Assembly: GCA_028279805.1 (NCBI GenBank)
Contig: JANQMZ010000007.1
Span: 300,001-332,000 of the forward strand
Direction of reading: 5' to 3'
Length of the DNA: 32,000 bases
Source: an archaeon
Lineage (GTDB): Archaea > Iainarchaeota > Iainarchaeia > Iainarchaeales > JANQMZ01
Notes under the pieces: generated by a model
Database searches by the model: none
Told to the model about the DNA's origin: nothing
What the model saw: only the letters and a program-made list of their open reading frames with translations
Translations under genes and position numbers: made by a program
In this document: positions 1 through 32,000 of the stretch, piece after piece
Layout: every line of letters starts with the position of its first letter
How positions within the stretch are numbered: position 1 is the first letter of the stretch

Positions 1-5
1 ATGAA

Positions 6-362
6 ATGGATATTGTTGCAAGAGTACTTGAATCGGAATTAAAAAAATATGAAGAACAACAGGCTTTAAGAGATGACAAATTCAAAAAAGTTGTTCATGA
101 ATCAATTGTGGAAGACATCAGAAGAATAACAAATCTTGTGAGTAAAAGTTTAACAAAAAAACCGGAACTTTTAAGCGCTTTCAAGCCCCATAAAACGGCA
201 AAAAGATGGGTTGATGCCACTCACGGGACAGAAATTGTAGCAGGAAAAAAAGTTTTGGAAATTATTGGAAGAAAATGGGTGCCACTGCTTTTTGAAGTAA
301 AACACGGAATAAAAACAGAAAAAAGCGAGAGAAGAACAAGAGTAAGGCATATGAGAAAATAA
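6..362 (+). CDS. hypothetical Lys/Arg-rich protein; the frame is open to the left window edge, so the true start may lie upstream
   Basis: 118-aa ORF in the supplied track with coding-like composition. No motif I recognise. Confidence 0.45.
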   Translation: MDIVARVLESELKKYEEQQALRDDKFKKVVHESIVEDIRRITNLVSKSLTKKPELLSAFKPHKTAKRWVDATHGTEIVAGKKVLEIIGRKWVPLLFEVKHGIKTEKSERRTRVRHMRK

Positions 363-419
363 TTTCTGCGGAAATCCACTCACAAAAGCTTATTACCCTG
401 AAAAGATTATTGTAATCGG

Positions 420-1601
420 ATGGCTATTCCGGAAGAACTGAAAAAAAATTATTACAGGACAATTGCTGTTAAAAGAATTAAAAACAAAGAATTTGTTGGT
501 TCCAGCCCGCCAAGTGTTTTTGTTTCACATTACGGTTATCCAAAAGTGGAAATCAGCCCTGTTTCTCCCACTGAACTGATTCACAATGCAGGAATTTATG
601 ATACGCCTGAAGAATGGTTTGGCGTGCCGGAAGAAAAAATTTTAACAATGAGACATTCACTTGTTCACGCTGTTAAAAAAATTCAGATAAGTGAAGCAAA
701 AAATCCTTCATATGAATTAACATCATTGCAGGAAATTGCAATGAGCAAAAACGCTGTTGATGTTGATGTAAAATTATTAAAAAATCCGACACCTGAAATC
801 AGGTTTTCAGATGTACTGGCTCCAATCGGGCCGAAAGCTTTGCTGAAAAAATTTCAATTTGAAAAAAATCCAAAAATTTCAAAAAAAGTTGACTACATTT
901 CGTCTGATACTGATTTGAAATCTTCCAATGCAATGCTTGAATTATATGATTCAGGCTTAAATGTTTCAAATATTTATAAAATTTTGTCAACCGGTGCTTT
1001 GGGAATTAAAAAAAACAGAAAACTTGTTCCGACAAGATGGTCAATTACAGCAACGGATGATACGTTAAGCAAAAATTTGGTTAATGAAAAAATAAAATTT
1101 TATTCACAAATAGATGAAATTCAGTTGTTTCAGAGTAATTATCTGGATAACAGGTTTTTTGTCATACTTTTTCCGGATGCATGGCAGTATGAAATGCTGG
1201 AATGCTGGCTTGCTTTTGATGCTGTTGACAAATCAAAACCGCCAAAAATAATTCAGGATTTTGAAGGTTATGGAGGCAGAAAAAATTATGCTTCAAATAT
1301 TACTGGAGCATATTATTCTGCAAGGCTCGGAGTAGCCGAATATCTGGAAGAACAAAAAAAACAGGCGGCTGTGCTTGTTTTGAGGGAAATTGGTTCTGAT
1401 TATAAAGTGCCGATGGGCGTCTGGCAAATCAGGGAAAATGTCAGGAATGCAATGCAGGAAAAACCAATGACTTTTTTTGACTCAAAATTGTTATGGAAAT
1501 TTTTATCACAAAAACTTGAAGTGAACATAAAGTATTATAAAAAACTTTCAAAAGTTGTTGATTCAATTGTAAATCAAAAAAAATTATCAGACTGGAATTA
1601 A
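420..1601 (+). CDS. nreA: Nre-family (NreA-like) archaeal DNA repair protein
   Basis: 393 aa. The N-terminal SSPPSVFVSHYGYPKV segment and overall size match my memory of the archaeal Nre family. The C-terminal QKKLSDWN resembles a PCNA-interacting (PIP) tail. Confidence 0.6.
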   Translation: MAIPEELKKNYYRTIAVKRIKNKEFVGSSPPSVFVSHYGYPKVEISPVSPTELIHNAGIYDTPEEWFGVPEEKILTMRHSLVHAVKKIQISEAKNPSYELTSLQEIAMSKNAVDVDVKLLKNPTPEIRFSDVLAPIGPKALLKKFQFEKNPKISKKVDYISSDTDLKSSNAMLELYDSGLNVSNIYKILSTGALGIKKNRKLVPTRWSITATDDTLSKNLVNEKIKFYSQIDEIQLFQSNYLDNRFFVILFPDAWQYEMLECWLAFDAVDKSKPPKIIQDFEGYGGRKNYASNITGAYYSARLGVAEYLEEQKKQAAVLVLREIGSDYKVPMGVWQIRENVRNAMQEKPMTFFDSKLLWKFLSQKLEVNIKYYKKLSKVVDSIVNQKKLSDWN

Positions 1602-2558
1602 TTATTTCATAAATTGTGCCAGCAAAGCTTCAAGCTGAACTCTTTCATTTGCGCCCTCAACCAATCTGAAATTGTATTCTGCAACTGTGTCAATTAATTC
1701 AATTTTTTTCTTATTATTCAAAACTTTTTCATCAAAATCAAGCAACTCACGATATAACTGAATTAACACATCTTCGCCGCCCATTCCATATTCGTACATT
1801 AGTTTGTCTAACAGGTTTCGGGCTTCAATAAACTTTGATTTTAAAGCAAGAGAAATCATTTCCTTTATTTCTTCAGGGCGGGCCTGAGAAGAAACACTGT
1901 AAACATTTTTTTCCGAGATTTTCTGGGAAACAAAAGCAGAGCCCTGTAAAATGTTTATTGCTTTTCTCAAATCTCCCTGTGCAACATAAATAATTGCATC
2001 AATTGCTTTTTTTTCAATGTCAAGTTTTTCAGATTCTGCAATTTCTTTTAATTTTTTTTCAATTTCTTCAGAAGGAATTCCTGTAAACCTGAACACAACA
2101 CATCTTGACTGAAGCGGTTCAATTATTTTTGAAGAAAAATTGCATGATAAAATAAAACGAGCAGTCTGAGTATAACGCTCCATTGTCCGCCTTAAAGCCT
2201 GTTGTGCATCACGTGTTAAAGCATCAGCTTCATCCAAAAAAATTATTTTAAAATCAGCATTAAAAGCAAGAGTTCTGGCAAAATCCTTAATTGTCTGCCT
2301 TACAACGTCTATGCCACGCTCATCTGACGCATTTAATTCTAAAAAATTTTGAGAAAAATTTTCACCATATAATTCTTTTGCCAAGGCGATTGCACAGGAC
2401 GTTTTTCCCACGCCGGCAGGGCCTGAATAAAGCTGGTGCGGAACATTTCTTTTTTCAATATAACTCTTAAGCCTTTGTGAAATGTTTGCCTGCCCAAAAA
2501 CTTCATCAAGCTTTTTAGGCCTGTATTTTTCAACCCATGGAAGCTCTATTTCCATCAA
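1602..2558 (-). CDS. rfcS: replication factor C small subunit (clamp loader AAA+ ATPase)
   Basis: PWVEKYRP N-terminus, Walker A GPAGVGKTS, Walker B IIFLDEAD and the SRC motif (LQSRC). 318 aa is the typical length. Confidence 0.95.
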   Translation of the reverse strand: MMEIELPWVEKYRPKKLDEVFGQANISQRLKSYIEKRNVPHQLYSGPAGVGKTSCAIALAKELYGENFSQNFLELNASDERGIDVVRQTIKDFARTLAFNADFKIIFLDEADALTRDAQQALRRTMERYTQTARFILSCNFSSKIIEPLQSRCVVFRFTGIPSEEIEKKLKEIAESEKLDIEKKAIDAIIYVAQGDLRKAINILQGSAFVSQKISEKNVYSVSSQARPEEIKEMISLALKSKFIEARNLLDKLMYEYGMGGEDVLIQLYRELLDFDEKVLNNKKKIELIDTVAEYNFRLVEGANERVQLEALLAQFMK

Positions 2559-2616
2559 AAAACCTCATTAAAACGTTGAATCTGGATAAATTATTAAGGA
2601 TAGTGGTTTTAAAGTA

Positions 2617-2641
2617 TTGGTAACATTGTAACTTTGTAACC
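2617..2641 (+). repeat. three tandem TTG(G)TAAC units with 8-9 nt period in the divergent RFC / membrane-protein promoter region
   Basis: Read directly: TTGGTAAC (2617-2624), TTGTAAC (2626-2632), TTGTAAC (2634-2640), followed by a degenerate TTGAACA. Confidence 0.4.
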
Positions 2642-2661
2642 TTGAACATACTGGTGAAAAA

Positions 2662-3201
2662 ATGGCTGAAAAAAACAATGATTTGAAGCATTATGTTTTG
2701 ACATTGTTTTTGGTTGTTTTAACATATGTTATAATTTTTTTATTGTCGGCAGTAAAGGGAACACAAAACATTCCCTTAATTAACTATTTTTTGCCTTTCA
2801 ACAACTTTGATTCGCCTTTGTATTTGTTAATGCCTTTGGTCGGATTTTTCTTTGTTTTCACAGGGTTGCCGTGGGCAAAAGAATTTTTTGAAAGCAATTT
2901 TTTAAAATCAAAATTTTTTCCAATTGCTTTTATTTTAACAGGAATGATTGCATTTTATGTAATGTTATACTTTTTTTTCATAGGAGCTGTGTGGGGAACA
3001 CAGGTTCCCATGCAGATATGCGTATGGGATTGTTTAGGACAACAGCAGGCATTGCAGCAGGCAGGATTGGCAGGCTCGGTTCTTTTTTTGGATTATCCAA
3101 ATGAGTTAAGAAACTCGGCTTTTGTTTTGTTTTTATTATCAGGCGTTTTAGGCTGGTTTTCCTTAAAAGTTAAAAAAATTGCAGTTGAAAAATTTTTTTA
3201 A
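2662..3201 (+). CDS. hypothetical integral membrane protein
   Basis: 179 aa with several hydrophobic helices. GGTGA Shine-Dalgarno-like site at 2653-2657 upstream of the ATG. Confidence 0.6.
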   Translation: MAEKNNDLKHYVLTLFLVVLTYVIIFLLSAVKGTQNIPLINYFLPFNNFDSPLYLLMPLVGFFFVFTGLPWAKEFFESNFLKSKFFPIAFILTGMIAFYVMLYFFFIGAVWGTQVPMQICVWDCLGQQQALQQAGLAGSVLFLDYPNELRNSAFVLFLLSGVLGWFSLKVKKIAVEKFF

Positions 3202-3254
3202 ACAAAAAAAAAGCTTTATAACACTTTTATAATGCTAATTACTGGGAGAATAGA

Positions 3255-4001
3255 ATGATTTTTGAACGGGTTTTCAAGGAATATGCTGAAAACATTAAAG
3301 TTGCAATAGCTTTTGCATTGCTTGCATTAATTGTTCCTGTTTTTTCATATTTTGAAAACATTTCAATTGCATCAGGTTCAATGTTCTGGGAATATTCAAC
3401 AGGATTTGAACAAATAAATCTTTTAACATCTTTAATTGCTTTTTTGATTTTCACATGGTTTTATTCTTTGTTTGTTTCCGCAATAATTTTAAGCGTGAGA
3501 AGAAATTTAAGCAAAATACGAATGGATTTTTATTTAACGGAAATGATTCAAAAATTTACAATGAAACTTTTTATTTTTTACACAGTTTTAGGCCTGATTT
3601 TAATACTTGGAGGAACTGTTCTGATAACATCAGGGCTTGATCCTGTGGTGGTTAATGCACTGATTTTAATCGCAGCAAGCGTTTTAATGTTTGTACCGCA
3701 GGCACTTGTTGTCGATGAAACACATATAATGAATGCAGTGAAAGAAAGTTTTGATTTTTTTACAAAAAATTTTAACAAAACAGTTTTGGTTTTATTTTCG
3801 GGTGCTGTAATTCTGGCAGTAATAGGAATAATTGAATATTTTTTGGATTTGACAGCTATAGAATTTTTTGGCGGAAGATTTATTTCACTGATTTTGGTGC
3901 TTGTTTTTGCAATTCCGTTTATTGAAACACTGAAAACATATTTGTACATGTTAAAAATTAATTTAATAAAAGGCTTTGAATCAGCTCATCATAAAAAGTA
4001 A
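3255..4001 (+). CDS. hypothetical integral membrane protein (about 6 TM segments)
   Basis: 248-aa ORF, strongly hydrophobic, with GGGAG upstream of the ATG. No recognised family. Confidence 0.6.
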   Translation: MIFERVFKEYAENIKVAIAFALLALIVPVFSYFENISIASGSMFWEYSTGFEQINLLTSLIAFLIFTWFYSLFVSAIILSVRRNLSKIRMDFYLTEMIQKFTMKLFIFYTVLGLILILGGTVLITSGLDPVVVNALILIAASVLMFVPQALVVDETHIMNAVKESFDFFTKNFNKTVLVLFSGAVILAVIGIIEYFLDLTAIEFFGGRFISLILVLVFAIPFIETLKTYLYMLKINLIKGFESAHHKK

Positions 4002-4041
4002 AATGCCTTTATTAAAAAAAAACTTTTTTTTGTGGTAAAAA

Positions 4042-6633
4042 ATGTCAATAAAATTTCAAACAGAAAAATATTCGGATAAAGAAATTTATTCAAATTTAAA
4101 TCCGTTGCTGGGAGAATGGTTTTATAAAAAATTTAAAACATTTACAGAGCCGCAAAGATACGCGGTTTTAAACATTCATAAAAACAAAAACACTTTAATC
4201 AGTGCTCCGACAGGAACTGGAAAAACATTGTCAGCATTTTCAGCAATATTAAGTGAATTAATAACATTATCTGAACATGAGCAGCTGGAAGACAGAATTT
4301 ACTGCATTTACATCAGCCCGTTAAGAGCATTGTCAAGAGACATTGAAAAAAACTTAAATGAGCCGTTAAAAGAAATAAAAAAACAGGCAAAAAAGAAAAA
4401 CAAAAAAATTAACATCCGCATCGGAGTAAGAACAGGTGATACAACTGTTAGTGAGAGAGCTAAAATGGCTAAAAAACCGCCTCATATTCTGATTACAACA
4501 CCGGAGTCACTGGCAATACTTTTGAATGCGCCAAAATTCAGGGAAAATTTGTTTAAAGCAAAATGGGTTATAATTGACGAAATTCACGCATTAGCTGAAA
4601 ACAAAAGAGGCGTGCATTTGTCTTTAAGTTTGGAGCGACTTCAGCACCATAATCCGGATTTTTGCCGGATCGGTTTAAGTGCAACTATTTCTCCGCTGGA
4701 AAACGTGGCAAACTTTTTGGTTGGAATGGAAAAAGACAAGCCAAGAAATTGTAATATTGTTAATGTACAATTTTTGAAAAACCTGGATATAAAAGTTTTA
4801 AGCCCTTTGCCTGATTTGATTAACACAACACAGGAACAAATTTCAAAAAAACTTTATGAAAAGCTTGATAAACTAATTCAAAAACATAAAACAACACTTG
4901 TTTTTACAAATACAAGAGCAGCAACAGAACGCGTTGTAAATCATTTAAAAGAAAAATTTTCAAAAAACTATTTGAGTAATATTGGAGCGCATCATTCGTC
5001 TGTTAGTCGGGAAAAAAGACTGGAAATTGAAGACAAGTTAAAACAAGGAAAATTAAAAGCATGCGTGTCATCAACATCTTTGGAACTGGGAATAGACATT
5101 GGTTATATTGATTTAGTTTTATTGCTTGGCTCTCCCAAAAGCATTTCAAGAGCTTTGCAAAGAATTGGAAGATCAGGACACAAACTTCATGATACAATTA
5201 AAGGCAGGTTAATTGTTTTGGACAGGGATGACTTAATTGAATGCTCTGTTTTGTTAAAAAATGCAAAAGAATCACATATTGACAGAATTCACATTCCGGA
5301 AAACTGTTTGGATGTTCTGGCTCAGCAAATTTACGGAATTGCAATTGCGCAACAGATTAAAGAAAAAGATGTTTTAAAAATTGTAAAAGGAAGCTATTGT
5401 TACAAAGAATTGCCTAAAAGCGATTTTAATGAGGTTTTGGAGTATTTAAGCGGGGAATATTCGGAGTTGGAAGTGAGGCATGTTTATGCAAAAATTTGGC
5501 GGGATAAAGAAACAAAAATGATTGGAAAAAGAGGAAAACTTGCAAGAGTTATTTACATGACAAACATTGGAACAATTCCTGATGAAGCCAGAATAAAAGT
5601 AAAAATCAAAGATGCTGTTTTGGGAACAATTGATGAACATTTTCTGGAAAGAATGAAACCAGGAGATGTGTTTGTCTTAGGCGGAGAAAAATATGAATTC
5701 AGGTATACAAGAGGAAACACTTTACAGGTTAAAGCAGCGGAATTCAGGCCGCCAACAGTGCCAAGCTGGGTTTCGGAAATGCTGCCATTAAGTTTTGATT
5801 TGGCTAATGAAATTCAAAAATTTCGGTTTTTATTAAATGAAAAATTTGAATTAAAAAAATCAAAAAAAGAAATAATCAAATTCATTAATGATTATTTGTA
5901 TTGTGACAAAAATGCCGCAGAAGCTGTTTATAATTATTTTAATGAACAGTTTTTGTTTGCAAAAATTCCTCATTCAAAAAAACTTTTAGTGGAACAGATA
6001 AAAGATGAAACGGGCAACCATTTAATTTTTCATTCACTTTATGGCCGGAGAGTAAACGATGTTTTAAGCAGGGCATTTGCATGGATTTTTTCAAAATCAG
6101 TTCACAGAGATGTTGCAATAACAATTAACGATAACGGTTTTGTTTTATCCGCGGATACAGCCCTGCCTTTTGAAAAAGCGTTGAATGCAATACTAAAAGA
6201 GGATATTGAAAAAATTGCAAAATTTTCCATCAGGGATTCAGAGGTGTTAAAAAGGCGTTTCAGGCATTGTGCTGCCCGTTCCTTAATGATTTTAAGGAAT
6301 TATAAGGGTAGGACAAAAAGTGTTGGCAGACAACAGATGAGTTCAAGGTTATTGTTGTTGTCAGTTTATGGAATCAGTGAAGATTTTCCAATTTTAAAAG
6401 AAGCCCGCAGGGAAGTATTGGAAGATTTAATGGATATAAACAGTGCAAAAAAAGTAATAGAATCAATTAAAGACGGAAAAATAAAAATTGAAAAAATTTT
6501 CAGCGAAACTCCGAGCCCCTTCGCTTTCAATGTTTATGCATTCGGAAGATTTGACCTTGTCAGAATGGAAAACAGGTTGGAATTTATCAAAAGAATGCAT
6601 CAAAAAGTTTTAAACAAAATAGAAAACAAATAA
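4042..6633 (+). CDS. lhr: Lhr-like superfamily-2 DEAD/DEAH-box helicase
   Basis: Motif I APTGTGKT, motif II DEIH, motif VI QRIGRSGH, and a long C-terminal DEAD-associated region. 863 aa. Confidence 0.9.
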   Translation: MSIKFQTEKYSDKEIYSNLNPLLGEWFYKKFKTFTEPQRYAVLNIHKNKNTLISAPTGTGKTLSAFSAILSELITLSEHEQLEDRIYCIYISPLRALSRDIEKNLNEPLKEIKKQAKKKNKKINIRIGVRTGDTTVSERAKMAKKPPHILITTPESLAILLNAPKFRENLFKAKWVIIDEIHALAENKRGVHLSLSLERLQHHNPDFCRIGLSATISPLENVANFLVGMEKDKPRNCNIVNVQFLKNLDIKVLSPLPDLINTTQEQISKKLYEKLDKLIQKHKTTLVFTNTRAATERVVNHLKEKFSKNYLSNIGAHHSSVSREKRLEIEDKLKQGKLKACVSSTSLELGIDIGYIDLVLLLGSPKSISRALQRIGRSGHKLHDTIKGRLIVLDRDDLIECSVLLKNAKESHIDRIHIPENCLDVLAQQIYGIAIAQQIKEKDVLKIVKGSYCYKELPKSDFNEVLEYLSGEYSELEVRHVYAKIWRDKETKMIGKRGKLARVIYMTNIGTIPDEARIKVKIKDAVLGTIDEHFLERMKPGDVFVLGGEKYEFRYTRGNTLQVKAAEFRPPTVPSWVSEMLPLSFDLANEIQKFRFLLNEKFELKKSKKEIIKFINDYLYCDKNAAEAVYNYFNEQFLFAKIPHSKKLLVEQIKDETGNHLIFHSLYGRRVNDVLSRAFAWIFSKSVHRDVAITINDNGFVLSADTALPFEKALNAILKEDIEKIAKFSIRDSEVLKRRFRHCAARSLMILRNYKGRTKSVGRQQMSSRLLLLSVYGISEDFPILKEARREVLEDLMDINSAKKVIESIKDGKIKIEKIFSETPSPFAFNVYAFGRFDLVRMENRLEFIKRMHQKVLNKIENK

Positions 6634-6647
6634 AAAAAAATGATAAA

Positions 6648-7370
6648 ATGAATAACAAAATAAGCTCCGGAGTAAAAGCTGTTGGATTGGGATTGTTTTT
6701 TGAAAAAGAATCAGTTTTGGCAATAGCTGATTTCCAGTTGGGTTACGAGGAACACTTGCATAAAAAAGGTTTTTTGATTCCAAGGTTTAATTTTAAAAAA
6801 ATTAAGCAAATGTTAAAAAAAATGTTTCAAAAAACGGGAAAATTGAAAAAAATAATAATTAATGGTGACTTAAAACATGAATTTGGTTCTGTTTCAGAAC
6901 AGGAATGGAAAGAAGTTATTGAAATTTTAAGATTTATTCAGAAAAACTGTGAAAAAATAGTTTTGGTTAAAGGAAATCATGACAATTTTTTGAAACCTGT
7001 TGCAAAATGGGAAAATTTGAAAATTGTGGATGAATTTTTTTTGGGAAAAATATTGTTTGTGCATGGCCATAAAATTCCTAAAAAAAGTTTGTTAAAAAAA
7101 TCTGAAACAATTGTTATAGCACATGAACATCCTGCAATAGTTTTAAGTGAAGGAATTAAAAGTGAAAAATTCAAATGTTTTTTAAAAGGAAAATTTAAAG
7201 AAAAAGAATTGATTGTTTTGCCTTCAATGAATTTTGTTGCAGAAGGGACAGATGTTTTAAATGACAGGCTTTTAAGCCCTTTTTTAAAACAAGCTGAATT
7301 GAAAGAATTTGAAGCATGGCTGTTTGAAGAAAAACCATATTATTTTGGAAAATTAAAACAGATTGAATAA
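6648..7370 (+). CDS. calcineurin-like metallophosphoesterase (PdeM / COG1407-like, helicase-associated)
   Basis: Motifs GDLKHEF, GNHD, HGH and HEHP. It starts 14 nt after the Lhr stop. Confidence 0.8.
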   Translation: MNNKISSGVKAVGLGLFFEKESVLAIADFQLGYEEHLHKKGFLIPRFNFKKIKQMLKKMFQKTGKLKKIIINGDLKHEFGSVSEQEWKEVIEILRFIQKNCEKIVLVKGNHDNFLKPVAKWENLKIVDEFFLGKILFVHGHKIPKKSLLKKSETIVIAHEHPAIVLSEGIKSEKFKCFLKGKFKEKELIVLPSMNFVAEGTDVLNDRLLSPFLKQAELKEFEAWLFEEKPYYFGKLKQIE

Positions 7371-7381
7371 AAAAAAAGGAA

Positions 7382-7402
7382 AAGAGAGTTTTTAACTCTC
7401 TT
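7382..7402. terminator. perfect 9-bp hairpin between convergent genes (possible bidirectional terminator)
   Basis: AAGAGAGTT (7382-7390), loop TTT, AACTCTCTT (7394-7402). Includes a T5 run and lies between the 7370 and 7423 gene ends. Confidence 0.5.
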
Positions 7403-7422
7403 AATGGTTACCGTGAATATTG

Positions 7423-9423
7423 TTATGTCTGAATTACTATGTCCACAGTAGTATCCGTTCCTGATGTTAAAGCTCTTCCAAGCTTTAATCTTCCAGGTGA
7501 ATTGTCTCTTCTTGCTTTTCCATCATTGTCATTCGTTGAAACAACAAAGTCTGCTGCATTAACTGAACCGCTTACATTTACTGTAGCTCGGCCCGTTGTT
7601 TGTACGTAGATTGTTGTCAGATTTGGTCCTCCGATGCGGACAACTCCTAAAACTCTTCGTCTTGAGTTTGAAACAGTTGTTGTTGCAAACTCGACGCTAT
7701 TGTCATTATCCGAATCAATTACAACAACATCGCCTTTGCTCACAGTTGAACCAGTTCTGTTCGTAACAGCCACTGTTGTAAACACTTCATTCGTATTCGC
7801 AGTAATGTTCACATCCCCGGTGTTAGCATTAACATCAATACCATAACCACCAAAGATCTTAGTCACACCACCAGAACTAGAATCGGACCATGAAAGGTTT
7901 CCCGAACCGTCTGTACTCAAAACCTGTCCGCTTGAACCGTCGCTGTCAGGCAAAACCCAGATTTGGTCTGCACTTAAAGCAGGTGATTCAAAACCAACAT
8001 AGTTTGAAGCTTCGTAAAACCTTAACTCCTTGTTGTTGCCGGTTAAATTCAGGTTACCTGAAGTTGTTAGTGTTTCTGATGTAATGTCAATTGAATTGTC
8101 TCCAAAAGCCATTGACGTGTCTGTTCCAGCTGAAGCGTCAAAAGTCCAAGTGAATAGTGAACCGTTGCCCCAGGTTGTTGTCAAAATTTCTGTAGCGTCA
8201 AAGATTAGTGTCAGAACATCTCCGACAATGCTTGTGTCAATTCCTGTTCCGCCAGTTACTGTTAAAGTGTCACCGTTCATGTCTGCAGAAGTTGTGCCGC
8301 TGTCTGAAGTGAATGTTAGCCAGTAGTTTAAGTCGCTTCCGGCACTACCTTGATTTGGTTCCTGGGCTCCAAAAGTGATTAACGAGTTATCTTCAGATTT
8401 GAACAAAAGTTTTACTTCATTATCACTTAATGTTCCTTCGTAAACTTTCACTTCATCTACTATTCCTTCAAAAGGAAAACTTGACCCGTTGTAGGCTACT
8501 CCTACCCTGGTTGTTGCCCATACTGGTGGAAACTCTCCTGTGCTGTTTGTTCTTTCCAGAACACCGTCAACGTATATTTTCCAGTCACTTGAAGTTAATG
8601 TTCCTGTTCTTACTGCAACCAAATGATGGTATTGGTTGTCGTTTACTGTTGTTGTACTGCAAACACTTCCCCAGGCATCTGTGTGGTCATTTTCGTAAAC
8701 ACAGAATTTGTGGTCTGCGCCATTCCAGTCAGTTGGTGTTCCGATTCCCAGCTGCATTATTTTGTTATTGCCGGCTGTTCCTCCACCGTAAAGAATGACA
8801 TCATTCGGAGTGTTTTCTGTTTTAATCCACATTAAATAGGAATGGTTTCCGTTTTCAATAGTGTTTGCCAGATAGGAACTGTCATTTGTTCCGTCAAAAT
8901 CCAAGGAATTTGCAAGTTTTCCTGCAGCATACCCTAAACCGTTTTCCAGTGTCATTGTGTTACTGTTTCCTGTTGCTGATGTTGCAGCATCGTTTAAATG
9001 CCATACATAATTGTAGTCAGCGGGATATGTTCCTGAAGAATCCTGATTGTCTGTTGCTGTAGAGTTACCATAGTACATGTAGATGTGAATATTTGAAGAC
9101 GATTCAAAGGTATCAGTTACTTTTACCCATGAAAACATGTCGTCGCTTGTATGGTCAAAGTCTTCAATGTGGTATTTCAGTTCTGTATTATCATCTTCTG
9201 CGATAAAACGAACATCTTCACCAGCTGCCTTGACATTGTCCCAAAAACCCGTGTTTGAAGATGTTACTTTAACCAAAATTGGATGGTCATTTGTAACATC
9301 CCCTGACAGACTTGAGGTGTCAAGAGTTAGTTTTTGTCTGTATGACCAGTCTTCATTCCACCATGCTGAAACAGTGGTGGAAAGTAAGGCCAGACAGACC
9401 AATATTAGAATTGATCTTTTCAT
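7423..9423 (-). CDS. secreted DUF2341 + LamG (laminin-G-like) surface protein with a Thr/Ser/Gly-rich, tail-fibre-like C-terminal half
   Basis: Signal peptide MKRSILILVCLALLSTTVSA, then WWNEDWSYRQKLTLD (DUF2341-type start). LDFDGTND...IYVDGV...GIVDEVKVY is a LamG pattern. GGAGG lies 8 nt upstream of ATG 9423; the track start 9465 is less likely. Confidence 0.8.
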   Translation of the reverse strand: MKRSILILVCLALLSTTVSAWWNEDWSYRQKLTLDTSSLSGDVTNDHPILVKVTSSNTGFWDNVKAAGEDVRFIAEDDNTELKYHIEDFDHTSDDMFSWVKVTDTFESSSNIHIYMYYGNSTATDNQDSSGTYPADYNYVWHLNDAATSATGNSNTMTLENGLGYAAGKLANSLDFDGTNDSSYLANTIENGNHSYLMWIKTENTPNDVILYGGGTAGNNKIMQLGIGTPTDWNGADHKFCVYENDHTDAWGSVCSTTTVNDNQYHHLVAVRTGTLTSSDWKIYVDGVLERTNSTGEFPPVWATTRVGVAYNGSSFPFEGIVDEVKVYEGTLSDNEVKLLFKSEDNSLITFGAQEPNQGSAGSDLNYWLTFTSDSGTTSADMNGDTLTVTGGTGIDTSIVGDVLTLIFDATEILTTTWGNGSLFTWTFDASAGTDTSMAFGDNSIDITSETLTTSGNLNLTGNNKELRFYEASNYVGFESPALSADQIWVLPDSDGSSGQVLSTDGSGNLSWSDSSSGGVTKIFGGYGIDVNANTGDVNITANTNEVFTTVAVTNRTGSTVSKGDVVVIDSDNDNSVEFATTTVSNSRRRVLGVVRIGGPNLTTIYVQTTGRATVNVSGSVNAADFVVSTNDNDGKARRDNSPGRLKLGRALTSGTDTTVDIVIQT

Positions 9424-9515
9424 CTGATCAACCTCCCTCTTTTTAATGGTACAAATTTGAAACAATCTTTTAATAAATGTTAAAGAGTCAAAATTTCCGT
9501 TGAAAAAAGTTAAGG

Positions 9516-9523
9516 TTATAAAT
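9516..9523 (+). promoter_or_regulatory. TATA-like box TTATAAAT for pyrG
   Basis: An A-rich BRE-like GAAAAAAG (9502-9509) lies upstream. A GGGGGG SD-like site at 9574-9579 precedes TTG 9585. Confidence 0.3.
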
Positions 9524-9584
9524 GTGTTTAACCCCAGAATTAGTCTGTTTGTAGTAGTTTTTACCCTTTACCGGGGGGAACATA

Positions 9585-11291
9585 TTGGGTTCATTTAAAA
9601 GCAGCAAGATAATTGAAAGTGTGTCAAAAAAAATGGCAGAAGAATTTTACTCACCTCTGCCGAAAGGCTATAAAAAAGGAAAAACAAAATTTGTCATTGT
9701 AACAGGCAGCGTAATTTCAGGTTTGGGCAAAGGAATGATTACAAGTTCTTTATGCAAGCTTTTTGCAGACCGCGGATTAAAAGTTGAACCAATGAAACTG
9801 GAGGCATATTTGAATGTTGATGCCGGAACATTAAGTCCTTTCAGGCATGGGGAAGTTTTTGTTTTGGATGACGGTTATGAAACGGATATGGATATGGGTT
9901 CATATGAAAGATTTGTTGACAAAAATCTGACAAAAGATTCTTTTGTTACATCTGGAAGAATTTACAAGCAAATGATTGAAAAGGAAAGAAAAGGCGGTTA
10001 TCTTGGAAGAGATGTTCAGTTTGTTCCGCATGTAACAGGGGAAATAAAAAAAATTGTAAGAAATCTGGCAGTGCAAAGCAAGGCAGACATTGTTTTAATT
10101 GAGGTTGGAGGAACAGTCGGAGATTATGAGAATATGTTTGCATTGGAAGCATTAAGACAGCTTGTTTATGAGGAAGGGAAGCAAAATTCGTGTTTTATTA
10201 ATGCAACCTATATTATTGAACCAAAATCTTTAGGCGAACATAAAAGCAAAGCAGCACAACTTGGTTTAAAAAATCTGATGAGCATTGGAATAATGCCTCA
10301 CATTGTTATCTGCAGGAGTATTACAAAAATTCCTCAAAAAATCAGGGAAAAAATTTCAATGAACAGCGGAATTCCTGTTGAAAATGTTATTGGAATGGAG
10401 GATATTGACGGCATTTATGAACTGCCATTGGAATTGAGGAAAAGAGGATTGGACGAACTTGTTTTGGAAAAATTAAAACTTGGCAAAAAGTTTAAGGCAA
10501 ATGACAAAAAATTAATTGAATGGACAAAACAGAATTCTGTTTCAAAAAATGCTCCAATTGTCAAAATAGGAATAGCAGGCAAATACACCGGCTTAAAAGA
10601 TTCTTATATCAGCATTTTAAAAGCATTAGAGCATTGTGAAGGAAAATTAAACAAAAAAGTTGAAATTGAATGGATTAATACACGATTGTTAGGCAAAGGA
10701 AACTTAAAAGAAAAAAAGAAGTTAAAAAAATTAAACGGAATAATTGTGCCGGGCGGATTCGGAAAAGACGGAATTGAAGGAAAAATAATGGTTGCAGAAT
10801 ATTGCAGAAAAAACAATGTTCCGTATCTTGGATTATGTTTAGGTTTTCAGATAGCATTAATTGAAATAGCCAGAAATGTTGCAAAAATAAAAAATGCAAA
10901 TTCAACAGAATTTGAATCAAACCCTGAAAATCCTGTAATTGACCCATTGGAAGAAACAAAAAAAATTGAAGGGTTAGGCGGAACAATGAGACTGGGAGGC
11001 AAAAATGTTGAAATAAAAAAAGGAACAAAAGCTTACAGGTTACATGGAAACAAAAACAAAATAAGGCGGAGATTCAGGCACAGGTTTGAATGCAACCCTG
11101 ATTATATTGAAACGTTTGAAAATTCTGGTGTAATGTTTTCAGGAAAAGCTCCAAAATTACCAATAATGCAAATACTTGAAATTCCAAAACACAAATTTTT
11201 TATGGGAACACAGTTTCACCCGGAATTTACTTCACGACCTTTAAACCCTGATCCCATATTTTTAGAATTTGTAAGGCAGGCGGGAAAATGA
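9585..11291 (+). CDS. pyrG: CTP synthase
   Basis: N-terminal synthase domain VTGSVISGLGKG and C-terminal glutamine amidotransferase domain with the LGLCLGFQ nucleophile elbow. TTG 9585 has an SD-like G-run 5 nt upstream; alternative ATG at 9633. Confidence 0.93.
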   Translation: MGSFKSSKIIESVSKKMAEEFYSPLPKGYKKGKTKFVIVTGSVISGLGKGMITSSLCKLFADRGLKVEPMKLEAYLNVDAGTLSPFRHGEVFVLDDGYETDMDMGSYERFVDKNLTKDSFVTSGRIYKQMIEKERKGGYLGRDVQFVPHVTGEIKKIVRNLAVQSKADIVLIEVGGTVGDYENMFALEALRQLVYEEGKQNSCFINATYIIEPKSLGEHKSKAAQLGLKNLMSIGIMPHIVICRSITKIPQKIREKISMNSGIPVENVIGMEDIDGIYELPLELRKRGLDELVLEKLKLGKKFKANDKKLIEWTKQNSVSKNAPIVKIGIAGKYTGLKDSYISILKALEHCEGKLNKKVEIEWINTRLLGKGNLKEKKKLKKLNGIIVPGGFGKDGIEGKIMVAEYCRKNNVPYLGLCLGFQIALIEIARNVAKIKNANSTEFESNPENPVIDPLEETKKIEGLGGTMRLGGKNVEIKKGTKAYRLHGNKNKIRRRFRHRFECNPDYIETFENSGVMFSGKAPKLPIMQILEIPKHKFFMGTQFHPEFTSRPLNPDPIFLEFVRQAGK

Positions 11292-11944
11292 TTGGAAAAT
11301 TCAGAAAAAAAATAAAACCTTTTTCAATGATGTTAGCAAAGCCTTTTGCATTGCTTGGAATTCATCCCAATATTGTTTCAATGCTTGCAATTCCTTTATC
11401 AGTTTTAGCTGTTTATTTTATTTTAATTGACAACGCAATAACAGGATTTGTATTTGCATTGCTTGCAGTGTCAATGGATTTGATTGACGGTTCAGTTGCA
11501 GAATTAACAAAAAAGAAAACAAATTTTGGAAACTATTTTGAAACAATGATAGACAAATATGTTGAAGTTATCCTGCTTTTGCCTTTGCTGGTGATTTTTC
11601 CGCTGCAAACATTTCTGGCATTAGGATTTGGGTTGATTGAAAGCTATGCAAAACCAAGAGCAGCATTAGTTGTTGTTGCCGATAACAAGGACTGGCCTGC
11701 AATAGGAGAACATGCTGAAAGAATAATATTAATACTGGCTTCAATAGGCGTTTTGATTTTTCACCCCAACCTGGATCTGGCGTTATATTACAGTTCTTTA
11801 ATAATGTGGTTGCTGGTAATAATAACATTTGTAGGCGGGATTCAAAGAATTTTCTACGCAAGAAATCTTATACATAATGCTGAAAAATCGGGAAAAATTT
11901 TACCATATTTAAAAATAAAAAAAACAAGGAGGAAAAAAAAATGA
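11288..11944 (+). CDS. CDP-alcohol phosphatidyltransferase family protein
   Basis: Multi-TM protein with DLIDGSVAE...GNYFETMIDKYVE, which fits the D-x2-D-G-x2-A-R...G-x3-D-x3-D family motif with substitutions. ATGA overlap with pyrG. Confidence 0.75.
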   Translation: MIGKFRKKIKPFSMMLAKPFALLGIHPNIVSMLAIPLSVLAVYFILIDNAITGFVFALLAVSMDLIDGSVAELTKKKTNFGNYFETMIDKYVEVILLLPLLVIFPLQTFLALGFGLIESYAKPRAALVVVADNKDWPAIGEHAERIILILASIGVLIFHPNLDLALYYSSLIMWLLVIITFVGGIQRIFYARNLIHNAEKSGKILPYLKIKKTRRKKK

Positions 11945-12267
11945 TTTCATTTAAAGATTTTTCAAAAGTTGAAATGAAAGCTGCCAAAATTAAAAAAGTT
12001 GAGGACATTGAAGGAAAAGACAGGCTTTACCTGTTACATATTAATGTTGGCGGTGATGACAACAGGACAATGTTGTCAGGAATTAAAGAATTTTATTCAA
12101 AAGAAGAATTAACAGGAAAAACTGTTGCCGTTGTTTCCAACCTGGAACCAATGAAAATAGGGGAAAATGAAAGCCAGGCAATGGTGCTGGCTGCAAAAAA
12201 CAGCAAAAATGAATACAAAGTTGTTTTTCTGGATGAATCAATTGAACCGGGAACAAAATTAGAGTAA
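11941..12267 (+). CDS. stand-alone tRNA-binding (Trbp111/CsaA/EMAP-II-like OB-fold) domain protein
   Basis: 108 aa. The pattern F.K.....A.I..VE.I...D.L......G....R...SGI...Y..EEL.GK.V..V.NL.P is typical of this domain. ATGA overlap with the upstream gene. Confidence 0.75.
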   Translation: MISFKDFSKVEMKAAKIKKVEDIEGKDRLYLLHINVGGDDNRTMLSGIKEFYSKEELTGKTVAVVSNLEPMKIGENESQAMVLAAKNSKNEYKVVFLDESIEPGTKLE

Positions 12268-13416
12268 TGTTGCAATAAAAGCAAATCCTAAAATTGTTCC
12301 GATTGTTGAACCAATGTTTGTAAACGCTGTTACGAGTAAAATTTTTGTAACCCTGTTTTTGTTAAAATCCGAATAAGATTCCAATTCTGACAATGTTTCA
12401 AAATCTTTAACCTGCGGCATGGAAATTTTTGCCTCTGTTAATCCTGCAAACCATCCGGCTGCCAGAGCAGGATGCAATGAAGTTAAAGGTGAAGCCAAAA
12501 AAGCGGTTATAATTGATTTCCAGTGAGCTCTTGCTATTAAAGCGCCTAAAGCTGACAACGAACCATTAATTATTATCCAGTAAAACAAAATATTCAAAGT
12601 TGTTTCAAAGCCTTTGAAATAAAAACCCCAGCCAATTGCCAGAACAAAAATTAAAGGAACAACAAATTTTAAAAATCTTAAAACAGATGCTTTTTTTGGA
12701 ATTGTATTTAATTCTGAAATGTTTCTTTTTTTATTCAAATATTTTTTTATTCCGCTTAAATGCCCGGCACCTACAACTGCAACAATTTTTTCAGCTTTAA
12801 CAGCCAAAATCATGTTGGCAATAAACATATCCCTTTCATTAACCAAAACATTGGATACTGATGGCAGTTCTTTTGACAGTTCCTGCATTAACTGATTCAT
12901 TACATCTTTTTGTTTTAATTTTTCAACTTTTTCAGCTGTTAATTCTTCTCCAAATCCGAAAAAAGACAATAAAACAATCCAGAACAGTTTTAGTTTTTCA
13001 AAAAAAGGCATTTTAGCCAGAGCTCTTTTTAATGTAACTCTGACATCCCTGTCAAGCAAAACAATTGGAATTTTTTCTTTTTTAGCCAGGTCAACAGCTT
13101 TTTTCATTTCCGCACCGGGCAAAACTCCGACTTGTTTTCCCAGTTTTTTCTGAATGTTTGAAAGCAACAGGTTTAACAAAAGCAGGTAAGTTTTTCCGCC
13201 GCGTATTACCTCCAAAATATTCATTTGTCTCCATTTTTTTGGAGACTGTAATTGCTGCAATCTTGCCAAATCCAATTCTACACCTATAACATCAGGCTTT
13301 TCTTCTGTAATAGTCTTTTCAACAAGTTCAACGCTTTGTTTGCTTATATGTGCGGTTCCAATAAGCACAATTTCCTTGTTTTCATATTTTAATTTTTCAA
13401 CTTCAACATCAGACAT
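12259..13416 (-). CDS. TraB-family protein with C-terminal membrane domain
   Basis: IVLIGTAHISKQSVELV...PDVIGVELD is the N-terminal TraB/PrgY-type signature. The C-terminal third is hydrophobic. Confidence 0.8.
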   Translation of the reverse strand: MSDVEVEKLKYENKEIVLIGTAHISKQSVELVEKTITEEKPDVIGVELDLARLQQLQSPKKWRQMNILEVIRGGKTYLLLLNLLLSNIQKKLGKQVGVLPGAEMKKAVDLAKKEKIPIVLLDRDVRVTLKRALAKMPFFEKLKLFWIVLLSFFGFGEELTAEKVEKLKQKDVMNQLMQELSKELPSVSNVLVNERDMFIANMILAVKAEKIVAVVGAGHLSGIKKYLNKKRNISELNTIPKKASVLRFLKFVVPLIFVLAIGWGFYFKGFETTLNILFYWIIINGSLSALGALIARAHWKSIITAFLASPLTSLHPALAAGWFAGLTEAKISMPQVKDFETLSELESYSDFNKNRVTKILLVTAFTNIGSTIGTILGFAFIATLL

Positions 13417-14094
13417 TTAATCATCCTTGTCTTCAATCAAATCCCATTTGGCAAGCTGTGTTAAAAAATGAACTTTTTGGGGTGCTTGTCTGCCTGAAAA
13501 AACTGCTTTGCCTTTTTTCATTAACCTGCGGGCTTCTTCCAAATCATCAGTGTCAACTTCAATGAAAGCATTGCCAATTTCATTTGGAGTATGAGAATCT
13601 GAACCGGCAGTAAAAGGCAAGCTGTTTTTTTCAATAATTTTTTTAGCATGATTGTTAAAAATTTTTAACTGGCATCTTGCATTGAATATTTCAAACGCGT
13701 CAACTTTTTTTTTCATTGCCTCAAACCATTCTTTTTTTCTGAACTCGGGGCTTCTCAGCCTGTCAAAAGGATGAACAATTGTTACAAAAGCATCCTGTTC
13801 CCTGAGTTTGTCCAAAACTTCCCAAACGTTTCCCCGTGGAATCTCTTCATTCATGAACAAGCCGACAAATTCTCCTAAAAATTTTCCGTTTTCTTCAACT
13901 TTTATTTCTTCACCCAAAATTGCGTCATGCTTAAATTCTCTTGCATAATTTGAAATGTCCTTCCAAGCTCCCGTGTTGTTGTGGTCGGTTACCGCAACAA
14001 CCACATCCTTTTCTTTTGAAATTCTGACAAGATTTTTTGGAATAGTTATAGCATCATGAGAATGATGAGTATGATTATGCAAATCCAGTTTCAT
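13417..14094 (-). CDS. PHP-domain metal-dependent phosphoesterase
   Basis: MKLDLHNHTHHSHDA start, later VTDHN and GSDSH motifs. AGGTG lies 6 nt upstream of ATG 14094; the track's TTG extension to 14157 has no such site. Confidence 0.85.
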   Translation of the reverse strand: MKLDLHNHTHHSHDAITIPKNLVRISKEKDVVVAVTDHNNTGAWKDISNYAREFKHDAILGEEIKVEENGKFLGEFVGLFMNEEIPRGNVWEVLDKLREQDAFVTIVHPFDRLRSPEFRKKEWFEAMKKKVDAFEIFNARCQLKIFNNHAKKIIEKNSLPFTAGSDSHTPNEIGNAFIEVDTDDLEEARRLMKKGKAVFSGRQAPQKVHFLTQLAKWDLIEDKDD

Positions 14095-14192
14095 AAAAGG
14101 CACCTGATAAGTAAAAAAACACCAAATTTGTTTTAAATAGGTATTGAATTTAAGCAAAATTATAAAATAAAAGAAAATATTTTATATTAAAC

Positions 14193-14699
14193 ATGAGAAA
14201 ACCAAGAAAAAATAATGCAAAAATTGCTTTAGTCAAAAGAAGACAAAGCAGCATTTACCGGGAGGAAAAAGTGCCCATTAGCTCGTTGAGATCTGTTAAA
14301 TCAAACCAGCCTCTTGAAGCCGGAGATTTAGTGCATGTCAGAGTTTCCCATCCGAATCCAGAAGCAGGTTTTAGTTATGAGTTAGAGAGAACCTTTTTGG
14401 AAAAACTTTTAGGAAAACCTAAAAGTACAATAATATACCCAAAAAGAGGAGATTTTATTGGATTTTATGAACAGGATGGAACAATAGTGGTTCATGGTTT
14501 CCAAGCAAGAGATGAAAAAGGCGGATTTTTTACAGTTGTCAAGGCTTCTTCTAGATTGATGAGAATAAGAGTTTTAACTCCGGAAGAATATGCTAAAATT
14601 GATGCAGAAAAATTGAGAAAAGAAAGGAAAAAAGGTAGGGAAAATTTCTATAGAAGACTGGTAATGGGAAGAATTCAAAGAGTTGAATTTGTTGAATGA
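14193..14699 (+). CDS. hypothetical basic protein
   Basis: 168-aa ORF with a Lys/Arg-rich N-terminus and C-terminus, no Cys, and no recognisable motif. Confidence 0.5.
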   Translation: MRKPRKNNAKIALVKRRQSSIYREEKVPISSLRSVKSNQPLEAGDLVHVRVSHPNPEAGFSYELERTFLEKLLGKPKSTIIYPKRGDFIGFYEQDGTIVVHGFQARDEKGGFFTVVKASSRLMRIRVLTPEEYAKIDAEKLRKERKKGRENFYRRLVMGRIQRVEFVE

Positions 14700-14701
14700 A
14701 A

Positions 14702-15874
14702 TTAGTTTAACCCGCAGGCTTTTCTTAAAGCTTTAATTTTGTCAGTTTTTTCCCAGGTAAACTCTGATTCTTTTCTGCCAAAATGACCATAACAAGAAGT
14801 TTTTGAAAAAATTGGCCTTAACAAATTTAATTCTTTTATTATGCCTCCCGGGGACAAAGCAAAATTTTTCAAAACAGCTTTATGAATTTTTTTAACAGAA
14901 ACATTATTTGTGCCGAATGTATCAATAAAAACAGATAAAGGTTTTTTTGAACCGATAACATAGGATAATTGAACATCACATTTTTGAGCAAGCTTTGCTG
15001 CAACAATATTTTTGGCAATATGCCTTGCCTGATAAGCAGCAGACCTGTCCACTTTGGACGGGTCTTTTCCTGAAAAAGCGCCTCCACCATGAGAACCCAT
15101 GCCCCCATAAGTGTCAACAATAATTTTTCTGCCCGTGCAACCCGCATCAGCAACCGGCCCTCCAATGACAAACCTGCCGGTATTATTAATAAAATATTTT
15201 GTTTTATTGTCAATATATTTTTGACACACAGGCCTGATTACCTTGTTTAAAATATCTTTTCTTAATTTTGACATTAAAACATTTGAATCATGCTGTGCTG
15301 CCACAACAATGCTTGAAATTCTTTTAGGCTTGTTATTTTGATATTCAACTGTTACCTGTGTTTTGCCGTCAGGGCGCAAATAAGGCAAAGTTTTGTTTTT
15401 TCTCACCTGAGCCAAATGTTTTGCAAGTTTTTGGGCCACCATTATGGGCAAAGGCATTAATTCAGGTGTTTCATTTGCTGCAAAACCTGACATCATGCCC
15501 TGGTCTCCAGCACCAACGTCATGTTTTTCTTTTTTTGAATTAACACCTAAAGCAATATCAGGGCTTTGTTCGCTGATGCTTGTTAAAATTCCCACCGAAT
15601 TATAATCAAAACCATATTCCGGTTTTGTATAACCAATTTTTTTCAAAGTTTTTTTTGCAATTTCCGCAGCATTAAAAGAAGCTTTTGTTGAAATTTCCCC
15701 TGTTATTAGAATAAAACCGTTTCCTGCAACAGTTTCACATGCAACCCTGCCATGCTTGTCCTGTTTTAAAATTTCATCCAGAACAGCATCGGAAAGCTGG
15801 TCACAAACCTTGTCAGGATGCCCTTCAGTCATAGCCTCAGATGTAAAAGAATAAGTTAAGCCGCTTTGCCTCAT
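14702..15874 (-). CDS. metK: S-adenosylmethionine synthetase, bacterial/eukaryotic type
   Basis: TEGHPDKVCDQLSDAVLD, GAGDQGMM and GGGAFSGKD signature blocks. AGGTGA Shine-Dalgarno site upstream. Confidence 0.95.
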   Translation of the reverse strand: MRQSGLTYSFTSEAMTEGHPDKVCDQLSDAVLDEILKQDKHGRVACETVAGNGFILITGEISTKASFNAAEIAKKTLKKIGYTKPEYGFDYNSVGILTSISEQSPDIALGVNSKKEKHDVGAGDQGMMSGFAANETPELMPLPIMVAQKLAKHLAQVRKNKTLPYLRPDGKTQVTVEYQNNKPKRISSIVVAAQHDSNVLMSKLRKDILNKVIRPVCQKYIDNKTKYFINNTGRFVIGGPVADAGCTGRKIIVDTYGGMGSHGGGAFSGKDPSKVDRSAAYQARHIAKNIVAAKLAQKCDVQLSYVIGSKKPLSVFIDTFGTNNVSVKKIHKAVLKNFALSPGGIIKELNLLRPIFSKTSCYGHFGRKESEFTWEKTDKIKALRKACGLN

Positions 15875-16059
15875 AAACTCACCTAATTTTTATCAATAGG
15901 GCTAAAAAACGCTTAATAAGGTTTTGGTGCAAATCTGGTTTAATTAAAAGAATTTTAATGCTTTTTTTAGAAAAAAATTTATTAATAAGTTTTCATATTA
16001 TTTCTACAACAAAATTTGATTATAATAACAGTATTTGACATGTTTTCGGGGATTTTTTA

Positions 16060-16863
16060 ATGACAACTAATTTGTTAATGTGCAAGCCGGATTTTTTTAA
16101 AGTAAGTTATGAGATTAATCCGTGGATGCATGTTTACAATAAGGTAAACGAAAAAGTTGCATTAGAACAATGGGAAACTGTTGTTCAGAATCTTGAAAAT
16201 TTGAATGTAAAAATTGATTTGATTGAACAGGACAAAAACTTGCCTGATGAAGTGTTTACAGCAAACTTCGGAGTTGCTTTTAATAAAAAATTTTTAGCAA
16301 GCAATTTTAAATATGAGGAAAGGCAGCCTGAAAAAACAGAAGCAATTGAATGGTTTCAAAAAAACACAGATTATGATGTTGTGGAATTGCCTGAAAAATT
16401 TGAATTTGAAGGAAAAGGGGACATGCTTTATTCAAAAAATACGGCTGTTATTGCAAATGGTTACAGAACATCGGATGAAGCCATTAACCACATAAAAAAC
16501 ATTTTTCCGGAATTTAAAAAATATGTAAGAGTAAAATTAATCAACCCTAATTTTTACCATCTGGATACATGTTTTTCTTTTTTAAATGAAAAAACAATAA
16601 TGTTTTACCCGGAAGCATTTGAAAAAGAACAAGCACAACAATTTTATGAAATTACAGAAAATGTAATTGAAATAAGCAAAGAAGATGCTGAATATTTTGC
16701 ATGCAACAATGTAACGGTTAAAAATAAAATTTTGTTAAACAAAGCAAGCCAGGATTTACAGGACAAATTAAACAGTTACGGATTTGAACCAATTTTTTGC
16801 CCCACAAGCGAATTCATGAAAGCCGGCGGATCAATAAGATGCATGGTACTGGATTTAGACTAA
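16060..16863 (+). CDS. amidinotransferase-fold enzyme (arginine deiminase / DDAH-like)
   Basis: N-terminal LLMCKPDFFKVSYEINPWM and C-terminal GGSIRCMVL (catalytic Cys context) are typical of the guanidino-group-modifying enzyme superfamily. Confidence 0.7.
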   Translation: MTTNLLMCKPDFFKVSYEINPWMHVYNKVNEKVALEQWETVVQNLENLNVKIDLIEQDKNLPDEVFTANFGVAFNKKFLASNFKYEERQPEKTEAIEWFQKNTDYDVVELPEKFEFEGKGDMLYSKNTAVIANGYRTSDEAINHIKNIFPEFKKYVRVKLINPNFYHLDTCFSFLNEKTIMFYPEAFEKEQAQQFYEITENVIEISKEDAEYFACNNVTVKNKILLNKASQDLQDKLNSYGFEPIFCPTSEFMKAGGSIRCMVLDLD

Positions 16864-16908
16864 AGCAAAGCCGGATTAATTCGATTTCTATCAAATAATA
16901 CAGGAATT

Positions 16909-17100
16909 GCGAGCAAAGCGAGCCAGTCTGATCATATTGTATAGTGGCAACCTGCGTGCTATTTAACAGCAAAACTTGCGTCAAAGGCGCCAATCCCAAC
17001 GCAGTTGGGATGTTCGTAGCCGGAACACCGGCTTTTTGCGCCCCAAGACGCCAGTGCCACTGAAAGTGGCACGACCCATAGCCGCGGTCAGGCGGCTTTT
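16909..17100. ncRNA. GC-rich structured RNA candidate, family unassigned, strand unresolved
   Basis: The core 16978-17100 is 75/123 G+C by hand count, against about 30% in a nearby coding sample. It has four perfect hairpins plus an enclosing two-segment helix (coordinates in findings). It lies in a 323-bp non-coding gap. Confidence 0.5.
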
Positions 17101-17117
17101 CACTTTGTCCCGTTAAC

Positions 17118-17134
17118 CAAAAAGTATTTAAATA
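17118..17134 (+). promoter_or_regulatory. BRE (CAAAAAG) + TATA box (TATTTAAATA) for the surface-protein operon
   Basis: Archaeal-type promoter about 60 nt upstream of ATG 17196. GGAGGG at 17180-17185 serves as SD. Confidence 0.45.
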
Positions 17135-17195
17135 ACATAGGCAGCAATAGTTACAACGTAATGTTATCAAATGAATACTGGAGGGTTTGTCTGTA

Positions 17196-17744
17196 ATGAG
17201 ATTTTTGTTGGCTTTTCTGGCTTTATTGCTTGTTTTTGGCAATGCTGCTGCATTCTCCCAAAATGATGTTTTGACACCCGGCAACATTTTTGTCGGTTCA
17301 GAAGTCAAAAATGTTACAATTACTGTTTCAAACGATTCATCTGTTGACAAGGATTTGGAACTGGGATTTATTGGCCCGAGAAATATTACTGTGGACTTTT
17401 TGAACGCTCCGGTCAAGATTGAGTCATTTGACTCTGTTGATATTACAATGAGAATCATTCCGGATGAAGAACCAAAACACACATCTTACAAGTCAACTTT
17501 AACGGTTTCATTGGGTGATGAGGTTGTTAACAGGCAGGTTAAAATAATTTTTGTCAACAAGGACGGGCAAACAGGGAATGCTGAACCTGGTTTGAATAAT
17601 CCGGGAACAGGTTTTTTCAGTTTTTTTTCACTGGAAGAATTTGGTTTGGAAAATTTTGGTTATACTGACCTGATTTTGACAATTATTGCAGTTGCTTTGA
17701 TTGCATTAGTCATAATTAAATTAAAAGAGCGTGGTGAAAAATGA
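17196..17744 (+). CDS. small surface protein: signal peptide, one Ig-like (CARDB/NEW3-like) domain, C-terminal TM anchor
   Basis: MRFLLAFLALLLVFGNAAA signal peptide and a C-terminal LILTIIAVALIALVII-KLKERGEK anchor. ATG 17196 is preferred over TTG 17187 because of SD spacing. Confidence 0.75.
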   Translation: MRFLLAFLALLLVFGNAAAFSQNDVLTPGNIFVGSEVKNVTITVSNDSSVDKDLELGFIGPRNITVDFLNAPVKIESFDSVDITMRIIPDEEPKHTSYKSTLTVSLGDEVVNRQVKIIFVNKDGQTGNAEPGLNNPGTGFFSFFSLEEFGLENFGYTDLILTIIAVALIALVIIKLKERGEK

Positions 17745-20302
17745 ATTTTAGATTTTTAACAGTTTTATTTGTATTATTTTTATCAACAATGGTTTTGGCA
17801 CAGCCAAATGTTTCACTGAATGCAAGTCCTCTGGAAACAAATGTTAATCTGGACGGGCAGTTTGAGATAACATTTGATGCTGAATGTTCTGATGATAACG
17901 GATTAGAGTTTTGTTTTCTGGATTTTGGAGATTTTTCAAGCTACGAATTTGTGGGAGATGAATGTAGTACGGGTGACACACTGTGCAGCGAAACAATTGA
18001 ACACACGTATGAACCGGATGGAACTTATACGGCAACACTTGTTGCAGGAAATGTTAATTCAGATGAAAATGAAGCATCTGTAAATTTAACATTGTTACCT
18101 CCTTTAGATTATCAAATAAACACGGAAATTCTTGCAAACGGAGAAGAAGATGAATTAGAAATTGAACTTGGAGAAACCGTAACATTTGACATTTTATGTG
18201 AAGAATTATCCCATAATGATATTGATTCATGTTTGGTTGACTTTGGTGATGGAGGTTCGCATGAGTTTATCGGATTTGAATGTGATGAAGGGGAAACATG
18301 CGAACTTGAATATGATTATACTTACACTGAACTGGGAGAATACAGTGCAAGCCTTACACAGGTAAGTTCAACATCAAATGCTTATTATTTAAAGTTTTCA
18401 TTGGTCACGGAAAGCGTTACAATCAATGTTGTTGAACCGGCTCCGGAAGAACCGGAGGAAAGCACTGACATTGTTTTAACACTTGAAACACAGACAATTA
18501 TAATGAAAAGCAATGACTCTGAAGGAGTAAGCTTAAAGGTTGAAAATACATCAAACCATCAAATCAGCATGGATTTGAGTGCGAAAGGTTCGTCTGTTTA
18601 TGTTGACGGAGAGCCAAGCGTTACCGATTTAACATTAAATGGAGGAGAAAGAACAACAATAAGCTTAAACGTTGAAACAACTGATGCGCCTTTGTCAACC
18701 TATAATGTTGAAGTAAAGGCAGAATTTGATAACACTGAAACAACAGCTGATCTGACTGTACAGGTTGCGGATGAAGGAACATTACTTGTTAATGCTGTTC
18801 AGGGAACAGATGTTTGCAGAACAAGCAATGATTCAATCAGTGTTGAAGTTAAAAACAATTCAAACAAGCAAAAATTTGTAGAATTATCAGGATTAAATGA
18901 GGCATTTTTGCCTACATTCAGCGAAAAAGAATTTTGGTTGGATCCAAATGAAACAAGAACAATTGAAATGTTTGTTCATACAAATTCAACAACAGATTTG
19001 GATGATTATACTGTTACAATCAGGGCTGAAACAGAAAATGAAATTGTATTTGAAAATGTTTCATTTGAAGTTGTACAATGTGCCGGGTTTGGCGGCGAAA
19101 ACTTTAAAGTAACACTTGATTCAAGCTGCACTGCAACAGGAGACAATGATGAATTAACACTTGATTTTAAAGTTGAAAACTTGACAGATGAAGAAATTGA
19201 ATTAAATGTTAACACAATTTCAGATTTGATTACAAGCGTTCCTTTAACAATCACTGTTCCTGCAGACGAGGAAGAAATTTTTGAAATTGATGTTGAAATA
19301 AGAACAAGTGACGATAAAGGAAAACATGACATTGATTTGTATGTCTGGGATTCACAGGACACAATAACAAAAACAACTTGTGTAAATGTCGGTTCTTTTA
19401 CGGATATCTCTTTTGACCTGCTTGAAAACAATTTAATAATTGAACAGGGAAAAAATGAAGTGTATACACTGCATTTTGAAAACACCGGCAATTCAAACGG
19501 AAACGTAAAAGTAACAATTGACAATGATACTGATGCTGACACCAGATTGTCAAGCGAAAACACAAGTTCAACATCTTCAAAAGTTAAAACTTATACTGTC
19601 GACGACGATGACGAGTTAGATGTTTTTGTAAGTGTTTCAGTTCCGCTGGACATGGATACAGGAACATATTCAATTGAAGTTGAACTGACAAATACGGATA
19701 TTGAAAGAACATTTTTAAGATTTTCAGTTGTTGAACCGGGAACACTTGCACTGGAAAAAATTGACATAACTTTGTTGCCTATTACTGCAACATTAAACCA
19801 GGGCGAACAGGGAGAATTTGAATTTGTTCTGGCAAACTTTTCAACAGAGGATTTGTTTGATGCTGAGTTAAGCTTTGAAGGGCTTCCTCAGGGAGTTGAG
19901 ACAACCACAAGAACTGTTGATTTAAGAGGCAAAAGAACGGTTTCGTTAATGCAGAGTTTTTCAGTTTCAGAAGATGCAGAGCCGGGATTGCATACTGTTA
20001 AAGCAAAACTTTCAGCCGGAGACAAAGAGGTTGAAAAAAGCTTTGTTTTGGAAATAAAAGAAAAAGCAGGTTTTGCTCCGATAACAGGATTGTTTTCTGT
20101 AGTTGGTGAATTAGGACCAGCTTTAATTATTTTTCTGTTAGCAATTATATTGATTGCGCTCTTTTTAAGAGGCAGGGGAATGGACGGCCCGAGTTATCGT
20201 GCTCAAAGAGAAGAAAGAAATGAAAACAAAACAGAATCCAATTATTTGGAAGAAAGATTAATGGAAATAAAGCCTGAAACTTCAGATGAACAGACAGAAT
20301 AA
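17741..20302 (+). CDS. large surface protein: signal peptide, two PKD-like modules, about five CARDB/NEW3-like Ig repeats, C-terminal TM anchor and acidic cytoplasmic tail
   Basis: DFGDG...H.Y...G.Y PKD signatures occur twice. Repeated V-x-N-x-S/G-N...Y-x-V-x-V beta-sandwich units follow. TM segment ALIIFLLAIILIALFL-RGRG. ATGA overlap with the upstream gene. Confidence 0.85.
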   Translation: MNFRFLTVLFVLFLSTMVLAQPNVSLNASPLETNVNLDGQFEITFDAECSDDNGLEFCFLDFGDFSSYEFVGDECSTGDTLCSETIEHTYEPDGTYTATLVAGNVNSDENEASVNLTLLPPLDYQINTEILANGEEDELEIELGETVTFDILCEELSHNDIDSCLVDFGDGGSHEFIGFECDEGETCELEYDYTYTELGEYSASLTQVSSTSNAYYLKFSLVTESVTINVVEPAPEEPEESTDIVLTLETQTIIMKSNDSEGVSLKVENTSNHQISMDLSAKGSSVYVDGEPSVTDLTLNGGERTTISLNVETTDAPLSTYNVEVKAEFDNTETTADLTVQVADEGTLLVNAVQGTDVCRTSNDSISVEVKNNSNKQKFVELSGLNEAFLPTFSEKEFWLDPNETRTIEMFVHTNSTTDLDDYTVTIRAETENEIVFENVSFEVVQCAGFGGENFKVTLDSSCTATGDNDELTLDFKVENLTDEEIELNVNTISDLITSVPLTITVPADEEEIFEIDVEIRTSDDKGKHDIDLYVWDSQDTITKTTCVNVGSFTDISFDLLENNLIIEQGKNEVYTLHFENTGNSNGNVKVTIDNDTDADTRLSSENTSSTSSKVKTYTVDDDDELDVFVSVSVPLDMDTGTYSIEVELTNTDIERTFLRFSVVEPGTLALEKIDITLLPITATLNQGEQGEFEFVLANFSTEDLFDAELSFEGLPQGVETTTRTVDLRGKRTVSLMQSFSVSEDAEPGLHTVKAKLSAGDKEVEKSFVLEIKEKAGFAPITGLFSVVGELGPALIIFLLAIILIALFLRGRGMDGPSYRAQREERNENKTESNYLEERLMEIKPETSDEQTE

Positions 20303-20319
20303 AAAAAAGGGGAAAAAAG

Positions 20320-22272
20320 ATGCTGAAAAATTTTTTAATTTTTACATTTTTAGTTTTAATTCTTGGAAGTGTTAATGCAACATTTGTTGATTCACTTGAA
20401 ACAGAATCAGATTGTTTTATTCCCGCAGAAGAGCTTTTTGATTTTACTAATACTTCAAGTCAAACACAAACATATGTAATTGAAGCGGAAGGAAAAGAAG
20501 GGGAATGGATTAACCTTGAAGGGCACTGGATTGGACGCGGTGAACCTCTAAAATTTTCACTTGCCTCAGGAAAAACAGAGGGCTTATGGGCATTCATTAA
20601 ACCGGATTGCAGAACATTACCGGGAAATTATGAGATTAATTTAATTATTCATGAGGGAAGCAAAAAAATTTCACAAAAAATAGATTTTGAAGTTTTAGAA
20701 AGCAGGGTTTTAAAAATAACGCCGGTTAAAGACGAATTAAATACGGGACAATGTTCCGAAGCACAGTTTTCATTCAATGTAAGGAATATCAGCAAAGCGG
20801 ATGAATTAATTTCAATAGAAATAGAAAATTTGCCGGGAGAATGGTATAATCTGAATTCAAAAGAATTTTTTCTGAAAAAAGGCGGATTAAAAAAAATTGA
20901 ACTGGATGTTGCAGTTCCGTGCGGAAGAAGCGCGGGAGAATATGAGTTTGATGTTCTGGCAAGAATCAAGGGAACAGAATTTTTTGTCATAAAACCTTTC
21001 ACTCTTAACCTGCTTGACAATCAAAAAATTTCAATAAGCTCAGTTTCACAGCAGGAAATGTGTTCGGAAAAAAAACATGAACAAATTTTTACAGTTAAGA
21101 ATTTGGGAGAAGAAACGGATGAACTTGAATTATCTTTAACAGGCCCAGACTGGCTTTCTTTAAAAGAAACAAGTTTTTCGCTTGAAAGGGGAGAAAGCAA
21201 AGAAATAACCCTTTTTGTTGATGACAGCAGAAAAACAGGCAATTACGATTTTAGTGTGAGGGCATATTCAACCAAGTTTAACAAAACAACAACAAAGCAA
21301 ATGAAAATAAACACAGCATTATGTAATGCTTTAAGGCTTGATTCAAGTGACTTGGACAGGCAAATAGAAGTTGAAGCGGGAAAAGAAAAAGTTTACACTT
21401 TAAAAATTTCAAATCTTGGAACAAAAGAAAACAATGTAAAAGTAAGCGTTTCAGGACTGGACTGGGTTTATTTTAACCCGAAAGAATTTACAGTTCAGCC
21501 AAACACAACTGAAGAATTTTTCTTATATTTTGCACCGGTCATCGACCAGGAAGAAGGAACATATGAGGCAACATTAAATGCAAGCGGAACAAATTTTTCA
21601 CAAAACATTCCGATACAGGTTACAAGTTTTGGCGGAACAAATGCTTTAACCAAAGGAACAAGTTTGGATGCCGAATCAAAAGTTAATGAAGTGAAAACAG
21701 TTGGGGACAGGATTGTTTTGGCAGATGTTTCATTTGTAAACAACGGAGAAACAATACTTGAAATGCAAAACATTACAGCTGAAAATTTTGACACAGAATT
21801 TGAATTTACAGAACAAACATTAAAGCCGGGGGAAAGCACAACAATTCCGACAACTATTTATTTGAAAGAAGAATTTGAAGAAACCCTTTTTAGAATTCCT
21901 TTAAAAATTGAAACACAAATAGGCATGCTTGAAAAAGAATTGGAAATAAATCTTGAAGAAAAAACTGTAACTCCGGTCGGATTGTTTTCATTCGGGGAAA
22001 TAAGCAAAGACTTTATAATCGGGGCATTGGTTTTGATAATTATAGCATTAATTTTTTACACTCAGACAATCGGAAAAAAAACGCCAATACTTGATATTCG
22101 TTCAGCACAGGAAAAAAACATGGGAAATGAAAAAAATTCTGAAACAAATGAAAGCTTTGAAAATAATGATGAAATAATTGACATCAGGTCAAAAGATGAA
22201 AAAGATTCCAATCCTTTAAACCTGGGAAAAAATGTTAATATAAAAAATTCAGAGGATGAATCCCGGAAATAA
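20320..22272 (+). CDS. large surface protein: signal peptide, multiple CARDB/NEW3-like Ig repeats, C-terminal TM anchor, 70-aa cytoplasmic tail
   Basis: MLKNFLIFTFLVLILGSVNA signal peptide, repeated beta-sandwich units, and TM segment IIGALVLIIIALIFY. GGGGAAAAAAG upstream of the ATG. Confidence 0.85.
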   Translation: MLKNFLIFTFLVLILGSVNATFVDSLETESDCFIPAEELFDFTNTSSQTQTYVIEAEGKEGEWINLEGHWIGRGEPLKFSLASGKTEGLWAFIKPDCRTLPGNYEINLIIHEGSKKISQKIDFEVLESRVLKITPVKDELNTGQCSEAQFSFNVRNISKADELISIEIENLPGEWYNLNSKEFFLKKGGLKKIELDVAVPCGRSAGEYEFDVLARIKGTEFFVIKPFTLNLLDNQKISISSVSQQEMCSEKKHEQIFTVKNLGEETDELELSLTGPDWLSLKETSFSLERGESKEITLFVDDSRKTGNYDFSVRAYSTKFNKTTTKQMKINTALCNALRLDSSDLDRQIEVEAGKEKVYTLKISNLGTKENNVKVSVSGLDWVYFNPKEFTVQPNTTEEFFLYFAPVIDQEEGTYEATLNASGTNFSQNIPIQVTSFGGTNALTKGTSLDAESKVNEVKTVGDRIVLADVSFVNNGETILEMQNITAENFDTEFEFTEQTLKPGESTTIPTTIYLKEEFEETLFRIPLKIETQIGMLEKELEINLEEKTVTPVGLFSFGEISKDFIIGALVLIIIALIFYTQTIGKKTPILDIRSAQEKNMGNEKNSETNESFENNDEIIDIRSKDEKDSNPLNLGKNVNIKNSEDESRK

Positions 22273-22330
22273 ATTACGCTAAAAAGAGGGTTTGAAGAAA
22301 AAAAGAATTAAAGGCTCTCCCTCCAGAGTT

Positions 22331-22339
22331 GCTTTTTTT
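22331..22339 (+). terminator. oligo-T tract after the surface operon, with a mirror A7 tract at 22298-22304 for the convergent minus-strand gene
   Basis: GCTTTTTTT lies directly after a short CTCT-CCCTCC-AGAG hairpin. Archaeal termination commonly uses oligo-T. Confidence 0.3.
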
Positions 22340-22366
22340 AAATTCTTTAAACTCTCTTTTTATACC

Positions 22367-23521
22367 TTAATTGTTTATAAAAAAACCGTTAAACAGTTTT
22401 TCATCAATGCATGCCAGGCACTGCAAAATGCTTGAACAAGCTATTTCACCCTCAGAATCAACGCATTGCTCTGATGCTTTTGGTTTAACTGTTTCAGGCT
22501 GAGTTTCTTCCGGTTGAGGCTGTTCCGGCACAGGCACAAAAACCGTTTTAATGCAAAAACTGTTATCAGAATCCTGTGAACAGTTTACAGATTTAATCCA
22601 GATTTTGGTGTCAATATCATCAGCACCTGTTTTGTCCACACGGTCAGCTTCAATGAAAATTTTTGTTTTATGAATATCTCCAAGAATATCGTGATTAAAT
22701 TCTTTTGAAGCTCTTCCGAAATCCAGGGTTGCAACAGGAACCCTTAATTCAGTGTCCAGCAAATCATTATTCAAAATAGAGTAAGCAAATAATTTGTAAA
22801 CAATTTTATTTTCAGTAATCTCACTAACCTTAAAATCAAATTTTAATTTTAAATTCTGGGATGAATTATCTTCAGCGTCAATATCAATCACACTCCCAAA
22901 AGCCTGCGGCAAAGATTCATTAAAAGTGGCTAAAGAAAGTTTTTGGCCTGCAGGATTTTGCCTCTGAATTGATGCCTGAGTGGGAACATCCGAATGAACC
23001 CATGGAAGCCATAAAAGCAAGGGACTGGCAAGGTTTGGTTTTGCTGCTTCTATTTGAACCAAATAATTTTTTCCCATAATCTGAATTGTTTCAGAATATG
23101 TTGAAGTTTCACCAAGCTGTTTCGGGCTTGAAAGTTCAAATTCTTTTTCAATCAAATCAAAATAATAAACCTTGGTTCCTGAATCAAAAAAAGTTCCTTT
23201 GTTTCCTTCATAAGAAAGCCCAGTCTCATCCCTAAGAGTTTTGTTAACCGATTCAAAAAGGTAAAAAATTTCATTATTCCTGATTTTATTAAATTCTACT
23301 CCGTAAAAAACCAGTGCAATGTCTCCATCAGCGTTTCTTGTTAAAAATTTTTCAGAATCCAAAACAAACAATCTGTCATGAAAGCTTGGATTATTATAAT
23401 TTAATTCGTCAAAATCCAGAGCCTGTTCAAAATCTTGTTTTGAATCATAAACTGTTTCTCCGACAGCAAAGGCATTGGATAAAATAAAAAGAATTGCTAC
23501 AAAAATTAAAAATTTTTTCAT
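22367..23521 (-). CDS. secreted hypothetical protein with a Pro/Glu/Gln linker and a Cys-rich C-terminus
   Basis: MKKFLIFVAILFILSNAFA signal peptide, PVPEQPQPEETQPETVKPK linker, and a C-terminal C-x8-C-x6-C-x2-C. Confidence 0.7.
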   Translation of the reverse strand: MKKFLIFVAILFILSNAFAVGETVYDSKQDFEQALDFDELNYNNPSFHDRLFVLDSEKFLTRNADGDIALVFYGVEFNKIRNNEIFYLFESVNKTLRDETGLSYEGNKGTFFDSGTKVYYFDLIEKEFELSSPKQLGETSTYSETIQIMGKNYLVQIEAAKPNLASPLLLWLPWVHSDVPTQASIQRQNPAGQKLSLATFNESLPQAFGSVIDIDAEDNSSQNLKLKFDFKVSEITENKIVYKLFAYSILNNDLLDTELRVPVATLDFGRASKEFNHDILGDIHKTKIFIEADRVDKTGADDIDTKIWIKSVNCSQDSDNSFCIKTVFVPVPEQPQPEETQPETVKPKASEQCVDSEGEIACSSILQCLACIDEKLFNGFFINN

Positions 23522-23580
23522 TCAAAAAACCCTTTCACCGCTTTCAATTGTTATGATAATGGAATTAATGCTATTTAAAT

Positions 23581-24888
23581 TTAGCTAAAATTGGTGCAGT
23601 CAGCTGTGGAATATTGCTGCATTTTGTTAACAATTACAGGAGTGTTTGGAAATTCAGCCCATTTTTCCCTAATAGCTTTAATTGTGGTTTTAGGCGGAGA
23701 ATCATTAATGTAAAACGCTTCAAGCACGTTATAAGTGTGACTTATAGAGTCTTCAAATGATTTGAAAGAACAATGCCTTTCATCTGAATGCAAAGTTCCA
23801 GGGCAGGGCAGTGTTGCGTCTGAGTTTCGATATTCTTCATTGCCGATTGATTTTGTTTCTTTGGCTACGCCGTTCCTGCCAAAATTTGATTCAGCATGAT
23901 ATGTTGCCAAAACAAAAGCAGGGTCAATTTGTTTTTCCAAACCTTTTTCCCAAAATAATTCGCAGAATTGTGCTGCAGGAGAAGGAATTGGTGGCATGTC
24001 AAACTTGAATGCAGCTTTTTTTTGCAATTCATTGCAGATTATTTGTTTTGAAGTGCATGTTCCAAGAGTTATGTCATAATCTTCATTGATTTTTTGGGTT
24101 TCAACAACATCATTTAACGCAAACTGAACTCTGACTGTTTTTGGTTCATCATAATTAAAAACAATTTCATAAGTTTGGTTTAAAATAATGTTTTGAAAAA
24201 TGTTAAAAGCTTCTCCGTTAATTAATTTAATTTCAACATTGTCTTTTGAAAATTCCTTTCCGTGGGAATCAAAAATTCTAATTGAATTTAACAATTCCTG
24301 ATAATTTTCAACTGAATGAATTTCATCTTTTGGGTTTGACCATTGAAATTTAACTGTTCTTGTTAAAGGTTTTTCCAATAATTCAGGTTCAAGCGGAATT
24401 GTTTCAAACGGCTGTGGTTCCTCTTGTTGTTTTTCTATTTCTCTTTGACCTGGATTTATTTCAAACCATTCAACTGAAACTTTAACAGAATGATACGGAA
24501 ACAAAAACAAAAATCTTTCCTCTGAAATGCTTTCAACTTTAATTGTCGCTTCATAACTTTCCCCTTCACCCATCGGAGGAATTTTAAATTCGCATAACGA
24601 AGAGTCGCCCGAATTGATTATGATTTCTTTTGAATCAAAATTAATGCATTTTTCTTTTCCATTGTCATTTACAATATTAAAAACCGCGGAATTATCGGAA
24701 GCTGAGTCTAACACAATTCTGTATTTTCCTATTGGTTCTATTGCCTTTAATCCTAAATCAATTTCTTTTGGTGAAAAAATTAATGTGCTTAAAGTGGTTT
24801 CAGTTGAACGGATAAATGTTTTTGTTTCATCTGCAAAAACAGGCATTGTCAATAAAATCAGGCATAATATGAAAATGGCTTTTTTCAT
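23581..24888 (-). CDS. secreted protein with a C-terminal lysozyme-like (GH73 / lytic-transglycosylase-like) domain
   Basis: MKKAIFILCLILLTMPVFA signal peptide and EEPQPFETIPLEPE linker. The C-terminal block IDPAFVLATYHAESNFG...SFKSFEDSISHTYNVL resembles the E-S-x-(W/F)-G catalytic region and the downstream F-x-x-(Y/F)-x-S-x-x-x-S-I block of glucosaminidase-type cell-wall hydrolases. Confidence 0.7.
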   Translation of the reverse strand: MKKAIFILCLILLTMPVFADETKTFIRSTETTLSTLIFSPKEIDLGLKAIEPIGKYRIVLDSASDNSAVFNIVNDNGKEKCINFDSKEIIINSGDSSLCEFKIPPMGEGESYEATIKVESISEERFLFLFPYHSVKVSVEWFEINPGQREIEKQQEEPQPFETIPLEPELLEKPLTRTVKFQWSNPKDEIHSVENYQELLNSIRIFDSHGKEFSKDNVEIKLINGEAFNIFQNIILNQTYEIVFNYDEPKTVRVQFALNDVVETQKINEDYDITLGTCTSKQIICNELQKKAAFKFDMPPIPSPAAQFCELFWEKGLEKQIDPAFVLATYHAESNFGRNGVAKETKSIGNEEYRNSDATLPCPGTLHSDERHCSFKSFEDSISHTYNVLEAFYINDSPPKTTIKAIREKWAEFPNTPVIVNKMQQYSTADCTNFS

Positions 24889-24953
24889 AAAATAATAATT
24901 GTTTTGATGTTATTTAAAATTAGGCTTAAAATGGGCACAAATTAGGAAAAAGG

Positions 24954-24961
24954 TTTAATAT
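24954..24961 (+). promoter_or_regulatory. TATA-like TTTAATAT preceded by an A-rich BRE-like tract, upstream of trxB
   Basis: GGAAAAAGG then TTTAATAT, centred about 34 nt upstream of ATG 24992, which implies a very short leader. Confidence 0.3.
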
Positions 24962-24991
24962 TGGTTTTTTCTTTAAAGAATAAGTGGTAAA

Positions 24992-25906
24992 ATGAAAGAT
25001 GTTATTATTGTAGGGGGGTCAGGCGCAGGAGTTACTGCAGGAATTTATGCAGCACGTTCCGGCTTGGAAGTTTTAGTTATTACTGAAGATTTTGGCGGGC
25101 AATTACTGGAAACAGAGTTTGTTGAAAATTACCCAGGATTTAAGCATATCAGCGGCGTGGACCTGGCTAAAGCATTGGAAGAACATTTGCGGGAATATGA
25201 AAATAAAGGTGTTGAAATTTTGATGCCTGATAAAGTGAAAAAAATTGAAAAGCTCGGAGAAAAACATTTCAAGGTTTTAACAGAACAGGGAAAAGAATTT
25301 GAAAGCAAAACAGTTATTGTTGCAAGCGGAATGAAAAGAAAAAAATTAAACGTGCCGGGAGAAGAAGAATACAAAAATAAAGGCGTGTTTTACTGCGGAG
25401 TTTGTGACGGGCCGTTGTATAAAGGAAAAGTTGTGGCTGTAATCGGTGCGGGATATGCAGGCGTGGAGGATGCCTTGTTTTTAAGCAACATTTGCGAAAA
25501 AGTTTTCTTGGTTAACTGGGGAGAAGAATTAGGCGGAGAAGAAATAACCAAGAAAAAATTATTGCAGGTTAAAAATGTTGAATATGTTAACAATGCTCAG
25601 ACAACTCAAATTTTAGGGGACAAATTTGTAACAGGATTTAAATATAAGGATAGAAAATCCGGAGAAGAAAAAGAAATAAAAGTTGACGCGGTTTTTGTTG
25701 ACATTGGACAACTCCCAAACACTGAATTTATTGAATGTAAAAAAACTGAAAACGGTGCAATAATTGTTGATAAAAACAATATGACTTCAGTTGAAGGATT
25801 GTTTGCTGCGGGAGATTCAACTGATGCTGCAAAAGCTCAGCTTGTTATATCTTCAGCTGAAGGAAGCAAGGCAGGACTGGCTGTTGCAGAATATTTAAAA
25901 GAATGA
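24992..25906 (+). CDS. trxB: thioredoxin-reductase-like flavoprotein (low-Mr TrxR family), NADPH-binding motif not conserved
   Basis: FAD site VIIVGGSGAGVTAG, redox CGVC (C135/C138), and C-terminal GLFAAGD. GAGYAG and NWGEELGG replace the canonical GGGNxA and HRRDxFRA. Confidence 0.85.
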   Translation: MKDVIIVGGSGAGVTAGIYAARSGLEVLVITEDFGGQLLETEFVENYPGFKHISGVDLAKALEEHLREYENKGVEILMPDKVKKIEKLGEKHFKVLTEQGKEFESKTVIVASGMKRKKLNVPGEEEYKNKGVFYCGVCDGPLYKGKVVAVIGAGYAGVEDALFLSNICEKVFLVNWGEELGGEEITKKKLLQVKNVEYVNNAQTTQILGDKFVTGFKYKDRKSGEEKEIKVDAVFVDIGQLPNTEFIECKKTENGAIIVDKNNMTSVEGLFAAGDSTDAAKAQLVISSAEGSKAGLAVAEYLKE

Positions 25907-27148
25907 TTATTTGCCTCTTCGCCTGAAAAAACCTCTTCCTTTTTTTTGCGCTCTTCCCGGATCTCGTGGAGTTCTATTTCCAGATGCCCGAAGTCTGCGT
26001 GGAGAATAATGATATTTGTGAAACCGGGTTAAATCAGCTCTAAGATCGTTTACTATCCTGTTATAAGTCCAGCCGGGATAAGCTGCGCTAAGCCCTGAAA
26101 TGCTGAAAGCATGATCCCTCACAAAACCCAAAGGCAGAGGAGAACGGGCTGTTCTGATACGGCCTCTTATACCAAGTGTTATCAATTGTTCAATAATACT
26201 TTGTTCTCTTTTACTTTGAGTCATTTCCTGCAAAAAACCTACCGGATTACCTTCAGGAGAATTTTCAGGGCGTTCTCTTAAATCAAACGGAATGTGAACC
26301 CAAATCCTTTCCTCTTTTGGATCCCTGTAAATTTTAATAACATTTCCTGAAAAAAGTTCGCCAAAATTTTGAGGTTTTGAATCTGCACCTAACACAACAG
26401 TTCTTGCTTTGACTTTTTTTCCTCTTTTCACTCTCAAAAAACGTTTTTCTGCAACCCTTGACAACGTTTCAATAGTTGTAAAAAATCTCATAGCGGCTTC
26501 GGGAGGAAGAATTGGTCTTACATCGCCCCATAATCTTAAAACAGGTTCAATCTGTCTTTTAATTTCCTCAGCAGTCAGCCCCTGAACATCTGTAAGGTTT
26601 TCCATTTTATCATAATATTTTATTAACAACGCGTCAACATGCAGGCCTGAACCCAATCCTTTAGGCCCATAATATAAGTCGTCTTTTCTTTTGTTCACAG
26701 CAAGCTTGATTCCTTCAGGAATATCTTCAGGCTGACTGTATTCATAACTTTTTGGGTCAACCCATCGCCTGTTAATATATTTTGGCTTGCTTAACAATGC
26801 AACAATATCCGCAACTTTTTTTCCGAATTCTTTTTCAAGCTGTGAATAAGAAACAGGTGTGTCCTCTAAAACATCATGCAATACAGCCGCAGAAACCATG
26901 TCTGCATCCCCACCGTCATAAGCAACTGCAAGAGCAACATTTATAGGATGCAAAACATATGGATCGCCACTACTTCTTCTTTGCCCTTCATGAGCTTCAG
27001 CTGCAAATTCAAGTGCATGCATTATTCTTCCAATATTTTCAACTTCTTCAACAGAACTTATTCTTCTTAGCTCTCGGGGCCAGTCTGTGTAAAGAGCTAT
27101 AAGCCGGTCCTCCGCTTTTCTTATCCGGATTCTGTCACTTTCAATCAT
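25907..27148 (-). CDS. RelA/SpoT-type HD-domain hydrolase (Mesh1/SAH-like) fused to an uncharacterised ~280-aa C-terminal region with an Arg-rich tail
   Basis: AHEGQRRSSGDPYVLHPINVA...AAVLHDVLEDT is the (p)ppGpp-hydrolase HD signature. I do not recognise the remainder. Confidence 0.8.
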   Translation of the reverse strand: MIESDRIRIRKAEDRLIALYTDWPRELRRISSVEEVENIGRIMHALEFAAEAHEGQRRSSGDPYVLHPINVALAVAYDGGDADMVSAAVLHDVLEDTPVSYSQLEKEFGKKVADIVALLSKPKYINRRWVDPKSYEYSQPEDIPEGIKLAVNKRKDDLYYGPKGLGSGLHVDALLIKYYDKMENLTDVQGLTAEEIKRQIEPVLRLWGDVRPILPPEAAMRFFTTIETLSRVAEKRFLRVKRGKKVKARTVVLGADSKPQNFGELFSGNVIKIYRDPKEERIWVHIPFDLRERPENSPEGNPVGFLQEMTQSKREQSIIEQLITLGIRGRIRTARSPLPLGFVRDHAFSISGLSAAYPGWTYNRIVNDLRADLTRFHKYHYSPRRLRASGNRTPRDPGRAQKKGRGFFRRRGK

Positions 27149-27215
27149 TTAAAAAAAACCGCCTTAAAAGAAGTGTTAAGTCATAATATTTAAGGATTTG
27201 GTGAGTTTAAAGGGG

Positions 27216-27225
27216 CTTTTAAAAG
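27216..27225 (+). promoter_or_regulatory. TATA-like CTTTTAAAAG positioned for a leaderless antiporter mRNA
   Basis: The box is centred about 27 nt upstream of ATG 27248, and there is no SD-like sequence in between. Confidence 0.3.
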
Positions 27226-27247
27226 CATTTTCTTGGATTTTTTAATA

Positions 27248-28201
27248 ATGCTTGAAATCTTATTCCTGATTATAGGCATAATTGGGTTATTTGCAGGAGC
27301 AGAACTTGTAATTGAAGCTGCTAAAAAATTTGCAACAGCTTTGCATTTAAACGAATTAATTGTCGGCTTAACATTGGTTGCAATTGGCACCAGTTTGCCT
27401 GAAATTGCGGTGAACATGGCAGCCGGTTTTAGTCAGGCTGGTGGAATTGAAACATCAGGAATTGCTGTAGGCAATATCATTGGTTCGCAAATTTCCAACA
27501 TTACATTGATTTTGGGAATACTTGGCTTGCTGGCAGTTTTGCAGATTTCAAAAAGAGAACTGGTTCATGACGGGGCAATGATGGTTTTTGCATTTGCTGC
27601 ATTTATGGCAGCAGCTTTTGACAAAGTTTTAACATTTGGCGAGGGAATTTTGCTTGTATTGATTTATTTATTGTATATTGTTTATTTGGGAAAAAGAAAC
27701 AGTGTAATGAAAACAGGCCCCAAAAGCACGGAAAAAATAAATCCTTTAATTCAGCTGGCTTTTTTGCTGGGAGGAATAGGGTTGGTTATTTTTGCATCAG
27801 ATTTGGTTGTAGCAAACGGAGTTGTAATTGCAACACAAATTGGAATAAATGAATTTATCATCGGATTACTGGTAGGATTGGGAACCAGTTTGCCGGAACT
27901 GGCAATAACAGTAAATGCTGTCAGAAACGGTGCAAAAAAAATGGCTATAGGAAATTTGCTTGGAAGCAATATTGCGAATCCTTTGCTGGCACTTGGTTTG
28001 GGAATGATGGCAGTCGGCCCTGTTAACAATTTTACAATTGAAGAAGCAGCATTAGGATTTGGTGTACCGTACTGGCTGCTGGCAACATTAATCGTTTTAA
28101 CATTTTTATGGCAAAAAAACGGCATTACAAGAATAAAAGCTGTATTTTTAATTGGAGCATACATTGCTTTTCTGGCTTTACAGACATTTTTACTCTCATA
28201 A
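27248..28201 (+). CDS. Ca2+/cation (Na+/Ca2+) antiporter, CaCA / YrbG-NCX family
   Basis: Two alpha-repeat signatures, GTSLPEIAV and GTSLPELAI, with about 10 TM segments. The track start TTG 27233 is possible but ATG 27248 is preferred. Confidence 0.88.
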   Translation: MLEILFLIIGIIGLFAGAELVIEAAKKFATALHLNELIVGLTLVAIGTSLPEIAVNMAAGFSQAGGIETSGIAVGNIIGSQISNITLILGILGLLAVLQISKRELVHDGAMMVFAFAAFMAAAFDKVLTFGEGILLVLIYLLYIVYLGKRNSVMKTGPKSTEKINPLIQLAFLLGGIGLVIFASDLVVANGVVIATQIGINEFIIGLLVGLGTSLPELAITVNAVRNGAKKMAIGNLLGSNIANPLLALGLGMMAVGPVNNFTIEEAALGFGVPYWLLATLIVLTFLWQKNGITRIKAVFLIGAYIAFLALQTFLLS

Positions 28202-28282
28202 AAAGCCAAAATTCTTTTTTTTTGAACATAAACATATTTTTAAAAAAAAATACATTCAACTGTTTTTAAGAGAGTTGGTTGA

Positions 28283-29758
28283 ATGGCAACCCAGTTATTG
28301 AAATTTAAGCGTTCTTTGTCTGAAATAACAAAAGTTGAAAAAATTTTAGGCTGGGGACAATTATGCTACAAGGACAAAAGCATTAGAAGAAAATTTAAAG
28401 AAAAAGAATTATGGGAAATTGTTGAATTGCGTAACGGGGAAAAAATTTTTTTATGCAAACAGTTTCCTCCTTTAACAAAAAAAGAAGCATTGTTTTTGAG
28501 AAGCGTTTTAAAAATTTACCAGTTAAAAGAACAAAAAAACAGTGTTGAAAAAACCCTGCAAAAATACTGCAAAAGCAAATTAATTGAACTGGATGAAGAA
28601 CAAAAAAAATATTTTTTAAAAATACTTCATTCACTTACATCAGGTTTTGGTCCTTTAAATTCAATAATGAAAAACACTGAACTGGAAGAAATTGCACTGG
28701 TGGGATTAGGCAAAACAAAACCGGTATATGTTTACCACATTTCATTCGGCTGGCTGAAAACAAATATTTACATTTCAAAAGAAGATTTTGCCTTAAGCCT
28801 GATAAACAAAATGGCACGTTCAACTGGAAGAAGAATTTCAACACAATACCCCAAACTTGATGCAATTCTTCCAAACGGTTCAAGATTAAATGCAACAATT
28901 CCCCCTTTTTCCGTTAAAGAGCCGACTTTTACAATAAGAAAATTTAATTCTGTTAAGTTTTCTCCAAGCGCTTTATGCAAAAACAATACTTTTACAACAC
29001 AAACTCTTGCATTTTTGTGGATGGCAATAGAATCAGATTGTTCATTTATGATTTGCGGCAATACTGGTTCGGGAAAAACAACAAGCCTGAATGCATTATT
29101 TTGTTTTGTGCCAAAAGAAGACAGAATTGTTGTGGCAGAAGACACACCTGAACTTTTTGTTCCGCACAAACATGTTGCAAGGCTGGCAAGCGAAGAAAAA
29201 ATGAACATAACAATGCAGGATTTAATCATAAATTCTTTAAGAATGAGGCCGGACAGAATTATTGTAGGAGAAATAAGGAAAAAAAAGGAAGTTGAAGCTT
29301 TTATTGAAACACTGCTTGCGGGACAGGGAAAAGGCTCTTATGCAACATTTCACTCCAATTCAGCACAGGAAGCTGTTAAAAGAATGAAAATGCTGGGAAC
29401 AAGTGAAATGGATTTGGAGGCTCTTGATTTAATAATAGTTCAGAAAAGGCATACAATTATTGATAAAAAAACACGGATGAGAAAAGAAAAAAGAAATGTT
29501 CTCGAAGTAACAGAAATATTGCCAGGCAAAAAAGGAGTCAGGCTAAACACGTTATACGAATACGATTTTTCAAAAAATTTTCTTAAAGCAAAAAACAAAA
29601 GCAAAAAAGTGAAAAGAAAAATTTTAAGCTCTTTTTCTTTAAACGAAAAAGAATTAAACAAGGAATTAAAAAAGAGGGAAAAATTTTTGGAAAAATTGAC
29701 ATCAGAAAAAGACAATCTTGAAATATTTTTTGAAAAAGCTTCAGGTGATTTGAATTAA
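28283..29758 (+). CDS. type IV filament / secretion ATPase (FlaI / TadA / VirB11 superfamily)
   Basis: Walker A CGNTGSGKTT, Asp box VVAEDTPEL, Walker B PDRIIVGEIR, His box TFHSNS, and a Lys-rich ~60-aa C-terminal extension. Confidence 0.9.
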   Translation: MATQLLKFKRSLSEITKVEKILGWGQLCYKDKSIRRKFKEKELWEIVELRNGEKIFLCKQFPPLTKKEALFLRSVLKIYQLKEQKNSVEKTLQKYCKSKLIELDEEQKKYFLKILHSLTSGFGPLNSIMKNTELEEIALVGLGKTKPVYVYHISFGWLKTNIYISKEDFALSLINKMARSTGRRISTQYPKLDAILPNGSRLNATIPPFSVKEPTFTIRKFNSVKFSPSALCKNNTFTTQTLAFLWMAIESDCSFMICGNTGSGKTTSLNALFCFVPKEDRIVVAEDTPELFVPHKHVARLASEEKMNITMQDLIINSLRMRPDRIIVGEIRKKKEVEAFIETLLAGQGKGSYATFHSNSAQEAVKRMKMLGTSEMDLEALDLIIVQKRHTIIDKKTRMRKEKRNVLEVTEILPGKKGVRLNTLYEYDFSKNFLKAKNKSKKVKRKILSSFSLNEKELNKELKKREKFLEKLTSEKDNLEIFFEKASGDLN

Positions 29759-30542
29759 AATACTTGAATTAATTGAAAAAAAATTAAAAAAAGCAAATGT
29801 TAAAGAAAAACCGAAAGAATTTTTCAGAAAAATTTTCCTCATTTCATTCTTTTTTTCAGTTATAATTTTTGTTTCACTATGGGCAATTGAAATTGCAATA
29901 AATACTGCGTTGATTTTTTCATTTTTTTCATTTGTATTTGTTTCCCTGTTTTTGTTATGGATTCCCAGAATAAAAAAAAGAAAAATGCAGGAAAAATTTG
30001 AAAAACACCTGCCTTTTGCCTTAGTGGATCTGGCAATAACCGTTGATTTGGGAATGGGATTTGAAGAAAGCATGGAAAAAGTTTCAAAAAAAAATTACGG
30101 AATGGCAAGCAAAGAATTTTCAAAAATAGTTAAAAGTGTTAAAGAGAAAGGAGCTACACTTGAACAAGCTTTAAAGGAGATGAGCAGAAGAATTGATTCA
30201 CTGAATGCAAGAAGAGTTGCATCACAGCTTGACCAGATTTATTTAATGAGTGACACAAAAGGAGGAGAACAGCTCAGAATTTTTGCAGCAGAATTGATGA
30301 ATTCGCAGAAAAACCAGGCCAAAGCTTTTTCAGGAAAAACCGCCTTTTATGCACTATTGTTTGTGGCTTTTTCTGCTTTAGTGCCGGCATTATTTCAGGC
30401 TTTCCTAGTGGCAGGCTCTCTTTTACTGGAAATAAATATTAAGCCATTGCAAGCTTTGGCTTTGATTATAGTGGGTTTTCCGGCTGCAAACATTTTAATT
30501 TTAGGATTAATATGGAGCAAAACACCGGAGTTTTTGAAATGA
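29754..30542 (+). CDS. half-size type IV filament platform protein (TadB/TadC / EpdJ-K-like, single T2SS-F domain); start codon uncertain
   Basis: The frame is open from 29754, and the first canonical start is TTG 29910, inside a predicted TM helix. The paralog's architecture supports the longer form. The cytoplasmic helical domain LPFALVDLAITVDLGMGFEESMEKV...GATLEQALKEM is flanked by TM pairs. Confidence 0.7.
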   Translation: MKILELIEKKLKKANVKEKPKEFFRKIFLISFFFSVIIFVSLWAIEIAINTALIFSFFSFVFVSLFLLWIPRIKKRKMQEKFEKHLPFALVDLAITVDLGMGFEESMEKVSKKNYGMASKEFSKIVKSVKEKGATLEQALKEMSRRIDSLNARRVASQLDQIYLMSDTKGGEQLRIFAAELMNSQKNQAKAFSGKTAFYALLFVAFSALVPALFQAFLVAGSLLLEINIKPLQALALIIVGFPAANILILGLIWSKTPEFLK

Positions 30543-31432
30543 ATTTTGATATGAATGCACTGGACCTGTTTTCAAAAAAACTTGAATCAAACAACAAAAC
30601 GCTTGAAGAATTTGCTGAAAAAAATTTATGGCTGTCTGTTTTTCTTGCACTGGTTACAGCCAGTCTTATGAGTTTTACAGGATTTGGATTGTTTGAAATT
30701 GTTATGACCGCATTGTTTGCAATTGTTTTTGTTTTTGCGTTAAGCATCGGACTTGAAATTCAAAAATTTGAATCAAAAAAAGCATTAAAAGAAAAACTGG
30801 TTGTGGATTTTTTGCTGGACGCATCAATAATGCCAAAAGGAACATCTTTTGAAAAAATTCTGGAAAATTCTTCAAAAGAATACGGGTTGCTGGGAAAAGA
30901 ATTTGCAAAAGTTTATGAAATGATAAAAAAAGGGGCAAGCGTTGAAGAATCATTAAAAGAATTTAACAACAGGAATGACAGCAAGGTTTTGGAAAGAGTT
31001 GCAGAATTGTTGCTGATGTTTTATTCCTCAGGAGCAGATATGGCTGAATCTTTTAAAAAAACAGCCGAAGACATTTTAAAAACGCAGAATATTTTAAGCC
31101 AGAAAAATGCTTCAATTGTTGTTCAAAAATACACAGTTTTATTTGCAGGAGGATTAATTGTTCCGCTGGTTTTGGGTTTGCTGTCTTCAATGTCACAGGG
31201 TTTTGATTTTAATGCTTTAAATTTTTTATTTGAAACCAAAACCATTATGGAAAGAGAACAGCTTCTTGAAACACTTTTGCTTGCAAACAAAATATACATA
31301 GCAGAATACGCAATAATTGCAGGAACATTTTTGGGATTGCAGGAAAATTCTGTGGGAAAAGGAATATTGTACGGGCTTGTGCTTATACCCGTTGGATTAA
31401 TTGTATACTTTTTAGCAGGGAGTTTGATATAA
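30539..31432 (+). CDS. second half-size platform protein (TadB/TadC / EpdJ-K-like)
   Basis: ATG 30539 forms an ATGA overlap with the upstream stop; track start 30512 is the alternative. Two N-terminal TM segments, a cytoplasmic domain ...GASVEESLKEF..., and C-terminal TM segments. Confidence 0.8.
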   Translation: MNFDMNALDLFSKKLESNNKTLEEFAEKNLWLSVFLALVTASLMSFTGFGLFEIVMTALFAIVFVFALSIGLEIQKFESKKALKEKLVVDFLLDASIMPKGTSFEKILENSSKEYGLLGKEFAKVYEMIKKGASVEESLKEFNNRNDSKVLERVAELLLMFYSSGADMAESFKKTAEDILKTQNILSQKNASIVVQKYTVLFAGGLIVPLVLGLLSSMSQGFDFNALNFLFETKTIMEREQLLETLLLANKIYIAEYAIIAGTFLGLQENSVGKGILYGLVLIPVGLIVYFLAGSLI

Positions 31433-31453
31433 AAAATAATTACACAAATTCTT

Positions 31454-31508
31454 GGACACGCCGGCGGACTCCGGCGACACGTCCGCAGGTGCTGTCTAAA
31501 GACAGCAC
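31454..31508 (+). other. GC-rich hairpin cluster after the platform genes (terminator or small structured RNA element)
   Basis: CGCCGG (31459-64) pairs with CCGGCG (31471-76). Alternative pairing: GCGGAC (31464-69) with GTCCGC (31481-86). A separate hairpin pairs GTGCTGTC (31489-96) with GACAGCAC (31501-08) around a TAAA loop. Confidence 0.4.
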
Positions 31509-31569
31509 ATAAATTCAATTGATTTTCAAATAAATTTATTAATTGCTTTTGCGTAAGATATGTGATTTT

Positions 31570-32000
31570 ATGAAAATACAGCAGAATGGATTCGCAATTG
31601 AATTTGTTGAAAAAAAGAAAAAAAACATGCAGAATTATACTTTAATTGAGGGTTTTCCGGGAGCAGGCTTGGTTGGAACAATCAGTTCAAAGTTTCTGGT
31701 TGAAAAAATGGGTTTTGAAAAAATCGGTTTTGTTCATTCAAACGCATTTATTCCCATTATAAGAATTCATAAGGGAAAACCGATTAGGCCTATTCGCATT
31801 TATATTAATGATAAGCTGAAAATTGTTGCACTTGTTTCTGAGCAAATTATTCCCACATTGATTGTTGACAGGCTTGCAAAATCCCTGGTTTCATGGGCTG
31901 AAGAAAAAGGAATCAAAAGAGTCATTTCTTTGGCGGGAATAAAAAATGCTGAAGGCTCAAAAGAAAAAATTTACGGAATAAGCTGTTGTGCAAAAGAAAC
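31570..32000 (+). CDS. PAC2-family (proteasome assembly chaperone-like) protein, 3' end beyond the window
   Basis: My own translation gives MKIQQNGFAIEFVEKKKKNMQNYTLIEGFPGAGLVGTISSKFLVEKMGFEKIGFVHS..., and the LIEGFPG.G.VG block is typical of archaeal PAC2 proteins. The ORF runs off the window. Confidence 0.75.
   Translation, partial: MKIQQNGFAIEFVEKKKKNMQNYTLIEGFPGAGLVGTISSKFLVEKMGFEKIGFVHSNAFIPIIRIHKGKPIRPIRIYINDKLKIVALVSEQIIPTLIVDRLAKSLVSWAEEKGIKRVISLAGIKNAEGSKEKIYGISCCAKE

Follow-up and report, generated by a model that had tools for sequence, protein, structure and literature searches.

A GC-rich block of tandem hairpins behind a DDAH-like gene in an archaeal genome, tentatively read as a plus-strand 3' end and insulator

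GC islands in AT-rich archaeal genomes reportedly served as an indicator of RNA genes in the 2002 screen of Klein and Eddy. Integrons have been reported in archaea, and to our knowledge, elements of the REP/BIME type have not been described in DPANN archaea, which are small-celled and largely symbiotic. The archaeal termination signal consists of tracts of 4-7 U, and the archaeal terminators studied so far do not require hairpins (PMC8716108). Perfect inverted repeats are enriched downstream of stop codons in Archaea (PMC13155455). Here, we compare with such systems a GC-rich block located between a DDAH/amidinotransferase-like gene and a surface-protein operon in a stretch of 32,000 nucleotides of archaeal DNA (the window), for which an initial annotation had proposed a structured RNA gene, possibly of an undescribed family.

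The sequence and coordinates of the block check out against the initial annotation, as does the 323-bp intergenic gap in which it lies (16864-17186; the gap ends at 17195 if the ATG of the called gene is used). The core, 16978-17100, indeed contains 75 G+C in 123 nt, or 61%, with a window mean of 0.343, and recounting the coding sample at 28381-28440 gives the same 18/60 G+C as before. The top 100-nt GC value in the window (0.63, start at 16995) lies about 4.5 standard deviations over the mean. The runner-up among the GC islands of the 32-kb window peaks at 0.55, leaving the block as the strongest. Between the DDAH stop codon and the GC core, the spacer (16864-16977, plus strand) is of intermediate composition, its GC climbing from 0.35 to 0.44 in 200-nt windows. 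This spacer harbors no T-run of four or more, contains the repeat GCGAGC-AAA-GCGAGC, and is capable of long-range pairing with the 3' halves of the last two hairpins of the core.

All helices proposed earlier were recovered, each of them perfect, for a total of 38 pairs. In the plus-strand reading, 38/38 pairs are Watson-Crick, with neither a G-U pair nor a bulge. Two perfectly paired outer helices, GCGTC (16978-82) with GACGC (17047-51) and GGCGC (16986-90) with GCGCC (17038-42), enclose hairpins H1 (16993-17011; 8 bp, 3-nt loop) and H2 (17018-33; TAGCCGG-AACA-CCGGCT, 6 bp, 4-nt loop), forming a three-way junction that spans 16978-17051. Hairpin H3 follows at 17054-72, with either 7 bp and a 5-nt loop or 8 bp and a 3-nt loop, and then H4 at 17080-97 (TAGCCGC-GGTCAG-GCGGCT, 6 bp, 6-nt loop, then TTT). 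The three-way junction recurs in the minimum-free-energy and centroid folds of both strands, and also when the sequence is folded as DNA.

The core holds four perfect GC-rich hairpins, a number that none of 3000 dinucleotide shuffles attained (mean 0.146). The segment 16970-17105 folds with a minimum free energy of -60.2 kcal/mol on the plus strand (z -5.55) and -64.2 kcal/mol on the minus strand (z -4.29), while folding the same segment as DNA gives a z of -5.91. Two G-U pairs extend the junction helix in the minus-strand folds, just as the initial annotation had read from the sequence. The block is real, non-random, GC-enriched, highly structured and non-coding.

A feature absent from the initial annotation is that the core is a tandem duplication with a period of 61 nt. 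The module consists of AAGRCGCCA, an 8-bp hairpin, a TAGCCG...CGGCU hairpin and a run of four to five U. Unit A (16983-17043, plus strand) reads AAGGCGCCA, H1, GTTCG, H2 and a T-run, and unit B (17044-17104, plus strand) reads AAGACGCCA, H3, GACCCA, H4 and a T-run. The local alignment of the two units scores 27 versus 14.7 +/- 2.7 in shuffles, a score reached by 4/2000 of these, and a covariance model built from unit B alone recovers unit A with 30.1 bits (E 4e-6). Identity between the units is only about 62%; the ending in a GC stem and a U-run on the plus strand is common to both. Out of 14 stem pairs, five are altered on both sides between the copies, with none altered on one side only and none broken, and register-slid controls drop to 31-50% paired; this covariation is seen only between the two tandem copies. 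H1 and H3 are 19-bp palindromes with the same 8-3-8 geometry. A third, degenerate unit upstream (16905-16982) was dropped, its similarity to the repeat units not being significant. A second GC hairpin cluster at 31453-31510 carries GCCGG and GTGC...GCAC stems; tried as a member of the same family, it scores 10.6 bits (E 0.79; alignment p about 0.05), and we do not claim a relation.

The gene upstream of the block (16060-16863, plus strand) is DDAH/amidinotransferase-like (Pfam DDAH_eukar 7e-30, ADI) and a singleton. Its best homologues are at most 43% identical, come mostly from bacterial assemblies and reside in ArgZ-type operons. The relatives retrieved by a DDAH protein search of genome contigs, at most 41% identical and nearly all from bacterial assemblies, included none useful for synteny. 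Judged by these sequence relationships, the gene was probably acquired horizontally, and the block presumably lies in its 3' untranslated region. The composition of the gene is host-like and AT-rich, with a GC of 0.25-0.35 in 200-nt windows versus 61% in the block. Such an AT-rich gene beside a 61% GC block argues for selection retaining the GC stems.

Past the DDAH stop codon, the first T-run of four or more is the T5 tract at 17033-37 on the plus strand, at +170, which directly follows H2 and includes its last stem base. The T4 tract at 17097-17100 (plus strand) comes after H4, in agreement with the earlier reading of a plus-strand RNA ending in a hairpin and U4. Both tracts fit the archaeal U-tract terminator definition of 4-7 U by sequence, and T-runs directly following the two 6-bp GC hairpins occur on the plus strand only. 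Among 21 gene ends examined, that of the DDAH-like gene has the longest 3' region free of T-runs, and 17/21 have a run of at least four T within 65 nt. A terminator scan for the hairpin-plus-U-tract layout (stem of at least 5 bp, then a T-rich run) called H4 with TTTCACTTTG, the only terminator-like site found in 15800-17400; H2 followed by TTTT misses the scan criterion of 5 T in 8.

Downstream, at 17125-17135 on the plus strand, the surface-protein operon has its promoter, a quasi-palindromic TATA box (TATTTAAATAA). The box is located about 25 nt downstream of the block; in the minus-strand direction, it precedes 17101 by about 23 nt. The first gene of the operon (17196-17744, plus strand) encodes 182 aa from its ATG, with GGAGG 11 nt upstream, and a search of 5.8 billion proteins with its product (185 aa in the longer form) matched nothing but the protein itself. 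In a relative that lacks the block (loci L082/L083), the gene at the equivalent position is preceded by the same TATTTAAATA box, indicating that the block is situated upstream of the operon promoter and not in its 5' UTR.

This relative is the one truly syntenic relative found, and it was found via MetK; the named MetK matches are 67-71% identical and come from DPANN assemblies, and the other MetK loci are not syntenic. In L082/L083, the spacer between MetK and the surface-protein operon comprises 243 bp of AT-rich DNA without the block, and the DDAH-like gene is missing at the same site. The initial annotation had named absence of the block from related genomes among the findings that would speak against an RNA gene, and from the one syntenic relative examined it is absent. 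Its proposal to collect the orthologous spacer and look for compensatory changes yielded no homologue in the searched loci, the viral and JGI contigs, the phages or the plasmids. Neither nhmmer over all fetched loci (about 700 kb) nor blastn in distant mode against phages and plasmids detected a homologue of the block, and in searches of 202 kb and 702 kb of loci, covariance models of the whole block (R1) and of the unit (R2, R3) matched nothing besides themselves. Pattern scans gave a similar picture. The H3 19-mer had no match, and the junction 15-mer had 75 chance matches in viral contigs, none of which extends. A 23-base unit pattern built from the two paralogous copies had no match in viral contigs; its 13 matches in JGI metagenome contigs are bacterial-looking (48-69% GC), terminator-like and devoid of an 8-bp hairpin, and were set aside as chance.

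The suggestion of an undescribed RNA family thus has no comparative backing, the block being absent from the only syntenic relative found. Rather than as a new conserved family, the block is better interpreted as a local element at a transcript end or as a small RNA private to the lineage. For a conserved RNA family, absence of homologues is not proven, given the limited search space. A GC island with perfect helices is not enough for calling a new RNA family.

Our best explanation, which we put forward tentatively, is that the block constitutes a cis-acting, plus-strand tandem hairpin-plus-U-tract 3' end and insulator for the acquired DDAH-like gene. We infer that transcription and function belong to the plus strand, that transcripts terminate at the tracts, and that the hairpins stabilize the transcript or insulate the promoter. 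A transcript started at the DDAH promoter would meet no U-tract for 170 nt and would thus enter the block. It would then terminate at the U5 after H2, with read-through being stopped at the U4 behind H4. Positioned immediately before each U-tract, the GC-rich hairpins would leave a folded 3' end that resists 3'-to-5' decay, and they may also raise the effectiveness of a weak, short U-tract. Two modules in series would keep read-through from reaching the surface-protein operon promoter, which begins only about 25 nt beyond the block.

Several observations count for this 3'-end reading. Stem and T-run are kept in both copies despite an identity of about 62%, and the stem changes between the copies are compensated, with none broken. 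Gene and block are co-present here and co-absent in L082/L083. Perfect stems with tiny loops and without bulges or G-U pairs are what is usually seen in terminator or protective hairpins, and they differ from the usual architecture of elaborate functional RNAs. The folding z-score is also stronger on the plus strand (-5.55 versus -4.29). A cis-acting 3'-end element is at least as likely as a stand-alone RNA gene, because the copies of stem and U-run are in tandem, the stems are all Watson-Crick, the U-runs are the first ones behind the gene, and a promoter lies downstream.

Other observations count against it. The archaeal terminators studied need no hairpins, and GC hairpin clusters at other gene ends in about 52 kb of genome number just one (31453-31510), indicating that this is not the general way in which the genome ends its genes. 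The junction, the 8-bp hairpins and the raised GC of 16909-16977 represent more structure than termination needs. The minus-strand fold is 4 kcal/mol more stable, its closing helix gaining the two G-U pairs, and on that strand a U4 after the last helix is combined with a TATA box at a fitting distance. Furthermore, no homologue or second example lends support to any function.

Part of this evidence fits a stand-alone small non-coding RNA gene of an undescribed, lineage-private type, with a core of about 130 nt that possibly extends up to 190 nt, the main rival reading, which we regard as possible with some reserve. In its most concrete version, the RNA would be made from the minus strand, starting near 17101 at the palindromic TATA box, passing through H4', H3' and the junction, and ending in the U4 at 16974-16971. 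This U4, noted already in the initial annotation as following the minus-strand junction helix, starts 3 nt after the junction closing helix and is a possible 3' end of an RNA of about 130 nt. The proposed roles are those of a protein-binding scaffold or sponge in trans, or of an antisense RNA to the DDAH 3' end in cis. The block is the strongest GC island in the window (61% versus 34%), the folding z-scores are strong for both strands, and the stem pairs co-vary between the two units. On the minus strand in particular, the two G-U pairs bring the closing stem to helices of 5 and 7 bp in a fold of -64.2 kcal/mol, and the strands of the junction are rich in A. The core read in this direction contains no internal T-run of four or more before the U4, and 17101 is preceded at about 23 nt by a perfect TTTAAATA box. 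However, the TATA box is present anyway for the plus-strand operon, and its BRE flank fits the plus orientation better (4/6 versus 2/6 matches to RNWAAW). A plus-strand version of the stand-alone RNA would contain an internal U5. Moreover, 38/38 Watson-Crick pairs without bulges or internal motifs are unusual for a functional RNA, and no homologue turned up at the syntenic site of the closest relative, in the cmsearch of 202 kb and 702 kb, in the pattern scans or in the phage and plasmid BLAST.

Comparison with known RNA families does not provide the stand-alone RNA with a class. The impression that no known family is present proved right: with Rfam 15 (4227 models), cmscan at the gathering threshold returned no match in the whole window. 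In E-value mode, run on 651 nt and 144 nt, Rfam returned only noise, the best alignment being isrK with 14.3 bits against a threshold of 50 and the others having E of at least 2. ARAGORN predicted no tRNA gene in the window; the T-arm pattern GGTTCRANYCC gave no T-loop motif at up to two mismatches, and Rfam tRNA had no match at E up to 10. The archaeal SRP helix 8 (GNAR tetraloop plus AGCA motif) is absent on both strands, with no match to Archaea_SRP. For RNase P (types A, M and T), CR-I GAGGAAAGUCC and CR-V ACANAANNNGGCUUA of helix P4 are absent at up to two mismatches, and no Rfam match was obtained. The motif scan for SRP helix 8, RNase P CR-I and the T-loop, together with cmscan for 5S rRNA, thus confirms the absences that the initial annotation had reported.

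The two guide RNA classes were judged by their defining elements. A box C/D RNA is marked by a 5'-proximal box C (RUGAUGA) separated by about 50-70 nt from a 3'-proximal box D (CUGA). The motif scan found no exact box C, and the single one-mismatch copy, ATGATCA on the minus strand (16935-29), was rejected because the sole CUGA of that strand precedes it, so that the two boxes are in reverse order. A box H/ACA RNA requires a hairpin that is interrupted by a pseudouridylation pocket and has a K-turn or K-loop at its apex, with an ACA box immediately 3' of the lower stem. In the block, the four hairpins are uninterrupted, with loops of 3-6 nt, and no ACA follows any stem on either strand, the bases after the four stems on the plus strand being GTT, TTT, GAC and TTT. 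A scan for the hammerhead core motif gave nothing usable. The fuller claim, namely an RNA of about 130 nt, most plausibly from the minus strand, that arose from a duplicated two-hairpin module, founds an undescribed class in a deep-branching DPANN lineage and acts in trans or as DDAH antisense, is doubtful. If a stand-alone RNA it is, the block would represent an orphan non-coding RNA for a group with an almost unexplored RNA repertoire, and a single-genome curiosity without homologue.

Less likely still is a DNA-level element without any RNA role, whether a REP/BIME- or MITE-like repetitive or mobile element or a remnant of the DDAH insertion event. Its perfect repeats would be kept by template-switch correction or would be binding sites for a protein or recombinase. 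Such an origin would suit the 38 Watson-Crick pairs without G-T, the two 19-bp palindromes of 8-3-8 geometry and the tandem modules, as well as the folding as DNA, which is as good (z -5.91) and equal on both strands. The block also adjoins a horizontally acquired gene that is missing together with it in the relative, and a second GC hairpin cluster exists at 31453-31510. However, that cluster is not significantly related. The 32 kb plus about 10.4 kb of flanks yielded just the two tandem units, and no other copies turned up in about 52 kb of this genome or elsewhere in the sequences searched. No terminal inverted repeats or target-site duplication flank the DDAH-like gene and block, and no gene for a transposase, integrase or RAYT-type protein is present in the window. 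Since the sequences of the two 8-bp palindromes are different, they do not represent binding sites of a single protein.

An integron-type gene-cassette recombination site (attC) behind a captured bacterial gene is highly improbable and close to refuted. The appeal of attC lies in an ORF followed by a basal helix that a 3x4 unpaired spacer separates from a second helix, with a branched structure at the end, a layout which resembles R-box, unpaired central spacer, L-box and variable terminal structure. Yet the basal helix is GCGTC/GACGC and not RYYYAAC/GTTRRRY. The single RYYYAAC (16961-67) has no GTTRRRY partner on the same strand and its flanks are not complementary; the nearest candidate, GTTAACC at 17112-18, fails the consensus, with adjacent bases that are not complementary either. 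The 26 window ORFs scanned include no integrase or tyrosine recombinase, and there are no neighboring cassettes. Equally remote is a small protein-coding gene or a chance structure without function, as the only ORFs crossing the block (46 aa on the plus strand with a TTG start and 40 aa on the minus strand with a GTG start) are Arg-rich artefacts of GC-rich sequence without a Pfam match, the repeat period of 61 nt is not a multiple of 3 and puts the copies out of frame, and chance is excluded by 0/3000 shuffles reaching four hairpins and z-scores below -4.

Placed beside the described systems, the block shares with an integron attC the succession of a captured gene, two stacked helices, an unpaired spacer and a branched tip, but lacks R''/R' core sequences, complementary L boxes and an integrase. 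With the GC-rich non-coding RNA islands of archaea (tRNA, rRNA, SRP, RNase P, C/D, H/ACA and Hgc), it has in common a sharp GC island and strong structure, and its GC resembles that of the rRNA fragment in locus L084 (0.64). It differs from them in having no Rfam match, box C/D, H/ACA pocket, K-turn, ACA or SRP/RNase P core, in stems that are perfect, without bulges or G-U pairs, and in the lack of conservation in the relatives examined. REP/BIME elements and stabilizer hairpins of 3' UTRs resemble the block as GC-rich tandem palindromic modules after a stop codon, Watson-Crick paired and folding on both strands. In contrast to REP/BIME, the modules of the block are direct repeats and not alternately inverted, there are no dispersed copies in about 52 kb, and no RAYT or transposase is present.

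Bacterial Rho-independent terminators, including tandem ones, differ from the block in that its host is archaeal, its U-runs are short (4-5), each unit carries an extra 8-bp hairpin, and H2 with its U5 is embedded inside a three-way junction. The likeness consists of a GC-rich perfect stem followed by a U-run, with two such units in series, positioned behind a gene with predominantly bacterial nearest relatives. Even the weak Rfam alignments to isrK and STnc450 are driven by the terminator-like end of the block. If the 3'-end reading is true, the block would be a small, concrete case for asking whether hairpins modulate termination or 3'-end stability in archaea, and by what means the tightly packed genomes of DPANN archaea insulate acquired genes from host promoters. 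This archaeon would then keep a tandem GC hairpin and U-tract of bacterial style behind a probably bacterial gene.

The GC-rich block lies in the intergenic gap between a DDAH-like ORF (16060-16863, + strand) and the next ORF (TTG start at 17187, ATG at 17196), where the initial annotation had placed it. The G+C counts made by hand were also correct, with 75 of 123 for the core (16978-17100) and 18 of 60 for a coding sample. The mean GC of the window is 34.3%; the richest 100-nt stretch, starting at 16995, reaches 0.63, about 4.5 standard deviations over that mean, and the second-best island 0.55. Every helix first reported exists and is perfect, and for 16970-17105 they jointly form both the MFE and the centroid structure, on either strand, with hairpins H1 (16993-17011), H2 (17018-33), H3 (17054-72) and H4 (17080-97) and outer helices closing a three-way junction. 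All pairs in the core (38/38) are Watson-Crick, and G-U pairs, bulges and internal motifs are lacking. The 123 nt hold four perfect GC-rich hairpins, where 0.146 are expected from dinucleotide shuffles, and 0/3000 shuffles contained four. The folding z is -5.55 for the + RNA, -4.29 for the - RNA and -5.91 for DNA. Hairpin count and folding far exceed the effect of composition alone.

Between the DDAH stop and the GC core, the stretch 16909-16977 has elevated GC and carries the direct repeat GCGAGC-AAA-GCGAGC. A possible long-range pairing of this stretch with the 3' strands of H3 and H4, in which CUGAUC (16928-33) meets GGUCAG of the H4 loop, gives a rod-like alternative for the + strand (-83 kcal/mol, z -4.5), in competition with the local hairpins. 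A 222-aa ORF with a GTG start (16814-17482, - strand) runs antisense over the DDAH 3' end, the entire GC block and the beginning of the gene for the 185-aa protein. This ORF has no match in Pfam and looks artefactual; it could mislead automatic gene callers.

The core is built from two tandem copies of one module with a 61-nt period, unit A (16983-17043) and unit B (17044-17104). Each displays the layout AAGRCGCCA, an 8-bp hairpin with a 3-nt loop, a spacer of 5-6 nt, TAGCCGS-loop-SCGGCT and a T-run. Local alignment of the two units scores 27, compared with 14.7 +/- 2.7 for shuffles, of which 4/2000 scored as high, and a covariance model built on unit B alone recovers unit A with a score of 30.1 bits (E 4e-6, 61 kb searched), with no other significant match. 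Of the 14 stem pairs, 5 differ on both sides between the units; one-sided changes and broken pairs are absent, and in controls with the 3' partners displaced by 1-3 columns pairing fell to 31-50%. Between the units, hairpin formation persists and sequence does not, in a comparison of n=2 sequences that is statistically weak. The outer helices of the junction come from the palindromic GGCGCC in the unit A leader, the unit A tail and the unit B leader. A candidate third unit upstream of unit A was rejected, its similarity not being significant. Elsewhere in the window, a second GC-rich hairpin cluster (31453-31510) separates a T2SSF-like gene (30512-31432), whose stop it closely follows, from a PAC2-domain gene. 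Its sequence is GGAC-AC-GCCGG-CGGACT-CCGGC-GACAC-GTCC, then GTGCTGTC-TAAA-GACAGCAC; it folds with z of -4.65 (+) and -3.45 (-), has no match in Rfam and shows only marginal similarity to the units (E 0.79; alignment p ~0.05). No T-run of at least 4 occurs past its gene before +91.

The block fits no known kind of RNA. Rfam 15 gave no match at gathering thresholds and only noise in permissive mode, the best being isrK (14.3 bits vs a threshold of 50), a weak match due to the terminal hairpin and U-run. ARAGORN found no tRNA, and in a motif scan the SRP helix-8 motif, RNase P CR-I and the T-loop were absent, in line with the initial annotation, as were RNase P CR-V and the hammerhead core. Box C and the C/D box order are absent, and the hairpins, whose stems are uninterrupted, offer no H/ACA pocket, K-turn or ACA. 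Against every locus retrieved nhmmer gave no match, blastn gave none in 50,697 phage and 72,556 plasmid records, and exact-pattern scans of IMG/VR gave no genuine one. A 23-base pattern of the positions common to both units, which recovers both in the window, had 13 JGI metagenome matches; all lack the 8-bp hairpin and are terminator-like sites on contigs with 48-69% GC, and we therefore rejected them as chance matches. Covariance models of the block and the units returned only self-matches in 202 kb and 702 kb of DNA that covered a small amount of DPANN sequence and included every DPANN MetK locus, 80 DDAH loci (nearly all bacterial) and ~10.4 kb more of the same genome. No catalogued element resembles the block, and nothing marks it as a new kind of thing.

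Archaeal genes in the window include those for Nre, Lhr helicase, RFC and pilus/T2SS-type ATPases. MetK (14702-15874, - strand), with its Pfam S-AdoMet_synt domains N, M and C, is of the bacterial/eukaryotic type rather than the archaeal MAT type, and its named relatives (67-71% identical) belong mostly to MAGs annotated Aenigmarchaeota, Woesearchaeota, Diapherotrites or Nanoarchaeota. These relatives indicate that the host belongs to DPANN, a small-celled, largely symbiotic archaeal lineage; its contig measures 853 kb. Since the MetK of the window is 65-72% identical to that of many DPANN MAGs, replacement of the archaeal MAT by a bacterial-type MetK seems widespread across DPANN. The DDAH/amidinotransferase-like gene is isolated; its best relatives, at most 43% identical, come mostly from bacterial assemblies and are located in ArgZ-type arginine-catabolism operons. 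The gene looks to be of foreign origin, judged from sequence, and its composition is host-like despite the bacterial affinity (0.25-0.35 GC).

The syntenic comparison rests on one relative, the JGI contigs L082/L083, with a MetK 72% identical. There MetK, flanked on its other side by TraB, is followed by an AT-rich spacer of 243 bp (9758-10000), then by the genes for a signal-peptide protein (195 aa) and for a surface protein of very large size with Ig domains. Both the DDAH gene and the GC block are absent from this spacer between MetK and the surface operon, so they were gained or lost together. The initial annotation had proposed an undescribed RNA family, to be judged on orthologous spacers; the comparison, run on the sole such spacer available, went against it, leaving the family without comparative support. 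The first protein of the surface operon (17187-17744, 182/185 aa) has no homologue but itself among 5.8 billion proteins, and its positional equivalent (195 aa, signal-peptide-like N-terminus) was not recovered in that search, which suggests that the surface proteins (17187-17744 and 17741-22272) evolve very fast. The quasi-palindromic TATA box TATTTAAATA (17125-17135), which precedes the first operon gene, is kept in L082 (around 9805-9815), though between the two genomes homology of the flanking proteins can no longer be detected. This conservation places the operon promoter downstream of the block, which is therefore neither a 5' leader of the operon nor a riboswitch for it. The palindromic form of the box would in principle allow transcription either way.

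The sequence evidence on strand points both ways, with the + strand as the putative one. On that strand T5 (17033-37) directly follows H2 and T4 (17097-17100) directly follows H4, the 6-bp GC stem with its T-run ending is retained in both diverged units, and the folding z is the stronger (-5.55 vs -4.29). The DDAH 3' region is free of T-runs of at least 4 for 170 nt past the stop. No other of the 21 gene ends compared has so long a distance, and in 17 a run occurs within 65 nt; the first run past DDAH is the T5 following H2. As U tracts of 4-7 are termination sites of archaeal RNA polymerase and aCPSF1 (PMC8716108), the DDAH transcript should enter the block and stop there. Counting for the minus strand are a fold 4 kcal/mol more stable, a closing stem with two extra G-U pairs, as first described, a body with no internal T-run of at least 4 and a U4 beginning 3 nt past the last helix, and the TATA box, ~23 nt upstream of 17101 in this orientation. 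The box is needed anyway by the operon, and its flank, read visually, matches a BRE better in + orientation.

Our most likely reading, a tentative one, is that the block acts in cis, read on the + strand, as two hairpin-plus-U-tract modules in tandem. The modules would terminate the transcript of the acquired DDAH gene, give it a folded, decay-resistant 3' end and keep read-through away from the operon promoter, 25 nt downstream. In both Archaea and Bacteria the region directly past stop codons is enriched in perfect inverted repeats (PMC13155455), and perfect stems with tiny loops suit a 3'-end or terminator role. However, archaeal terminators known so far do without hairpins (PMC8716108), hairpin clusters at gene ends are not general in the host DNA examined (one other, at 31453-31510), and the three-way junction and 8-bp hairpins exceed the needs of termination. 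The main rival, a stand-alone small RNA private to the host lineage, is a serious if somewhat doubtful possibility, most concrete in its minus-strand version. A palindromic element acting at the DNA level, or a mobile remnant, would agree with the all-Watson-Crick stems and strand symmetry, but no further copies were found in the DNA searched, nor any terminal repeats or transposase, and we consider it improbable. A small ORF and a chance structure are both very improbable.

The initial observation thus stands, and its reading as an undescribed RNA family finds no support in the comparisons that could be made. We would class the block as a GC-rich array of stem-loops at the 3' end of a gene; the probability that it is an orphan sRNA is not negligible. 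It is highly unlikely to be an integron attC site, since it lacks the R''/R' core sequences and the complementary L boxes, and no integrase is encoded in the window; what the two have in common is the layout, a captured gene followed by a folded element with two stacked helices, an unpaired spacer and a branched tip.
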